IMG/VR virus record: IMGVR_UViG_3300045988_121566
Span: 1 to 64,000 of that record
Strand: one strand, 5' to 3'
From: a virus
DNA length: 64,000 nt
Shown here: in pieces, positions 1-64,000 of the stretch
Numbering within the stretch: the first letter of the stretch is position 1
Layout of the letters: every line of letters starts with the position of its first letter
Translations under genes and position numbers: made by a program
The notes under the pieces: generated by a model
Told to the model about the DNA's origin: nothing
What the model saw: the letters and a program-made list of their open reading frames with translations, nothing else
Databases searched by the model: none

Positions 1-2
1 CA

Positions 3-3000
3 CTTGATGCCAACACAACTTCTTCTCAGAAGAGTAAGTTCAACGAAATGGAAGTTGCCGATATTACCAATAAATATGGCGATAAGGTGGTTAAGGAATA
101 CATGGCAGAGCATCTTGACCTTTACGCACGAATGGCTGATCCATTCGGATGGGAAAAGACTCATGGTGATGATTTGTCCAGAATCGACCCACAGACTCTT
201 GTTGCAAGCGGTGGCGGTGTTGGCGATGGCGAAGCTGGTGCCGACGCAAGCAAGTTGCTTGGTAGAATGGCATTGCTAAAGGTTTCTGAGCAGGAGAAGA
301 TGTTGCAGGAGATTGGCGAGCTTTATGCCAACGAGATTCAACGCCTCAACGAAATGGGTGAGAACGACCTGGAGATTACCGAGCTGCCTTTGAAGGCTAA
401 GACTCTACACAAGGAAGTTTGGAAGCAGGGAGCAGAGCCGGGCGGCGATAACGCATTTGCAGACAACACCTATATAGAAAAGGTGAACATGGCCATCTTG
501 AAGAAACCGATGAAGGCTTCTGAGGTGAAGTCTTCTCAGGAAGGCTTGACTGGCGGTAAGACTTGGGATGAATATAAGACCGAGAAGAAGGCTGCCGTGA
601 AGGAGTACTTCGACCAGAAGATTGCGGACGAGACTCAGAAGTATGAGGAGCGTGCGGTGAAGGCTGCAACAAAGGCCAAGGAGAAGTATATCAAGGATGC
701 TAAGAAGGGACAGAAGGATTCTGGCATGAGCGATGAGCAGATTGAGAAGATGGCTGGATATCAGTATGACAACATCTACAAGCAGGAGAAAGATAAGCTG
801 AACGATGTGATGAAGAACCTGAAATCCAAGGCTGAAATGTTTGAGCGTGTGCTTGATACCTTCGATACCAACCAGACTTTCGTTCTGCCTACAGATATGA
901 ATAACCCTAACGAGTTGAGCGGATTCGGCAATAGTTACGGTAGACTCATTGACATCAAGATTACTGATAACTACTCGCCTAACGCCTCTACGGTTTCATT
1001 CGCTACCTTGGATGGCAGAAGAAAGATTACTTTCCCTATTGCCGGAAATGTGGGTTCTGGTGAAAACAAGGTGGATATTATCAGTTCTATCGACCGCATG
1101 ACCAAGCAGGCTTCCAGTATGGGCGATAATCATATCAAGGTATTGAACCAAGACCTTAATAATTGGGATAGACTGACCAGCAACGAGAGCCGCAAGGATG
1201 GTTATATCGTGACAGACAATCTGATGCAGGCATTGGTTGACAGTAAGGATCAGGGATTTGGCGGTCAGTTGGTGAAGTACACTACTGATACTGGCGAGGT
1301 GAAGACTGGTATCTTGATGCCAGACCGATTCGACCCTAATGGCTTGACTACGGATGCGCCTATCAACAGCGTTGCTGATAAGTTTGAACTTTCATCATGG
1401 CGCGGAGGTATTGACGAGGTTACTTCGTCGGATGGTGAAGTAAAGGTGAAGCGCATAGATAACTATCGTGGTGATTACTTTGAGATTCGTGTACCAAAGA
1501 GCAAAGCGAAGGGCGGCAAGTACTTCATGGACGAAGATTTGCTGAAGCTGGTTGATGGCAACAATTTTGAAACCAGGGGAAACAATATGCTTGCTGAATT
1601 TAAGCCAGAGCAGTTGAAGCCAGTACTGGAACGCCTGTCTAAGATGGGCGTGAAGGTACAGGAGGAGCGTAATACTTCTGATGAAGAAGGTACTCACTTC
1701 CGCGAGGAACGAGTTGATGTCAACTATCCTGCTTCATCGGTTGAGAGCCATGTGGAGAAGGTGGCTCAGAAGACTGGCGGAAAGGTGAAGATGGTTTCAT
1801 CTGTTGATGAAATCACCAACAAGGAAGCAAAGGCAGCTATTGAGGAAGGCAGGAATATAACCGGTTGGTACGATGAAAAGACAGGGGAGGTTTGTCTATA
1901 TATGCCAAATATCCACGACAGATATACTGCCGAGAAGACTATCTGGCATGAGGTTGTAGGACACAAGGGAATGAGAGAGCTTTTCGGTGAAGAGCGATTC
2001 GGGAAGTTCCTTCGTGATGTATGGTACGACTTGGATAAGCCAGAGAATGCGGCTTTGAAGAAGCTGGTGGATGAGGAGAGAAAGTTCAACCCTATGAATA
2101 TCTACGATGCCATTGAGGAAGGTATCGCCCGACTCGCCGAGGATGGCAAGGGCGAAGCTGGATTCTGGAATGGTATCAAGAATAAGGTATCTGATTTTCT
2201 TCATGAAATCGGTTATCGTATTGCTCCTAATACTAAAGATGTGAAGTACTTGCTCTGGTTGAGCAAGAACTTGCAGAAGAATCCGAATGATCCATATTGG
2301 AAACTGAGAGCCGAGGCGGTTAAATACCGTCTCGACCATGAGGATATTCGGAGTGTGGTTTCCCGTGATGGCGTGTTCTACGAAAATGATGGCAAGGCTC
2401 GTTCCCTGGCAGACTTACCAAAGGCAGATTATCAGGAGGCTACAGACGGACAGATTCATTTCCGTACTACCCCAACCGCAGCTACTGCCCTTGACAGATA
2501 CCACCGTTCGCTTGACGCTCATGGCTATATGGCTACGGAGAGCTATATGGATAATATGCTTTCCTTGAAGAAGCTGATGAATGCCATTGTGCCGGACAAG
2601 AAGATAGAGGATATAGCTTCTTCTGAAAATCCATACATTCTTCAGAACGTCATGCAGGGCGCGATGAGCGATGCGGCAAAGATGTTCGAGATAAACATCA
2701 TGCGTCCTTTGGAGAAAGCTATGGCCGGAGTACTCGATGCATTTGAAGGCAAAAAGACAGACGACAAGATAAGGAACTTCAATCTCTATATGATTACCAA
2801 GCACGGATTGGAGCGAAACAGAGTGCTCTTTGTGCGTGATTCTGTGAGAAAGCTTCGTATGGATGACAGCACCAAGGCAGACGCTGAGAAGCTGCAGAGC
2901 GAATGGGTCGTCAAGAAGGAGGATTTGGGCAACCAGCTAAAGAGCGGAATCATCGACCTGAAACGTTACTACGAGAAGATGGACGAGTGGATACGCGATA

Positions 3001-5696
3001 ATGTGAACAAGGACTACGAGGCTGGAGAACACGACTATTCGGGTATGCACGGTGTGCAGGACATTATAAGTATGAAAGATCCATACAATGACGGAGAGGC
3101 CATACAGAGTGTGATGGACGCAGAAGCAAAGATGGAATCGGTAAAGGCCGGATCAGTAAGAGATTATTGGGATAAAGTAAGAGCGGCTACCAGATATTCG
3201 GTAGACTCAGACTATAATAACGGCATTATAGACAGAGACCTGCACGGACACGTATCGAAGATGTTTGACTGGTACGTTCCACTGAGAAACTATGACGAGA
3301 CAACGGCTGAGGATGTATATGGTTATATCACAGAAATCGGAGACCCGAAGAACCGCATAGGAAGCACCCTTGCAAAGGCAAGAGGACACAAGTATCTTAG
3401 CGAGACCAACATACTGGCTCAGATAGGAGCCTTAGGCAACAGAGCCATCAAGAACGGAGGCGATAATGCTATCAAACAGGCCTTTGCGAGATTTGCGAGA
3501 AACCACTCTGACAACAACCTTGTCAAGGAGACGAGTGTATGGTATGTGAAAGACCCCACAACAGGAATTGTAGAGGAACGTTATCCTGACATTCCTGAGG
3601 GTGCTACAGCTGACGAGATTAATCAGATAGTATCGGACTTCGACACCGATATGGATATGCTGAAAGCGCAAGGTCTTGCTACAAAGAAGTTTGACAGAGG
3701 AAATATCGGTTATCGCTTTGAGCGAGCTAAAGACAAGTCGCAGCATATCGTGGACGTGATGATTGCAGGCAAGAAGCACAGCTTTGTTATCTTAGGCAAC
3801 CCAAGAGCAGCGCAGGCTCTGAACGGAATGCTGGAGCACAAGAACGAGTCATTGGCAGGACGAACTACTGCCGCCATATCAAGATTCATGGCTCAGACCT
3901 GTACTTCATATAACCCAGAGTTCGTGATGCGTAATATGATAAGAGACTTTGAGTTTGCTTCTACCAACCTGCTTGCCAAGGAAGGTATGGCATACACCAA
4001 GACTTTCGAAAAGTATTATGCTCAGGTTGGACTTATCGAGGGTATCAGAAACACTAAGCTGAGTGATTTTAAGAAAATGACAGGTTTCGGATTGTTCTCT
4101 AAGTACAGAAACGGCACACTCGACACTTCCGATAAGATTCAGAGATACTTCAAGGAGTTCATGGAGAACGGCGGTGAGACAGGCTGGGTTCAGATAAAGA
4201 ACATGAAAGACCTTACTGCCGAGTACAAACTTCATGTAAAGACAGAGAAGAACGGCAAGGCCAGAGTATCAAAGAATGTCTTTGACTTTATCTTCAAGAA
4301 TTTGGAGAACGCCAACGAGGTTGCAGAGAACTTGGCTCGATTTTCTACTTATTGCGCGAGCCGCGATGCTGGCCGTTCGGCTGTTCGCTCTGCTTATGAT
4401 GCCAAGGAGGTTTCTGTCAACTTTAACCGACACGGTTCGGGTAATGCTATCTATTCGTTCAAGAACGGAGAGATGAGTAAAGCTAAGACTGCAAGAAAGA
4501 ATGTCTATGGTTTCTGGGCTTCTTGGTTTAGAAACTCGTCAATGTTCTTCAATGCAGGAGTGCAGAGTACAAACCTACTGATCAAGAACTTCAAGAACAA
4601 CAAGGCTGGAACGATAGGTTACATCATGGCCGGTCCAATGATGAGTGGTATGGCTATGGCTCTTATCAACAATATGCTTATCGCCAGTGAGGATGAGAAG
4701 GACAGGAAGGGAGTAAAGGACCCATACGGAGAGCTTCCTGACTATATCAGAAGAAACAATCTCTGTATCTACGTAGGAGGTGGCGAGTTTATTACTATTC
4801 CGCTTGCTATTGAGGAAAGGGCTTTCTATGGTCTTGGTGACTTAGCGGCTGGTCTTACTTTCTCGAAGAATATCAGCGGGCAGAAGAACCCTGCACTGGA
4901 TGCTGTAGGATGTATGTCTCAGCTGGTTCCTGTGGCTGATTATCTTGGAAATGCCTCATTCGGCAAGAAACCCGGAGAAGAAACCATTAAAGCCATTGCT
5001 CCATCTGCAGTTTCTCCTATCTTTGAATGGTTCTTTAACTCAGACTGGAAGGGCGCTCCTATCCATAGAGAGAATAAGTTTGACGAGAACCAGCCATCTT
5101 GGATGCTGGCCTACAAGGGTACACCAGAATGGCTCATCAACATCAACAAGAAAGCAAACGCATGGTCGAACGATGTAGCTCCTGGAAATGAGAACATGAA
5201 GGGAAACGATTTTCTTGATGCTGCGACAGACCCATCTTTGCTGCAGCACTTATATAGCAGTTATCTTGGAGGTGCAGCCACCTTTATGGAGAGAGTCGGA
5301 GGACTTGTTAAGAAAGGTAATGACACAGAAACAAAGGATATTCCTTTTGTGCGCTCCATGTTCTATACGCCAAGCGAGCAGACAAGCCTTCAAAGAACCA
5401 AGAGCAAGTGGTATAACTACTTGGATGAGACTGAAAAGATGATAGCGAATGCTAAACGCTTGAAGTCAAAGAAAGTTCCTTTGGATGAGCTGGTTAAGAA
5501 TTATGGCGACTACTACAAGTTTAAGCAATCAAAGGGAGCTGAGAAGATGAATGTTATCGAAACGGCTACCAAGGAAATGAAGAAGTGGAAGGAACTACGC
5601 AACAAGTCGAACGATGCAGAGAGTATCAACTTTGCCAATCAGAATATTGATTATATTATGATGAGGGCAGTGAATGAACTCGACAAGTTGAACTAA
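3..5696 (+). CDS. giant multidomain virion-associated protein (about 1,900 codons visible), 5' end probably outside the window; zincin-type HExxH motif; hydrophobic Gly/Met-rich C-terminal part
   Basis: Frame is open from base 3 to the listed Met at 48. HEVVGH lies at nt 1947-1964. Membrane-like segment GTIGYIMAGPMMSGMAMALINNMLIA. Hairpin terminator directly downstream. Confidence 0.7.
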   Translation, partial: LDANTTSSQKSKFNEMEVADITNKYGDKVVKEYMAEHLDLYARMADPFGWEKTHGDDLSRIDPQTLVASGGGVGDGEAGADASKLLGRMALLKVSEQEKMLQEIGELYANEIQRLNEMGENDLEITELPLKAKTLHKEVWKQGAEPGGDNAFADNTYIEKVNMAILKKPMKASEVKSSQEGLTGGKTWDEYKTEKKAAVKEYFDQKIADETQKYEERAVKAATKAKEKYIKDAKKGQKDSGMSDEQIEKMAGYQYDNIYKQEKDKLNDVMKNLKSKAEMFERVLDTFDTNQTFVLPTDMNNPNELSGFGNSYGRLIDIKITDNYSPNASTVSFATLDGRRKITFPIAGNVGSGENKVDIISSIDRMTKQASSMGDNHIKVLNQDLNNWDRLTSNESRKDGYIVTDNLMQALVDSKDQGFGGQLVKYTTDTGEVKTGILMPDRFDPNGLTTDAPINSVADKFELSSWRGGIDEVTSSDGEVKVKRIDNYRGDYFEIRVPKSKAKGGKYFMDEDLLKLVDGNNFETRGNNMLAEFKPEQLKPVLERLSKMGVKVQEERNTSDEEGTHFREERVDVNYPASSVESHVEKVAQKTGGKVKMVSSVDEITNKEAKAAIEEGRNITGWYDEKTGEVCLYMPNIHDRYTAEKTIWHEVVGHKGMRELFGEERFGKFLRDVWYDLDKPENAALKKLVDEERKFNPMNIYDAIEEGIARLAEDGKGEAGFWNGIKNKVSDFLHEIGYRIAPNTKDVKYLLWLSKNLQKNPNDPYWKLRAEAVKYRLDHEDIRSVVSRDGVFYENDGKARSLADLPKADYQEATDGQIHFRTTPTAATALDRYHRSLDAHGYMATESYMDNMLSLKKLMNAIVPDKKIEDIASSENPYILQNVMQGAMSDAAKMFEINIMRPLEKAMAGVLDAFEGKKTDDKIRNFNLYMITKHGLERNRVLFVRDSVRKLRMDDSTKADAEKLQSEWVVKKEDLGNQLKSGIIDLKRYYEKMDEWIRDNVNKDYEAGEHDYSGMHGVQDIISMKDPYNDGEAIQSVMDAEAKMESVKAGSVRDYWDKVRAATRYSVDSDYNNGIIDRDLHGHVSKMFDWYVPLRNYDETTAEDVYGYITEIGDPKNRIGSTLAKARGHKYLSETNILAQIGALGNRAIKNGGDNAIKQAFARFARNHSDNNLVKETSVWYVKDPTTGIVEERYPDIPEGATADEINQIVSDFDTDMDMLKAQGLATKKFDRGNIGYRFERAKDKSQHIVDVMIAGKKHSFVILGNPRAAQALNGMLEHKNESLAGRTTAAISRFMAQTCTSYNPEFVMRNMIRDFEFASTNLLAKEGMAYTKTFEKYYAQVGLIEGIRNTKLSDFKKMTGFGLFSKYRNGTLDTSDKIQRYFKEFMENGGETGWVQIKNMKDLTAEYKLHVKTEKNGKARVSKNVFDFIFKNLENANEVAENLARFSTYCASRDAGRSAVRSAYDAKEVSVNFNRHGSGNAIYSFKNGEMSKAKTARKNVYGFWASWFRNSSMFFNAGVQSTNLLIKNFKNNKAGTIGYIMAGPMMSGMAMALINNMLIASEDEKDRKGVKDPYGELPDYIRRNNLCIYVGGGEFITIPLAIEERAFYGLGDLAAGLTFSKNISGQKNPALDAVGCMSQLVPVADYLGNASFGKKPGEETIKAIAPSAVSPIFEWFFNSDWKGAPIHRENKFDENQPSWMLAYKGTPEWLININKKANAWSNDVAPGNENMKGNDFLDAATDPSLLQHLYSSYLGGAATFMERVGGLVKKGNDTETKDIPFVRSMFYTPSEQTSLQRTKSKWYNYLDETEKMIANAKRLKSKKVPLDELVKNYGDYYKFKQSKGAEKMNVIETATKEMKKWKELRNKSNDAESINFANQNIDYIMMRAVNELDKLN

Positions 5697-5701
5697 ATAA
5701 A

Positions 5702-5737
5702 AAGGGAGTGGGCTTAATGCTCACTCCTTTCTTTTAT
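5702..5737 (+). terminator. intrinsic terminator after the giant gene
   Basis: AAGGGAGTG (5702-5710) pairs with CACTCCTTT (5722-5730, one G-U), followed by CTTTTAT. Confidence 0.55.
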
Positions 5738-6361
5738 AGTGTAGCATATATGACACGGAGTCCTATACATACTTTCGGCTTCTTCTTTGGATACTTTTTC
5801 AATTCTTCCACCGCAATTTCTCAAACCATCGCAAGATTCTGTTTTGTGATATCTACGTGAAAAACTACCCATGCAGACATAAACGCTATCTGAACATGAT
5901 GAAAGTATAACAAATAAAAATAAAATATACGGCAAGAAAAAGTTTCTCTTTCTTTTAATTATTTCTATTTTATCCAATTCTTTAGAATACAAGCTTCTTG
6001 TTATAGAAACAGGCAATGATAGTAGCACACATATTGCATTTACAGATATTGATGTTAATACATGATCCCCTTGATAATAATAAAAATCAAATAAAGCTTT
6101 TATGATGTTGCTTACTGTGAGCAAAACTATCAAGTTGAAATATCTGTTTTCTCTTCTATAATTATAGATTCTACCATTTTTGTAAACATCTTTATCTCTA
6201 ACCACAAAGAACACTACAGGGCCACAAGTAATAAACATATATAAAATTTGATACCATTCTCTGCAGCTATTATAGTTATGGAACCACTCAAATGCTACAG
6301 GAAAAATGATAAACAATACATTTATCCAGTAAGCGTATTTCCCCATTAAAATTTTCTTCAT
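5714..6361 (-). CDS. multi-pass membrane protein with C-terminal Cys/His-rich (Ada-type Zn-binding-like) tail; reverse-strand moron
   Basis: ATG start. Several hydrophobic helices. C-terminus YHKTESCDGLRNCGGRIEKVSKEEAESMYRTPCHICY. Visibly AT-rich compared with the flanking late genes, and opposite in strand. Confidence 0.6.
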   Translation of the reverse strand: MKKILMGKYAYWINVLFIIFPVAFEWFHNYNSCREWYQILYMFITCGPVVFFVVRDKDVYKNGRIYNYRRENRYFNLIVLLTVSNIIKALFDFYYYQGDHVLTSISVNAICVLLSLPVSITRSLYSKELDKIEIIKRKRNFFLPYILFLFVILSSCSDSVYVCMGSFSRRYHKTESCDGLRNCGGRIEKVSKEEAESMYRTPCHICYTIKERSEH

Positions 6362-6570
6362 AATTCAATAAAATGTTAAGCGTTAAGTTTTCTGCAAAAA
6401 TACGAAAAATAGTAATATGTTGTGTTCCTGTTTGTCTACTTTCTTTGTAATTTAGACTGATACTAAATAAGTGGGCAAGATGTTGCTCACACATAAATCA
6501 CTGATACATAATAACTTAAATGCTTGTATTTTTATTTTGAGCATAGTTAGGAAAGGGGTGAAGTTCTTTG

Positions 6571-6578
6571 TAACTTTG
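6571..6578 (+). promoter_or_regulatory. candidate -7 promoter box (TAnnTTTG type)
   Basis: TAACTTTG lies 45 nt upstream of ATG 6623. No correctly spaced -33 TTTG was seen. Confidence 0.35.
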
Positions 6579-6622
6579 CAACAAGTTCAATAGTGAACGA
6601 AACGATTAATCTATCATTTATT

Positions 6623-7573
6623 ATGTCAGAATCTAAGACATACATCTTTGGTGAAAACCAAAACGGAGGTTCAAACGGAATGCTTGGACTTCTTGCTCCT
6701 CTGCTCCAGAAGCAGGGTGTGGATCCAAATGTGCTTCTCGCCATGAAGGGCAACAATGGCTTCGGCGGTGAAGGCGGCTGGTTCATGTGGGTTATCTTCC
6801 TCTTCTTCCTTATGGGTTGGGGCGGTAATGGCTGGGGTGGCTTCGGCAACAATGGCCGTGGTGGTCTTGCTAACGAGATTAACAATGACTATGGTCGTAG
6901 TCTCCTGATGGATGCCATCGGTGGCAACCGCAATGCACTCAGCAATTTGGCTACCCAGTTGAACTGCACAGAAGGTCAGATTCAGAGTGCCATCTCTGCT
7001 TTGACCTCTCAGGTTCAGAATGTAGGTAATCAGGTAGGTATGAGCGGTATGCAGACTATCAATGCTTTGCAGCAGGGTAATATGCAGATTGCTCAGCAGA
7101 TTGCAAACTGCTGCTGCGAGAACCGATTAGCTATATGTAAGCAGACTGGAACCTTGCAGAATGCCATCAACAACGTGGCTGTAGGTCAGGAGCGTACAGC
7201 TTCCTCTCTCGCTTATGCTACTCAGCAGCAGACTTGTGACTTGCACAACGCTATCAAGGAAAGCACCCAGACCATCGTTGATGGTCAGAAGCAAGCCGAG
7301 ATGCGCGAGTTACAGAACAAGATTGATGCACTACGTGAAGAGAACAGCACCTTCAAGTCTTCTGCTATGACCTCTCAGATTATCGGTCAATCACTTGCGC
7401 CTGTAAATGCTGCTTTGGCTGGTTTGCAGAGTGAAGTCAACGCAATCAAGTGCGCCCAGCCGAATACGGTGACTGTACCATATCAGCCATTCCAGGCCAT
7501 TCCTAACTGCGTGGCTTATCAGGCTGGTTTGTACGGACTGAATGCTGCCAACAATGCAGGATTCTGGGGTTAA
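6623..7573 (+). CDS. Gly/Trp-rich single-pass membrane protein with long Q/N-rich helical C-terminal region; structural-module protein of unknown function
   Basis: The track ORF starts at GTG 6593; the first ATG is at 6623 (MSESKTY). TM-like WFMWVIFLFFLMGW is flanked by GG repeats. Contains the cysteine cluster ANCCCENRLAIC. Confidence 0.65.
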   Translation: MSESKTYIFGENQNGGSNGMLGLLAPLLQKQGVDPNVLLAMKGNNGFGGEGGWFMWVIFLFFLMGWGGNGWGGFGNNGRGGLANEINNDYGRSLLMDAIGGNRNALSNLATQLNCTEGQIQSAISALTSQVQNVGNQVGMSGMQTINALQQGNMQIAQQIANCCCENRLAICKQTGTLQNAINNVAVGQERTASSLAYATQQQTCDLHNAIKESTQTIVDGQKQAEMRELQNKIDALREENSTFKSSAMTSQIIGQSLAPVNAALAGLQSEVNAIKCAQPNTVTVPYQPFQAIPNCVAYQAGLYGLNAANNAGFWG

Positions 7574-7588
7574 AGAAAGGAGGCTGCT

Positions 7589-7933
7589 ATGTTATGGTTA
7601 AGACCTTATACATGGGTGAATCGTAACGGTTCGGCAGCTATCGCTTCTACGGGCGTGGTGGTGAACACCAACAATGTTGTTTTCTCGTTCAAAAACCACG
7701 CCTTCGTGAATGCCAGCTACAGAGGAACGATTTTCGTGAACCTGATGCAGGCTATTCCGACTGGAACGACTGGTACGCTGCCTATCCTTTTCGAGACCAA
7801 CGGAGTGACACAGGCTGTAACCAAGTTCAATGGTGCGCCATTGACGGTTGCAGACGTTCCGGGAACTGGAGTGTTTCAGCTCTGGTTTGAGAGAGATACT
7901 AACACCCTTCAACTGATGACGGGTATTGTTTAA
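7589..7933 (+). CDS. small structural-module protein, unknown function
   Basis: 114-aa ORF with an ATG preceded by AAGGAGG (7577-7583). Same strand and tight spacing with its neighbours. Confidence 0.65.
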   Translation: MLWLRPYTWVNRNGSAAIASTGVVVNTNNVVFSFKNHAFVNASYRGTIFVNLMQAIPTGTTGTLPILFETNGVTQAVTKFNGAPLTVADVPGTGVFQLWFERDTNTLQLMTGIV

Positions 7934-7960
7934 CAAGAATAGATAATAGGAGATTACATT

Positions 7961-8461
7961 ATGTTTCAAGGGCTACGAACAAATTCCTTATTTTATGTAC
8001 TCGACAAGGGAGAGAACCCGAACTTGCAGATTGGTCAGGTGGTCTCAGTAAGCAACCCTCAGACGAAATACCCTGCCTTTAACAACGGCTTTACTCCTCA
8101 ACCTATGGAGACTGTGGTGGACGTGAAGGTGAAGTTAGGTGACGAGGAAGTGGATTTCAAGCAACTGCCAGCAAACGGGCAGATAGCCAACGACAAGAGT
8201 CTTGTGGTAAGCGACAACAAGGAAGCCATGAGCGCAGAGGTGGATGCAATGCTGAGACAATCCAAGGCGATACTGGATAGCGTAGATTACCATGAGAGAG
8301 TCGTTAAATCTTGCGAGGGAATGCTACTGAATCTCAACCCACAGATAGCAAAAGAGAGGGAACAGACCGAGAAAATCAACAAACTGGAAGGTAAGGTTTC
8401 AGGCATTGAGGGCAAGATTGACAAGATGATGGGATGGCTTCAGCAGACCATGAGCAAGTAA
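7961..8461 (+). CDS. structural-module protein with C-terminal coiled coil, unknown function
   Basis: 166-aa ATG ORF. The C-terminal part (KEREQTEKINKLEGKVSGIEGKIDKMM) is heptad-like. Confidence 0.6.
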   Translation: MFQGLRTNSLFYVLDKGENPNLQIGQVVSVSNPQTKYPAFNNGFTPQPMETVVDVKVKLGDEEVDFKQLPANGQIANDKSLVVSDNKEAMSAEVDAMLRQSKAILDSVDYHERVVKSCEGMLLNLNPQIAKEREQTEKINKLEGKVSGIEGKIDKMMGWLQQTMSK

Positions 8462-8491
8462 TCTCCTATCTATCTATTCATTTAAAATCTT

Positions 8492-8761
8492 ATGATTATG
8501 GTAATGATTGAGATTACAGAAGACAAGTTTGATGGCTTGTACGATAACTTAGAGAAAGGTTTGCGCTACTTCGATAAGGCTATGAAATGCCTGGACGAAA
8601 TGAAGCGTGACAGCCGTGGAAGATACGGAGAAAGAAGCCGTATTCCGGACTACAGAGGTCGTGGTAGAAGTGGCATGCGTGAATACGACGACTACGATGA
8701 AGAAATGCGTGACGGTCGTGAGCGCAGAGAGAAACGTGACTACCAAGACTGGGAGGAATAA
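8492..8761 (+). CDS. small highly charged Arg/Asp/Glu-rich protein
   Basis: 89-aa ATG ORF with RGRGRSGMREYDDYDEEMRDGRERREKRDY. A terminator-like hairpin follows. Confidence 0.5.
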   Translation: MIMVMIEITEDKFDGLYDNLEKGLRYFDKAMKCLDEMKRDSRGRYGERSRIPDYRGRGRSGMREYDDYDEEMRDGRERREKRDYQDWEE

Positions 8762-8776
8762 TAATAACTAACTATG

Positions 8777-8826
8777 TGGGTTTGGTCACGATATAAATGT
8801 CGGAGCCAGACCCATTTAAATTTTAG
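8777..8826 (+). terminator. candidate intrinsic terminator
   Basis: TGGGTTTGG (8777-8785) pairs with CCAGACCCA (8806-8814, one G-U), then TTTAAATTTTAG. Confidence 0.4.
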
Positions 8827-8832
8827 ACGATT

Positions 8833-9246
8833 ATGGCTACAAAATATAGAGAATCGCTTGATGCGTATGATTACAAACCGAAAGAAATGGTTGCATATCT
8901 GAGACACAACGGCTGGCACTTCAACAAGAAAATGTGCGAGTGGGCAGTGGCTCAGATGAAAAAGAACGGGAAACGCATTAAGGCAATGAGCAGCGAGAGT
9001 GTAGAAGAACTGCTGAGAAAACACGATGTTGAGTTAGAGAACAACATCGGCCATGATGCCTGTTATATTGCCAATATGTGTGTTGCAGACTTCTACGGCA
9101 GCTCGATAATGGACGAGAAATCGCTTGCCAAGTTTGTGAAAGACTATGTTGATGACGAGGATCAGCAGGATGGCTTTATCTTCAACCGCTTCTATGCAGA
9201 CTGTGCTCATAATGGGGTAGGTATTCCTTGGGATGAGATATTATGA
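8833..9246 (+). CDS. hypothetical protein
   Basis: 137-aa ATG ORF. Its end overlaps the next start by 4 nt (ATGA-type coupling). Confidence 0.65.
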   Translation: MATKYRESLDAYDYKPKEMVAYLRHNGWHFNKKMCEWAVAQMKKNGKRIKAMSSESVEELLRKHDVELENNIGHDACYIANMCVADFYGSSIMDEKSLAKFVKDYVDDEDQQDGFIFNRFYADCAHNGVGIPWDEIL

Positions 9247-9623
9247 CAGAACAGGAGATTTACTTAGAGCAGTATGACTGGACGGTGCGTGTGTGTTATC
9301 ATGCTGGCAGGAATGATGCAATGAGAATAAGAAAGCATCTTCGGGAGTTGGGCTGTCATGGCGTACCTCTCGAAGATGCTTGTAATCTTATGCTCAAAGG
9401 TGAGCTGAATAAAGGGCTAACCTACTCCAATATGGACAAAAGGAAAAGTGTTGTCGTTATAGGGGAAGCCTCATCGTACCCTGAGTGGATCAATAGTATC
9501 GGACATGAAATGCTTCATGTGGTTCAGCATATATCAGACTGTTTCCTCCTTGATATGTATGGAGAAGAAGTGTGCTATCTGCATGGAAAGCTGATGCAAG
9601 CGAGTATGGATGGATTAAAATGA
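9243..9623 (+). CDS. small HExxH (zincin-like) protein
   Basis: Motif SIGHEMLHVVQH followed by EEVCYLHG. Same layout as ORF 36724-37155. Confidence 0.55.
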   Translation: MTEQEIYLEQYDWTVRVCYHAGRNDAMRIRKHLRELGCHGVPLEDACNLMLKGELNKGLTYSNMDKRKSVVVIGEASSYPEWINSIGHEMLHVVQHISDCFLLDMYGEEVCYLHGKLMQASMDGLK

Positions 9624-10205
9624 AAATACTAATTTTTCAGGATAACCCTTCGTTACATCATAAGCCTCGACCCCTTCTATTGAGGTAAGATCCATCACTT
9701 CTGCCTTATGATGGTGTGTAACATTGTTGGTCTGCTTGGCATAGACTTCCAACTCTTTCAACATATACAGGACGTTGTCAATATCCATGGTTTCACACTC
9801 TGTATCAAACCAGATGTCAACGGTCTTTTCTCCATCCTCTTTGAGTATGTTGGTAGAGTATGATAGACTTCTACGTAAGTTTACATCGAGCCAGCGTTGC
9901 TTGTCGTTGAGAAGGAAAGAGTTGACTGCCGATGATTTGTCATAAGCAGTTATCTCTGCTATCTTTTCTGCCTTAGCTTCTTCGAGTTTCAAGGCATCCA
10001 TCTTAGCAGAGAATTGCGTAAATGCAGCTCTTACTTTGGCTTCATCGAAAGAATCTTTCGGCAGAGTACATTCGTAGCACTCATAAGCGTTCATCTCCTT
10101 GTTATACTCGGCATTGATGTGATATACCACCATGTTTCCGTACTCATACGTTTGTCTGTACTGACCTTCTGGAATAAAGGTCTTGATAAAATTAATTTTC
10201 TCCAT
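9615..10205 (-). CDS. phage protein resembling DUF4376-type tail-associated proteins
   Basis: 196-aa ATG ORF directly downstream of the RT. The pattern NSFLLNDKQRWLDVNLRRSL ... MLKELEVYAKQTNNVTHHHKAEV ... YDVTKGYPEKL resembles DUF4376 from recollection only. Confidence 0.45.
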   Translation of the reverse strand: MEKINFIKTFIPEGQYRQTYEYGNMVVYHINAEYNKEMNAYECYECTLPKDSFDEAKVRAAFTQFSAKMDALKLEEAKAEKIAEITAYDKSSAVNSFLLNDKQRWLDVNLRRSLSYSTNILKEDGEKTVDIWFDTECETMDIDNVLYMLKELEVYAKQTNNVTHHHKAEVMDLTSIEGVEAYDVTKGYPEKLVFSF

Positions 10206-10212
10206 AGTCTTT

Positions 10213-11379
10213 TTACTTTTTAAATTTATTTTTTATTTTGATTTTCTTCATATTTACACAGAAGACTCTGTCTTTATGTGGCATCATCGCCCATGCCTTT
10301 CGCCTAACGTTATATGTATTATAATGAAAAAGTACGCCCATCAGGCTGTTGATGCGGTTTACGTACCTCTTCATAACTTCACCTTTAGGGTCAGACATCG
10401 TTCCGAATTTATCTATCACGTCATATAAATGTTCAACTGTACGTGAGTTTGGGAGTGTTCTGCCTGGGCGAATTAATGCGCCTGTAAACCTCACTCCACT
10501 CGATGCCCTCTGTAGGCTAACCTTTCGTGGATGCAGTGTAAGCCCATGTTCTTCTAACAGATAGTTTCTCGATTCTTGTAGGATATTCATAAGCAATTTT
10601 TTATCCCTACTGATAACTACGAAATCATCTACATATCTTCCATATCCACCATCTTCTCCCACTCTGTCTATCATCAGTTTATCGAATTGAGATAGAAGAA
10701 GGTTTGCAAGAAGTTGTGATGGTAGGTTTCCGATAGGCAAGCCGACACCTTTTCCACAGGTGAATAACGACTTATTCTTCGGCAGCTTATTCCACAAACT
10801 CAAATCACCCACCTTTATACAGTTCTTTGTCGGGTCGTGCAAGACAACTTTCTTCCATAGCCACAGCCACCATTCTATATCACTTCCATGATACTTTTCT
10901 ATGATAACCTTTTCAAGTAGCCTATAAAGGAGCGCACGATTAATGCTCATAAAGAAGCCTTGTAGGTCACATTTCAACACCCACGATTCCGTGGTGTAGT
11001 TATCGCTCACTCGCTTTATTTGCTTCTTGACATCAGCGATACCGTAATCAGTGCCCTTGCCTGCACGACAGGCATACGCCTTGTCTGTCATTTCACTTTC
11101 GAGTATGTCTGCAAATTTAATCGCAAGCAGATGGTGTACTATCCTGTCTCGGAATGCAGCACAGAACACTTCCCTTAGCTTTGGTCTCGTTACGCAGAAA
11201 GTCTTACTCTTACTTATCTCGTATGACATAGAGTTAAGTTCGATATATAGTTGATAATTATTCGCAATGTAGTTCATCTTGTATTCGATGCAGCCTGGTG
11301 TTGAACCCTTATGCTTACAGCAGTCGTAATAGGCATCATATACCTCGTCTATCGTTACATATTCTCTTTCAAATTTCAT
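10213..11379 (-). CDS. DGR reverse transcriptase
   Basis: YVDD catalytic box (GRYVDDFVVIS) and LPIGNLPSQ (the [ILV]GxxxSQ motif typical of DGR RTs). The track start at 11394 is TTG; the first ATG is at 11379 (MKFEREY). TR lies 46 nt upstream. Confidence 0.9.
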   Translation of the reverse strand: MKFEREYVTIDEVYDAYYDCCKHKGSTPGCIEYKMNYIANNYQLYIELNSMSYEISKSKTFCVTRPKLREVFCAAFRDRIVHHLLAIKFADILESEMTDKAYACRAGKGTDYGIADVKKQIKRVSDNYTTESWVLKCDLQGFFMSINRALLYRLLEKVIIEKYHGSDIEWWLWLWKKVVLHDPTKNCIKVGDLSLWNKLPKNKSLFTCGKGVGLPIGNLPSQLLANLLLSQFDKLMIDRVGEDGGYGRYVDDFVVISRDKKLLMNILQESRNYLLEEHGLTLHPRKVSLQRASSGVRFTGALIRPGRTLPNSRTVEHLYDVIDKFGTMSDPKGEVMKRYVNRINSLMGVLFHYNTYNVRRKAWAMMPHKDRVFCVNMKKIKIKNKFKK

Positions 11380-11424
11380 TTTTTTTAATGGCAAATACAG
11401 AGATAATCGTCACTACCTGATAAT

Positions 11425-11517
11425 CGAAAACTGGCAAAACCACGTTGCTGTTCGACTTGTTGTTGTTGTTCGCACTACTACTGTAGTTCCAAGCGTTCGT
11501 AGCATTGTTCTGCGTAT
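11425..11517 (-). repeat. DGR template repeat (TR)
   Basis: 93 nt matching 12037-12129 at a constant offset of 612. Coding sense is AAC-rich (AAC AAC AAC AAC AAG TCG AAC AGC AAC). All differences from VR fall on TR adenines. Confidence 0.9.
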
Positions 11518-11588
11518 CTCGGTACATTCTCCGTTTTTACGGTCTGAACACTTCTCCATTAAGAGTTGCGTGTTAATACCCCTTGTCA

Positions 11589-11987
11589 CTATAGTGACGG
11601 CACCCTCGTGTTGCATACAGCTTCACGACTCTCACCTTTGCGCTTTTGCTCTGCCTTCTGCCAACCATACGCCTCTCTCAGTACCTTCTCCGCTAAATGA
11701 TTGAGGTTGGTTGCCTGTTTCTTATTCAGAAACTCAGCATCCGTGAGGAGGTTGATCCTTGAGTTGACTTCCGACATGAGCAATATATATTCATGTATAC
11801 GATCATCTCTTTCCGTCCAGCTCTCGTTGATTCTGCGTATCATATCGAGTGCTGTGCAAGCCTTGCTGACAGCCTCATTATAGGTGCTGTATCTAACAAT
11901 CTTGCTGACGGTCTTGCTATACTTTAGAAGTATCTTGCACAAGACAAGCGTATCTTTGTATATAAACAAATTCTCTGTAAGTGCCAT
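11589..11987 (-). CDS. avd: DGR accessory variability determinant (Avd-like helical bundle protein)
   Basis: 133 aa counted from ATG 11987 (MALTENLF). Helical and basic, with the C-terminal region REAYGWQKAEQKRK as in Bacteroidota Avd proteins. Lies between VR and TR. Confidence 0.8.
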   Translation of the reverse strand: MALTENLFIYKDTLVLCKILLKYSKTVSKIVRYSTYNEAVSKACTALDMIRRINESWTERDDRIHEYILLMSEVNSRINLLTDAEFLNKKQATNLNHLAEKVLREAYGWQKAEQKRKGESREAVCNTRVPSL

Positions 11988-12028
11988 TTTCTTGAAAAGA
12001 GATTTAAAGAGATGAAGAGATAAAGAGG

Positions 12029-13984
12029 TTAACAAGCGAAAACTGGCAAAACCACGAAGCTGCTCGACTTGCCGTAGTTGATCGCACTACTACTGGAGCT
12101 CCAAGCGCTCGTAGCACTGCCCTGCGTAGAAGTCCACCTGTTTTTTTTCATTACGAAGTTGTAGTAGTCTGTAGCAACCGTCTCGCCAAACAGTGTTTCC
12201 AGCACCTGCCGAATGATACCGATATTGGCTACATGCACGTATTCCTGTCCAACCGACATGAGGAAACCATGTAAATCCTCACCACCGATTGTGAATATCT
12301 GACCATACGCATAATCAAAGGCTGGCACAGACAAGCTACGTTCCTGAGCCTCCTGTCTGATAAGGTATGATGAAGACTCTCCGTTGTAGTAATTTGCATC
12401 ATTCACGTTATTTCCGTTCAGAGCAATAGAATTAAACTGTAATTGCTGCGTACACCACGACGTACTTATCAGTTTTGACACATTCTTAATATCACTTGTA
12501 CGAATACAGAAAGTACCATGATTGATAGGAAGTGAAGCGCCTGCCACCTTGATAGCTACTGCGTCATCAGCGTTTCTTCCTGCGGTCACCCAGTCTTCGA
12601 TGTAGTACTCATTTTTATCAATATCTACCACAAATATACCCGACTTGAACTGGTAGAATCTGTAGTCGATAAGTCTCTGAGGAACGTTTGCCGTATAGGT
12701 TCTCGAGTTTTTATTGAAGCTGACATTGTAGCCTTCTTGATTATCAATTCTTACTGTATATTCCTTCTTGTATGGCACGAATACCGTCACCTGACCTTTC
12801 GCATCAGTCTGATATGTAGTATCCTTCCTGTCAACTGTCACAATAACAGGAATGCCTTCCCAAGCTGTGCCTACGTTCTCAACATACTTGGTAGCAGTGA
12901 TAATCACCTTCTCCATACTGTCCTCATCGTAAGGCAGATATTCCACATTGATATTTCGGCTACCCAATACTGCTGTATAGCCAACAGGAGCGATAGGCTG
13001 AGCATTGCCATATTCAGGGAACACTACCTGATAGTAGTTGCCTCGGTCGATGGTAAATGTAGCCTTACCCTCTGCGTTGGTTGTATACGTCTGAGGTGTC
13101 TTTCCGTTGTTGAGGAACACATTGATTTTAATGCCTGCCACGTTTATAGAATCAACAGAAGATGCGATGGTTACAGTCACTTCCTCATCTGTATTGATGA
13201 CATCTACCGACTTGGTTTCTCCGTTTCGGTTTGTTACAGATATTATTGAGCCTGACAGCTCCACATTGCAAGTTTCTGCTCCTGTCGTTGCAGTCTCTGC
13301 TGCTCGGATAGCGGTGTTTGTGTTATTGGCAGCGGTATTAGCTGCGTTGATGGATGCAGTAAGGGCATTGAGGTCTATATTGTCAAGTTTTCCCTTGTCT
13401 TCTCCAGACATAAAGCCAGGTTGACCTGGTAAATGATGGACTGAGCCGTGGGAAGGACCAGAAGCTAATGGAATACTAATTATTTTATGTTTGCCATCTG
13501 CAAACTCAAATAGCAGATTATTTAGTTTCACGTTAGGATTGAAGCTACCATCTACATCCGTATCAGTAAAACGAATGTCAGAAATAGTCTCACTCTTTTT
13601 AGAGTAATCCTTTAAATCTACACTCGTGGTAAATTCTCCTAATTGTTCCCAATCAGTATCTTTGACATTTGTAATATCGCTACCAGTAAATATATACTCT
13701 TTATATATATTCTTATTAGTCTTTTCATCAACACCTCTTGGAACCAAAAATATATGCTTACTTTGTTTTTCTGTCAGTTGTGTAGGAAGTTCAAGAGCTA
13801 TTTCGTGTATATCAGTATCAACATTTCCTAACTGAGAAAGAGGAACATTACCTCCTGCATCAAGAGAGGCAATACCATTTGCTACGCCCTTAGTATCAAG
13901 GACACTTTTCTTTGACTTGTCTATCTGTGTCTTGATGCCTTGCAGGAGTCTTAAAACACTATTTCTATCTAAATATTTTTCCAT
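12029..13984 (-). CDS. tail fibre / receptor-binding protein, DGR target
   Basis: The N-terminal KGVANGIASLDAGGNVPLSQLG motif is common in phage fibres. VR occupies the last ~31 codons (WTSTQGSATSAWSSSSSAINYGKSSSFVVLPVFAC). Confidence 0.85.
   Translation of the reverse strand: MEKYLDRNSVLRLLQGIKTQIDKSKKSVLDTKGVANGIASLDAGGNVPLSQLGNVDTDIHEIALELPTQLTEKQSKHIFLVPRGVDEKTNKNIYKEYIFTGSDITNVKDTDWEQLGEFTTSVDLKDYSKKSETISDIRFTDTDVDGSFNPNVKLNNLLFEFADGKHKIISIPLASGPSHGSVHHLPGQPGFMSGEDKGKLDNIDLNALTASINAANTAANNTNTAIRAAETATTGAETCNVELSGSIISVTNRNGETKSVDVINTDEEVTVTIASSVDSINVAGIKINVFLNNGKTPQTYTTNAEGKATFTIDRGNYYQVVFPEYGNAQPIAPVGYTAVLGSRNINVEYLPYDEDSMEKVIITATKYVENVGTAWEGIPVIVTVDRKDTTYQTDAKGQVTVFVPYKKEYTVRIDNQEGYNVSFNKNSRTYTANVPQRLIDYRFYQFKSGIFVVDIDKNEYYIEDWVTAGRNADDAVAIKVAGASLPINHGTFCIRTSDIKNVSKLISTSWCTQQLQFNSIALNGNNVNDANYYNGESSSYLIRQEAQERSLSVPAFDYAYGQIFTIGGEDLHGFLMSVGQEYVHVANIGIIRQVLETLFGETVATDYYNFVMKKNRWTSTQGSATSAWSSSSSAINYGKSSSFVVLPVFAC
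12037..12129 (-). repeat. DGR variable repeat (VR)
   Basis: Counterpart of the TR. 12037-12056 is identical to TR 11425-11444 (IMH-like end). There are 13 A-site substitutions in the next 72 nt. Confidence 0.9.
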
Positions 13985-13996
13985 TTGCTAATATTT

Positions 13997-14755
13997 TTAT
14001 CTAAATACACTTGATATACAACTGTCAATATCAGAATCTGTCATTGCTGTAATAACTTCGCTATTGTTGTTTAACAGACCTAACACAGAGCGGTTATGAG
14101 TTTTAAAACCAACTGCTGTAACATCTAATGGAACTTCAAATCTTCCACCATCAAAGCCACCAATAGAACGAGGGTATGGATCGTCATCTCCTCCACTTGT
14201 TTCCCATTTTTCTAACTTAACATCATAGCCATCTTTATTAAAGGCTATAACAGCAGGAAGAGCACTGATGTTTCTGATTTCTTTAACGCCTATGATATTG
14301 TGGTCGTTTAACCCAAGATCGCTGTGCATAAAATTGCTGCCATCTATTCTGAGATATTCATCTTTTAGTTTGTCCCAAACGGCTTGAGCAATCTTCTCGA
14401 TGGTAATGGCATTGTTTTCAATCTCCTGAGTGCCAACAGCTCCTTCTTGGATATTGACTCTTTCTACAGCTCCATTTCCAATGATGCTTGAAGTAACTGC
14501 GTGTTCTGCCAGTTTTCTTTCCGTGACTGCTTCATCATGGAGTTTTTCGGTTGTTACGGAATCGTTCGCTATCTCGTCAGTGCCAACAGCGCCGTCCTGG
14601 ATATTATCTCTCAGAACCGCACCTGTTCCAAGTTTTTCGGAAGTAACAGCTTCGTCAGCTAACTTTTCGGTTGTTACAGACCTGTCCTCGTAATCTTCAG
14701 TTTTCATTTGAGGAACTTTCGTTCCTAACCTAATATCTTCTCTAAATGTAGGCAT
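13997..14755 (-). CDS. tail fibre protein with short tandem peptide repeats
   Basis: Repeated units such as DEAVTSEKLGTGAV, DGAVGTDEIANDSVTTEKL and DEAVTERKLAEHAVTSS. Lies immediately upstream of the DGR target gene. Confidence 0.65.
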   Translation of the reverse strand: MPTFREDIRLGTKVPQMKTEDYEDRSVTTEKLADEAVTSEKLGTGAVLRDNIQDGAVGTDEIANDSVTTEKLHDEAVTERKLAEHAVTSSIIGNGAVERVNIQEGAVGTQEIENNAITIEKIAQAVWDKLKDEYLRIDGSNFMHSDLGLNDHNIIGVKEIRNISALPAVIAFNKDGYDVKLEKWETSGGDDDPYPRSIGGFDGGRFEVPLDVTAVGFKTHNRSVLGLLNNNSEVITAMTDSDIDSCISSVFR

Positions 14756-15020
14756 AACAAATTTCTTTTGGTTGAGTTGATGTAAATATCTTAATTTTGA
14801 ATTGAGGGGAAGGTATGCGGATTCTGAAACAGAAAGATTTATTATCCTTGTGCCTCTTTATCGGAACTCGATACCATTTATCATCACCACAATTTTGCCT
14901 GATAACAACCTTTCCGGGAGTGGTAAGATTGATTGTTAAGTACACATTGCGATGCACGCTTAGTTCTTCGGAAACCCAAGCATTTTCTTCGTTGCTATAT
15001 GAAGTAGCTATCTTTTCCAT
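14742..15020 (-). CDS. hypothetical small structural-module protein
   Basis: The first ATG (15020) sits 2 nt after the stop of the upstream gene. The longer track ORF (to 15179) would overlap it. Confidence 0.5.
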   Translation of the reverse strand: MEKIATSYSNEENAWVSEELSVHRNVYLTINLTTPGKVVIRQNCGDDKWYRVPIKRHKDNKSFCFRIRIPSPQFKIKIFTSTQPKEICYAYI

Positions 15021-15021
15021 C

Positions 15022-15714
15022 TTATTTATTTTGGTTAGCACCCAGTTGCTGCAGAGCAATAGAATACATTTGATTAGCCTTAGAATCATCATAGGCAGAA
15101 AGAAGTAAGAAGGCAAGATAGTAGATGAAGGCACCACGGAAGTTGTCGGAGATTTCGACAGAATCGTCCTCCTCGCCACTGCCCTTTGTTACGTCTGTAG
15201 GCACGCCTACATAAGATACGGAAATCGTTCCATCGGAAGGCATAGGCTGTACCAATACCTGCAGTGGCTTGACGCGCATGATGGCAGCTTGTGGTCGGTC
15301 GACGGTTCCCTTGGAAGTGTCATCAAACATCATCAGTGCCTCATCAGAGGTGTCCTCTACAGGAATGACAGCCTTGTGCCACCCTTTGCCACGTACACGG
15401 TTGATATTGAACACAGAGACAGACGAAGGCATTGTGATAACGCCAATATCCTCGTGCCCATCAAAGGAGGTTACCGTCATAGTAGCGGTTGTAGATGCCA
15501 CATCGGAAGAAGCATTCTTCTGTGTAGAAGAAGATGATGAAAGCACCGAAGAAGCGGAAGCAGTAATAGCAATCCAATGTAATGCATCAGGAATCTTTGC
15601 GCGGATGATATTCTCCATGTACACGTCGTCTTTATCGTCTGCGATATAAGATGTACCAGAAGTTTCCTCGTCAATACACCATCGTACCTGTTTTATGATT
15701 TCATCTACTCTCAT
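15022..15714 (-). CDS. hypothetical head/neck-module protein
   Basis: 230-aa ATG ORF, co-oriented with and packed against the capsid genes. Confidence 0.6.
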   Translation of the reverse strand: MRVDEIIKQVRWCIDEETSGTSYIADDKDDVYMENIIRAKIPDALHWIAITASASSVLSSSSSTQKNASSDVASTTATMTVTSFDGHEDIGVITMPSSVSVFNINRVRGKGWHKAVIPVEDTSDEALMMFDDTSKGTVDRPQAAIMRVKPLQVLVQPMPSDGTISVSYVGVPTDVTKGSGEEDDSVEISDNFRGAFIYYLAFLLLSAYDDSKANQMYSIALQQLGANQNK

Positions 15715-15738
15715 TATACCTTATTTATATATAGCGGA

Positions 15739-16218
15739 TTATGGCTCGAAGTCGGGGAAGATAATGTTGTACTTTGACGCCTGTTTCATGGCATTAGCCA
15801 AAGTGCGGTAATCTTTATCAAAGCGCTTGTTTACATACTCGATAACGTCTGCAGTAGAAACAACACCCATCACCCGTTCCTTCTCAGGCTCAGCCTCATC
15901 GGTGTATTTTTCGGAAGTCTCCTCTTTTTCAGTAACGGCATCGTGCGCCTGCAAAGCTTCTTGCTTCTCCTTATCAAGAGCAGCCTGCTCGCCAGGGTAT
16001 TCCTCCTCGGAGTGCTCGAGAATGATGGTGTTGTTAAGAAAAAGAGGGTTGGACTCCAGGAGATCCTGGCAGTATCTGTTGCGAAGTGTCAGTGACGGAT
16101 ACTTGTTGATAACCACATTGCCGTTAGTGAAGTTGTATCGTACCTTGTTGCCATGCTTTCCTTCAAGCAGATAACTTACATTATTATTGCTGACTCTCGC
16201 CTTGTATGTTTTAATCAT
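15739..16218 (-). CDS. hypothetical head-module protein (acidic centre)
   Basis: 159-aa ATG ORF just downstream of the capsid-gene terminator. Confidence 0.6.
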   Translation of the reverse strand: MIKTYKARVSNNNVSYLLEGKHGNKVRYNFTNGNVVINKYPSLTLRNRYCQDLLESNPLFLNNTIILEHSEEEYPGEQAALDKEKQEALQAHDAVTEKEETSEKYTDEAEPEKERVMGVVSTADVIEYVNKRFDKDYRTLANAMKQASKYNIIFPDFEP

Positions 16219-16233
16219 ATTACTTTAGAATTT

Positions 16234-16266
16234 AAAAAGGGGGCGAGGCTTACCGCACCCGCCCCC
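16234..16266 (-). terminator. intrinsic terminator after the capsid gene
   Basis: On the minus strand GGGGGCG (16266-16260) pairs with CGCCCCC (16245-16239), followed by TTTTTAAATT. Confidence 0.7.
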
Positions 16267-16310
16267 ATAATGAGTAAATATATATTGGTTGAAATGAAAA
16301 AGAACTCACA

Positions 16311-17984
16311 TTACGCAGCTACGTCCTGACCTGCGTATATAGACCAAGCTGAACCATCGTAGTAATAGACAGTACCAGCCTCGTAGGTTGTACCACCATT
16401 GACATAGTCCTTAGTAAGAGCCACCTTCATACCCTTTGCAGGAGTAGCAGGAAGCTTTGCAGCAGAGATGATTGCGCCCAAAGACTCGGTAGCAATCTTG
16501 TTGATCTTGCTTGCAGGACCGACAAGGATAGAGTTGTAACCGCGGAGAGCAACAGAGTCTGCCTCTTGGTGAATCCATCGCTTTGCGTCACGGACCTCGC
16601 CGCCACCCTTGGACATATCGTTTGTCTGCTCGCGCTTACCAATCTTGACGTAACGGCGTGAAGCCTTAGGGTCGAAGATGACCATGAAGTCAGACAAGCC
16701 CATAAGGTCGAGTGTCTGAGCCCAGATAAAGTCGATAGATCCGAATGTGTCCTTGAATCGCTTGAACGACAAATCGAACTCATTGTGATTGATGAAGTCG
16801 TTCTGATGGCTGCCCTCAAGTTTGATATTCTCAAGCCTCTCGATGGCATTCTTGCCACAGAAAGCAAAGCAGCGGTTGTTCTCAGAGAACTCTGTGAACT
16901 GCAACTTTGAGATGGCAATCAGGTCGGATAGAGTATACTCGTCACCAATGGCGTAAGTGTTGGTAAGCTGATTGATGATACCCTCAGAGGTGTATACATC
17001 TTCTATCTGGCCATCGCCAGTTTCAGCCTTGAAACGAGACTTAATGCCCATCAGATACGTGCGCTCAGCACGGAGATTATACTTGATGATGGCATCGGTC
17101 TTGAGATCTGCCACCGTGATAGGCTGCTCCTTCTTTACCTTTTCGTAGTCGTCAGTAAAGACGATGTTGAGCAACTTCTTCTGTACATAGACAGACTTCT
17201 CGCGAGGCTGGAAGTTCTCTGGGGTAATGGTAAGCTGAGACTCAGAAGCCGCAGAAGAAGCAGCGAGCAGAGTAGTGCCTACCGGTATTTCAGGACAAGT
17301 CATGTTGTCGAGGTTTTCTCGCGTATCGCCCTCGTTCTTAGGCATACCATTAACGGCCTGCATGACAGCCTTCTTGCCGTTAGACTCAATGACGTAGAGC
17401 ATTAGTGTGCCCTCTGTCTTAGTCTTAGAACCTTCCTTGTAACCAGGGACACCCGACACGATAACAGTGGTACCTTTGTAGAAAGGACGGATAGAGCCAG
17501 AGAAGTTGGTAGAGTTGATTTCTACTGTATCGCCAGCTACAATCTTCTGAGTAACCTGACCATCAAGAGTCTCGCCACCCACACGCTGGTGAGATACAGA
17601 CCAGTTTTTGATATTGACGGTCTTTGCCATCTGGCGAACGATAGAGAGGATAGGAGTCTTGAAAGGATAGAACTTTACAATTTCGGAGTCCCACTCCTTT
17701 TCGAGCAGACCACCCTCTCGAAGCTGAGTTGATGAAGCCTGAGATCCTGTTAAGTCCTGTCCGTCCTTCTTACCGCCTGGACTCAGTCGGTCGTTAGTAT
17801 CAGGATTGACAGGCTCTTTCGCCTCAACCGTTTCCTTAGATGCGGGTTCAACGCCCTCGTTGCCAATCTGTGGCTCAACATTGTCGGCCAAAGCGAGAAC
17901 GCCACCACCCGTTGCAACTGCGAGTAACATCAGCACCATCTTTAAGACGGACTGAAAGGAAAAATAATTCATTACTTTCTTCAT
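16311..17984 (-). CDS. candidate major capsid protein (HK97-fold type) with a long N-terminal extension
   Basis: 557 aa. Lies downstream of a scaffold-like gene and is followed by a strong terminator. Contains KKLLNIVFTDDYEKV-type segments as in capsid proteins. The N-terminus is hydrophobic (MVLMLLAVATGGGVLALA). Confidence 0.55.
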   Translation of the reverse strand: MKKVMNYFSFQSVLKMVLMLLAVATGGGVLALADNVEPQIGNEGVEPASKETVEAKEPVNPDTNDRLSPGGKKDGQDLTGSQASSTQLREGGLLEKEWDSEIVKFYPFKTPILSIVRQMAKTVNIKNWSVSHQRVGGETLDGQVTQKIVAGDTVEINSTNFSGSIRPFYKGTTVIVSGVPGYKEGSKTKTEGTLMLYVIESNGKKAVMQAVNGMPKNEGDTRENLDNMTCPEIPVGTTLLAASSAASESQLTITPENFQPREKSVYVQKKLLNIVFTDDYEKVKKEQPITVADLKTDAIIKYNLRAERTYLMGIKSRFKAETGDGQIEDVYTSEGIINQLTNTYAIGDEYTLSDLIAISKLQFTEFSENNRCFAFCGKNAIERLENIKLEGSHQNDFINHNEFDLSFKRFKDTFGSIDFIWAQTLDLMGLSDFMVIFDPKASRRYVKIGKREQTNDMSKGGGEVRDAKRWIHQEADSVALRGYNSILVGPASKINKIATESLGAIISAAKLPATPAKGMKVALTKDYVNGGTTYEAGTVYYYDGSAWSIYAGQDVAA

Positions 17985-18011
17985 GTTATATACTATTAAA
18001 AATGTTATTTG

Positions 18012-18806
18012 TTAATTGCTTCTGATGTCATCGAAGAAACTCTCTCGCTTTATGGCCTTAGCAGGCTCGTTTCCGCTTCCGGAATTGGCAAGAGAAGGAG
18101 GCATACCTCCCTCTGTCTTAGAGGAGCGCACCTTGTTCTGGATCTTCTCGTTACGAGCCTGCATGGCAGCTTCCTCGCGAGCCGAAGAAATGTCAGCATC
18201 GTAGCTGTATGCGTTCTTAAAGAGCTTCCATGTTTCGGCAGAGATATTGCCATCTTCGGCATCCTGTATAACGCTAAATACTTTTCCCCACAGGTCGTTA
18301 GTTTCCTCGTCAGAGAGTCCCAAACCCTGTAACGTTTCGTAAGACTTTCGGAGATTGTCATCGAGCATCTGCGAGTGCTTCTCCTGTTCGGCTACCTTTT
18401 CCTGAAACTTGGTAATCTGAGTAGCAACCTTCTTTCCAAGCTCCTCATCTTCGAGTGCCGCCTTGATGTCGATACCCTGCGAAGCCATCCACTCAAAAGG
18501 ATGCATATTCTTCCGTGTAGAGTCGATCACCATAGCCGCCAGCCACTTGTTGCTGTCGAGCATCTTTGAGAGAGCCTTTCCGCTTTCCTCGTACTTGGAG
18601 AGCATATCGGCATCGTCGTTCATGGCGCCATAGCGAGCCTCCTTGTCCTCGAAGTCGATGTCGGAATGGCGCTTAGAGAAACGCTTTGAGAAGGCCGTGC
18701 GGTTAGGGCGCTCGTCCTCAGCAGGAGCATCTTGTTCCGTGCCGACAGAAGGGGCGCTTGTCGCCTCTTTAGCTTCCATCATTTTGGCTTGTTCTTCCTT
18801 TTTCAT
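18012..18806 (-). CDS. candidate scaffolding protein
   Basis: 264 aa, acidic, helical and low-complexity. Lies immediately upstream of the capsid candidate on the same strand. Confidence 0.5.
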   Translation of the reverse strand: MKKEEQAKMMEAKEATSAPSVGTEQDAPAEDERPNRTAFSKRFSKRHSDIDFEDKEARYGAMNDDADMLSKYEESGKALSKMLDSNKWLAAMVIDSTRKNMHPFEWMASQGIDIKAALEDEELGKKVATQITKFQEKVAEQEKHSQMLDDNLRKSYETLQGLGLSDEETNDLWGKVFSVIQDAEDGNISAETWKLFKNAYSYDADISSAREEAAMQARNEKIQNKVRSSKTEGGMPPSLANSGSGNEPAKAIKRESFFDDIRSN

Positions 18807-18931
18807 TTTTAAAAATAATTATGTAAATAATATTTCTGCAAATATCACGAAAAAAAAGGATTGGTTTTCCGTTAGTAACCAAGGGTAATCGTACATGGGG
18901 AACAATGGGCAAAGAGAGGATATACATTTCT

Positions 18932-18939
18932 TATTTTTG
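18932..18939 (+). promoter_or_regulatory. candidate -7 box for the portal operon
   Basis: TATTTTTG (TAnnTTTG) lies 33 nt upstream of ATG 18972, in the divergent intergenic region. Confidence 0.35.
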
Positions 18940-18971
18940 CGCTAAAACAACAAGAATCTGTATATAAAAAA

Positions 18972-20984
18972 ATGACAAAAGCAAGGATATTGACTCTTAG
19001 CATGGTAATGCCTGGAAAGAAACCGTACAGTTCGGTAATCAACCGTGCATCGAGGCAAGCACATGGTAACGACATGGAGCTATTGCAGCGATGCAGGAGC
19101 GCATGGAACAGCCTGAGTGGGGTAAGAGAGACGAGGGCGAGAACCATGAGATACTGCATGGGAGACCAATGGGGAGATACCATCAAGGTGTGGGATCACG
19201 GCTCCTACGTCTACATGACTGAACGGGAGTATATGGAGCGAAAGAACACTACGCCGATGAGCAATAACGTGATGGCGAGCATACTGGAGTCTATAGGCGG
19301 CCTCTATGCCAAGCAAGGTACAGAACCCGTGTGCTTTGCCAGGGACAATGACTCAAGAGCTATCAACGACATGATGAGCGCGACCCTGCAATGCAACTGG
19401 CAGTCAACGTATATGCAAGACCTGTTGAATCACGCCATCAAAGACTATGTGATAGGCGGACAAATGTACGCAAGAGAAGGGTGGGAGTCGAAGCAGCTCG
19501 AACTTCCTGACGCGTGGACGGAGCTTATGGAGCCTGACTTTATGTTTTTCGAGTGCGGAAGCGACCCGAGACATGAGGACATCAGCCTGATAGGTTGTCT
19601 GCATGACGTGAGCAGAGAAGATTTGTACCAGAAATTTGCGCGACCGGAGTTTGGACTGACGATAGATGACCTTGACAGCATCTTTTCCATACAAGACGTG
19701 AGTGATGACGGAGTGGGGTATGAGTTCAACGAGGAAAAGAACCTTGGCAACATAAGCTTTGACCATACCAATAAGTCGAACCACTACGTGAGAGTGATAG
19801 AGGTATGGACTACCGAGACAAAGATGCGCCTGCAATGTTTTGACCCTATAGCCACGAACGCCAACAACTCGTACTTTAAGGTGGATATGGACGATACGGC
19901 CATGATAGAGAAGCTGAGATCTGACAATATTAAGCGCAAGAAGATGTATGACGATATGGGTGTGCCAGAAGACGAGAGAGCCTACATCGTATCGGAAGAA
20001 GTAGCTGACAAATACTGGTACTACACCTATATGGCACCAGACGGAACTGTGCTGTGCAAGGGGGAAACCCCATACGACTATAAGAGCCATCCGTTTACAA
20101 TCAAGCTATTCCCGTATCTCAACGGCAAGATACACCCATTCTTAGCGAACGTGATAGACCAGCAGAGATACATCAACCGCCTGATAGTAATGAACGACAT
20201 GGCGATAAGAAGCAGCTCGAAGGGTGTGTGGATGATACCAACCACAGTTCTTGGCGGCAAGAGTCCGGCAGAGTTTGCCGAAGAAATAGTGGAGTATGAC
20301 GGACTGTGTTTCTATACACCAAGGCCCAATATGCCACAAGTGAAGCCTGACATCATCACCTCGAATGCGGTGAACATTGGCGCCAACGAGCTGCTGCAGA
20401 TAGAGCTGAACCTGATACATGAAGTGTCGAACGTGAGCGGAGCTCTGCAAGGGAAAACGCCATCGGCAGGAACATCTGCATCGAGATATGCTCAGGAAAC
20501 ACAGAACGCCACCACCTCGCTGTACTCAATTCTATCGGATATGGACGTGTTCGCAGAGAAGATCGCCACCAAGAAGTGCATGACCATACAGCAGTACTAC
20601 GAGAACGGCAGAAAGATACTGAACAAAGACAACAACAGCACCATATTCTACGACCGATATACGGCAAGAGACGTACACTTCAAGACAAGTATAAAGAATG
20701 CAGCCGCCTCTACCACATATCAGTCTCAGATAAACGACAAACTTGACCAGTTGCTGCAAATGGGTGCTATCAACGTGGTGCAGTATCTGCAGAACATCAA
20801 TGCTCCATTTGCAGACAAGCTGCTTGCGAGTGTTCAGGAACAGCAGGCACAGCTTGAACAGATGTATCAGCAGCAACAGCAATTAGCAATAGCACAAGGC
20901 GGTGGACAGATAGAGAACGGAGTTGTGCAGGGTGCCAACCAGGAAACGGTGAACCAAGCACAAGAGTATTTACAATCAGCATAA
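18972..20984 (+). CDS. candidate portal protein
   Basis: 670 aa. First gene of the + strand head/packaging block, divergent from scaffold/capsid. Gln-rich helical C-terminus (QEQQAQLEQMYQQQQQLAIAQ), as in portal barrels. Confidence 0.6.
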   Translation: MTKARILTLSMVMPGKKPYSSVINRASRQAHGNDMELLQRCRSAWNSLSGVRETRARTMRYCMGDQWGDTIKVWDHGSYVYMTEREYMERKNTTPMSNNVMASILESIGGLYAKQGTEPVCFARDNDSRAINDMMSATLQCNWQSTYMQDLLNHAIKDYVIGGQMYAREGWESKQLELPDAWTELMEPDFMFFECGSDPRHEDISLIGCLHDVSREDLYQKFARPEFGLTIDDLDSIFSIQDVSDDGVGYEFNEEKNLGNISFDHTNKSNHYVRVIEVWTTETKMRLQCFDPIATNANNSYFKVDMDDTAMIEKLRSDNIKRKKMYDDMGVPEDERAYIVSEEVADKYWYYTYMAPDGTVLCKGETPYDYKSHPFTIKLFPYLNGKIHPFLANVIDQQRYINRLIVMNDMAIRSSSKGVWMIPTTVLGGKSPAEFAEEIVEYDGLCFYTPRPNMPQVKPDIITSNAVNIGANELLQIELNLIHEVSNVSGALQGKTPSAGTSASRYAQETQNATTSLYSILSDMDVFAEKIATKKCMTIQQYYENGRKILNKDNNSTIFYDRYTARDVHFKTSIKNAAASTTYQSQINDKLDQLLQMGAINVVQYLQNINAPFADKLLASVQEQQAQLEQMYQQQQQLAIAQGGGQIENGVVQGANQETVNQAQEYLQSA

Positions 20985-20990
20985 AGCTAT

Positions 20991-21506
20991 ATGGCAGAAT
21001 ATACAAAATTGATAACCATCAGCATGGAATCCATCGAAAGCGATGTGATGAAGCAGGTTTCTGTTATCGCAAAGCGGCAGAAAGACAAGGCAGGTGATTC
21101 TCTGTTTGGAAACACGACTTTATCGGCAGTAGAGAAAGTTGTGATAAGGCAATACATAGAATCTGCAGTTCGCAGTTTTGCTGGCGAACTGGCACCAGTC
21201 GTAAAAACATATATTGAATCTTCTATTCCTGCATCAGTCACTTTCAATGTTATCAGACTAAACGAAGGACACAAGAATGCTTTCGAGGGTTGTTTTAGAG
21301 GATATGTGAGAGCATATACAAGCTATATGGTGTTGACTTTGAGCGGTACAGAGCAAGCCAAAGTGTATTCGGATGAAGCAAATATGCTTCTGAAAGACGC
21401 AATAAAACTTGTATTCGACAAAGAGGCTCCTTCGGCTGGAGCTAAAACGCTGAAAGATATGACAGGCTCCATAGAGAGTGATCCTCAGTTAGGAACCATT
21501 AAATAA
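20991..21506 (+). CDS. hypothetical head/neck protein
   Basis: 171-aa ATG ORF starting 7 nt after the portal stop. Confidence 0.6.
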   Translation: MAEYTKLITISMESIESDVMKQVSVIAKRQKDKAGDSLFGNTTLSAVEKVVIRQYIESAVRSFAGELAPVVKTYIESSIPASVTFNVIRLNEGHKNAFEGCFRGYVRAYTSYMVLTLSGTEQAKVYSDEANMLLKDAIKLVFDKEAPSAGAKTLKDMTGSIESDPQLGTIK

Positions 21507-21514
21507 GGAAAGAT

Positions 21515-22306
21515 ATGATATTAAAATTTCAAATTATCAAATCGGTAGTAGTTGACGAGGTAAAGAGGGCAACCTACCTAAAGGCCAAGATAGATGGCGC
21601 TACAGACGACAGAGCCATCAAGATGAGTTTTAACGAAGCTGCTGGTGACGAAGCGGTTCACGAAAACACTTTAACACACGATTTCCAATCAGCATTGGAG
21701 ATTACAAAGGTTATACTGGCAGACTATTTGGCTCCAAACTCTCAGACATCAGGCGATAACGTTATCTACTACAACGATAAGGATGACGATATAGTAGAGT
21801 TTGTTGTTGTCGTATCTCGCAGGTGCAACGGAACACTCTCTGATACTTTGGCAAGATTAGTGGCAAAGTATGTGGAAGACTATATGATATATCAGTGGTG
21901 GTTAAAAACTACCAACCTTAAACAGGCAGAACCTTACTTGCAGTCATTGACATTTGACGAGCAGAACATTCGCAGATGCTTTGTTCTGAGCGGTCCGTCC
22001 GTTCCAACCATACCATACGCCAAGACGCTTACAACAAAGGTGGATGGAAGCGACAACGGAGGCGGTGTGACTATTGAACTTGGCAATAAGGAAACTACCC
22101 TATCATATTCTATTGACGATAGCGCAATAGACGATATTGAAGCCAGAAGCAGCGACCCAGGCATTCTTGAAGTACAAAGAAGTGCCGAGCCTCATGCTTT
22201 CTGCCTCGTGCCTATAAATACAGGTGTGACAACCGTAACCATTTTCTCACGTCATAGCGACAATCTAAAGAGGGAAGTAGAGATAACCGTAACAAAGGAG
22301 GAGTAA
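21515..22306 (+). CDS. structural protein with C-terminal Ig-like (Big_2-type) domain
   Basis: The C-terminal ~80 aa (VTIELGNKETTLSYSI ... GVTTVTIFSRHSDNLKREVEITV) has the beta-sandwich repeat pattern of bacterial Ig-like domains. Confidence 0.5.
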   Translation: MILKFQIIKSVVVDEVKRATYLKAKIDGATDDRAIKMSFNEAAGDEAVHENTLTHDFQSALEITKVILADYLAPNSQTSGDNVIYYNDKDDDIVEFVVVVSRRCNGTLSDTLARLVAKYVEDYMIYQWWLKTTNLKQAEPYLQSLTFDEQNIRRCFVLSGPSVPTIPYAKTLTTKVDGSDNGGGVTIELGNKETTLSYSIDDSAIDDIEARSSDPGILEVQRSAEPHAFCLVPINTGVTTVTIFSRHSDNLKREVEITVTKEE

Positions 22307-22307
22307 T

Positions 22308-22913
22308 ATGGGATTCAATACATTACACCCCATGCACCATGACAGAGAAAGGGGATGGAAAGCAACGCCAAACCCCTTTGCGCCGAAGCAGCCTATGGCG
22401 ACCCGCTACCACACAGACAAGCATATCTTTGTGTATGCCAACCAGCTTTGGTACGACGTAGATGCGACGACAAACCTGCTGAGCAGAAGCCGCAGAAGCA
22501 TCAACGATGCGAAGGCAGACACCATTCCGACAAGTGAGAATGACCATGAACGGCCTTTGTTCTACCGATGGTTTGACAAGTACATGAAGAAAGTAGAAGG
22601 ATTGTTGGCCGCCTATCTGATGAAAAAGGAGGGGATTGTAAGAGACAATGCTATCAAGGAGTGGGACGAACAGGAAATATGGCTAAGGATGCCAGACTAC
22701 TGGGACGATACGAGGTATGACTCCTTGGTGCAGGCAATACATAACTATATAGCGGCAGGGGCGCTGTATGAATATTTCAAACTGACATTGACGAGCAAGG
22801 ATCCGCTGACGGCAGACAAGGCAGCAGAGGTAGAAGATGCAGAATTAGACATACTGGACGCATCGAATGCTACGAAACCCGGTAGTGTGCATAAACCCTA
22901 TAAACCATTTTAG
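22308..22913 (+). CDS. hypothetical head/neck protein
   Basis: 201-aa ATG ORF starting 2 nt after the previous stop. Confidence 0.6.
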   Translation: MGFNTLHPMHHDRERGWKATPNPFAPKQPMATRYHTDKHIFVYANQLWYDVDATTNLLSRSRRSINDAKADTIPTSENDHERPLFYRWFDKYMKKVEGLLAAYLMKKEGIVRDNAIKEWDEQEIWLRMPDYWDDTRYDSLVQAIHNYIAAGALYEYFKLTLTSKDPLTADKAAEVEDAELDILDASNATKPGSVHKPYKPF

Positions 22914-22918
22914 AGAAC

Positions 22919-23314
22919 ATGGAGGACTACAGCGATATAAAGACGGTGAGGGAGGTGATGGCAGAGAAGCGCGAGAAAGCCAAGCGTATACTGCCCGCCA
23001 CGAAGAGCGCCCAAAAGGAGTTCTTGAGAGACTTCCTTGCCCGTCATCAAGAGAAGTTTGAGGACTGCATGAACCAGTTGGCCGAGTATGACCCAAAGAC
23101 ATACGCAACCATATACAAAGACCTGATGAAACACATGATACCCAAGCAGAGCGAGGTGAGTGTGACGCACGGACTGGACGAGGACTTTAAACAGCTGGCA
23201 GCGCTGAGTATGACTAAAGTGGGAGATAATAATGAGATAGACGTGTCGAAGGTGCCCGAGATAAAGGACGCAGACTTTGAGGAACTACAATCATTAGCAG
23301 ATGGCGATAGTTAA
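22919..23314 (+). CDS. hypothetical protein; possible small terminase subunit by position only
   Basis: 131 aa, helical. Overlaps the large-terminase start by 14 nt. Confidence 0.35.
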   Translation: MEDYSDIKTVREVMAEKREKAKRILPATKSAQKEFLRDFLARHQEKFEDCMNQLAEYDPKTYATIYKDLMKHMIPKQSEVSVTHGLDEDFKQLAALSMTKVGDNNEIDVSKVPEIKDADFEELQSLADGDS

Positions 23315-25433
23315 AGAGGAAGATATAGACGAACTTGTAAGGGAGAACAGACGGAGATATGAAGAAATCTACGGCACGTATGACCCCTGGACTGGCGAAA
23401 ACTGCTATGACTTTGAGCATAGAGAGGTGCTGGAGCTTCCGGATTTCATGATCAAGAAGATGTGGGTTCCGAAGGAGTGTATGCGCACACTGCTATACAG
23501 GCAGCTGAGGCAGTTGGGAAGTCTGAGAGAATTCATTATCCGTGTGTGGAGGCGAGACTATGATGAAGGCAGCCGATATACCAAGCAGCTCATCATGATA
23601 CTGACCTTTGAGATTATGAAGGTGAGGTTTCGTGAAGACCCAGAGTTCGCTCTGTACGCCACAGACAAGATAGAGGACAAGATAACGGGAAACATGGTGC
23701 CCTTCAAGCTGAACTATCCACAGCGAAAGCTGCTGAAAATATTCGAAGATTTGCGCACCAGTGGAGCAGCCATCAGGGTGGTAATTCTGAAAGCAAGACA
23801 ATGGGGAGGTTCGACCCTGACGCAGCTATACATCAAGTGGATACAAGACTACAGGAGGGACGGATGGAATGCTATCGTGCTGGCTCAACAGAAGAATACG
23901 GCCAAGAAAATAAAGGCTATGTACAGAAAGGCTTTGGAGAACCAGCCTGGATGGACAGTGGGTTGTCCCGGTTCAAAGTTGCAATTCTCGCCCTACGAAA
24001 ACTCTCCAGATGACTTTCAAGTTACGGACGGAATGAGAGCTATCAGAAGAAGTACGCTTACCGTTGCATCATTTGAAAACTTCGACTCCGTGCGCGGTAG
24101 CAACTTCCACTGCGCCCACTACTCGGAGGTGGCATACTGGAAGAAAACGCCTGAGCATGACCCGGAAGGTGTTATTTCTTCTATCTCTGGAGGTATCAGA
24201 AACCAAGAGGACAACCTTGAGGTATTCGAGAGTACAGGAAAGGGTAACTCTGGCTTCTTCTACGACAAGTGTCAGCTCGCCATGAATCCAGATAACAACG
24301 ATGCCTACTCGTTTATCTTCATACCCTGCTACTTCATAGAGCACGATATGGAGGAAGTGAAGGACGAACGAGCCTTTGCGAGATGGCTGCTGCAGAACAA
24401 AGACAGGAGCACCAATCCAAGAGGATACAGAGAGACTGGTAAGTTCTTTTGGCGAATGTGGGAGAAGGGAGCATGTATGCAGGCCATAGAGTGGTACAGA
24501 AACTTCCGCAACAAGTTCACCACGCACTCCTTCTGTGCCACGGAGGCACCAATAGACGAGGAGGATGCCTTTAGAAACTCAGGTAACCTCGTATTCAATC
24601 CATACAGCATAGACGACCTGCAGAAGCGCTACAAGAAAGAGCCGATGTACACGGCAGACATCGTGGTAGACGGAAACAAGAACGACAGCACTATACAGAA
24701 ATCATCTATCAGTATAAGGAATGACGGAACTGGATGCCTGAAAATATGGGCTGCGCCCAACAAGCTGAAGGTGGAGAACAGATATGTGGTGAGTGTTGAT
24801 ATAGGCGGTAAGTCATCAACATCAGACTACACGGTGATGACAGTGATAGACCGTTTCGGCATGATACCTACGATAAAAGGCAAGCCTGAGGTTGTGGCGA
24901 GATGGAGGGGGCACGAGAGGCACGACCGCATAGCATGGATGGCGGCAGCACTTGCACACTTCTATGACGATGCGCTACTGGTGATAGAAAGCAACACGGC
25001 AGACCGCGAGAAGAACAACAACACAGAGGGAGATCACTTTGGAAGTATCATCAACGAGATAGCCTACTACTATGACAATCTGTATCAGAGAACATCGAGT
25101 CCTGAGGATGTGAAGGACAATGTGCTGGCGAAGTACGGATTTCAAACGAACAAGCTAACGAAAGGCTGGGTGATAGACAACCTGGAGCAGTATGTGGACG
25201 ATATGCTGTGGAAAGAACCAGACAGAGAGATGTATCATGAGTTGAGGATATACGAGCGGCACGACGACGGAAGCCTTGGAAACATTGTAGGTAACGGCAA
25301 CCATGACGATGTTCTGATGAGTACAGCTATAGGTCTATGGGTGAGCGCAAACGACATGGAAAAACCAAGGTGGGCACCTAAGAAGAGCGACACGCCAAAG
25401 GGAGACCGCGTACACTCGATGGCAAAATTCTAA
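23301..25433 (+). CDS. terminase large subunit (terL): terminase large subunit
   Basis: Walker A-like KARQWGGST, Walker B-like FHCAHYSEV, and nuclease-domain acidic motifs VVSVDIGGKSSTSDYTV, LLVIESN and GNHDDVLMS. Confidence 0.8.
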   Translation: MAIVKEEDIDELVRENRRRYEEIYGTYDPWTGENCYDFEHREVLELPDFMIKKMWVPKECMRTLLYRQLRQLGSLREFIIRVWRRDYDEGSRYTKQLIMILTFEIMKVRFREDPEFALYATDKIEDKITGNMVPFKLNYPQRKLLKIFEDLRTSGAAIRVVILKARQWGGSTLTQLYIKWIQDYRRDGWNAIVLAQQKNTAKKIKAMYRKALENQPGWTVGCPGSKLQFSPYENSPDDFQVTDGMRAIRRSTLTVASFENFDSVRGSNFHCAHYSEVAYWKKTPEHDPEGVISSISGGIRNQEDNLEVFESTGKGNSGFFYDKCQLAMNPDNNDAYSFIFIPCYFIEHDMEEVKDERAFARWLLQNKDRSTNPRGYRETGKFFWRMWEKGACMQAIEWYRNFRNKFTTHSFCATEAPIDEEDAFRNSGNLVFNPYSIDDLQKRYKKEPMYTADIVVDGNKNDSTIQKSSISIRNDGTGCLKIWAAPNKLKVENRYVVSVDIGGKSSTSDYTVMTVIDRFGMIPTIKGKPEVVARWRGHERHDRIAWMAAALAHFYDDALLVIESNTADREKNNNTEGDHFGSIINEIAYYYDNLYQRTSSPEDVKDNVLAKYGFQTNKLTKGWVIDNLEQYVDDMLWKEPDREMYHELRIYERHDDGSLGNIVGNGNHDDVLMSTAIGLWVSANDMEKPRWAPKKSDTPKGDRVHSMAKF

Positions 25434-25447
25434 AACGAAAGACTATT

Positions 25448-28186
25448 ATGGAAAGGAATACAGAAAGAAAAGTGCTGAGTTTCGGCAAGGGTATGACCAA
25501 CGTGCCCAGCGACATGATGAGTGATGACAACGAGCTGGAGGTATGTGACGGGTTTATCTACAGAGACGGAGAGTTGAAGCCGATACAGAAACCAGTGAAA
25601 ATCGGCCAAACATCATATACAATCATGTATGTGCACAAGATGGCAGATTACAAAAACCTTATCGGAAAGTTGGAGCATACGCAGTCTATCATCTGCTACA
25701 AAATGACGGATGACGGAATAGACATGGATAGCGGCCAGACGTTTAGTATAGGAGAACCTTCTGAGATAACGAGTGTGGGCAATACGTTGATATGTGTTAC
25801 AGAGAACGGCATACATTACCTGTTGTTCAAAGGTACGAAGTATGTAGACCTGGGAACAGAACTCCCCAAGCCAAAGGTGGAATTCAGAACGTTTGCCACC
25901 AACATGTCAATAGGAAGCGGCAAGACAACTGCTCTCGATATAAGAGAGTTCTGTGAAACAAGCAAGAAAACAGCCTACTACGACGACTCTGGAAGCCTGA
26001 CCAGCGTAACGACCAGTAAAACCTCCACCTACTGGACTTATAAGCCAATAAACGATGTAAACAAGCTTAAAGATTTCCAAACAGCCGTACAGGGTCATGT
26101 TGCGTCTAAGATAAAGGAGGCAAAAGAAACAAACAAGTTCTGCTTCCCATTCTTTGTAAGATATGCTCTAAAACTGCACGATGGTTCTTATGCAAGAATC
26201 AGCAACCCTATTCTTGTATGTCCTACAATCAACAGAAACTTCAAAATAGCACCACACCGTCACAATGGGGAAAATTATGAAGAATCTGTTAACAGGCAGA
26301 CGTTAGACTTAGAGAACGTTAATAGTAGTGCAGCTATTTATTTTATATACGTCATCGGGCATAGTGACCTATACTACAAAGCCTCTATAGAGGGTGCTGA
26401 CAACTGGAAAGACATCGTGAAAGAGATTGTAGTGTTTGCTTCCGATGAAGTAAGGCCTTTTGATATAGATGGAGATTTCGAGTTTAAAGAGCCGTTAGAA
26501 ATGGATGGATACTGCTATATGAACCAAGTTTCTGGCAAACGGAAAGATTTAAGCGGCGGAATATTAGGTGTACCTGTTTTAGACCTTAATCAAAGTTATA
26601 AGTTTACATATGATGAATACAAAGCGAGGTCGGTTATTATGCCTAAACATGTGAAATCGGACAGGGAGATTATAGATGCGTTGATGAGCAAGACGCAATT
26701 CTACAAACTCTTTGCGATAAAGACAGATGAGGCGAACGGTAAACTTGAATATGCTCCTATAGCCAATCATGTGGTAGAAACGCTGACGGAGCAGGAGCAG
26801 CTAAAGACGGATGACTACTACGGATGGGCAACTATGGTGGCTAAGAAAGTGTACCCATACAATAACCGTCTTAATATGACAGGTGTGAAGAGAAAACCAT
26901 TCAGCGGTTTCAACGACTTTATACCTATCACAACAGGAGAGCAACCTGGAATGTCGGGCGTTATCGCGCCTTTCCCTGATGAGCAGGAATACGAAATATA
27001 CACACATATAGTAGCTAACAGCATGGACGCATGGGTGAAAGCAGACGGGTATTACACGGCCTTACCAGAAATGATAGGCAGCTGGATATACTACCCAGAC
27101 CCTAACGCAACAGAAATGCTGATTATAGACAAGGACACTGGGAGCGCATCCCACATAAAACTGAAAGTACATCCAAGGCTGAACGGAGCATACTGCTTTG
27201 ACAAACTGCCATTCCCGAGAATAACGTATGACGGATTTGAAGATGACAATGCAAGGCCGGTGGTGGATCAGAACGCCCACGAGACGCTGGACTCAAATAT
27301 CTACACTTCTGTGGTGAACAACCCATTCCTATTTGAAGCGAGTGGAGATAACACCGTAGGAACGGGAAGCATACTTGGGATCATAGCGAACACAGAGGCT
27401 ATCAGTCAGGGACAGTTCGGTCAATATCCACTGATTGTATTCACATCAGAAGGTATATACGCCATGAGCGTGACGAACGAAGGTATGTATGGCAGCATAC
27501 ACCCCATATCGAGAGAAGTATGCCTTGAGAATTCTCCACTTGTTCCTACTGACAAACTGGTGTACTTTGCTTCGGAGAAGGGGTTGATGGCAGCAAGCGG
27601 AGCAGAAACGGCACCTATGAGTGAACAGTTAAAAGGTAGATCAAGCATGCAGGATGGAGGATTTGCCAACTATCTAAAGAACTGCCTTATAGTCTACGAC
27701 TACAGAGACTCACTCCTAAGGATATACAGCAAGGTCTACCCCTGGCAGTATATCTACAACATGAAGGACAAGACCTTTTCGGTAGTGGAGAACGGAGTGA
27801 AGGCAAAGGCGTTGGCGAACGACTACCCAGACAATCTGATACAAGATACGGACGGAAACGTCTATTCTCTTACGACCAAGCCGGACATCGTTCATGACGA
27901 TAATACTTACAGCGGAACCGTTACGACAAGAGCCCTGAAACTGGGAGGAAGCATTATGCAGAAATCGCTGAGGTCCGTCAAACACCTTATGGACGCATCG
28001 GATAACGGCAAGGTGAAACTGGAAGTATGGGGAAGCAACAATGCCAAACATTGGAGGAAGCTGAACAGTCTTGGCGGTAAGCCTTGGGCATATTTCAAGA
28101 TAAGATACACGCTTACTGGGTTTCGAGCGTCTGACTCGTATGCAGGAACCGTGATAGAGGTACAGAAGCGGAGAGAAGATAAATAA
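25448..28186 (+). CDS. large virion-module protein of unknown function (912 aa)
   Basis: Uninterrupted ATG ORF 15 nt after terL, ending at a strong terminator. Confidence 0.65.
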   Translation: MERNTERKVLSFGKGMTNVPSDMMSDDNELEVCDGFIYRDGELKPIQKPVKIGQTSYTIMYVHKMADYKNLIGKLEHTQSIICYKMTDDGIDMDSGQTFSIGEPSEITSVGNTLICVTENGIHYLLFKGTKYVDLGTELPKPKVEFRTFATNMSIGSGKTTALDIREFCETSKKTAYYDDSGSLTSVTTSKTSTYWTYKPINDVNKLKDFQTAVQGHVASKIKEAKETNKFCFPFFVRYALKLHDGSYARISNPILVCPTINRNFKIAPHRHNGENYEESVNRQTLDLENVNSSAAIYFIYVIGHSDLYYKASIEGADNWKDIVKEIVVFASDEVRPFDIDGDFEFKEPLEMDGYCYMNQVSGKRKDLSGGILGVPVLDLNQSYKFTYDEYKARSVIMPKHVKSDREIIDALMSKTQFYKLFAIKTDEANGKLEYAPIANHVVETLTEQEQLKTDDYYGWATMVAKKVYPYNNRLNMTGVKRKPFSGFNDFIPITTGEQPGMSGVIAPFPDEQEYEIYTHIVANSMDAWVKADGYYTALPEMIGSWIYYPDPNATEMLIIDKDTGSASHIKLKVHPRLNGAYCFDKLPFPRITYDGFEDDNARPVVDQNAHETLDSNIYTSVVNNPFLFEASGDNTVGTGSILGIIANTEAISQGQFGQYPLIVFTSEGIYAMSVTNEGMYGSIHPISREVCLENSPLVPTDKLVYFASEKGLMAASGAETAPMSEQLKGRSSMQDGGFANYLKNCLIVYDYRDSLLRIYSKVYPWQYIYNMKDKTFSVVENGVKAKALANDYPDNLIQDTDGNVYSLTTKPDIVHDDNTYSGTVTTRALKLGGSIMQKSLRSVKHLMDASDNGKVKLEVWGSNNAKHWRKLNSLGGKPWAYFKIRYTLTGFRASDSYAGTVIEVQKRREDK

Positions 28187-28197
28187 GACAAGAGAAC

Positions 28198-28230
28198 AGA
28201 GGCGGCTACTCATCACGAGCAGCCGCCTCT
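28198..28230. terminator. bidirectional hairpin terminator between convergent genes
   Basis: AGAGGCGGCT (28198-28207) and AGCCGCCTCT (28221-28230) form a perfect 10-bp stem. Confidence 0.65.
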
Positions 28231-28253
28231 TAGGATAGTGATATCAAATTACT

Positions 28254-28757
28254 TCAAAAGTATGGAATGTGTGAATATTTAGTAACAATACGTCCGATGA
28301 TAAAACCAATGATGTATGCATAGAAGTGAAGTATGCCGTTGACTCCAGGCATGAGCATCGCGAGAACGATGAAAGGCATAACCACGCAACAGGAGTCAAA
28401 AAATCTGCCAGTCTTACCCCACATGATGCCTATGGCAGCGAAGATAACTCCAGAAAGCCCGACAGTGGGCTGAGACACATACGTCGGCAAGAAACTCGAC
28501 AAAACCGCAGCGAAGAGGCTTGCGCAAAGACATATACGATTGCGCAGCGACCACAGGACAACGAGGTTGGCTGCAAGATGAAAAATGTTGGCGTGACAAA
28601 ACGAATATGTAAGATGAGAGACGAAGCTACTTCCGGGGAAGAAGCCTGCATTATCTGGACGTGCGACGAAAACCGCCAGACTTACGCAAGTGAGCAAGGT
28701 CTTTATCAGAAAGTTTGTCTTTTCCGAAGATTTCTTTGTGATGATAATATTCTCCAT
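28254..28757 (-). CDS. rhomboid-family intramembrane serine protease
   Basis: Three hallmarks in the canonical order: HANIFHLAANL, GLSGVIFAAIG (GxSG) and LHFYAYIIGFIIG. Has 5-6 hydrophobic helices and an ATG start. Confidence 0.75.
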   Translation of the reverse strand: MENIIITKKSSEKTNFLIKTLLTCVSLAVFVARPDNAGFFPGSSFVSHLTYSFCHANIFHLAANLVVLWSLRNRICLCASLFAAVLSSFLPTYVSQPTVGLSGVIFAAIGIMWGKTGRFFDSCCVVMPFIVLAMLMPGVNGILHFYAYIIGFIIGRIVTKYSHIPYF

Positions 28758-29148
28758 ATTTCTTTCCGCAACTAATAGCCTTTCGCACTGTTTCTATACT
28801 TGCATAGAACTCTGGCGCAGGCTGAGATACCAAGAAGGGAGTGATGAACCACAGTGACTTGCCTATGAACTCCTTCTGCTGAGACAGCTTGTCGAGTCTG
28901 CGGAACAGTTCGTAGTACATACGTTGTTCTCTTGGACTCTTTGCATCGACCACAGTGAAATCGCCACGTACCATATAGCGCAGGACATTGTAAGCCGTTT
29001 TGGGGCTGACATAGAACCGATGAGCATCATGACGAGCCGTCTTGATCCACGCCTCCTTCTGAGAATGACAGTTGGTGTAGACTTGCCTGTAGGCGCTAAG
29101 TAAATCGCGCCTCATAGCGACTGTAAGGTCAAATCCTCTTCTTGGCAT
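28651..29148 (-). CDS. hypothetical basic protein
   Basis: 165-aa ATG ORF served by a canonical promoter at 29172-29203. Its 3' end overlaps the rhomboid ORF by 107 nt in another frame. Confidence 0.6.
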   Translation of the reverse strand: MPRRGFDLTVAMRRDLLSAYRQVYTNCHSQKEAWIKTARHDAHRFYVSPKTAYNVLRYMVRGDFTVVDAKSPREQRMYYELFRRLDKLSQQKEFIGKSLWFITPFLVSQPAPEFYASIETVRKAISCGKKYGEYYHHKEIFGKDKLSDKDLAHLRKSGGFRRTSR

Positions 29149-29171
29149 AGGTTATTTATTATAGTACGCTG

Positions 29172-29203
29172 CAAAGATACGTCTTATTTAGATAAAATCC
29201 AAA
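29172..29203 (-). promoter_or_regulatory. Bacteroidota-type promoter (-33 TTTG / -7 TAnnTTTG)
   Basis: Minus-strand TATCTTTG (29179-29172) and TTTG (29203-29200) are separated by 20 nt. Lies 24 nt upstream of ATG 29148. Confidence 0.7.
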
Positions 29204-29362
29204 TAAGCAGTTGTATATTTATCGTTAAATATTCTAAAAAGATATTATTTAAGCAATGATTTGTTGCAAAAATGCCTATATTTGCAGTGAATTGTAATGT
29301 AAAAGGCATGTTTGATACATAATTAACTCAAACCAAGCAAAAATAAATAAAAACTGAAAGTT

Positions 29363-29833
29363 ATGGAAACAGAACAAGAAGAAAGTCCGATTTCGGAAGA
29401 AGAGCGGCGTGCGATACGTTCGCGATTGCTTGACAGAGGCATATTCAAGCTGTATGAGATTGGTGTGAAATGGATTCCCATCCCGCTAATGATCGGTCAC
29501 TGGTACGGAGTTTGGGACTATTCGAGATATTCGCGTCCCATTATCCTTGACACGGATACGAACGGAAACTGCGTGATATGGCTTTATATACTGGCTTATG
29601 TCTATATGCCGCTTGCCATGCTGCCAGCGAGTTATTTCTATAAATACTGCTGGATGTTCAGAATACCCTTCCTTTATTTTTTCGGTATTAATGCCATAAG
29701 AATATACTACAAGAGCTGGATGATACGCCCGGAACAGATAGAGGCGCATCATATATTTATTATATTCACAATTATACTTTACATTTATGGATTCATTAAA
29801 CTTACTTTTGAGCGAGGTACGAAATGCGCTTAG
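29363..29833 (+). CDS. multi-pass membrane protein (first gene of the lysis-side operon)
   Basis: 156 aa with 3-4 hydrophobic helices and an acidic N-terminus. Confidence 0.6.
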   Translation: METEQEESPISEEERRAIRSRLLDRGIFKLYEIGVKWIPIPLMIGHWYGVWDYSRYSRPIILDTDTNGNCVIWLYILAYVYMPLAMLPASYFYKYCWMFRIPFLYFFGINAIRIYYKSWMIRPEQIEAHHIFIIFTIILYIYGFIKLTFERGTKCA

Positions 29834-29834
29834 A

Positions 29835-30248
29835 ATGTTGGAAGAAGGAGAGTGTGGTATGAGTAAGGAGCAGGAGGAGAACGCCTACAGAGCCATACAA
29901 TACTACAAGAACGGAGTGAGTCACTTTGACGAGTTGACAGCGAGAGGCTGCATCTCACAGATGTACTACTACGACAGTGATACCCACAGGAGCTATGCTC
30001 CATTTGTGAGCTACGAGGACATAGAAAAGGAGTACAGACGCGTAGGTAAGGATATACCTGACTACAATCTATGGGACTTCGCGGTAACGATGAATCTGAT
30101 GTATTCGAACCACATAGAGTTGGTGAGAAAATGGACGAAGGACAAAGGCAGTCTGATTGGGAGGATGAGCGAGTTGTCGGTAAGTTTTCTGAATGACGAG
30201 GATACTGTCCATCCTACAGATAAGATATTCTGGTACATGATGGGATAG
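29835..30248 (+). CDS. hypothetical protein
   Basis: ATG 29835 lies 2 nt after the previous stop. The track start at 29787 would overlap the previous gene. Confidence 0.55.
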   Translation: MLEEGECGMSKEQEENAYRAIQYYKNGVSHFDELTARGCISQMYYYDSDTHRSYAPFVSYEDIEKEYRRVGKDIPDYNLWDFAVTMNLMYSNHIELVRKWTKDKGSLIGRMSELSVSFLNDEDTVHPTDKIFWYMMG

Positions 30249-30315
30249 GTAAGACTACTAAGAGAAAAAGGTGAAAGAAAAGCGCATATCTTTGTAGGCA
30301 ACAAAAATCAAAGAT

Positions 30316-30756
30316 ATGACAGAGATAATACATACATTTTTGCAAGAGCATCTATACAGATCGGCGCTGGTGATAGCTATCTGTATGGGTGCTCTTATCG
30401 TATCTATGGCCGTAGACCTGTTCTTCGGCATAAAGAAGGCGAGACAGAACGGAGAGGCTACGACCAGCATGGGGCTAAAGAAAACCTGCGACAAGGCAAG
30501 AAAGTATTTCTCGCCATTCTTGGTTACGGTGTGCATAGACCTGATAGCCTGCATCGTGATGCCGTTCCCGGTATTCTCGATGATATGGGCAGGGTACTGC
30601 GTGTTTTGCGAATTCATGAGTGTGAGAGAAAAGTCATGGCAGAAGGCAGAGATACGCAAGCAGGAAAAGACAATAAGCATACTATTGGAGAACAAAGACG
30701 ACCTGGCAAAGGCTTTTGCTGAGGTTCTAAAGAAACAGCAGGAGGCAGAGAAATGA
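30316..30756 (+). CDS. holin-family protein
   Basis: Hydrophobic helices with the pattern FGIKKARQNGEATTSMGLKKT ... CEFMSVREK, typical of holin/toxin-secretion holins. Overlaps the endolysin start. Confidence 0.65.
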   Translation: MTEIIHTFLQEHLYRSALVIAICMGALIVSMAVDLFFGIKKARQNGEATTSMGLKKTCDKARKYFSPFLVTVCIDLIACIVMPFPVFSMIWAGYCVFCEFMSVREKSWQKAEIRKQEKTISILLENKDDLAKAFAEVLKKQQEAEK

Positions 30757-31298
30757 AGATAACGAGGCTGCAGATGTATGAAATCCTGGAAGACTGGGAC
30801 AGAGTGAGCTACTTTCTGCATTATATCAACGAGTGGTGTGATGTTTTTCATATCAATACACCACTGAGACTTGCTCACTTCATGGCTCAGGTATGTCATG
30901 AGACCAACGGGCTGAGGTGTATGAGAGAACTCGGGAATCCATCGTACTTCCGAAAATACGAGGAAGGAAGGCTTGGAAAGATGCTCGGTAACAACATGAA
31001 GGGTGATGGCGCGAGATATAAGGGAAGAGGGATGCTGCACATTACAGGCAGAGTCAACTACAAGGCTTATCAGGACTCTGGATATTGCAAGGGCGACATC
31101 ATGGAGAATCCGGAACTGCTGGAAAAGCCGCTCGGTGCAACAAAGAGTGGTGCCTGGTGGTGGTGGAAGCACGGACTGAACGAGTTGGCCGACAAGGACG
31201 ATGTGGTGGCTGTGACGAAACGCATTAACGGAGGAACCAACGGGCTTGCGAGCAGGAAAAGATGGTTGGCAAAATGTAAAAAGGTGTTGTGCTCATGA
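30753..31298 (+). CDS. endolysin, GH19/putative-chitinase type
   Basis: HFMAQVCHETNG ... GDGARYKGRGMLHITGRVNYKAY motif set. ATGA overlap with the holin gene. Confidence 0.8.
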   Translation: MKITRLQMYEILEDWDRVSYFLHYINEWCDVFHINTPLRLAHFMAQVCHETNGLRCMRELGNPSYFRKYEEGRLGKMLGNNMKGDGARYKGRGMLHITGRVNYKAYQDSGYCKGDIMENPELLEKPLGATKSGAWWWWKHGLNELADKDDVVAVTKRINGGTNGLASRKRWLAKCKKVLCS

Positions 31299-31693
31299 AG
31301 TTGAACATTGCGATATTGGTGATATTAGCAGGGTTGGCTCTCGGAAGCTGCAAGACGAAGTACGTAAGTGTGCCTGAGATCCATACTGAGTACATAACGA
31401 GGGTGGACACGACTGTCATAATGGATAGTGTGTACCAGAGAGACTCGGTATATGTGGAGAGAAAGGGAGATACCCTGTACGTAAACAAGACATTGTATAG
31501 GGACAGGTATCATAATATATATAAGGTAAAGAAGGACACAGTCGTTAAACGTGACAGTGTGAACGTAGCTTACCCTGTGGAGAAGGAGATGAGTAGGAGC
31601 GAAAGGCTCTTTGTAGCGATTGGGAAGTTTTTTGCCGCATTGGTGATTGCGCTGCTTTTCGTGATTGGCGTGAAGCAGTATAAACGACATTGA
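31295..31693 (+). CDS. lipoprotein with C-terminal transmembrane helix (unimolecular spanin-like)
   Basis: ATG 31295 gives MKLNIAILVILAGLALGSC (lipobox). C-terminal TM is LFVAIGKFFAALVIALLFVIGV. Overlaps the endolysin stop. Confidence 0.5.
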   Translation: MKLNIAILVILAGLALGSCKTKYVSVPEIHTEYITRVDTTVIMDSVYQRDSVYVERKGDTLYVNKTLYRDRYHNIYKVKKDTVVKRDSVNVAYPVEKEMSRSERLFVAIGKFFAALVIALLFVIGVKQYKRH

Positions 31694-31694
31694 T

Positions 31695-32015
31695 ATGGTG
31701 AAGATAAGCGAGGAACTGGAGGCTATAGACAACCTGTTGATGGAGTTTCACGACAGGATAAGGTCTGGCAGATGTCTTGTCAACAGAACGCAGTCGGCCT
31801 TTCTGTTTGACTATCTACATAGGCTGGCAAATAAGGATGAGGCTATCAGCTTTGCTGAGGCTTGTAAATATACCAGGCTGCCATCTTCTACTTTTAGAAG
31901 ATATGTGAAGGATGGCAAGTTGCCTGCTGGAAAGAAAAGACTCGGGTTTACCGAAAAAGTGTGGTACCCGAAAGAACTGGACGAATATTTAGATAGGTTA
32001 GTGAATAGGTTATAG
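31695..32015 (+). CDS. helix-turn-helix DNA-binding protein (excisionase/MerR-like HTH)
   Basis: AISFAEACKYTRLPSSTFRRYVKDGKLPAGKK. Confidence 0.5.
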   Translation: MVKISEELEAIDNLLMEFHDRIRSGRCLVNRTQSAFLFDYLHRLANKDEAISFAEACKYTRLPSSTFRRYVKDGKLPAGKKRLGFTEKVWYPKELDEYLDRLVNRL

Positions 32016-32058
32016 TTTTATGGGTTTTAGTTATTATGTTTTTAAGTTTTTTGAAAAA

Positions 32059-32091
32059 GCCCCCACTCAGTCGTGATGACCGGGTGGTGGC
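32059..32091. terminator. candidate bidirectional terminator
   Basis: GCCCCCAC (32059-32066) pairs with GTGGTGGC (32084-32091) with one mismatch. T-runs on both sides, between convergent genes. Confidence 0.4.
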
Positions 32092-32097
32092 GTCTTT

Positions 32098-32490
32098 TTA
32101 TAAATGGCCATCACAAACAAAGAAATGAGTATTATCGGGGAGATTTTCAAAGTACGTTTTAATGTCACTTTCTGCCTCAAACTCCCACTTTAAGTTGTGT
32201 TCTGGAGTCTCATCTCTGATGTCATAGCATTCATAATATTGCCTCTTTCTAACTATTTTGTCATATAATTCCATATCATCCTTAGTAAACTCACAATCCT
32301 CTTGTTCTGGATATAAAGATTCAGAATGATGTGTGAGGTTTTCTAAAAGTTCTTTTTTCGTATATACTGTAAGGTAATCATACGAAAATGCTATTTCTGA
32401 AGGTGATTCACATAATAAATCTGGGCAGTCCTCAAAAATGTTGAACAAATTCTCGATTGTTCCAACGAATAAAACTCTACAATGTGACAT
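32098..32490 (-). CDS. hypothetical early protein
   Basis: 130-aa ATG ORF. Confidence 0.6.
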   Translation of the reverse strand: MSHCRVLFVGTIENLFNIFEDCPDLLCESPSEIAFSYDYLTVYTKKELLENLTHHSESLYPEQEDCEFTKDDMELYDKIVRKRQYYECYDIRDETPEHNLKWEFEAESDIKTYFENLPDNTHFFVCDGHL

Positions 32491-32516
32491 ACGCTATTTT
32501 TCTTTAAGTTTTATTT

Positions 32517-32765
32517 TTATGATCCAATGCGAATATCACCATTATCATAGGTTGATACACTGCAAGCGTCACTATACTCAAATCCAGTAGATACGAAAAC
32601 AGGTTTATCTCCATTTTCTTCTATCAACTTTTTGAGTTCTCTGATAACATCAGTAGCCATAAGTTGACGTTCTGGCTTGTAAATATTTTTGTTATCAAAT
32701 GTGAACCCACGTTCTTCCATCAATTTTTTAAGATTTGGGTCTAAACAAATTTTATACTTAACCAT
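32517..32765 (-). CDS. hypothetical early protein
   Basis: 82-aa ATG ORF. Confidence 0.55.
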   Translation of the reverse strand: MVKYKICLDPNLKKLMEERGFTFDNKNIYKPERQLMATDVIRELKKLIEENGDKPVFVSTGFEYSDACSVSTYDNGDIRIGS

Positions 32766-32773
32766 ATCTATTC

Positions 32774-32974
32774 TTATTTAAGTTCTACTGGCTCATCGTT
32801 CCAGCTTAATTCTCTTCCGATGAGCTTCTTGATGCTACCTTTTGGAAGCTCTACGTAGTCGTACACTCTATTTTCGTATTCGCAAAATGTTGGCTCCCAT
32901 ACACAATAAAATCGTTGTGGCATTGATTCATAGATGTATTCGTCACCATACCTATTAACTGCTACCCATGCCAT
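32774..32974 (-). CDS. hypothetical early protein
   Basis: First ATG at 32974 (MAWVAVNRYGDEY). The track start at 33028 is TTG. Confidence 0.5.
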   Translation of the reverse strand: MAWVAVNRYGDEYIYESMPQRFYCVWEPTFCEYENRVYDYVELPKGSIKKLIGRELSWNDEPVELK

Positions 32975-32976
32975 AA

Positions 32977-33066
32977 CTATTCCTCCTCTTTCATATAAGG
33001 GCAACACTCTGCGTATATATACTTGCAAATATCACTTAATTTGCAAAGTTGACAATCTCCAATCAT
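32977..33066 (-). CDS. possible 29-aa Cys-rich peptide
   Basis: MIGDCQLCKLSDICKYIYAECCPYMKEEE. Its stop lies 2 nt before the next ATG and its start 21 nt after the methylase stop. Below the ORF-track size cut-off. Confidence 0.3.
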   Translation of the reverse strand: MIGDCQLCKLSDICKYIYAECCPYMKEEE

Positions 33067-33087
33067 AACTATATTGTAATTCTATTG

Positions 33088-33921
33088 TTAGAATAGGCTC
33101 GGCTGCGCCATTTCAAGTTGAATGCGCTTGCAAGCCTTGTCGTAATATTCTTTGTTTAATTCAAAGCCGATGAAGTTGCGCTTCTCACGGATGGCTGCAA
33201 TGGCGGTGGTGCCACTTCCAGAACAGTTATCCAATATAGTGTCGCCCTCGTTGGAGTAGGTGCGAATGAGGTACTGAATAAGAGCTACGGGCTTTTGAGT
33301 GGGGTGGAAGGTGTCAGCAGAATGTTCCTTATCGAAACATATAATGCTCTTTGGGAATTTTTCATCTGATACGATAGTAGGCACTTCTTTATGGTCGCCG
33401 TAGCAACCTCGCTTCAAACTATGAGAACCATCGCCCTTTCTATGGTTTCGTTGATGTGGCGCACATTTTACCATCTGAGGGTTGTAGATAGGCAGCTTTC
33501 GATAAAATACTGCAATATCCTCATGCGAGCGTAAAGGCATTTTGTTCGCATTTAGAAAGCCAGTTGGACGCTGCTTGCTCCAAATGAGATTGTATTTCCA
33601 AAGTTTAGGCTGCGACATCATAAGCTGCGCAGTGAACATACCCTGACAGAATAGAATAATGGCTGCATTAGGCTTTGTAATGCGTAGATATTGCGCCCAT
33701 AATGGCTCAATCGGAATAAGGCTATCCCATCCTCCTCCTTCACTCTGCTTGTTGAGGACACCATACGGCAAATCGCATATCACGCAATCCACGCTTCCGT
33801 CAGGAATACGTTTCATTCCTTCGAGGCAGTCTTCATTATATATCTTATTCAGTTCAATCATGCTTTGTTGTTTTTGTGTTGTTATGTTTTTGTAGAACGT
33901 GTTAAACAATCGCATTTTCAT
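33088..33921 (-). CDS. DNA N6-adenine/N4-cytosine methyltransferase (beta-class, DPPY-type)
   Basis: DCVICDLPYG (motif IV) lies N-terminal of NCSGSGTTAIAA (motif I). The start may instead be ATG 33861 (MIELNKIYNEDCLEGM). Confidence 0.8.
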   Translation of the reverse strand: MKMRLFNTFYKNITTQKQQSMIELNKIYNEDCLEGMKRIPDGSVDCVICDLPYGVLNKQSEGGGWDSLIPIEPLWAQYLRITKPNAAIILFCQGMFTAQLMMSQPKLWKYNLIWSKQRPTGFLNANKMPLRSHEDIAVFYRKLPIYNPQMVKCAPHQRNHRKGDGSHSLKRGCYGDHKEVPTIVSDEKFPKSIICFDKEHSADTFHPTQKPVALIQYLIRTYSNEGDTILDNCSGSGTTAIAAIREKRNFIGFELNKEYYDKACKRIQLEMAQPSLF

Positions 33922-33987
33922 TAATACGTCATGTTTGATATGTTAAGAAATTATCGTTTCATCAACATAAGGTTATACCTATTACCT

Positions 33988-35007
33988 TCATATCTCATAC
34001 TCCATCAGATATTCCTCACACCTGAATCCCTTTCTTGGCATGAAGTCCTTGAAGTCGGTGGTGCAGAATATCATTCGCTTGTTGCACCACTGAGCCATGT
34101 CCTTTTGCCATTTAGGGATGACGTGATTAGGATTTGTCGGGTCGCGGTATGGCTGGGCGTAGGCATACACGGCTCTGCCTTCATGGTCTTTGCGAAAGCG
34201 TTTTAGTCGCTCCCACCAATAATGCAGACGATGATAACATTCCCGAAAGTCATTCTTGCCTCCTATCATGGTGTATAGGAAATATTCGCCACGAAATCCT
34301 GCTGCATTGATAAGCTGCATGGCTCGCTCACATTCCGCTATCTGCGCCGTGGTGTCGCAACCGAAGCGGATGCGAGAGTCTATCCATTTTACTTTTCCTA
34401 ACAACTCTGCATATTCTGTCGTTACCAGTCGTGCGTCCATCGCCTGATTGAAGTCGATATGCAGGCCAAGGTCGATTATCTTCTGAAGCTGTTCTTTCGC
34501 ATAGTCGCCCGCTGCAAGAATGTTGTTGTCCATCAGCACAACATGCGTCCTGCCCTCGATGGCTATCTCCTCTATATCCATATACGGACGGATGAACCCC
34601 TCTTTCTTGGGCACCACACACCAAAAGCACTTGTTGGGGCAACCTTCGGTCAGTTTGCCGTAAGCATGGTTCTTTGGCACCCATGGAAACAAATCGTATA
34701 GCGGTTGCAGGCGGTCTATCTCGTCGGGCAGACGCTTGTAGATGTCGTAGCCGGTGCCACCCTTCTCCAGTCGGTCGTAGGAGAACTGCCGAAAGTCGAT
34801 GTCGGGAGAGAAATTGAACACCTTGCTGGCATACAGGATGTCGTAATGATGCCTGTCGAAAAGGTCGGTAGGCTGCGCCCATTCCACCTCGTCGCCATGC
34901 ATCGTGTGCCAACGGGCAATCTTGCCGAGAGCCACGTTAGGATATACCGTAGCTCCCCATTTCTTTTTGCCGTGTCGTCCGTCCACATCAATAAGTCCTA
35001 TCCTCAT
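33988..35007 (-). CDS. radical SAM domain protein
   Basis: CxxxCxxC cluster in LTEGCPNKCFWCVVP. 339 aa, immediately upstream of the methyltransferase. Confidence 0.65.
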   Translation of the reverse strand: MRIGLIDVDGRHGKKKWGATVYPNVALGKIARWHTMHGDEVEWAQPTDLFDRHHYDILYASKVFNFSPDIDFRQFSYDRLEKGGTGYDIYKRLPDEIDRLQPLYDLFPWVPKNHAYGKLTEGCPNKCFWCVVPKKEGFIRPYMDIEEIAIEGRTHVVLMDNNILAAGDYAKEQLQKIIDLGLHIDFNQAMDARLVTTEYAELLGKVKWIDSRIRFGCDTTAQIAECERAMQLINAAGFRGEYFLYTMIGGKNDFRECYHRLHYWWERLKRFRKDHEGRAVYAYAQPYRDPTNPNHVIPKWQKDMAQWCNKRMIFCTTDFKDFMPRKGFRCEEYLMEYEI

Positions 35008-35058
35008 TCCTCATCCTCCGTTTCCTCAAAATTCGTCAATTTTAATTCCATTGTAATT

Positions 35059-35445
35059 CTACTCAATTTTTGCTCCAAACGGTTTACCGTCAGAAAAAAC
35101 ATACATATTCATAATGCTCAAAAAGTCCCAACCTGTTATTCCATTTAATGCCATCATGTCTTCATTGTCTACAACAGTGATTAAGGTGCGATGTCCATCA
35201 TTCTTATCTTTCAACCATCCAAAAGGTTGATGTTTTTGCATCTCCTGCCAGCATTCTTCTGTGTTCTTGAATGGGCGATACTTTGGCTCTTGCTTTATTC
35301 TGTATTCTAAATCATTATCAAAGCTTGGGTCTTCGTCATCATACCACAAAGGCTTGTCGCCTTTGATACATCTGCTTTCTATTGTTTTGCCATCTGCAAA
35401 AGCTACCAAAATAGGCATTAGTTTTTTAACTTCTTCTCTTGTCAT
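35059..35445 (-). CDS. hypothetical early protein
   Basis: ATG at 35445 (MTREEVKK). The track start at 35451 is TTG. Confidence 0.55.
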   Translation of the reverse strand: MTREEVKKLMPILVAFADGKTIESRCIKGDKPLWYDDEDPSFDNDLEYRIKQEPKYRPFKNTEECWQEMQKHQPFGWLKDKNDGHRTLITVVDNEDMMALNGITGWDFLSIMNMYVFSDGKPFGAKIE

Positions 35446-35447
35446 AC

Positions 35448-35606
35448 TCAATCCTCCAACTCTTTAAGTGCCTTATCACATTTTTGAATATTTAAGTCCA
35501 TTTTCTCTACAAGAGTGTCTTCATCTCTAATATACAACATACTCTTCACTAAAAATAAACTATGTTTAACCTCCTTGATTAACTCTATAGCTTTTTCTTT
35601 ACTCAT
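35448..35606 (-). CDS. possible 52-aa helical protein
   Basis: MSKEKAIELIKEV ... ALKELED. Its stop lies 2 nt before the next ATG and it fills an otherwise empty gap. Confidence 0.45.
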   Translation of the reverse strand: MSKEKAIELIKEVKHSLFLVKSMLYIRDEDTLVEKMDLNIQKCDKALKELED

Positions 35607-35618
35607 TGCTTATCCTCT

Positions 35619-35864
35619 TTAGTAATTGATAATTTTCTGCGTCTTACGAACCTTATCGAAAAACTTACGAACTTCTTGTGAAGTTGCTTCTCTCAAGTAG
35701 CCTTTCATCCAATTACCAATACCATTGGATTTCTGAATCATTCCATCAGAATCCTCACCAATTATAACGCCATATCCATCAGCGTTAATAAAGCCATCAT
35801 GTATAAACACTTTGCCATAACCATCAACTAAGATAGTACCTGCTCTAAATTCACTTAATCTCAT
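35619..35864 (-). CDS. hypothetical early protein
   Basis: 81-aa ATG ORF. Confidence 0.55.
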   Translation of the reverse strand: MRLSEFRAGTILVDGYGKVFIHDGFINADGYGVIIGEDSDGMIQKSNGIGNWMKGYLREATSQEVRKFFDKVRKTQKIINY

Positions 35865-35912
35865 ATTCTATTCTTTTTACCCTCTCCCTGTTGCCAAGGA
35901 GAGGGTGGTTAG

Positions 35913-36161
35913 TTACTCAGCTACTTCCTCGTAAGTCTTAGCGAAAATATCAGGCTTACAAGGATAGAACTCTCCGTTTACACCCTTGATGATATAGTCA
36001 CCAATAGATGCCTCCATATCTCCTTCTAAGGTATGAATCACAAGGGTAGTTCCTTTGTTTTCAACGGTTCCACCCATAAAATTGTCAATCTCAGACAAAT
36101 TCTTGCCATTCCACTGAATAGCTTCAATGGTAACAGGCTTCTTTCTGTACTTCTTAATCAT
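35913..36161 (-). CDS. hypothetical early protein (common small phage family)
   Basis: [11 protein letters not shown] ... [27 protein letters not shown]. Confidence 0.55.
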
Positions 36162-36198
36162 ATTACTTATATTTATGTCCTATAAGGACGGTTAGTTA

Positions 36199-36414
36199 CT
36201 AAAGCTCGTCAAACTCTTTCTGAAATCTCTGTTTTGTTTCATTCAGTAATTGCTTGAATTTTTTGCCAAATTCCATATCATGTTGTGATAGTCCCCAAAT
36301 AGCATCAGCAAGTCCATTTCTGCTTGATTTTAAAGACATATCTAAGAGTTCATCTACTTTAGGAATCAAACTTTTGGCTAAGATATTTGCTCTTTCTAAT
36401 TTATCTATATTCAT
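36199..36414 (-). CDS. hypothetical early protein
   Basis: 71-aa ATG ORF. Confidence 0.5.
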   Translation of the reverse strand: MNIDKLERANILAKSLIPKVDELLDMSLKSSRNGLADAIWGLSQHDMEFGKKFKQLLNETKQRFQKEFDEL

Positions 36415-36448
36415 AATCTATCTATTTATGTCCGAAGGCGGTTAAATA

Positions 36449-36721
36449 CTAATGTAAAAAAATATTTTTATCGCCTAAATCTTTTAATGCTATATCCTTA
36501 CACTTTTGACAAAGAAATCTGTTTCCTACGCCATTGTCAAAACACGCTACAGAAATAAGATCTTCTGGTTGGAATTTGCGCCCACAGCAAAAGCAAGTCT
36601 TTTGTACTGACAAATTATAATTCTCACGCAACTCTTTAAAACAGGCAAATGTTCCAAAGATGTGTCCTTCTTCACACCCTACTGCTTTGTATATTTTCTT
36701 AGTTATTTTTACTACTTCCAC
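36449..36721 (-). CDS. small zinc-ribbon protein
   Basis: Cysteine pairs CFCCGRKF and FLCQKCKD. GTG start 2 nt after the upstream stop. Confidence 0.5.
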   Translation of the reverse strand: MEVVKITKKIYKAVGCEEGHIFGTFACFKELRENYNLSVQKTCFCCGRKFQPEDLISVACFDNGVGNRFLCQKCKDIALKDLGDKNIFLH

Positions 36722-36723
36722 AC

Positions 36724-37155
36724 CTATTCCTCCTTATCTTTTAGTTCAACGAAATCGCCAATGCCCAAACGAGCCTTGTTGATACAATCACATATCCACC
36801 CCATAAGGTATGCCTGATGCTCATTGTTGGCAACCCTGAACCTCTCAAGGTCACATGAGTCATTCATTGACGAAAGAACATGAAACGCCTCATGGCTGAT
36901 ATTTCTCATAGTCATGTCTTTCTTCTTTGGGAAGACTACAAGATTGCCGATGTAATTTCCTGATTTACTCATACATTCGTCATAAACCATACCTCCGTAG
37001 TTTCCTTCATTCATAGGCTCATCGTTGTGAACAAGAGGTTTGCCTTTCATGTCGGTAAAGCATTTGTCAATCTCGTCCTCACTTGTGTCGTACATTACCC
37101 ACAGCTTCCTTGGATAAATGCCGTTACTGTATTCGTAATATCCCTTCTTCTTCAT
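36724..37155 (-). CDS. small HExxH (zincin-like) protein
   Basis: NISHEAFHVLSS followed by NNEHQAYLMG. Same layout as ORF 9243-9623. Confidence 0.55.
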   Translation of the reverse strand: MKKKGYYEYSNGIYPRKLWVMYDTSEDEIDKCFTDMKGKPLVHNDEPMNEGNYGGMVYDECMSKSGNYIGNLVVFPKKKDMTMRNISHEAFHVLSSMNDSCDLERFRVANNEHQAYLMGWICDCINKARLGIGDFVELKDKEE

Positions 37156-37157
37156 TT

Positions 37158-37373
37158 TTATTTCCCTTTCTTTTTAGGAACATATACGTTTAACACATCA
37201 TTAAACTCATAGCAATCTGGGCAGTAGTGCTTATCTCCTATCTCTTCCCATTCTGATGCAAGAGCATAGTATATTGCAGATTGCTTATCAGTCCAAGCAA
37301 TACACCCGTCTGCTTCAAAAATTTTTCCGCATCTGTCACATACGACAGAATACGTAGTAACTGGCTTAATCAT
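37158..37373 (-). CDS. small zinc-ribbon protein
   Basis: CDRCGKIF ... HYCPDCY. Confidence 0.55.
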   Translation of the reverse strand: MIKPVTTYSVVCDRCGKIFEADGCIAWTDKQSAIYYALASEWEEIGDKHYCPDCYEFNDVLNVYVPKKKGK

Positions 37374-37710
37374 GGTTTCCTCCTTTCTGCTTTGGCAGTA
37401 TGTCAGATAAATAAGCCCACTTGGTGATTTGGCATCTACTAATTGAATGTCTCCAAGATTCCTCTTTCCAAATAAAGGATTCTTTAAAGTGTAGGGAAAT
37501 ATAGTTATAAGAACCTATGGTAATAATATCACTCTTTCTCTTATCTGGCTCTTCTTCAATAGGATGCCACAAGTCCTTTAAAAACTCATTGATAGCCCAA
37601 TTAGCACCTTTCCTAAAAGCTTCTGCTATAAAAGGATTGGTATTGAGAGTGCCATAAGTAGCATCACAATATCCTTGTGCTGCACTTTTTATTTTGTTTT
37701 TATCAATCAT
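37366..37710 (-). CDS. hypothetical early protein (DUF551-like pattern)
   Basis: WHPIEEEPDKRKSDIITIG ... ITKWAYLSDILP resembles DUF551 from recollection only. Confidence 0.45.
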   Translation of the reverse strand: MIDKNKIKSAAQGYCDATYGTLNTNPFIAEAFRKGANWAINEFLKDLWHPIEEEPDKRKSDIITIGSYNYISLHFKESFIWKEESWRHSISRCQITKWAYLSDILPKQKGGNHD

Positions 37711-37847
37711 AATCTACCCTTTCTTCTTTTTAATTGTCGTTTTCTCCTCTCTCTACGTTTTGTCTTTCCATCTTTAGGGGCATCAACGCATTTTAGTTTT
37801 GGGAGGAGATAATAAGGTATGTAATCTATTGAATCTTCATTGTTCAT
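37707..37847 (-). CDS. possible 46-aa highly basic protein
   Basis: MNNEDSIDYIPYYLLPKLKCVDAPKDGKTKRRERRKRQLKRRKGRL. Its start lies 2 nt after the upstream stop, and its stop overlaps the next ATG (ATGA). Confidence 0.45.
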   Translation of the reverse strand: MNNEDSIDYIPYYLLPKLKCVDAPKDGKTKRRERRKRQLKRRKGRL

Positions 37848-37849
37848 GT

Positions 37850-38854
37850 CTAACCCTCCCAATTATTTGTTGTACCAATCAGCTTTGCTGTCTCTGCATT
37901 GTAAGGAAGACAATAAGGATAACCACCCACACAACCAATAGTATTATATTCTCCATATTGGTCAATATGACTGAAAATATTAGCAGTCCATATAGCATCA
38001 TCATCAACTCTTGTTACCACTCTATCAAATGGCTTTGGAGTCCACTTCGGTTTCAAATCCACAATGGCTTTGCTTTCGGCATCCCAAACCTTACCTTCCT
38101 TTGCTAAAGCTTCAAAGAGCTGCTTCTTTTCTGAGTCAGTGGCAAGGCGAATTTCTTCGATTTCATCTTTGGATATTGGGTATTTACCACAAATATCAAT
38201 CATCTGTAGTGTCGTGCTTAGTGAAGCGTGATCATATAAGCCATCATCCTTAAAGTAATTAAAGATTTCAATATAACAAAATCTTTTACATCTAACAAAC
38301 ACAACATCTCCATCCTTGAACTCTTGCTGTTTCTCAATCTCCAAAGTTTTACGATTGAGTTTGCCACCCAATCTTTCCTCGATAGTTTTGATATAGGTTT
38401 TAACAACTTCTTTGTTATCTTCAATATGATAGTTTTGTGTATTCTGCATATTCATAAAAGATATATGTCTCTTTTTACTTAAACTAATCCAGTGTTTACC
38501 TTCAAATATAGTATAATCATCTTTTGAGAAAGCATTAAAGATTATAAGGATATCACTATCATTGCTAATCAACACATCACCTTTCTTCCAATAGAATTTG
38601 CGCCAGTCACGCATTTCTTTTGAAGGAAGAAGAATCTGTAAACCATCAGGACATCCTCTTACTGTACCAAATTCGGAATAACCACGATGGCAAGTAGTAT
38701 TATTATCTGTCTCATTTGTACACCAAACTACTGTTTCTGTATCTGTAGTGCTGATTTTATCTAACTCTACATCTACGTTATACAGCAAATCATACAACTT
38801 AGTTCCTTTCGGTTTATCTTTTAGAATTTCCGCTATGTTAAGTTCTTTTTCCAT
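37850..38854 (-). CDS. hypothetical early protein
   Basis: 334-aa ATG ORF. Confidence 0.65.
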   Translation of the reverse strand: MEKELNIAEILKDKPKGTKLYDLLYNVDVELDKISTTDTETVVWCTNETDNNTTCHRGYSEFGTVRGCPDGLQILLPSKEMRDWRKFYWKKGDVLISNDSDILIIFNAFSKDDYTIFEGKHWISLSKKRHISFMNMQNTQNYHIEDNKEVVKTYIKTIEERLGGKLNRKTLEIEKQQEFKDGDVVFVRCKRFCYIEIFNYFKDDGLYDHASLSTTLQMIDICGKYPISKDEIEEIRLATDSEKKQLFEALAKEGKVWDAESKAIVDLKPKWTPKPFDRVVTRVDDDAIWTANIFSHIDQYGEYNTIGCVGGYPYCLPYNAETAKLIGTTNNWEG

Positions 38855-38865
38855 AATCGTATTGT

Positions 38866-39504
38866 TTAGTTTTTGTAAACTGCATCCAAGATTTCTCTGA
38901 AGTTAGGGTTGTCAATGACAGCTTGGGCATCTTTTTCGCATTTGAAATATACCGTATCGGAAGCAAAACAAGTACTATAATCTGTTATATAGCATTTGGC
39001 ACGATTACTATATAGAATACAATATTTAGATTCTGCACTATACCAATTAGGCTTCCAATCTCCATTGTAATATCTTGCTATATTCATAAGGCGATCAGTA
39101 GCACAGAGTTTGAAAGCATTGTTTTCATCAACAGGTATTCCTGTTCTGTTTCCTTCAAGATCTAAAGAATTCTCTATATCTTCATAACGCAATTCTTTCT
39201 TCTTGAACTTGATAACGCCTGCATTAAAGTCGCAATTCTCTACATCTATCTCCATCCCATCAGGGATATTGATAGTGAGTTTGTTGTCTTTGATTTCCAT
39301 ATCTTTTTTAATTTCTTTGAAACACACGTTACGGGTATCCATTCTGTTGCTTGGGCTACAAGTTCCTGCTACATTTTCTAAATAACTCCTTTTGCTATAG
39401 CATTCTTTTTCTAAATCACAAAACGCACAAAAGTAATCAGGTAGTTCTGCTACCTCATAAGTTTTCCCTTTAAACTCAAAGGTTTCTCCTATTTTTCGTT
39501 CCAT
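38866..39504 (-). CDS. hypothetical early protein
   Basis: 212-aa ATG ORF. Confidence 0.65.
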   Translation of the reverse strand: MERKIGETFEFKGKTYEVAELPDYFCAFCDLEKECYSKRSYLENVAGTCSPSNRMDTRNVCFKEIKKDMEIKDNKLTINIPDGMEIDVENCDFNAGVIKFKKKELRYEDIENSLDLEGNRTGIPVDENNAFKLCATDRLMNIARYYNGDWKPNWYSAESKYCILYSNRAKCYITDYSTCFASDTVYFKCEKDAQAVIDNPNFREILDAVYKN

Positions 39505-39518
39505 AAGCTAATTTCTTA

Positions 39519-39884
39519 TTATTTCTTAGTACAAGAAGAGTTGAGTTGTAAAACCTCAGTTATGAACATAAGCACATTGTCGCCGCAGTCGACAACCTCA
39601 TGTTTGTATTTCTCTGCATCCTCGATGAAGTGATGCCTGCTTTCATTGAAACCACATACCATAGATCCTTCAAGATTTGCAAAGAGGTAATTGTTCGAAA
39701 AAGCACGACAGCATGGGCAGAGATTGATTCCGGCTTCACGAATAGTGTTTCGTATTGGTTCGTTGTTGACACGAAGAAAGACGAATTTGCCTTGTTTAGT
39801 AGCCACCTGCTTACGAGATAAGCAGAGATACAAAGACAAAGATAAGAGGCATGTGAAGATGATAATTAATAAAGCTACGAACAT
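39519..39884 (-). CDS. hypothetical protein with N-terminal TM helix and Cys-rich domain
   Basis: MFVALLIIIFTCLLSLSLYLCL followed by CPCCRAF ... VCG. Confidence 0.55.
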   Translation of the reverse strand: MFVALLIIIFTCLLSLSLYLCLSRKQVATKQGKFVFLRVNNEPIRNTIREAGINLCPCCRAFSNNYLFANLEGSMVCGFNESRHHFIEDAEKYKHEVVDCGDNVLMFITEVLQLNSSCTKK

Positions 39885-39896
39885 TGTTATTGATTT

Positions 39897-40559
39897 TTAT
39901 TTGTTGTTTTTATTATTCTTTTTTGGGTAAAGAACATTGTTTACGTTCATTTTGTCGATATTGACACGATGGAGCTTGTGGGTGTTAGGGTCGAGACCAT
40001 GTTGCTTACAATAGTCTATCCATGCAGCTATTCCATGCGGCTTTGCTGCATCACGCAAGCGCTCCTGAGCAAGTTTCTTACTACGCTGCTCATCCTCGTA
40101 ACGGGCACGCTCCTTAAGAAGGTCTGCATCGAACGCGATTAGTGCCTTCATAACGTCTTGAGGATTAATTACAGACGTGTCGCCATCATGATTGTAATGG
40201 ACAAGTTTGCCGTATTCTCCATTCGTGAAAGCCACGAAAGCATAATCAAGTTCTGGGACTGTCCAGTAGTAGAACCGATTGCAGATACGGACTGCGAGAG
40301 TATGTATCTGATACTCCTCAACGATGTCGAATGCACCGAGATAATGAAACACCTCTATAAGTCGGCTCTTAATCCAGGAAACAAGCCTACGAAGGTCGTT
40401 CTGATCTCTGCGCACAACGGCTATAACCCTATCTTGTCCACGAGAAATAGCATCTCTGAAAGAAAGTGGTTGTATATAACCATTTCCTGTTTTAGAATTT
40501 GTCGCTACCGAGGATTCTTGCCGCTTTGGAAGCGAGTTTGACAGATCGTTGTTGCTCAT
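39897..40559 (-). CDS. hypothetical replication-region protein
   Basis: The track start at 40598 is GTG. In-frame ATGs lie at 40586 and 40559, and any of these overlaps the upstream gene. Confidence 0.5.
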   Translation of the reverse strand: MSNNDLSNSLPKRQESSVATNSKTGNGYIQPLSFRDAISRGQDRVIAVVRRDQNDLRRLVSWIKSRLIEVFHYLGAFDIVEEYQIHTLAVRICNRFYYWTVPELDYAFVAFTNGEYGKLVHYNHDGDTSVINPQDVMKALIAFDADLLKERARYEDEQRSKKLAQERLRDAAKPHGIAAWIDYCKQHGLDPNTHKLHRVNIDKMNVNNVLYPKKNNKNNK

Positions 40560-40917
40560 AGTCTTTTTGCTGAATAATCTCGTCATTCCAGCACTCACCG
40601 TTGAGATAGGTGAGTGGGTCTTTCTGAAATTGTTTGTCTTTTATACTTTTAACGTAAGCAGGAGTAGCAGCTATGCACGCTTCTCGCTGTGAAGGAGCAA
40701 GTCGAAGCCATTTCTGCTGCGCCTTTTTCTTTCCGCGCTTCTTGTCGTATAGAAGCCACCATAGCTCGAAGGACGCGAGGTCTTCTGAGAAATTCTGCTC
40801 CTTATAATACTTTCCAGTACGTACGAACATGGCACCGGCTATGAAAGCTTCGAGGCGTGCGTTATCGTCTTTAGCATAACGAGCTGCCTCTTGTCTGATT
40901 TCTTTTGGCAGTATCAT
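40492..40917 (-). CDS. hypothetical replication-region protein
   Basis: 141 aa. The motif FELWWLLYDKKRGKKKAQQKWLRL ... YLNGECW recurs in phage replication-module proteins. Confidence 0.5.
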   Translation of the reverse strand: MILPKEIRQEAARYAKDDNARLEAFIAGAMFVRTGKYYKEQNFSEDLASFELWWLLYDKKRGKKKAQQKWLRLAPSQREACIAATPAYVKSIKDKQFQKDPLTYLNGECWNDEIIQQKDYEQQRSVKLASKAARILGSDKF

Positions 40918-40944
40918 ATCTTGAGAGTTTAAAAAAGTGACACA

Positions 40945-41376
40945 TTATACCCATCCTTTGCTGGAATCAACCTCACGCTGACAATACTTAACGGCCAGTT
41001 CGTCTTCCTTGTCAGGTATCATGATTTCACGACTTTCCGCAAAGTCGATAACACCACGGATGACGGATGAAGCCTCTGCGGTGTCGAGAAGCCCGAGCGG
41101 CTTGAACTTAGGATAACCATTCTTGTCATATTCTCCCGTCATGAAAATATGAGGAGCCACATTATTCTGTATTTCGGAAAGAGTCTGGTAGAACGTCTGT
41201 CCGAGTTTGGAAGAAAGGTACGTGATAATGAATGCGAGATAAGCTTTCTGCATATCTGTAGCGACAGGGTGGAACTTTCGGATTTCGAGTGAGTAACCTA
41301 TCTCCTTAGCCTTGTCGATTTCTTTCAAGGCTTCCATATACGTGCGTAGGTTGTTGAGATTTGAAAAAACAGGCAT
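40945..41376 (-). CDS. hypothetical protein, possibly NinB/Orf-like recombination mediator
   Basis: ATG 41376 (MPVFSN) avoids overlapping the MBL gene. Only a loose pattern resemblance to lambda NinB. Confidence 0.3.
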   Translation of the reverse strand: MPVFSNLNNLRTYMEALKEIDKAKEIGYSLEIRKFHPVATDMQKAYLAFIITYLSSKLGQTFYQTLSEIQNNVAPHIFMTGEYDKNGYPKFKPLGLLDTAEASSVIRGVIDFAESREIMIPDKEDELAVKYCQREVDSSKGWV

Positions 41377-41387
41377 AGTGTAAAAAA

Positions 41388-42101
41388 TTAAATTAAATCG
41401 AGAGTAAAGCCTTTGGAGGCATAGTAGGTCGGAACGCCAAGAACCTGCTGGAACTTGTTTACAGCCTTGCTTGGCTGCAGGTGTCGCGAAGATCCATGAA
41501 TAAGAACGATCTGACGGGTTGACTTGTCTACCTCGCACTGCTGCAGGAACTGAACCGCGTGTTCGAGACTCATGTGCGAAAGTCGGATGCGGTCAGCCTG
41601 ACTTGCAGAGGTCTTTCTCTCATCTATGGCCTTGTTGAGCAAGCTATCCTCGTAATTGCACTCCATGAGGTAGGTTCGGCAGTTCTTAATAATGTTGTGC
41701 AGATTGTAGCAATCTGTAGCAAAGAAGATTGTGCCAAAATCTGGGTGGAAGATAAGGTAGCCGTAATTGGTAACGTCATGCTCTACCTCGAACGGTGTAA
41801 CCTTGAATGGACCGATAGAAAGAGTGAAGTCGAATTGCAATACTTTGACGAGGTAGCGGTTGGCCACCTCCTTGCATGAATAGACGTCGATACCTGCTGA
41901 GAAATATTCGGGAATATACTTTGCGTGATCTCCATGTACGTGAGATACGATGCATCCAACCACCTTGTTCGTCTGATAACCGATAGCCTTCTTGACCTCA
42001 CGAATGGGTCTGCCAGCTTCAAGCAGCAGGATTTCTCCTGATGCTGCTTGAATGGCATACGCATTTCCTTTTGACGATGAACCTATAACGATGAGTTTCA
42101 T
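41388..42101 (-). CDS. metallo-beta-lactamase-fold hydrolase (probable recombination nuclease)
   Basis: HxHxDH motif in VSHVHGDHAKY. Lies directly downstream of recT. Confidence 0.7.
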   Translation of the reverse strand: MKLIVIGSSSKGNAYAIQAASGEILLLEAGRPIREVKKAIGYQTNKVVGCIVSHVHGDHAKYIPEYFSAGIDVYSCKEVANRYLVKVLQFDFTLSIGPFKVTPFEVEHDVTNYGYLIFHPDFGTIFFATDCYNLHNIIKNCRTYLMECNYEDSLLNKAIDERKTSASQADRIRLSHMSLEHAVQFLQQCEVDKSTRQIVLIHGSSRHLQPSKAVNKFQQVLGVPTYYASKGFTLDLI

Positions 42102-42102
42102 G

Positions 42103-43023
42103 TTAGCTTAATTTGAAAGGATTTGGATTGACTGATTGAGGCTGTGAAGCTTCGTCACCTGGCTGTACAATTTCTCCAGTGTTTGCGTCGACAGTAGCAA
42201 CTTCCTTTGCTTCGGAAAATTCAGTATCACGCAGCTCCTCTGCCGAAATGCAAGGAGCCTCGTCTAAGTTAAGAATATCATTATTCTCGATTGAGAGTTC
42301 TCCCCACTTTGAAAGTAACTGGCGAAGAACAGTCTTGATTGCCATACTCTCGAAGTTTGCGAGCCAACCCACTCCATCGCATGCGATAAAACCTGCCTGC
42401 TTTAATGCGATTTCTTTCAGCGATTGTACCGTTACATTCTGGTTGAACTTGACGGTAGGACTATACTGCTTTGCGTATGCGCAAACATCATCCAGGGGCA
42501 TATAGAAAAGTTTGGAGAAACCATCCTTCTTCTCGAAATATGCGAAATATCCTACCGGGACGTTAGAGGTTCTCTGTCCTGTCAAGTCCAACTTACCTCT
42601 AACCTTGTCATAGGCTTTCAATTCGCCTTCGAAAACCACATCGGCATTGATGTTAGCATACTTGTTGGTGCGCATAGCGAGCTGCAAATATCCTCGAACA
42701 CCGATAACAAGCGTTGGAGTCATTACACCTTTTGTCTTGAAAGGTAGAATGTAACACTGCCCAAGTTGCTTGTTGAGGGGGAGATGGAGAGATGCTGCTT
42801 TAAGTGCCTCTGCCATAAGGTCGGTAGGCTTGCACTGCATTAACTTCTCATCAGAGGAGAAGAGTTCCATCAGGCTTGTGCAGAATGTTCCTTTGTTCTC
42901 ACGCAGGGTATTCTGTAAAAGAGACTGATAATAATTGTTGTTCATCACGTCCTGAAAGGACTTTACCGCCATTGCCTTAGTTGAAGGCTGCTTTGCTACT
43001 GTTGTTCCTGTCATTCCTGCCAT
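42103..43023 (-). CDS. recT: RecT-family single-strand annealing protein
   Basis: QCYILPF ... VIGVRGYLQLAMRTNKY ... MAIKTVLRQLLSKWG pattern of RecT. Confidence 0.8.
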   Translation of the reverse strand: MAGMTGTTVAKQPSTKAMAVKSFQDVMNNNYYQSLLQNTLRENKGTFCTSLMELFSSDEKLMQCKPTDLMAEALKAASLHLPLNKQLGQCYILPFKTKGVMTPTLVIGVRGYLQLAMRTNKYANINADVVFEGELKAYDKVRGKLDLTGQRTSNVPVGYFAYFEKKDGFSKLFYMPLDDVCAYAKQYSPTVKFNQNVTVQSLKEIALKQAGFIACDGVGWLANFESMAIKTVLRQLLSKWGELSIENNDILNLDEAPCISAEELRDTEFSEAKEVATVDANTGEIVQPGDEASQPQSVNPNPFKLS

Positions 43024-43028
43024 AATTT

Positions 43029-43238
43029 TTATTTATTTAGAAATTTAATTAATTCTTCTTTTGTTCTAAAACATTCCAATTCTTTCCGCATTGGAAAGAT
43101 TGGGAAGTGATAGGTGATACAAGGCTTTGCCGTGCCGTGTTGCTCAAACTTGATGCATGAGATGTTGGCACGGACAATCTTGTATCCGTCAAGAATATAT
43201 ACAGCATCACCTATATTGTATTTCGTCTTAATCTCCAT
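43029..43238 (-). CDS. hypothetical small protein
   Basis: ATG 43238 (MEIKTKYNIGDAVY) overlaps the ATPase stop by 11 nt. The longer track ORF is embedded in the ATPase gene. Confidence 0.5.
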   Translation of the reverse strand: MEIKTKYNIGDAVYILDGYKIVRANISCIKFEQHGTAKPCITYHFPIFPMRKELECFRTKEELIKFLNK

Positions 43239-45219
43239 CTTCGAATATGTATTCGAAGTTAGACGAAGGAGTGACGCGTAGACGTATCTGCTGCCCGCCA
43301 CGATATATAGGAGAAAGGTTGCTCTCACACTCATCAAGGACGATAGGGACGGAGAGCCCAAACTTCTCGGCTACTGTATACGCTATATCAATACCGGCAT
43401 TAGCCTTGGCTGCTGTATTGAGGCTGCTGTAAGGTACGCCATCGTGATAACACTCACAGGCCTGCTTTCGTTCGCCTTCGAGAGTTGTCCTAAAAAGCGA
43501 GAACTTAACATAGGAGAAATGCTCGTTGACACGTTCTTCGAGGAGTTGGCAGGCTTTCTGCTGATAATCATTAGCGATGTCAAGTTTCTGGTCGATATCA
43601 TCGAGCTGGCCCTGGAACTTCTCCTTGTCGCCCTGTGCATTAGAAATGAGGGTGGAGATGTGTTCATAGGTCTCTTTTGTTGCAAGACGTGAAGTAAGAC
43701 TATCAACAGTCTGCTGTTCCTCTGACTGCTGTTTCTTCAGATCAATGAGAAGTTGAGAAATGTCTTTCGTAGAATCTGACGGCTTGTTGAGTTCATCGGT
43801 AAGCGACTGTAGTTCCTCGGATGCCTGCCTGTAGTTCTCGTTGGCTGCAAGGAAATCATCTGCCGTGCGAACATTCTCGGCAAGTATAGTCTCAAGATGA
43901 GCATCAGACTGCTTCTTCGCTTTCTGAGCTTCTGTGAGCTGATTAGTGGTAGAGCGGCGTTCCTCATTTGTATTCTCAATTAGTTTCTTAATGTCGGTAT
44001 AACGCTGCTGAAGGTCACTAAACTCTTTCTGGAGTTCTTTCTGTCTGTTGGATATGTACTCATTAAACCTGTCGTGAGACTGCTGTTTTAATTCTGCTAC
44101 CCTATCGAGCGGCAGAGGTTGTCCGCAATGTGGGCACATAGAGTCTGCATCGTCCCACTCCCATTTCATCTGAGAGATTAACGTGGAGCGCTCGTTGAGT
44201 TTAATAACCTCAGCCTCGCACTCTTCCTTATGTTTGTTGGCCTGGATTTCGGTGTTAGTGAGTCCTTCCATCTTCTGCTTCAACTCATCGACCATTCGTG
44301 TAGCTGCTGAGGATGCTGCTCTGGCTGAAATTAAATCCGACTCGTGCTTTGTCGCCTCTTCATTGGCAAGGTTGCGTGCAGAAGCGGTCATCTCGTCAAT
44401 GCGCTTTTGTGTGAACTCTATGCGACGACGAAGTCCCTCATTGCGCACAGAGTCTGTTGCGCCATTCTGTGCAAGATTAATCTTGTCGCTAACCTCCTTG
44501 AGTTTCTTCTTTGCATCGTAAAGCTCTGCAGACAGCTTTTCCCAGTCTTCTGACTGAGGAAGTGCGTTATTGAGTTCTGCGAGACGGACAGGGACTTTGT
44601 CAAGATTATCCTGTACCTCCTTACGTGTGTACTTGAGGTGATGAATGAAAGCTTCGAGTTCTCGTTTCTTCAATTCCTCGGTAATGAAGTCGTATCTCGT
44701 ATCGCCTTGTGTAATGTCTTCCTGAGTGACTTCCGGTACAAGGGACTGGAGGAACTTGCGCTGTTCCTGCCATGTCATAGAAGTGAAGGCCGTGGCAGAT
44801 GAGCATAGTCGAAACGTCTTCTCCGGGCAGATGTTTTCAATAGCCTTGCGGTAGTCGCCAGCTGTCACCACTTCTCCATCAATGAAATACTTGTAAGTAT
44901 TCTTGACCTGCTCGCCCTTCCATAAATCTGTGAGTGTTCGCTTGAAGGTTGTCTTCTCGCCATCTACGCTGACAGTAAGCGAAGCCTCATGCGGAATCTC
45001 ACGGATGATTTGATGGTTGGAGTCATAGGTCTTAATGTCGAGCGCATTGCCAAACTGGTCGGTACCGAAAAGTACGTAGTAGATGGCATTGAAGATTGTC
45101 GACTTACCAATACCATTACTCCCACAAATGGTAGTGATGTTGTGATAGAACTCTATCTCTTCGTTATCAATTCCGCAGAAGTTAGACAGAGTGACTTTTT
45201 TGAATCGTATTGTTTTCAT
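43228..45219 (-). CDS. SbcC/Rad50-like SMC-type ATPase
   Basis: Walker A CGSNGIGKST, a long coiled coil with CPHCGQPL (zinc-hook-like), and C-terminal Walker B PIVLDE. Confidence 0.7.
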   Translation of the reverse strand: MKTIRFKKVTLSNFCGIDNEEIEFYHNITTICGSNGIGKSTIFNAIYYVLFGTDQFGNALDIKTYDSNHQIIREIPHEASLTVSVDGEKTTFKRTLTDLWKGEQVKNTYKYFIDGEVVTAGDYRKAIENICPEKTFRLCSSATAFTSMTWQEQRKFLQSLVPEVTQEDITQGDTRYDFITEELKKRELEAFIHHLKYTRKEVQDNLDKVPVRLAELNNALPQSEDWEKLSAELYDAKKKLKEVSDKINLAQNGATDSVRNEGLRRRIEFTQKRIDEMTASARNLANEEATKHESDLISARAASSAATRMVDELKQKMEGLTNTEIQANKHKEECEAEVIKLNERSTLISQMKWEWDDADSMCPHCGQPLPLDRVAELKQQSHDRFNEYISNRQKELQKEFSDLQQRYTDIKKLIENTNEERRSTTNQLTEAQKAKKQSDAHLETILAENVRTADDFLAANENYRQASEELQSLTDELNKPSDSTKDISQLLIDLKKQQSEEQQTVDSLTSRLATKETYEHISTLISNAQGDKEKFQGQLDDIDQKLDIANDYQQKACQLLEERVNEHFSYVKFSLFRTTLEGERKQACECYHDGVPYSSLNTAAKANAGIDIAYTVAEKFGLSVPIVLDECESNLSPIYRGGQQIRLRVTPSSNFEYIFEDGD

Positions 45220-45220
45220 A

Positions 45221-45412
45221 TTATTTTAATGTAATTAAAATGTCGTTGACAGTCTTTGAAATTTCTATTCTATTCTTCTCAAGAAGATAGTTTAGATTTT
45301 CGGAAAGGTCTCTTTGCACGGCTGTCCTTATATTAGCGTAAAGAACACCGCGAGGAACATGATGCTCATCTTGCATCATACTGCGAATAAGATCAAGTAA
45401 ATATTGTTGCAT
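45221..45412 (-). CDS. hypothetical small protein
   Basis: First ATG at 45412 (MQQYLLDL). The track start at 45514 is GTG. Confidence 0.45.
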   Translation of the reverse strand: MQQYLLDLIRSMMQDEHHVPRGVLYANIRTAVQRDLSENLNYLLEKNRIEISKTVNDILITLK

Positions 45413-45525
45413 ATTCTTTTGAATAAAATCCCACAAGGTGAGCAGGAGGACTATCCAGTGCCAGCTGCCACCAAGTGGGAAACAAACAGATAATAAAAAA
45501 TGAATAACAACCACTAATTGCAGTC

Positions 45526-46035
45526 TTATAGTGAAAGGCTTCTCTCTAATAAAAGCCTATCGACTTGTTTTTTGTAAAAATCAATCATTTGCTTTAGATC
45601 GAACAAAGACCATTCTCTTCTTTCCTGTCTTGCCCGAACTTCTATCAGGTCAACACGCTGCTCACCGATAGAGCGGACAAGCGCCCTGCGGTACATCTGA
45701 ATATTACCCTGATTGAATATATTGCAAGCAACACACTGCGGTCGGCAGTTGTCTTCTGAAAACCGGGTAGACATATATCGTCTTGACATATAGTGTCCAT
45801 TTTGAATATCTTTCCAGAAGAAAATCTTTCCGCAAGATATACATCTGCAATATCCGTTCTTGTCAGAATTCTTGAGACGTACATAATAGCTGAACCACTT
45901 GTCTAATTCCTTAATTAGAGCAGGCTTGCTTATTCCTGCTTTGACCTTTTTCTTCTCCTGAGTCTGATTGGCCTTTTTCCAGGGCGCACGTTTGAGAGGC
46001 GTACGTCTGAGGGGCTTGTATCGTTTTAATGCCAT
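45526..46035 (-). CDS. ninG: NinG-like recombination protein
   Basis: CRCISCGK ... NGHYMSRRYMSTRFSEDNCRPQCVACN is the Cys/His pattern of lambda NinG. Confidence 0.7.
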   Translation of the reverse strand: MALKRYKPLRRTPLKRAPWKKANQTQEKKKVKAGISKPALIKELDKWFSYYVRLKNSDKNGYCRCISCGKIFFWKDIQNGHYMSRRYMSTRFSEDNCRPQCVACNIFNQGNIQMYRRALVRSIGEQRVDLIEVRARQERREWSLFDLKQMIDFYKKQVDRLLLERSLSL

Positions 46036-46056
46036 ATACCTTATTATATATAGAAA

Positions 46057-46248
46057 TTAAAGGGTGTCATATATTCCTTCTGGCTTCCCGAGATCGGCAG
46101 ACATGTTCACTATCTTTGCATTGTAGACGTGTATCATGCGATACCTGTATTCGAAGAGCTTGAGATTGTCGCTCTTGTCGGTTAATAGCTGTCGGTATAT
46201 ATAGTCAACCTTATCTTGATAATATCTTGTTGATGATAATCTAATCAT
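46057..46248 (-). CDS. hypothetical small protein
   Basis: 63-aa ATG ORF. Confidence 0.5.
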   Translation of the reverse strand: MIRLSSTRYYQDKVDYIYRQLLTDKSDNLKLFEYRYRMIHVYNAKIVNMSADLGKPEGIYDTL

Positions 46249-46359
46249 ATATCTAATCGCTTTTGCGGTTAATTAAAAGCCAGTCTAACTTCTCAGTCAG
46301 ACCGGCAAAAACAATATTCAAAGCAGCCGCTGCTGCATAAAAACGGAATATATTTATAG

Positions 46360-46453
46360 TACGCAAGAGCGGAATCGAACCGCAGTGTTCACAAAAGGAA
46401 GATTGTTTTATGCACTCTGTGATAAACACTTGTCTCCTGTTGACATCTTGCGC
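46360..46453 (-). ncRNA. tRNA-like element 1 (94 nt) with non-canonical anticodon region
   Basis: Acceptor GCGCAAG/CTTGCGT (7 bp, G-U first pair). T arm GCGG-TTCGATT-CCGC. D stem of 3 bp (GTC/GAC) with a GG in the loop. No 5-bp/7-nt anticodon arm can be drawn. Confidence 0.4.
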
Positions 46454-46689
46454 TGCTGGCATCATGCGCTACCATGAATATCAAGGGGCATTCCCACCAT
46501 ACCATATATACATAAAATCGCTAAACAAAAAGTCAAAGATCAATCGAGCAATCACCACAACAACTGGCGCTTTCTCAAGTTTGCGATTTAAAATGAAGGC
46601 GGTGGTATGATGCTCGCCCGCAACATCTAATTCTGGTTAATGGACTATACCGCCTACCGCCTTACCATGAAAACGCAAATAATAACTTG

Positions 46690-46828
46690 CCAACGCAGGA
46701 GGATTCGAACCTCCGTCTCTCACCTGCTTTTTAAAGGGCTTATCGCAGGAACTTCACTACTTATCATTCACATGGCTTATAACAACATTATAAAAAGCCC
46801 TCGCTCTAACCAACTGAGCTATGCGTTG
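46690..46828 (-). ncRNA. tRNA-like element 2 (139 nt): canonical acceptor, D and T arms with a ~65-nt excess in the anticodon/variable region
   Basis: CAACGCA-TA-GCTC-AGTTGGTTA-GAGC-G-AGGGC ... GCCCT ... GGAGG-TTCGAAT-CCTCC-TGCGTTG-G. No CCA is encoded. Confidence 0.5.
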
Positions 46829-46958
46829 AGTTTAAACCCCATCTATCTTCACAGACCAATGAGGAAATGAATACACCTATTCTAACATCTAACATTAATA
46901 CCACAAACGGGACAATGGTGTTCGTCTATATAACACACCTATATATTGAGAATAATGA

Positions 46959-47165
46959 TTATGTTCTCATCTTCATGACATCTTTACCCTCAACGCCGCC
47001 AAATTCATTAATGGCTGCTTCTCGGATTAATGAAGCCAGTTCACTGTTTGTATGATACCTCAGAGCATTGTAGATTGTTGACTTGGATGCTCCGAATTTT
47101 TTCATCAGCGTAGGAATTTTTCGCTCGTCCACGAAAATTTTCCGAAATCTTACTATCTTTATCAT
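46959..47165 (-). CDS. small HTH protein (Cro/excisionase-like position)
   Basis: 68 aa with ASKSTIYNALRY. Divergent from the cI-like gene. Confidence 0.55.
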   Translation of the reverse strand: MIKIVRFRKIFVDERKIPTLMKKFGASKSTIYNALRYHTNSELASLIREAAINEFGGVEGKDVMKMRT

Positions 47166-47316
47166 AATTTATTGTTATTTTTGCAGTGTAAAACTAATAT
47201 TGCACGAATGCAAGTGTTTAAATACGGATGCAAATATACTCAAACTTGTTTAAACGTGCAAGTATATGGGCAATAATTTAGTGAATTTTTAGGAATATTT
47301 ACGTTAATAAACACTT

Positions 47317-47691
47317 ATGGGTATGGAGGAAATTAGAAAAAGAATCAATGAAGTTGTGTATGATAAGCACCTCAGTAACAGGGCTTTCTCTGCTATGGTT
47401 GGTATGAAGCCTACGTCTGTCAACAACTATCTTAACGGCACGAAGACCTGTACGTTAGAACTTATCGCAAGAACCCTCGAGGTATTCGTGGAAATATCGG
47501 CAGAATGGTTGCTGCGTGGCGAGGGTGCGATGATCAAAGGCGAAGTGAAAAACGATGATGCAGTCAGGAAAGAACTTGCTGATGTAAAAGCGAAGCTACT
47601 GGTGCAGGAGGGTATCACGAGAGAGCTGCGTGATATTCTGTTGGAGAAAAGTAAGATTGATGCAAAAAGAAAGGCAGGACTGGAGAAATAA
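47317..47691 (+). CDS. XRE/cI-like HTH repressor
   Basis: LSNRAFSAMVGMKPTSVNNYLNG ... ISAEWLLRGEGAM plus a C-terminal coiled coil. Confidence 0.7.
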   Translation: MGMEEIRKRINEVVYDKHLSNRAFSAMVGMKPTSVNNYLNGTKTCTLELIARTLEVFVEISAEWLLRGEGAMIKGEVKNDDAVRKELADVKAKLLVQEGITRELRDILLEKSKIDAKRKAGLEK

Positions 47692-47703
47692 CCAGTCCTG
47701 CCT
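47672..47703. terminator. bidirectional terminator between the cI-like gene and the integrase
   Basis: AGGCAGGACTGG (47672-47683) and CCAGTCCTGCCT (47692-47703) form a perfect 12-bp stem, followed by TTTGTCTTTT. Confidence 0.7.
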
Positions 47704-47711
47704 TTTGTCTT

Positions 47712-48851
47712 TTAAAGTTTCCCCTCAAGTTTATCGAATGCTCCTCTAATATCTTTGTTAAGAGTCCTTGCGTATCTTGTTGTCTGACGCAGAGTCGTAT
47801 GGCCAAGTACTTTCATTACTACATTGATTGGCATACCTTTTGAGAGGAACAGGGTTGCTGCCGTTCCTCTGCCCATGTGGCTCCTGAGATTACTCACTCC
47901 AGCCATCATGCCTATAACCTTGAGATAATCATTATACTTCTGATTACTCAGATGTGGTAATTTGAAATCGTATTTTCTCAAAATCTCCATAGCCGGAGCG
48001 AGCAGTTGAAAAGAAAAGTCCGTGTCGGTCTTCGTGCGGTGTGACTTATAGACCATCTTTTTCTCCTCCTCCTCGCAGGCGCTGAAGTCGAACGCCATCA
48101 AATCTGAGTATGCAAGTCCTGTGTAGACTTGAAATAAAAATAAATCTCTTGCCCTGCAAAGGTGCGGAGTATTAAGTTGCAGCTCTTTAATTTTAATGAA
48201 CTGATCTTCTGTTATACAGTCAACGTATTGTTTTTCCCCTCTGTTTATCTTAAACGGCAACTTCGTATACGGATTTACATCTATAAGTCCGTCTACACAG
48301 GCATCATTAATGAATAGCTTTAGATATTTGTGGTAGTCGTAGATGGTTGATGCTTTCTTGCCTTGCTGGTGCAAGAACTCATCCATAGACCTGATGTTTG
48401 ACACGTTACAGTCGGAGAATAGAGCTATCTTCCCCCAGGAGCGGAGGAACTTTGTAAACACGACATACCTCTTCTTCGTATGCTCGCATACATTACGCTC
48501 ATTAGTCCGCTTTTCGCAATATGCTATAAAGTCGGTCTTGTCGCAGACTTCATTCTGCATAAGGGTAGGTATAAGGTCGAGGTCTGTAATGCCTTCCTCT
48601 ATCATGCGGTCTGTGATTTTCTTCACACGAAGATAGAACGCATGAATAGTTTCGTTCATAAGGTCTGCGTCCTTGCACTTCGACAGCACCATCTTTTTAG
48701 TGTCTGACCAGTTGTTAGGAGTCACAAGAACACCTGTTGACATGTACTTTCTCTCGCTTCCGAAAGACACACGAATTTCCACAGAAACAGCCTTTTTTGC
48801 CGTTCCTCGCTTCAAGCGGTTGTGAATAATGTTTAAATGTAATTTCTTCAT
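47712..48851 (-). CDS. tyrosine integrase (int): tyrosine recombinase / integrase (Bacteroidota IntDOT-like type)
   Basis: HMGRGT (HxxR), VLGHTTLRQTTRYA (His ... Tyr nucleophile), and an N-terminal arm-binding-like domain. The Arg-I position reads TGLAYSDL. Confidence 0.85.
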   Translation of the reverse strand: MKKLHLNIIHNRLKRGTAKKAVSVEIRVSFGSERKYMSTGVLVTPNNWSDTKKMVLSKCKDADLMNETIHAFYLRVKKITDRMIEEGITDLDLIPTLMQNEVCDKTDFIAYCEKRTNERNVCEHTKKRYVVFTKFLRSWGKIALFSDCNVSNIRSMDEFLHQQGKKASTIYDYHKYLKLFINDACVDGLIDVNPYTKLPFKINRGEKQYVDCITEDQFIKIKELQLNTPHLCRARDLFLFQVYTGLAYSDLMAFDFSACEEEEKKMVYKSHRTKTDTDFSFQLLAPAMEILRKYDFKLPHLSNQKYNDYLKVIGMMAGVSNLRSHMGRGTAATLFLSKGMPINVVMKVLGHTTLRQTTRYARTLNKDIRGAFDKLEGKL

Positions 48852-49040
48852 TTGATAACATTTTTTTTACGAGTTGATACCCATTTGATAACACTAAATT
48901 TTTTCCAATATTTTTTGTGTGTTACGAAAGTATACTCTAATCTTCTGATTATCAAATGATTATGAGCATTTGTAGACTTGCACTGGTTTTGCACTGTTTT
49001 GAAAACCAAACGACTTGTGTTCTCAAAAGTGTTATCAACC
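48851..49040. repeat. cluster of TTGATAAC-type repeats (two direct, two inverted) upstream of int
   Basis: TTTGATAACA 48851-48860; CATTTGATAACAC 48882-48894; inverted TGATTATCAAATG 48946-48958; inverted GTGTTATCAACC 49029-49040. Confidence 0.5.
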
Positions 49041-49053
49041 AATCAAACAAAAA

Positions 49054-49092
49054 GCGTCTGTAATTACTTGTGTATAAGTAAGTTACAGACGC
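49054..49092 (-). terminator. strong intrinsic terminator in the int upstream region
   Basis: GCGTCTGTAA-TTACTT / AAGTAA-g-TTACAGACGC forms a 16-bp stem with a 1-nt bulge. On the minus strand it is followed by TTTTTGTTTG. Confidence 0.65.
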
Positions 49093-49312
49093 CAATTCTT
49101 TTGAATGAATTGAAAACTTTTCACCAAATTTGTCCCATTCGAGTGATTCCGTTGGGTTCACAACTTCGTCACTATAATCGTCAGAAATAGAGATGCTTAC
49201 ATACACACTGCAAAGATAGTGATAACATTTTTATATACATAAAATTTTAGCATTATTTTTCAGAAATCAGAACATTTTACATTTTTTTAATGAGTTAATG
49301 GTTGTTTAAAAA

Positions 49313-49344
49313 CTTGCACGGTTGAATAAGAATGAGTACATTTG
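49313..49344 (+). promoter_or_regulatory. Bacteroidota-type promoter for gene 49481
   Basis: -33-like CTTG (49313-49316), a 20-nt spacer, then -7 TACATTTG (49337-49344). Confidence 0.5.
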
Positions 49345-49480
49345 CACTCGTCAATAGCAAACTCCACTTTGTGTTGGTTATTACTCAGTATGATAATACC
49401 TGTGTTCAATAGGTTTCAAAATATGGGGGATTGATTAAATCGGTGGAGCGGTTTTTTCTTTCCCCTCTATTTTTTTCTTA

Positions 49481-50200
49481 ATGAACAAGAATCTAAGATT
49501 AAGACTGGCTTTAGAAATGTTCAACAACAAAGAGTTGCTGAAAGCTATAGCTATGTCCTTGCTTATCCGCAAGAAATTAGGTTCTCATGTTCTCAAAAAC
49601 TATAGCATAAACAAGTTAGTTAATTTATTAGGCGCGCACGCACGCACGATCAAGAAGCGCATACGTGTGTTGTCCCAGTATGGTCTTCTCACGATAGAGG
49701 GAAAGACTCTCGTATTTCGTTCTATTGTTTCAAAGCACGCAAAGAGAAATGTAAAGTTAGGCGAGAGGAAGGTGGAGTATTCTTCTCTTAAGAGTGTAGA
49801 GTATTCTCTGCAGGCAATCTTGGTGGTAGTTATTCAGAGCAGAAAGGATTTTGCACAAAGAACCATTCGAAATGCTCATGGTGCCAGCCACGACTACAAG
49901 GTCGTTAAGGCTGCTCGTGATGCTGCACGGAAGTTCGGGTTCGGATTTGAGTATGTCGAGAAGGGTCTATCATACAAGACAATCGCAAATAAACTCGGGG
50001 TTAGTATCAAAACTGCGGTAGAAATCGTCAAATTTGCAGTAAAACGCACAATTTTGAAGAAGACAAAGCATTTTATCTCTGATTATCTTCCTAAAGTAAA
50101 CTTTATGGAAGTATCAGGTTATAACTTTACTACTCGTAACTATGGGTATAAGGTTATGGCTAACACTTACTCTGTCTCTCCCTCCTTAGCCTTGGTATAA
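49481..50200 (+). CDS. winged-helix/HTH DNA-binding protein (regulator or replication-initiator-like)
   Basis: Two HTH-like segments: ARTIKKRIRVLSQYGLLTIEG and LSYKTIANKLGVSIKTAVEIVK. Confidence 0.5.
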   Translation: MNKNLRLRLALEMFNNKELLKAIAMSLLIRKKLGSHVLKNYSINKLVNLLGAHARTIKKRIRVLSQYGLLTIEGKTLVFRSIVSKHAKRNVKLGERKVEYSSLKSVEYSLQAILVVVIQSRKDFAQRTIRNAHGASHDYKVVKAARDAARKFGFGFEYVEKGLSYKTIANKLGVSIKTAVEIVKFAVKRTILKKTKHFISDYLPKVNFMEVSGYNFTTRNYGYKVMANTYSVSPSLALV

Positions 50201-50242
50201 TTAGATAGTAAAAAGTGCAGACTCTGAAATTTAATTGTAGGT

Positions 50243-50908
50243 ATGATTACAAATCAAGTAATGAAACGACCGATGGGAGACTTTTTGGTCGAGCAGAGAA
50301 CAAAAGATAGTATGTTCAATGCTACAAACTTGCTAAAACAGTGGAATGAAGCAAGTGGAGAGAAGAAGGAGATTACAAAATTCTTCGATAACGACAACAC
50401 AAAGGAGTTTATTTCTGCTCTGATGGAAGAAGAAAAGCTTAATACGCAAAATTCTGCGTATTTAAAAGCAAGAGGAAAAAACGGAGGAACTTGGATGCAT
50501 CCAATCCTCTTCGTTAAGTTTGCGATGTGGCTTAATCCTCGCTTCGAGGTTCAGGTTATCAAGTTCGTATACGACCAGATGCTGAAATACAGAAATGATG
50601 CCGGCGACGCATATAAAGAACTCGCTTCGGCTATCGGAAAACTCGTTGACAAGAACTTCATGCACGCAGCAATGTGCAAAATGGCAAAGGCCATCAACTA
50701 TGTCGTGTTTGGCGAACATGAGCATGAGTTACGCAACAAGCATGGAGATGAGACTAAGCAATACAAATTGCTCGACATGGAACGTCAGGTTGCGAGACTC
50801 ATCAATGATGGGTTTATCCGTACTTATGATGAGGCCATCATATATTTGCGAAAGAAATACGTTGAAAAGTATATGCCTGCTGCTCTTCGTACAAGATATA
50901 TTGTTTAG
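50243..50908 (+). CDS. KilA-N domain protein
   Basis: NATNLLKQW ... GGTWMHPILFVKFAMWLNPRFEVQVIKFVYD. Confidence 0.7.
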   Translation: MITNQVMKRPMGDFLVEQRTKDSMFNATNLLKQWNEASGEKKEITKFFDNDNTKEFISALMEEEKLNTQNSAYLKARGKNGGTWMHPILFVKFAMWLNPRFEVQVIKFVYDQMLKYRNDAGDAYKELASAIGKLVDKNFMHAAMCKMAKAINYVVFGEHEHELRNKHGDETKQYKLLDMERQVARLINDGFIRTYDEAIIYLRKKYVEKYMPAALRTRYIV

Positions 50909-50999
50909 TTTTAAGGCAAAGTTAGATTTTTGGTTTTATCCAAGGCATTCATGGTTCGTGAGAATAGTGTTTGCCGCTTGCTTTTAAGATTAATCAGAA

Positions 51000-51041
51000 G
51001 AAACAAAAAAACAGGGCAGTCGCAAATCACGACTGCCCTGT
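51000..51041 (-). terminator. intrinsic terminator overlapping the stop of 51027-51440
   Basis: ACAGGGCAGTCG (51011-51022) and CGACTGCCCTGT (51030-51041) form a perfect 12-bp stem. A minus-strand T-run follows (51001-51010). Confidence 0.65.
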
Positions 51042-51440
51042 TGCCGTATTATCTCGTTCAAGTTTCTCCGCTATCGCTGTTCTAATCCAAAGAGACTTGT
51101 CGGGAAGCGACTGGAGATAATCGTATGTATCTGCGTTCACTCTTAGGGTTATAATGTGCTGTATGCTTTCCCTGCCCTTGCTTTTTCGACCAGACCCTGG
51201 GCGTGAGCCTCCTCGCCTTGATGTGCGTATTTTCGACACTTTTCCGTTTCGTGTCACGTTGTATTTAAGGATTAGGTTGTTGGTGGCTGCATCGTAAGCC
51301 TCTGCCGTTTTAGCCTCTGACGTGGCTCTGAGCATAGCTACAACAATATCAGCCAACTGGTCTTTCTTGTCGTACAGGATTTCGGTGTCGTCCACACAAC
51401 AGATTTCATCATAAAAATATACTACTGCTTTCTTTGTCAT
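51027..51440 (-). CDS. protein with basic linker and C-terminal ribbon-helix-helix-like domain
   Basis: RRGGSRPGSGRKSKGRESIQHIITLRVNADTYDYLQSL ... IRTAIAEKLERD. ATG 51440 is chosen because the GTG-extended track ORF would read through a terminator hairpin. Confidence 0.5.
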   Translation of the reverse strand: MTKKAVVYFYDEICCVDDTEILYDKKDQLADIVVAMLRATSEAKTAEAYDAATNNLILKYNVTRNGKVSKIRTSRRGGSRPGSGRKSKGRESIQHIITLRVNADTYDYLQSLPDKSLWIRTAIAEKLERDNTATGQS

Positions 51441-51444
51441 ATCG

Positions 51445-51476
51445 AAAATAAAAAAGTGGGAGTTGGTTGGACTCCC
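51445..51476 (-). terminator. candidate intrinsic terminator between two minus-strand genes
   Basis: GGGAGT (51458-51463) pairs with ACTCCC (51471-51476). A minus-strand TTTTTTATTTT follows. Confidence 0.45.
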
Positions 51477-51546
51477 GTTACCTTTTATGAAAAACCGATT
51501 ATAATGCTCAGGATGAACATGATCAGAATAAACCACTCCTGCTTGC

Positions 51547-51819
51547 TCATGATGCACCTCCTTCCTCTACTACTTCGATTGGCTTGATGTCGCTCACAGA
51601 ATCGTCTTCAGTGAAAAAAGAAATTTTCATCGTCTCGCTGACGTATGCCATAGCGACTACTTCGTTGAGGCTGTTGCGGATGATGCAGATGTCTCCACGA
51701 ACCTCGTTCTGAACCTTTAGGTACTTTACCACTGCATCCTTGACTGCGAGAGGGTTCATGACTCTCGTAATCGTCTCCCCTGACTGGGGGAAGACGAAAA
51801 TAAACTCTTGTTTCTTCAT
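51547..51819 (-). CDS. hypothetical protein
   Basis: 90-aa ATG ORF with a 4-nt overlap with the PcfJ-like gene. Confidence 0.55.
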   Translation of the reverse strand: MKKQEFIFVFPQSGETITRVMNPLAVKDAVVKYLKVQNEVRGDICIIRNSLNEVVAMAYVSETMKISFFTEDDSVSDIKPIEVVEEGGAS

Positions 51820-52985
51820 GCTGTCTTGATTTTAATTGTGTTGTTATTATTGTTATAGCTCTCGATGAGGGCTGCGCTTGAATTGACAAGTCGGAGCACC
51901 TCATTATGCTGCTTGCTTATCTTGTTACAGCAGCCGTATGCCTGTATTACTTTCCCGCTTACAAGGTCGAACTCTACGGTCTCAACTCGCTTTCCGTCCT
52001 TGTCACGTACGGAGAAAATCAAAGAGTTCTTTCGATTGTAATACCTACAAGCGAACACGCAATTATGCATTGCCTCTCCCTCCTTGATAAACTCATCAAC
52101 GGATTTCAGCACCTCGCCAGTAAGTTCTCCGTCCGAAAGGAATATGCCGAAGAACTTCTGCTTCTCCTTGACGTATCGATCGTTGTCTTTGAGTGCTTTC
52201 TTCCTGCGCTCCTCATCTTTTGCTCTCTTTTTCTCTGCTTCCACTTTAGCAACATACTTGTCGTGCGCCTGAAGAAGATTGTCTGGGCATACATAGAATG
52301 GGTTGTGCGTGTCCTTTCCGAGATAGACAAGCGTACTGATATAGTCAACATACATAGATACATCGCTGATGGCATAGCCGTGACGGATAGCAACCTTGTA
52401 TGCTGCCATATAAGGTTCTGTGTCACGCACGTATCTGTGGGCGTAAGCAAACAATGCTGGCGAAGCCTTGAAAAGAGTCTCCTCGAAGGGGTCATTCTTA
52501 GATAGTATCTTGTATATCTCTGCTCTATGCATTTCCTGCTGCGCTGCTTCCATATATGGCTCGCAATACTGGTATGTATCAACGAGAGACTTATTGTAGC
52601 AATAGTCGTAAGGTATGTCGATGCGCTGCGGGCGTATGGTAAGGTCTGATGAGTATGTAAATGCATCAAGACACCAACCCATAGTACGTCTGCGTGAAAG
52701 AGTTGTCTGCCGTGAACCTTTCTTGTTCCAAACCTGCTGCACCTCCCAAAGGGAGTATGATACCTCACGTTTGCGGTTGCGGTGTCGGGTGATGCGGAAA
52801 TACCTCAATACCTGATAGCCTCTGTAGGCTTGATTGATTACTGTGTATGTTCTTTCGTACATATCTTTATAATCGCATGTTCCGTAAGTCTGCTTGATGA
52901 GTTTCTGCTCATCACGACTGCAAATGCTACCCAGCTTTCTGGATAGCTTCACAATCTTCTCCTCGTTCTTGGTTCTTGGTTTCAT
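51816..52985 (-). CDS. PcfJ-like protein
   Basis: C-terminal EGEAMHNCVFACRYYNRKNSLIFSVRDKDGKRVETVEFDL matches the PcfJ domain pattern known from conjugative elements. Confidence 0.65.
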   Translation of the reverse strand: MKPRTKNEEKIVKLSRKLGSICSRDEQKLIKQTYGTCDYKDMYERTYTVINQAYRGYQVLRYFRITRHRNRKREVSYSLWEVQQVWNKKGSRQTTLSRRRTMGWCLDAFTYSSDLTIRPQRIDIPYDYCYNKSLVDTYQYCEPYMEAAQQEMHRAEIYKILSKNDPFEETLFKASPALFAYAHRYVRDTEPYMAAYKVAIRHGYAISDVSMYVDYISTLVYLGKDTHNPFYVCPDNLLQAHDKYVAKVEAEKKRAKDEERRKKALKDNDRYVKEKQKFFGIFLSDGELTGEVLKSVDEFIKEGEAMHNCVFACRYYNRKNSLIFSVRDKDGKRVETVEFDLVSGKVIQAYGCCNKISKQHNEVLRLVNSSAALIESYNNNNNTIKIKTA

Positions 52986-52999
52986 AACTTGAAATGGTT

Positions 53000-53374
53000 T
53001 TAGTCGAACATGTTTAACTCGATAAACTTTGCCTTAGACTCTGCTTTCTTTGCCTTTGGTGCTGTTTTCTTCTTAGGCTGTGGCTTGGCTGGTACAGGCG
53101 AAGCCACTGCTGGGGACGAAGCCTTTACTTTTGCTACAACATTACCCTTTGGCTTGCAGTCCTTCTCCTGGTAGTAGTGTACTGCCCAGTTCAATACCTC
53201 GTCATTGTCTATCGCTGCGCAATTATTCTCTGCTTGCTTCTTCGCTTGCTCAAAGATATACTTCACGCATTCGTCCATAGACTTTTCCTTGTCCTCATAG
53301 CGAGCCTTGAAATTCTCGTCCTGTGCAGCCATATCCTTTAACTGCTCTGTAATGTAATCACGTAACTTTACCAT
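53000..53374 (-). CDS. PcfK-like protein (the family that includes anti-CRISPR AcrIIA9)
   Basis: NFKARYEDKEKSMDECVKYIFEQAKK ... DEVLNWAVHYYQE, a Lys/Pro-rich tail, and a C-terminal ELNMFD. Confidence 0.6.
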   Translation of the reverse strand: MVKLRDYITEQLKDMAAQDENFKARYEDKEKSMDECVKYIFEQAKKQAENNCAAIDNDEVLNWAVHYYQEKDCKPKGNVVAKVKASSPAVASPVPAKPQPKKKTAPKAKKAESKAKFIELNMFD

Positions 53375-53382
53375 AACTGTGT

Positions 53383-53511
53383 TTAATTGTAAAATTGTTC
53401 AACCTCGTTCTTGCAGTCGAGTGCATACTCCTCTGCTTGTCTCTCTGTCGCTCCGTTGCTTATCGCATACTGGTATGCGTACGCATAGATGTTTGATAAA
53501 ATATCTTCCAT
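53383..53511 (-). CDS. possible 42-aa protein
   Basis: MEDILSNIYAYAYQYAISNGATERQAEEYALDCKNEVEQFYN. Its stop lies 8 nt before the PcfK-like ATG. Confidence 0.4.
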   Translation of the reverse strand: MEDILSNIYAYAYQYAISNGATERQAEEYALDCKNEVEQFYN

Positions 53512-53591
53512 ATTATTTGCGTTTTGTCTTTGTGTCTGCCACAAACGTTGCATTGTGGTGTGCTGATTTTACAGACTCAGCCGATAATTTC

Positions 53592-54011
53592 TTAAAATAC
53601 CAAATCATCCGAAAGTACATTCAGGTTGAACATAGCTACAACCTCTCCTTCTGCCTCGTAATTTATCGTAACAACAAGTCTATTGTCATCATCCTCAAAA
53701 ATATACTGGAAAGAGTTCCCAATATATATATCCTTGTACTCTTCTTCTGTGATACGAGATAGAATAGTGCCGGCGAATATTCCTTTGTCTGCCTCATTCT
53801 TATTGATGAGTGTAAAGAATACGTTGTTATAGAAGATAGTAGCCTTGACAGCCATATCCTCCACATACCCGAGATATGTGCCTTTTCTTGTTATGCACTC
53901 CTCATTGTCGAAAACTCTCCGTATAATGTCCGACTGGACGTTAGTTTCGTCTATAGGTGCTGAAATCAGTGTGTATTCAGCAATGTGCTTGTCTTTTTGT
54001 ATAGCTTTCAT
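53592..54011 (-). CDS. hypothetical protein
   Basis: 139-aa ATG ORF. Confidence 0.6.
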   Translation of the reverse strand: MKAIQKDKHIAEYTLISAPIDETNVQSDIIRRVFDNEECITRKGTYLGYVEDMAVKATIFYNNVFFTLINKNEADKGIFAGTILSRITEEEYKDIYIGNSFQYIFEDDDNRLVVTINYEAEGEVVAMFNLNVLSDDLVF

Positions 54012-54173
54012 AATTGTTATTTCTTTATTCTCTGCAAGCAGGTTGATTTGCTCACTTGTGTTCCGTTGATTAAATAATATCTCTCTGAATTCGGTGTTCT
54101 TATCTGAACAAAGGTTGTGCGTGCGACATATCTCACGTTGTTCTTGTCTGAATATCCCGCTCCCTTGAAAAAC

Positions 54174-54500
54174 TTAGTTATTATTGCCATGTTCCTTGTT
54201 TTTGTCGTTGTGATATACTATTTCGTCTATCTTATACTGCTCATCGAAGTCTGTCACATCATAGAAGCACGACTGCTCTACATAGTAGGCAGCCATGTTC
54301 CTGAGGTCGTGGAGGCTTGATTTCTTGTAGTCCTTGTTTGGATCAATCTGCTCAAGCCCATTGTTCTTCTGACAATACTCAATGAAATCAATAAGCAAAC
54401 GTCTGTCTGCTTCCTTGCGTGCGCTGTTGTATGCGCTTGCAAGTATTGGCATTGCAGCAATGGCTGCAACTACCAACAAATGGTTGATGTACTTCTTCAT
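54174..54500 (-). CDS. small secreted protein (signal peptide)
   Basis: MKKYINHLLVVAAIAAMPILASA followed by a charged domain. Confidence 0.6.
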   Translation of the reverse strand: MKKYINHLLVVAAIAAMPILASAYNSARKEADRRLLIDFIEYCQKNNGLEQIDPNKDYKKSSLHDLRNMAAYYVEQSCFYDVTDFDEQYKIDEIVYHNDKNKEHGNNN

Positions 54501-54512
54501 AATCTTATCTGT

Positions 54513-54602
54513 TTATTCCTTAAAATTGTCGTTGTTTCTTCCAGCGGCTACGCCAAGCGCATAGAATACTACCGCTGTTATTGCGAAAAATGTAATGTCC
54601 AT
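54513..54602 (-). CDS. possible 29-aa hydrophobic peptide
   Basis: MDITFFAITAVVFYALGVAAGRNNDNFKE. Its stop lies 12 nt before the next ATG. Confidence 0.3.
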   Translation of the reverse strand: MDITFFAITAVVFYALGVAAGRNNDNFKE

Positions 54603-55074
54603 AGCTTTGTCCTTTCTTTTTATCGTTATACGTTTGTAGTCGTTGCGGTCGTGAGCCGCTGGAAGCCTTTTGGATTGCTTCTACGCCTTTTATTGTGCGG
54701 AGGTGTACGTTTCCGCTGCCCTACCTTTTTTGTCCGCTTATGCACGGCTCGTTGCACTTAACGTTGTTGCTCAACGTGCTTCCTTGTTTCGTTTCGATTG
54801 CACTCGAAATGCTCTTTTTTCAACTTAGCGATGTTGGCGGATGCCGCTCTATCTGCGCTTTTTTATGTTGTGTTGTCAACATCACAAGTAACGCCCAATG
54901 TGCTGCGGATTTTAAAGACTGAAATCTGTCTGCCTTTCTTGACTAACGTTTTTATTAGTGTGTGTCTGTTTATCAAGATAGAGCTAAATAAGCCATCGTC
55001 ACACGAATGATTAATCGTTCGGCAGGTGGTCTTGAACCACCTGTGAGCCTCTATACTCTTGCCGATATAGACTG

Positions 55075-55320
55075 TTATCTCTTACCAAAGTAGAAGATTC
55101 TCACAAACTGGTAAAGTTGCTTTTTGTCACATAGGTGGTACAAGTCTTCCAGTATGAAATCTTTGCACTCTTTGTTGCCTTCTCTGAAGGTGCTTTGCAT
55201 TTCGGCTGGTGTCATACATCCGCATTCAAGCCAGTAAATGAACATAGCTCCCAAACTCTCGTATAGTCCGCTCTCATCGTAGAACTTCTTTTGCTGCTCG
55301 TAAGTCTTGTTCTTTCTCAT
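55075..55320 (-). CDS. hypothetical protein
   Basis: 81-aa ATG ORF. Confidence 0.55.
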   Translation of the reverse strand: MRKNKTYEQQKKFYDESGLYESLGAMFIYWLECGCMTPAEMQSTFREGNKECKDFILEDLYHLCDKKQLYQFVRIFYFGKR

Positions 55321-55365
55321 AGTCTTATTTGTTTAATCGTTTATTTTTTGTTCCACATTCAGCAA

Positions 55366-55400
55366 GGGGAGGGCGCAGCCCTCCCTTATCTCTCAAAGGT
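55366..55400 (+). repeat. GC-rich hairpin plus CTTATCTCYCAAAGGT module, copy A
   Basis: GGGAGGGC-GCA-GCCCTCCC (55367-55385) followed by CTTATCTCTCAAAGGT (55385-55400). Shares GAGGGCGCAGCCC and the 16-mer with copy B. Confidence 0.6.
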
Positions 55401-55401
55401 T

Positions 55402-55737
55402 TTATTTCACCTCCTTATAGTAGCAATTAACCTCTAACCCCAAGTACTTAGTAAATATGGTTAAGGCTTTCTTAGCACTTGGATAGTAAAGGTTAAGAAT
55501 AACCTTAACTTCTCCTCTATCAGCCTCAAACATATTCTTTCCGTAATCTTTTATCAAATTCTTTACATGTTTAATATCAGTGAAGAATGCGTAAAGACCT
55601 CTTGAATGAGAACCATTTTGTTCGATATAATCGTAAGTGAATGCGGCTAAAACATTTCCGTCCCAAATGTCGAGTTTCTTTTCTTTACCTTTTTGGGAGA
55701 ATGTTATCTCACCGATTTTAGAATTAAGTGTAAGCAT
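55402..55737 (-). CDS. hypothetical protein
   Basis: 111-aa ATG ORF. Confidence 0.6.
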   Translation of the reverse strand: MLTLNSKIGEITFSQKGKEKKLDIWDGNVLAAFTYDYIEQNGSHSRGLYAFFTDIKHVKNLIKDYGKNMFEADRGEVKVILNLYYPSAKKALTIFTKYLGLEVNCYYKEVK

Positions 55738-55760
55738 AGTTTTTATAGTTTAATGATTTA

Positions 55761-55892
55761 TTACTCTTTCCACCAGTCGGAAACATCGCTTCTCTTAAGG
55801 TTGCGCATTTCCAAAAACTCTTTTAGGGTGCTGCAATAAGTATTCATTGAATAGCAGTCTCCCTTTAAAATTACATGAACTTCCTTTGCCAT
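55761..55892 (-). CDS. possible 43-aa protein
   Basis: MAKEVHVILKGDCYSMNTYCSTLKEFLEMRNLKRSDVSDWWKE. It fills the gap between two minus-strand genes. Confidence 0.35.
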   Translation of the reverse strand: MAKEVHVILKGDCYSMNTYCSTLKEFLEMRNLKRSDVSDWWKE

Positions 55893-55935
55893 AGTCTCAT
55901 ATTTTTGAATTAATAGAAATCATATCTTTATCCTA

Positions 55936-56175
55936 TCAAATGTATATATCCAATACTTTTTCTAACTTTGTGCGGTCGCATCCAGGAAACCAACTGCAAA
56001 TGGTTTCAAGTGACCACATATAAGGGTTTGTGCCATCGTTGAACAATATGAAGAACAATTCAGCATATCTGCCAAATGGGCGTTTGATGTTGTGTGCTTT
56101 ATAATAGTTCATGTTACTATTATAAATGCTTAATAGTTCTTCCTTTGTCAATTTTCTGTAATCAATCGGTTCCAT
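55936..56175 (-). CDS. hypothetical protein
   Basis: 79-aa ATG ORF. Confidence 0.55.
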   Translation of the reverse strand: MEPIDYRKLTKEELLSIYNSNMNYYKAHNIKRPFGRYAELFFILFNDGTNPYMWSLETICSWFPGCDRTKLEKVLDIYI

Positions 56176-56191
56176 GTTTTATCCAATTAAA

Positions 56192-56491
56192 TTATTTACT
56201 CATTTTTTCTATAATTCTATCAAGTGAACGTTTCTCGCTTGGTTCAAGTTGGCAAAGAAAACTTCCATTATCATGGTAAAGTGTACCACCAAATAGGTTG
56301 TCCTTTTCCAAGCATTTGTTCACTCGGTCAAGTACGTAATATAATACCTGTGCCTGTTTGTCTGTCAATTCGATTTTCATGTTGTTACGATGTTTGCTCC
56401 ACTCTGCATTGAAGGGCTTGTGACCTACACATATATAAAAATGTACATACGTGGCTGCATTACGGCAACTATCGGGTGACATCTCTGCCAT
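56192..56491 (-). CDS. hypothetical protein (first gene of the minus-strand island operon)
   Basis: ATG 56491 lies 76 nt downstream of the promoter. An alternative ATG at 56380 is possible. Confidence 0.5.
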   Translation of the reverse strand: MAEMSPDSCRNAATYVHFYICVGHKPFNAEWSKHRNNMKIELTDKQAQVLYYVLDRVNKCLEKDNLFGGTLYHDNGSFLCQLEPSEKRSLDRIIEKMSK

Positions 56492-56566
56492 GCTCCCTCC
56501 GCTCGGCTAATCGTAACTACGGGCTTTGCGTTCTTCGGTGAACCAGTGTAATACTGATTTCGATTG

Positions 56567-56598
56567 CAAAGATAAAGCAAAACTTTATTTAATCCAAA
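56567..56598 (-). promoter_or_regulatory. Bacteroidota-type promoter (-33 TTTG / -7 TAnnTTTG)
   Basis: Minus-strand TATCTTTG (56574-56567) and TTTG (56598-56595) are separated by 20 nt. Extended similarity to the promoter at 29172-29203. Confidence 0.65.
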
Positions 56599-56691
56599 TA
56601 TTAAAGAAAGAAATACTTTATTTTTAATACTTATTAGTATAGTTCTTCTGAATTTTTACAGAAATTAAATATAGATATGCTTATTTTTGTA

Positions 56692-56699
56692 TAACTTTG
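56692..56699 (+). promoter_or_regulatory. candidate -7 box for the XRE gene
   Basis: TAACTTTG lies 29 nt upstream of ATG 56728. No well-spaced -33 was seen. Confidence 0.35.
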
Positions 56700-56727
56700 T
56701 ACCCGAAAATAAAGTAACGTTTGAATT

Positions 56728-57054
56728 ATGGTTAAGATATACTTAAAGGAAATATTAAAGAAGAAGGGCAAGACTTCAAAGGAGTTTGCTGAAGAGATGG
56801 GTGTAACCGCTGCGGCTATTAGCAATATTGTGACTGGTCGAAATTATCCTACGTATGATTTGTTAGAGAAGATGGCGGACAAACTAAATGTTAAGATGTC
56901 GACACTTTTAGGCGAAGAGCCTTTGATGGTTGTTGATACCTCAAGTGAGTTTGCGGCATTCGTGAGATATAAGGGTATTCATTATACTGCCGATACCCTT
57001 GAAGAGTTTTTTCTGCAAGTAGATGAATTAAGAGCGATAACAAGATGGAAGTAG
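56728..57054 (+). CDS. XRE-family HTH regulator
   Basis: KGKTSKEFAEEMGVTAAAISNIVTGRNYPTYDLLEKMADKLNV. Confidence 0.7.
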   Translation: MVKIYLKEILKKKGKTSKEFAEEMGVTAAAISNIVTGRNYPTYDLLEKMADKLNVKMSTLLGEEPLMVVDTSSEFAAFVRYKGIHYTADTLEEFFLQVDELRAITRWK

Positions 57055-57800
57055 AAACATTTCAAAGTAAGGATGGTTATGCGGTTCGTATAGTTGGCGA
57101 AACAAATAACGTATATTATCTCTATTGCAAAGAAGAGGGAGCTATGATGTCTGCTCCTAAAAGTAGAGTAAACGAGACTTACCTTAGGGTTTGCAATATA
57201 GGTTATATTGATTGCAATAATGTTAGCGAGTTTAAAGAAATAAAGAAAAGTGTAGCTTATAAAATATGGCATGGTATTTTATTGAGAATTGGAAAGAGGA
57301 ATTATAAAGATGTAAAACTATCGCCTGAATGGCATTATTTCTCGTTCTTTAAAAAGTTCCACGAAGCAAACTATCATGAAGGATTCGTGATAGATAAAGA
57401 CCTACTATCTGGGAGATACGGAAAGATATATTCCGCTTATACTTGTAGTTATATTCCGCAATCTCTTAATAGTATAATAAGAGAGCGATCAAAAGAGTTT
57501 AAACCGTTCAAAAAGGACGACGAAGGCTATTATTTTTTTTATTATAATATTGGAGGGTATTGTAAGCCTCATATCATCAGAGCAAAAACAATAGAGGAAA
57601 TTTGCGAGAAGTACTCTATATATAGATGCACAAGAGTGCTGTCTGTATATAGTGAATACTGGAAATACCTCAGTGATAATGTAAGAAAAGCGCTTATAGT
57701 TCTATATGATTATAAAAACTATTATGATAGAATATATTCTTTGTGTGTCGGAGATACATACGTTGTCTGCAAGCAAATAGATGAGAACAAATTATGGTAG
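57045..57800 (+). CDS. hypothetical 251-aa protein translationally coupled to the XRE gene
   Basis: 10-nt overlap with the XRE ORF. AT-rich. IWHGILLRIGKRNYKDVKLSPEWHYFSFFKKF resembles a recurrent phage DNA-binding/endonuclease-associated motif, from recollection only. Confidence 0.55.
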   Translation: MEVETFQSKDGYAVRIVGETNNVYYLYCKEEGAMMSAPKSRVNETYLRVCNIGYIDCNNVSEFKEIKKSVAYKIWHGILLRIGKRNYKDVKLSPEWHYFSFFKKFHEANYHEGFVIDKDLLSGRYGKIYSAYTCSYIPQSLNSIIRERSKEFKPFKKDDEGYYFFYYNIGGYCKPHIIRAKTIEEICEKYSIYRCTRVLSVYSEYWKYLSDNVRKALIVLYDYKNYYDRIYSLCVGDTYVVCKQIDENKLW

Positions 57801-57840
57801 TGGTAATATCCAAGTAATGGGCGCAGCACCACAGCAGGGA

Positions 57841-57885
57841 CGTGAGGGCGCAGCCCCGCCCCACGTTGCCTTATCTCCCAAAGGT
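57841..57885 (+). repeat. GC-rich hairpin plus CTTATCTCYCAAAGGT module, copy B
   Basis: CGTGaGGGCG-cagccc-CGCCCCACG hairpin (57841-57865), then CTTATCTCCCAAAGGT (57870-57885). An extra GGGCGCAGC lies at 57819-57827. Confidence 0.6.
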
Positions 57886-57949
57886 ATTCTTCTCTCCATT
57901 CCTCATCATATACAGATAACCAGGATAGAAAAACACAAACAGAGAATAC

Positions 57950-57982
57950 AGAGGGAAGGAAAGGAAAGAGGAGGAAAGGAAA
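57950..57982 (+). repeat. 33-nt uninterrupted polypurine tract (GGAAAG-like units)
   Basis: AGAGGGAAGGAAAGGAAAGAGGAGGAAAGGAAA, lying within a longer purine-rich stretch. Confidence 0.9.
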
Positions 57983-58533
57983 CAGGAAAACAGCATAAAA
58001 ACACCTTCTAAAAGCCTTAATCCTATTTTGCGATAAATTCTGCGCAAACTTGAAGAACAAGCCTGGAAAGCAAGAAAATGGCTCTAAAATGACAAGAAAA
58101 CGCCCTTAAACGCCTCATAATTAGCGAATTTGACGAAAAACACGACCAATTACCCGAATATGCTGAAAATACGAGAGTTTTGGTTTGAATGATAGCTGTA
58201 TTACGTGATGAGATAGTATTTTTCATCATTCCTTGCGTGCGTGCGTACCTATTAATGCGACATGATTTTTTGGGCAAAAATTCTCTATGATAGAGAAAAG
58301 TAAAATATCGTTACATAAAAGTTGTGTTCACTCTCTGGAGGAGGTGAAACTAAAGTGCTGATAATGAGGTGTATAAGTTTTTGGTGTAAAAGTGCAAAAT
58401 GTTTACAAAGATAGACGTTTTGAGGGGTATTTTGATGGGCAAAGCCATGATTTGGGCCCCGACAAAAGGACTTGTGGGAGGAGGGTGGGAAATGTGTAGG
58501 GCTACAATGGAAAAAATGTGGGTCAAATATATA

Positions 58534-58541
58534 TATATTTG
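58534..58541 (+). promoter_or_regulatory. candidate -7 box for the virion-protein operon
   Basis: TATATTTG lies 38 nt upstream of ATG 58579. Confidence 0.35.
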
Positions 58542-58578
58542 CCGACAAAAATACATTGGTAAATTAATAATTGCAATT

Positions 58579-59298
58579 ATGATAGAAATCTTGACGAAAA
58601 TTCCAAAGAATTTAGGCGCTGCATCTCCAGTTCTCGGTGTTCGATGTGAATGGATAGCCACTGCGGCATTGTTGGCTGGCGGTGTTGCTTCTTCTATTTT
58701 CGGTGGCGCAAAGGCACGTAGGGAGGCAAAAAGGGCGGAGAGAGAGCGTAAGTACAGGGCAGCGGCAGAAAAGGCATGGTATGACAAGGAGTACAATACC
58801 GACTACATCGACACAAAAGCTGGCCAAAACCTGATGAGGCGTGCGCAAGAGGTTCAGGACAGCTACGTCCGAAAGGCTGATGGTGCTGCTGCTGTTGGCG
58901 GTGGTACTGCTGCGGCTACAGCAATGGCGAAAGAAGCGGCTAACAAGACTATGGGTGACACGATAGCCAACATCGGGGCGAAAGACACTGCACGGAAGCA
59001 GCAAGTGGCTGATGCGCACTTCCAACACCAAATAGGACAGTCTCAGGAACGTGAGCAAGCCGCCATGCAGACCGCACAGAATACCAGTGAGGCGGCTCAG
59101 AATATGAGCAATGCTCTGTTCAAGGCGGGTGTGACCCAGTTGGGTTCAGAACCTAAAGTGTCTAAGTCGCTGAATGACAGGCTACAATCAAGTGACATGG
59201 GTAGTCGTGATAACACTGGTATAACATCTGCACTCGGAGAAAGTGCGGATGCAAGGCTTAAGAAGGTCACAGAGGGCGTTGATGGGCTGTTTGGATAG
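58579..59298 (+). CDS. Ala/Gln-rich protein with N-terminal hydrophobic segment (internal virion/ejection-type composition)
   Basis: In-frame ATG 58579 (MIEILTK) lies downstream of the -7 box. The track start at 58399 lies in ORF-poor DNA. Hydrophobic segment IATAALLAGGVASSIFGG. Confidence 0.55.
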   Translation: MIEILTKIPKNLGAASPVLGVRCEWIATAALLAGGVASSIFGGAKARREAKRAERERKYRAAAEKAWYDKEYNTDYIDTKAGQNLMRRAQEVQDSYVRKADGAAAVGGGTAAATAMAKEAANKTMGDTIANIGAKDTARKQQVADAHFQHQIGQSQEREQAAMQTAQNTSEAAQNMSNALFKAGVTQLGSEPKVSKSLNDRLQSSDMGSRDNTGITSALGESADARLKKVTEGVDGLFG

Positions 59299-59531
59299 GC
59301 TTGATGCTTCGGTGGGAGCAGGAGACAAAGACGAGAGGTTATCGAGAGGAACGAGTGCCAAGAACATGGAGCAGGATGCGTACACAACCAAACCCAAAGG
59401 GGCACCCCCGTTGACCACCGTTTCAAACTATAGTAGATAAATACAAATATAAAAATGCGACCCACCACCCCCCATCTCCTTTTTATTTCGGTTTTCCGAT
59501 TTTCCACACCCTTATTTTTCTGGAAGTGTTA

Positions 59532-59837
59532 ATGAAGTTAAACTTAAAGATTATGAATATATTTCAGAGATTTATAAAGCGAATTGGCGGAGAAGACAAG
59601 GTATTGCACTTTGAAACTTGCTGCCTGATCACGATGGTTGTTGCTCTTTTGAATATGAACGTGCTCGGTCTGGGTACTACAGCTTCGGAAGTATCAGCCT
59701 GTATGATTTCGGTTATTGCCGGCATATCGAAGGAGGTATACGACTATAACACATACTGCTTGTTTGACAACAAGGATATAATAGCAGATGTATTTGGCGC
59801 ATTTGCTGGTTTTTTAATCATTATTTTAATTGGATAG
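59532..59837 (+). CDS. small membrane protein
   Basis: The track start at 59526 is GTG; in-frame ATGs lie at 59532 and 59553. Has two or three hydrophobic helices. Confidence 0.5.
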   Translation: MKLNLKIMNIFQRFIKRIGGEDKVLHFETCCLITMVVALLNMNVLGLGTTASEVSACMISVIAGISKEVYDYNTYCLFDNKDIIADVFGAFAGFLIIILIG

Positions 59838-59840
59838 ATT

Positions 59841-60842
59841 ATGACATTTGAAGAAGCAAAGAAGATATTGAAGAAAGAGTTTTTGGGAATTAGATTCAAG
59901 AAGTTCAACAAGCCTCTTAAATTTGAAGAAAAGCTATGGGTTCGTAATGAGAAGCCAGAGATTCTTGAAGCTTTGCGTATTGTGGCAAAGAATGGCATTA
60001 GTGTTTGCGTTCCAAAAGCAGCTCTTCGTATTCGCAGCATAATTACCAAGAAGATGAGGGCAGGAGAGGAAGCACTGTCTCCAGTTTCAGGCACTCCATT
60101 GAGCGCATCAGAAGGAATAAAATTGCAGTGGAAAGACAACAAGAATACAGTCAAGAACCCTGCTCTTAAAGAAGCAGCCTCCCAGTTCAACGATGCTTTG
60201 TTGGATGAGCAGGGAAAGAAGATAAAGCGCTTCGGCAAAGAGATTGCCCGACTCAACAAGATTATCCGCAAGAAGAACTTGAAGATTGCAGAGAAGGACG
60301 AGGTGATTGGCGACTTGGGCAAGGAGTTGAAGGCGCAGAAAGACTTGGTAGATCATATTAGTAAGCTACGTGATAGTGCCAAGATTAATCTTAATCTTCG
60401 CATGAAGGAATGCGAGAAGTTGAAAGAGAAGTTGGAAGAAGCAAACAATCTGGTTAAAGAGGTTCGTAAAGTTTCTAAGGAGTATTGTGAATACGGTATT
60501 GCTGCTGAAAAGATGATTCAGAAGTTGGCTAAGATAATAGTTAGCAAAGGTCTCGCTCCTTCTGATGTCTTCGAGAAATGTCGTCTTTGGGCGAATGGCT
60601 ACAGATTCAACCCTCAGCTTCCTGAGCTTAGCAAGGACGGCAATGGTATCTTCTACCATATTGCTGGGGTTGATGTTGCAGAGGAAGGCGCTGACCATAC
60701 TGGTGTAATGGTTCTATGCGGTAAGGATTTTGCTAAGATTCTTAAAGAGGACGAGGAAGCAGCAGAGGAACTTTCAAAAGTTCTCAATGACGTTATAGAC
60801 CGATTTCTTCTGTTTGGCGAAATTATTATTAAAGAAGAATAA
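59841..60842 (+). CDS. coiled-coil protein
   Basis: 333 aa with long Lys/Glu heptad-like stretches. Confidence 0.6.
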   Translation: MTFEEAKKILKKEFLGIRFKKFNKPLKFEEKLWVRNEKPEILEALRIVAKNGISVCVPKAALRIRSIITKKMRAGEEALSPVSGTPLSASEGIKLQWKDNKNTVKNPALKEAASQFNDALLDEQGKKIKRFGKEIARLNKIIRKKNLKIAEKDEVIGDLGKELKAQKDLVDHISKLRDSAKINLNLRMKECEKLKEKLEEANNLVKEVRKVSKEYCEYGIAAEKMIQKLAKIIVSKGLAPSDVFEKCRLWANGYRFNPQLPELSKDGNGIFYHIAGVDVAEEGADHTGVMVLCGKDFAKILKEDEEAAEELSKVLNDVIDRFLLFGEIIIKEE

Positions 60843-60845
60843 GCT

Positions 60846-62165
60846 ATGCCAATAAACAATAACAAGAATACGCATATGAACAAAGGGAGAGTTACTATAA
60901 CGGAGCCTTCTCCTATGGTTCAGCAGATGGCGCAGCAGAATTACGCCATGAAGAATGGTGGAGAGCTGCCGATGCAGGGTGCGCCAGGAGGAGCTTCTAC
61001 ACCTGTTGCTCCTCAGCCGATGGATATGAATTTCTTTGGTGGAAATGGAGGTGCAACTGGCAAGTTTGAGATGCCGGCTGTTGCCACAGCTCCCGACTTG
61101 ACTCCAGAAAGCAAGGCCCCCGACCCAAAGTACGGAACAGGTGGTGCTCAGTTTGCCAATCCCTCTGGTATAGACAAGAAGGATTTGGGTTCGTTATCAG
61201 CAGCCTTGAACTCGGCAGGAGTATCTTCTCCTTCTTCTGGAAGGGAGTTTAAAGCCGATGATACAAAGAAGGATGGCGGTTTCTTTGGCTGGATAAAGGG
61301 GATTGCTCCAAAGTTTAGGCCTGGAATACGTGATGGAGAGACAGACGAAGAGTACGATATGCGGAATACACAAAATATGCAGCGTTTGGCCACCTTTGCG
61401 GATGCTATCCGTCACATGGGTAATATCGTGAACACTTACAAGGGAGGACCTTTGCAGCGATTTAATGACCCTACGGACTACATCTTGGAAGGCTACGAGA
61501 AGCGCAAGGCGGAACGTAGACAGCAGGATGCAGCTGATGCGGATGCGGCTTACAAGCAGGCAACTCTCAATTTGAAGGAACGTGCTGCTGAGGCTAAGAA
61601 CGCCTACGACCAGTTGAACCTGTTGCTTAAACAGAATGGAGTGACTCTAAGTAAAGACAAGTTCGACTACCAGAAAGCCAAGGATGCTGCAGCCGCAAAA
61701 GCTAAATCCGAAAAGGATGAAAGAGACTTCAAGTACAAACAGGAGCGCGATAAGGTAAAGGACAAACAGACAGAAAAACGCCTTGGCATTGCAGAATACA
61801 ATGCTACCCACAAGGGACGAGGAGGTGGAGGTCGCTCTGGAAGTGGTGGTGGTAGCTCGTCTGCTAAATACATAACTTGGGATGCAGAAGGCAATCCTCA
61901 TTACGCATCAAATAAGACAATGTATGAAGCAAATGAAGCTTACTACAATGGAAATACTTCTGGCAATTCATCTACTTCAAACAGCAAGGAAGTGCTCAAT
62001 AGGGATGGCTCTACTACAAGAATCACCAACAGACAAAGCGGTTCTTCTGTTGCACAGAGAGCAGGAATGCAGCGAAGACAGAGGGAAGAAGCCAGAAAGA
62101 GAGCATCAAAGCCTGCCGGCAAGTCGAAGAATGGCTATAAGAATACAAAGAAACTTGGATTATAA
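60846..62165 (+). CDS. Gly/Lys-rich basic protein (possible DNA-associated internal protein)
   Basis: 439 aa with the HKGRGGGGRSGSGGGSSS tract and a Lys/Arg-rich C-terminus. Confidence 0.6.
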   Translation: MPINNNKNTHMNKGRVTITEPSPMVQQMAQQNYAMKNGGELPMQGAPGGASTPVAPQPMDMNFFGGNGGATGKFEMPAVATAPDLTPESKAPDPKYGTGGAQFANPSGIDKKDLGSLSAALNSAGVSSPSSGREFKADDTKKDGGFFGWIKGIAPKFRPGIRDGETDEEYDMRNTQNMQRLATFADAIRHMGNIVNTYKGGPLQRFNDPTDYILEGYEKRKAERRQQDAADADAAYKQATLNLKERAAEAKNAYDQLNLLLKQNGVTLSKDKFDYQKAKDAAAAKAKSEKDERDFKYKQERDKVKDKQTEKRLGIAEYNATHKGRGGGGRSGSGGGSSSAKYITWDAEGNPHYASNKTMYEANEAYYNGNTSGNSSTSNSKEVLNRDGSTTRITNRQSGSSVAQRAGMQRRQREEARKRASKPAGKSKNGYKNTKKLGL

Positions 62166-62182
62166 ACATTAATATATAATAT

Positions 62183-64000
62183 ATGGCTGGAGATAAATTT
62201 GACCAACTTTACAACGCCTTGAAAGCTGATGGCGCAGTTACAGGAACGAGAGAGCATTTCAGAAAGTTCGTGTATGCGCCTGGCAAGCAGGGCTATCATA
62301 ACAGAAAGCAGCTCTATGATGCTCTTCATGCTGATGGTGCTGTTTCCAGTAATTCCTATGAGGAGTTTGCGCAACGGCTTGGACTCCATGCTGTAAATCC
62401 GAAGCCTCAGCAGAAGCCAGTAGCACAGAAGCCTATGACAACAGCACAGAGAGCAATGCAGGTTCCTCAGCAGTATCAGAGGACACAATTAGGCAAGGCT
62501 CCAAAGAGTGCCCCAAAGAACGCTTCTCCTTTCGTGCAGTCTTTGTATGATATTGATGATGCGCAGAAGGGAGCAGGTTATCCAGTTGACTATACTTCAC
62601 CTAAGGCTACCCAGCAAGTGTATCAGCAAAATCAGCGGATAAGAAGACAGGCGGCAAAGACTGCTGCAAAAAAAATAGACAGACAGGCAAGTCATGCTCA
62701 ACCTATCATGCAGACAAATACACCTGCTGATACTTATATAGGTAAGACTGAGGGGCAGTTGATGGACGAAATGAACCAAAGTGCAAACGCTTTGGTTGGT
62801 TCTGAAATGGGCGATTATCTCGATAAGGTTATAGGAGACGAGTTCAAGGCGGCTCATGCAAGAGGACTTGCAGCGTTGAGTGCAAACAGTGGAGTTCATG
62901 GTACTGGTGGTGCAGACTGGTGGATTGGTGAAAGAGCTTACCAAAATCAAATGGATCAAGATAAGCAGCTTCAAGAAATCACAGGGAACATACAGAAGAA
63001 TATAGAAAGTATCTTCTCTAACCCAAAGGTTAAGCAGAGAGTGTTGTCTGATGCTCAAAAACTCGGAGTTTCCCCAGAGACATATATTGAAAGTTCACTT
63101 GCACCAGCCCTGATAGAGAAAGCCGGAAAACAATTCAATAATACTCAGCTTAACCGCATGATGGCAAAGGGTGCATCTGACTATATTGCAAGCGGCATTC
63201 TTAATTCTCTCACTGGAACATTGCTTACTGGTCTTACTTCAACTAAAAGTCAGAGGCAAATGCAGCAGCAAGCAGATACAATGACAGAAGAGGGGTTGAA
63301 TCCAAACTATAAACCGGGCACTTGGGCAAAAGCATCAAAAGGAGCTGTGGCTTTTGCAGCAGATGCGCCTTGGTATAATCTCGCTGGTATCGGAGCTGGA
63401 GCTTTGACAGAAAAGGTTTTTGGTAATGCAGCTCAGCAGATGGCGAGAGTGGCTAACCAGTCTTTGAGACAGAGGGTGTTTGAAGGTGTAGCAAGAGGCA
63501 TTGTTCATGGAGGAGCTACAGGCTTTCAATATGGAGCCATCAACGGAGCCGTTCAGAACTATTCTACAGGAGAAGATACTTCGCTTTTGGGAACTTTGAA
63601 AGCAGCAGCCAAAGGTGGATTGGAAGAAGGTGTTAGCTTTGCTACTATGGAAGGCATGGGTGGCGCAGTTGGAGCTTTTGGACATGGCATTGGTCTTAAA
63701 GGAACGGAAAAGACGTGGAAGCAGAGAGTTAACAAAATGGGGCAAAAACTTACCTATGAAGGCATTAAAACTGGTATGGAAGGTATCGGTATGGCTACAG
63801 GTGGGGTTGCTTCAAGCTATGCTAATCATATTCTTACTGGTGATGACTGGCACGGTTTCTCTACAGAGGGAACACTTGAATCTTGTGCGAGTGCTGTCAT
63901 CTTTAAACTTACCCATGCGAAAGACTTATTCAAAAAGGAAACAGATAGAAACGGCAAGCCATTCAGCTTTACCAGCAATATTGCCCAAAAGACTGCAAGA
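62183..64000 (+). CDS. large virion protein, 3'-truncated by the window (606 codons visible)
   Basis: I translated the ATG 62183 frame by hand to base 64000 and found no stop. Gly-rich hydrophobic repeats (GIGAGAL, GGATGFQYGAINGAV, GMGGAVGAFGHGIG) resemble tape-measure/pilot proteins. Confidence 0.7.
   Translation, partial: MAGDKFDQLYNALKADGAVTGTREHFRKFVYAPGKQGYHNRKQLYDALHADGAVSSNSYEEFAQRLGLHAVNPKPQQKPVAQKPMTTAQRAMQVPQQYQRTQLGKAPKSAPKNASPFVQSLYDIDDAQKGAGYPVDYTSPKATQQVYQQNQRIRRQAAKTAAKKIDRQASHAQPIMQTNTPADTYIGKTEGQLMDEMNQSANALVGSEMGDYLDKVIGDEFKAAHARGLAALSANSGVHGTGGADWWIGERAYQNQMDQDKQLQEITGNIQKNIESIFSNPKVKQRVLSDAQKLGVSPETYIESSLAPALIEKAGKQFNNTQLNRMMAKGASDYIASGILNSLTGTLLTGLTSTKSQRQMQQQADTMTEEGLNPNYKPGTWAKASKGAVAFAADAPWYNLAGIGAGALTEKVFGNAAQQMARVANQSLRQRVFEGVARGIVHGGATGFQYGAINGAVQNYSTGEDTSLLGTLKAAAKGGLEEGVSFATMEGMGGAVGAFGHGIGLKGTEKTWKQRVNKMGQKLTYEGIKTGMEGIGMATGGVASSYANHILTGDDWHGFSTEGTLESCASAVIFKLTHAKDLFKKETDRNGKPFSFTSNIAQKTAR

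Follow-up and report, generated by a model that had tools for sequence, protein, structure and literature searches.

The segment between positions 10213 and 13984 of the window (the whole stretch of DNA analysed, 64,000 nucleotides) is, with a probability that we put at about 0.88, a canonical diversity-generating retroelement (DGR) with the order target-avd-TR-RT, carried by an uncultured temperate gut phage. This order, combined with A-specific mutagenic retrohoming, is that of the canonical DGR, exemplified by mtd-avd-TR-brt of Bordetella phage BPP-1, and DGRs are known from gut Bacteroidota phages. That the element is genuine and complete is well supported, all four components being present in canonical order (Table 1). 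The first-pass annotation had proposed a full DGR, and its four parts stood up: a reverse transcriptase (RT) nearest to Brt, an accessory gene matching an Avd PHROG, TR/VR differences on adenines only, and a DUF1566-like domain in the target. With this textbook architecture, the element is an ordinary example of a well-known system. The phage encodes a tyrosine integrase and its host is probably Prevotella or another member of the Bacteroidota; no nucleotide-level similarity to INPHARED phage records was found, and the capsid is only ~25% similar to those of cultured Bacteroides phages.

Table 1. Features of the DGR, with positions in the window
Feature	Position	Strand	Basis or remarks
DGR-type reverse transcriptase, 388 aa	10213..11379	-	IGNLPSQ and YVDD motifs; one intact ORF
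Long-range duplex, 3' strand (TCTCTGTAT), then A-run before RT start	11395..11403	-	RNAalifold and pair counts
Stem-loop on last two TR bases (CGATTAT / GTAGTGACG), candidate template:primer duplex	11408..11426	-	Pair counts
Template repeat (TR), 92 nt	11425..11516	-	31 adenines; nine AAC codons and one AAT
Long-range duplex, 5' strand (GTACCGAGA), abutting 5' edge of TR/VR homology	11517..11525	-	Pairs with 11395-11403
Two small conserved hairpins between avd stop and TR	11548-11573 and 11531-11542 (11531..11573)	-	RNAalifold and pair counts
avd-like accessory gene, 132 aa, pI 9.15	11589..11987	-	Between VR and TR
IMH-like 3' end of VR	12031..12056	-	20-nt block identical to TR (12037-12056), then VR-specific flank CTTGTT
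Variable repeat (VR), 92 nt	12037..12128	-	Variable part 12057-12128 = codons 619-643
C-terminal variable-protein domain, residues 440-651, DUF1566-like by predicted structure	12032..12667	-	AF2 model
Target gene, 651 aa, virion fibre or adhesin-like protein, VR at C-terminus	12029..13984	-	ORF, homologues, synteny

Compared ungapped at a constant offset of 612, TR and VR differ at TR positions 11445, 11446, 11451, 11460, 11461, 11464, 11469, 11484, 11487, 11496, 11505, 11508, 11509 and 11517, all 14 of which are A in the coding-sense TR (32 adenines in 93 nt, 30 of them inside a 72-nt section; hypergeometric P = 3e-8 for 14/14 and 9e-8 for 13/13). This reproduces exactly the mismatch list and the A-only rule of the first-pass annotation, whose 20-nt identity (11425-11444 = 12037-12056) and count of 30 adenines also hold. 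Its 93-nt repeat with a 14th mismatch needs correction: the A-to-C difference at 11517 recurs unchanged in each of the 12 ungapped VRs recovered and throughout the relatives, and therefore marks the 5' homology boundary rather than mutagenesis, leaving a 92-nt repeat with 13 internal A-mismatches. The varied codons are all AAC, AAT or TAC, changed at positions 1-2, and the VR corresponds to codons 619-649 of the 651-aa ORF, at its 3' end, where DGR target genes typically carry it; mutable adenines in the first two codon positions follow the AAY design of DGRs. When every TR adenine was replaced by N in a search for further TR or VR copies, only these two were found in the 64-kb window (0 expected).

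The flanks 3' of the identical block read GCTTGT at the VR and GATTAT at the TR and are fixed in all 20 related loci. Two A differences just beyond the block (11424 and 11421) are likewise fixed in all loci and seem to behave as an IMH/IMH*-type distinction, not as products of mutagenesis. The IMH-like block lacks a high GC content, and folding the DNA of 11960-12060 revealed neither an inverted repeat nor a cruciform after the VR (z = -0.04); a GC-rich inverted repeat downstream of the IMH has been reported in only 34% of DGRs and is not a defining feature (Wu et al., PMC5758913).

Variation among related loci follows the same rule. Over 20 loci, 226/234 TR/VR mismatches fall on TR adenines, the remaining 8 being confined to a few loci. 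The VRs of all 17 independent contigs sharing the VR anchor are distinct, with a substitution level of 0.36 at TR-A sites vs 0.022 at non-A sites (Fisher P = 9e-54). Adenines outside AAC-type codons seldom vary in this comparison, so that selection or sequence context shapes the observed variation. The variable part of the TR is 97-100% identical in most close relatives, in which the RT and target body are 82-92% identical, and of all segments of the cassette the TR is the most conserved. Across 40 related loci the VR is hypervariable at adenine-templated sites and the TR nearly invariant; the A-site-restricted polymorphism that a population check was to look for is thus present, measured between samples rather than within one. 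One alternative is that the two repeats are an ordinary duplication diverging under positive selection and that the RT belongs to some other retroelement (a retron, a group II intron or a defence RT). Ordinary divergence of a duplicated segment, however, cannot explain why 226 of the 234 differences coincide with adenines in a single copy.

The RT itself argues in the same direction. RTs of the DGR clade carry an [I/V/L]GxxxSQ motif and YxDD, a pattern to which IGNLPSQ and YVDD conform. The protein matches RVT_1 in Pfam (2.5e-17) and phrog_1423 (7e-77), and its best solved-structure match is PDB 8ub7 (328-aa RT chain, E = 4.6e-31), a Brt-like chain whose E-value is 24 orders of magnitude better than those of group II and retron RTs (1e-7 or weaker). 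BLASTP aligns it with BPP-1 Brt at 31% identity (E = 1e-36), and it conserves the residues opposite Brt R74 and I181; the nearest RTs among cultured phages belong to Bacteroides phages F2, F4 and Bacuni_F1 (39-41% identity over 93% of the length). Public records label this protein 'retron-type reverse transcriptase', a name that would favour a different retroelement. So would NCBIfam, where the best-scoring models are group II and retron families, since that library returned no DGR-specific RT match; their scores lie far under the cut-offs (91.8 vs 300 bits for group II, 50 vs 235 bits for retrons). Domain and Rfam searches found neither a maturase nor an endonuclease domain, and no match to an intron RNA or an msr/msd-like family. 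We regard another retroelement as extremely improbable; on sequence comparison the closest relatives of the RT are Brt and the corresponding enzymes of Bacteroides phages that carry DGRs, and it is best classed as DGR-type. The length of 388 aa and both motifs given by the first-pass annotation are correct, and the distance to the TR becomes 45 rather than 46 nt (from the last TR base to the RT ATG at 11379).

Avd-type accessory proteins are small, basic and helical, are encoded next to the TR and occur in about 74% of DGRs. The ORF described earlier as a 133-aa Avd-like protein codes for 132 aa plus a stop, and its Avd-like character is borne out by PHROG profiles: it matches phrog_3206 ('Avd protein of DGR') at 1.6e-6, as do 48/50 of its homologues (best 6.9e-11). 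Only 5/50 homologues match Pfam bAvd (best 9.7e-4); neither BLASTP nor hhalign detects similarity of the protein to BPP-1 Avd, and it has no PDB match. The assignment as Avd-like thus comes from one profile library, the basic pI and the position between VR and TR, which together suggest an accessory protein of this type.

Could such an element be a fossil, with recognisable components, a retrohoming process that has ceased in this genome and a VR frozen from past activity? Some relatives are indeed eroded (the TRs of L010/L027 and L009/L030/L033 have been depleted of adenines and look like VRs), and the 8 non-A mismatches come from a few loci. In the present genome, however, both avd and the RT (a single ORF with its YVDD and SQ motifs) are intact, and no AAC codon is missing from the TR, which matches the family consensus at 97-100% identity. 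Across the 92 nt, VR and TR show zero differences at non-A positions, against 8-18% divergence among relatives in adjacent coding sequence, and every sampled contig carries a different VR. Decay therefore seems quite unlikely. The earlier claim that the DGR is or recently was active stands for the lineage, as judged from genomes of which the nearest recovered are only ~90% identical; for this particular genome, the zero non-A differences suggest present or recent activity.

RNAalifold and pair counts on 14 loci point to conserved helices flanking the TR, in which 94% of cells are paired vs 30-49% when the helices are slid, with 5 compensatory pairs overall. The two small hairpins upstream of the TR show compensatory changes at 4 pairs, and pair 63:205 of the long-range duplex is UA in 6 loci and CG in 6. 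In the stem-loop at the TR 3' end, 97.6% of cells are paired, with wobble-compatible changes only and no compensatory pairs. The RNA of BPP-1 has an avd:Sp 'cPRT Stop' duplex and a TR:Sp duplex (bioRxiv 10.1101/2023.10.23.563531). By analogy, the long-range duplex could correspond to the former, its 5' strand ending exactly where TR/VR homology starts, as would be expected of a cDNA stop element, and the stem-loop could be a template:primer duplex like the latter. We tentatively suggest, as a possibility that is more doubtful than probable, that this lineage carries a minimal DGR RNA of ~180 nt (11395-11573), with a stop duplex at the 5' homology edge, a local template:primer hairpin and a primer ~10 nt from the template, compared with ~50 nt into a long spacer in BPP-1. 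If true, this would be a naturally compact, self-contained template cassette; paired with a DUF1566-like-fold domain family invisible to current sequence models, it could attract targeted-diversification engineering.

The target has more than 2,500 homologues, the sole functional name among them being 'collagen adhesion protein' (one record). The last 212 residues give an AF2 model with a pLDDT of 96.8. Its BFVD matches have TM scores of 0.67-0.72, with about 210 columns aligned; one of them is named 'DUF1566 domain-containing protein' and another, of 1,417 aa, 'Tail fiber protein'. The best PDB match is the C-terminal domain of Legionella Lcl, which we take to be of DUF1566 type; this match is weak (E = 0.076, 67 columns; TM 0.19 query-normalised and 0.29 target-normalised), so that the assignment leans on predicted viral structures and their automatic names. 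By sequence the domain has no Pfam (DUF1566 included) or PDB match, even with a 40-sequence profile. The search for a C-type-lectin fold, run on residues 440-651, yielded a predicted-structure match to DUF1566-like proteins and nothing at the sequence level, and we consider the domain DUF1566-like, detectable by structure only. DGRs display their variable residues on C-type-lectin-type (Mtd, FGE or DUF1566) or Ig-like scaffolds. Wu et al. (PMC5758913) place DUF1566, a target class already known for DGRs, in the C-type-lectin VR group CLec2. In 135 representative clusters the domain is always C-terminal, in proteins of 205-1,384 aa. The VR is on C-terminal strands, and the family conserves a motif pattern W-T/S-S-T-Q ... 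A-W ... V-x-P-F.

Whether the protein is a tail fibre bears on what is being diversified. A working DGR might instead vary a head fibre, a decoration protein or a mucus or glycan adhesin, with a purpose other than host-receptor tropism. The target has no tail-fibre family match of its own in Pfam, PHROG or NCBIfam, lies close to head-module genes, the MCP-like gene and the adaptor (synteny runs from an MCP-like gene through an SU10-adaptor-like gene and a fibre-repeat gene to the target), and shows a weak Ig-like SdrD_B/Cna-type signal, to which the adhesin name of one of its homologues may be added. Yet the gene directly upstream carries tail-fibre repeats (phrog_892, 3.6e-26), and the next one upstream encodes an SU10-type adaptor, a part of the SU10 podovirus tail where fibres attach. 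The structural neighbours of the variable domain include the annotated tail fibre, and the same domain caps proteins of very different lengths, as expected of exchangeable fibre tips. We thus find a non-tail role unlikely, and a tail fibre plausible from synteny and annotated structural neighbours.

We infer the following course of events. A transcript running from the 3' flank of avd through the TR into the beginning of the RT region would fold into the conserved helices; the RT and the basic Avd-like protein would copy the 92-nt TR into cDNA, misincorporating opposite template adenines; and this cDNA would take the place of the VR, where the 651-aa gene ends, with direction presumably set by the shared 20-nt block and the VR-specific flank. 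As the adenines occupy positions 1-2 of nine AAC, one AAT and one TAC codons, about eleven residues can be randomised without stop codons, in a permitted peptide space of about 2e12. In the predicted model these residues sit in C-terminal beta-strands of the DUF1566-like domain. The variable domain is probably the tip with which a tail-associated fibre binds its ligand, and the element would thus probably vary host-receptor specificity.

Among known systems, the BPP-1 DGR shares gene order and strand, and an RT with SQ and YxDD motifs and the conserved Brt-aligned residues. In both elements, TR and VR differ only at adenines within AAC codons, the VR closes a gene for a virion protein, and the two repeats have a common 3' block after which each continues with bases of its own (IMH/IMH* logic). 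Sequences on either side of the TR also pair with each other in both, and a further helix marks where the TR ends. The BPP-1 DGR differs in its longer repeat (134 nt vs 92 nt here), its Mtd-type target domain, an Avd without detectable pairwise similarity and a TR-to-RT-start distance of 144 nt in the BPP-1 record vs 45 nt here, where the putative primer strand also lies much closer to the template. The present element further departs from it in an IMH-like block that is not GC-rich and has no inverted repeat after the VR, and in an RT that has an insertion of ~27 aa ahead of the SQ motif and extends further at its C-terminus. As for DUF1566/CLec2-type variable proteins (the Legionella LdtA class; category 'd' of Wu et al. 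2018, PMC5758913), the domain described here differs from them in matching Pfam DUF1566 nowhere at the sequence level, in its length of about 212 aa with an N-terminal beta/alpha extension, and in a PDB match of only 67 columns; it resembles them in that this best, weak match is the Lcl C-terminal domain, in its DUF1566-annotated BFVD neighbours and in a VR on C-terminal strands.

The setting is shared with DGRs from human-gut Bacteroidota phages, namely Bacuni_F1, F2 and F4 of Bacteroides uniformis (PMC8143477), whose RTs are the nearest cultured relatives noted above, Hankyphage, which lysogenises Bacteroides (PMC8008677), and Quimbyvirus (PMC8008677). Quimbyvirus has a three-frame RT and two targets, in contrast to the single RT ORF and the one VR found within the window here, but both phages encode a tyrosine integrase. 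In these gut-phage DGRs, as in the one described here, the VR lies at the C-terminus of a protein whose gene belongs to the structural module or adjoins it; in Quimbyvirus this protein has a C-type-lectin-type domain.

Alignment of the template repeat (TR, 11425-11517) with the variable repeat (VR, 12037-12129) at the 3' end of the 651-aa target ORF on the minus strand is gapless at an offset of 612, and all 14 mismatches fall on adenines of the coding-sense TR. As the TR holds 32 adenines in 93 nt, differences confined to A have a chance probability of 3e-8 (14/14) or, for 13/13, of 9e-8. The recomputed list of mismatches is identical to that of the first-pass annotation, and the offset that it proposed also stands, but its repeat length of 93 nt has to be shortened: at 11517 every relative shows the same A-to-C difference, which marks the 5' end of homology and leaves a repeat of 92 nt. 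A pattern in which every TR adenine was replaced by N finds two matches in the 64-kb window (the TR and the VR themselves, with 0 expected), and the 19-nt block at the 3' end likewise occurs only twice. Read as codons, the differences hit positions 1-2 of AAC, AAT or TAC triplets, altering target residues 622, 623, 626, 629, 630, 635, 637, 638, 641 and 643. Directly 3' of the identical block, every TR among the relatives compared reads GATTAT and every VR GCTTGT, which is an asymmetry of the IMH/IMH* type (the VR-type and TR-type 3' ends of the repeat) and not a product of mutagenesis. A 52-aa ORF (11369-11527, minus strand) reads the TR in the frame of the VR (MYRDTQNNATNAWNYSSSANNNNKSNSNVVLPVFDY...); most probably this frame is incidental and exists because the TR originated as a copy of the target 3' end.

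The same adenine bias extends to relatives. Retrieval based on the reverse transcriptase (RT) gave 23 IMG/VR loci (RT identity 64-90%), and the 20 whose TR and VR align without gaps show 234 mismatches, 226 of them on TR adenines. VRs were also retrieved from viral and human-gut metagenome collections through their VR-specific 3' anchor only, the variable part being left unconditioned, and the resulting 17 contigs carry 17 different VRs. Relative to the window's TR, the substitution rate in the 12 ungapped VRs is 0.36 at A and 0.022 at non-A positions (Fisher P 9e-54). No other segment of the cassette is as conserved as the TR: among genomes with 82-92% identity to the window in RT and target body, most have a TR variable part that is 97-100% identical, the exceptions being some eroded TRs (87.5-90%). 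Compared between samples, this is the pattern left when a template kept constant by purifying selection supplies a hypervariable acceptor.

The eroded TRs (L010:4868-4962 and L027, from the same contig, and the related loci L009, L030 and L033) carry VR-like substitutions in the TR itself. In L010, GCGTACGTCATCGAC stands in place of the family's GCGAACAACAACAAC, leaving 25 adenines rather than 32, and the substitutions are common to the L010 VR. This looks like erosion of the template, by VR-to-TR gene conversion or by homing of cDNA into the template, and would cripple later diversification at the affected codons. Separately, 5 of the 17 VRs (L001/L025, the L009 group, L013, L031 and L038) have an extra codon in the AAC-AAC-AAC-AAC run when compared with their own TR, so that inside the repeat the offset shifts by 3 nt. 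Either the RT may have slipped on the AAC run or the TR may once have been longer; such VR indels have already been illustrated by Wu et al. (PMC5758913).

Features of the cassette, its surroundings and the rest of the window (positions in the window)
Feature	Position	Strand	Details
LPD38 'large polyvalent protein' ORF	48-5696	+	1,882 aa; phrog_14770 match
RT	10213-11379	-	388 aa; Pfam RVT_1 match; phrog_1423 (phage RT family) at 7e-77
Stem-loop	11408-11426	-	begins on last two TR bases; 14-locus alignment
Long-range duplex	11517-11525 with 11395-11403	-	GTACCGAGA with TCTCTGTAT; 14-locus alignment
Two small hairpins	between avd stop and TR	-	14-locus alignment
avd-like ORF	11589-11987	-	132 aa; basic, pI 9.15; phrog_3206 match
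Target	12029-13984	-	651 aa
Fibre-repeat gene	13997-14755	-	252 aa; immediately upstream of target; phrog_892 at 3.6e-26
SU10_adaptor-like gene	15022-15714	-	230 aa; Pfam, E 5.8e-6, 27.3 vs 27 bits (just at curated cut-off)
MCP-like gene			upstream of target in transcription order; first of three genes listed
SbcC-like nuclease/recombinase	43228-45219	-	
Tyrosine integrase	47712-48851	-	phrog_1 at 1.8e-31

The RT is of the type found in diversity-generating retroelements (DGRs). Among solved structures the RT chain 8ub7, 328 aa long, matches it far better than any other (4.6e-31), group II and retron RTs appearing at 1e-7 or weaker, and the NCBIfam group II and retron models score far under their cut-offs. 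Brt of phage BPP-1, taken from the phage record and also 328 aa long, aligns to it with 31% identity (E 1e-36). In this alignment the counterparts of Brt R74 and I181 are conserved, and the two motifs first noted in the 388-aa RT, IGNLPSQ and YVDD, are paired with IGSLTSQ and YMDD. The nearest RTs of cultured phages (about 40% identity) are those of the Bacteroides uniformis phages F2, F4 and Bacuni_F1, which are published DGR carriers (PMC8143477). The 90%-identity cluster of the RT has 785 members, among which are oddly placed the 196-aa proteins encoded directly downstream of the RT (9615-10205, minus strand). This ORF is conserved in relatives, and a TPA record gives one homologue the name 'DUF4376'; the gene could be another one linked to the cassette, or its placement in the RT cluster could be a clustering artefact.

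The ORF between VR and TR was described as Avd-like, and its profile match bears this out, as 48 of 50 homologues also match phrog_3206, 'Avd protein of DGR' (best 6.9e-11). Pfam bAvd gives only marginal matches to the family, BPP-1 Avd shows no similarity by BLASTP or hhalign (pairwise or profile), and searches of PDB with the single sequence and two profiles gave nothing meaningful. In one subgroup (L004:4396-5001, L007, L008, L021 and L022) the avd ORF has no stop before the TR and continues through it in frame, so that gene callers give an Avd of about 200 aa ending in a TR-encoded peptide (predicted proteins P0126-P0154, 181-207 aa).

Sequence searches of PDB, Pfam and NCBIfam with the 651-aa target returned no informative family match. 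Its last 212 residues make up a module known from 135 clusters (50% identity) of proteins 205-1,384 aa long, where it invariably sits at the C-terminus, with the motif pattern W-T-S-T-Q ... A-W ... K ... V-x-P-F-F-A and variable columns falling between the conserved ones. A 40-sequence profile of this domain matched nothing in Pfam or PDB. The structure prediction that the first-pass annotation had suggested was more informative: an AF2 model from a shallow alignment (71-92% identity) was discarded (pLDDT 36), and a diverse alignment gave a model with pLDDT 96.8 and pTM 0.92. Foldseek against predicted viral structures returned full-length matches to it (TM 0.67-0.72), among them a 'DUF1566 domain-containing protein' from a crAss-like phage and the C-terminal end of a 'Tail fiber protein' of 1,417 aa, with more DUF1566 proteins after these; against PDB the top match, a weak one, was the C-terminal domain of Legionella Lcl. 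The variable domain is thus predicted to fold like DUF1566, and domains of the DUF1566 type are known as one class of DGR target (category 'd', CLec2; PMC5758913).

The product of the fibre-repeat gene consists largely of short (D/E)xAVTxEKL-type repeats, with 120-150-nt direct repeats in the DNA, and matches several tail-fibre PHROGs. The SU10_adaptor match hints at a podovirus-like SU10-type tail with fibres attached near the adaptor. Given the three genes upstream of the target and the fold matches, it is reasonable to infer that the variable end is a 'tail fibre tip'; the target itself matched no tail-fibre family.

The window is phage DNA, carrying a portal, the MCP-like gene, the adaptor, the tyrosine integrase and the LPD38-containing protein; some phages and conjugative elements encode giant multidomain proteins of this LPD38 type. 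A temperate lifestyle is probable. Neither RT peptide patterns nor a 30-nt TR core found prophage copies in GTDB species genomes, and the host can therefore be proposed only from homologues labelled 'uncultured Prevotella sp.', others being labelled as Caudoviricetes MAGs. Megablast of the cassette against INPHARED phages gave no match, no close relative was found among cultured phages, and a search for tRNA genes in the window was negative. The phage is probably not a Quimbyvirus: its RT occupies a single ORF and the window yielded only one VR, which departs from the published description (PMC8008677). The exact target protein is also encoded on a contig of 72,282 bp, and about 8 kb thus falls outside the window.

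The adenine-only TR/VR differences, the Brt-like RT, the Avd PHROG match and the DUF1566-like target together uphold the call of a DGR. Public records already contain the exact proteins, the target as 'hypothetical protein' and the RT as 'retron-type reverse transcriptase', and DGRs that have the B1 architecture of Wu et al., reside in gut Bacteroidota phages and act on C-type-lectin-type/DUF1566 targets are well documented (PMC5758913, PMC8008677, PMC8143477). Our findings leave the understanding of DGRs unchanged; they add a cleanly documented one to an abundant, uncultured and probably temperate human-gut phage lineage (hundreds of related contigs). Only two features are mildly unusual: the cis-RNA is compact, and sequence models miss the family of the target domain; this family (at least 135 clusters at 50% identity, no Pfam model, a predicted DUF1566-like fold) should help annotate DGR targets.

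The RNA helices emerged from an alignment of the TR and its flanks from 14 loci. The 5' strand of the long-range duplex lies immediately 5' of the homology boundary, and one compensatory pair of this duplex is UA in 6 loci and CG in 6. Of all cells, 94% are paired (30-49% when partners are slid), and compensatory changes occur at 5 pairs; with only five or six lineages represented, the evidence is moderate. It comes from the alignment alone: RNAduplex on single sequences of the TR flanks gave results no better than those of shuffles, and Rfam (E up to 1) had no match over 9500-14500. A DNA hairpin or cruciform-type repeat is absent downstream of the VR, as it is from most DGRs (PMC5758913).

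In the cryo-EM structure of BPP-1, a TR:Sp template:primer duplex lies at the TR 3' end, and an adjacent avd:Sp 'cPRT Stop' duplex pairs sequences up- and downstream of the TR and sets the cDNA end (bioRxiv 10.1101/2023.10.23.563531). The elements found here have the same order and adjacency, from which we infer the same mechanism. By analogy, RT-Avd would carry out cis-primed reverse transcription from the TR 3' end with misincorporation at A during cDNA synthesis, synthesis would end at the flanking duplex, and the common 3' block and the VR-specific flank would direct the cDNA to replace the VR. Unlike in BPP-1, the elements are packed into about 180 nt, and these compact conserved helices, which fit the BPP-1 stop-duplex and template:primer model, offer a second, much shorter natural test case for it.
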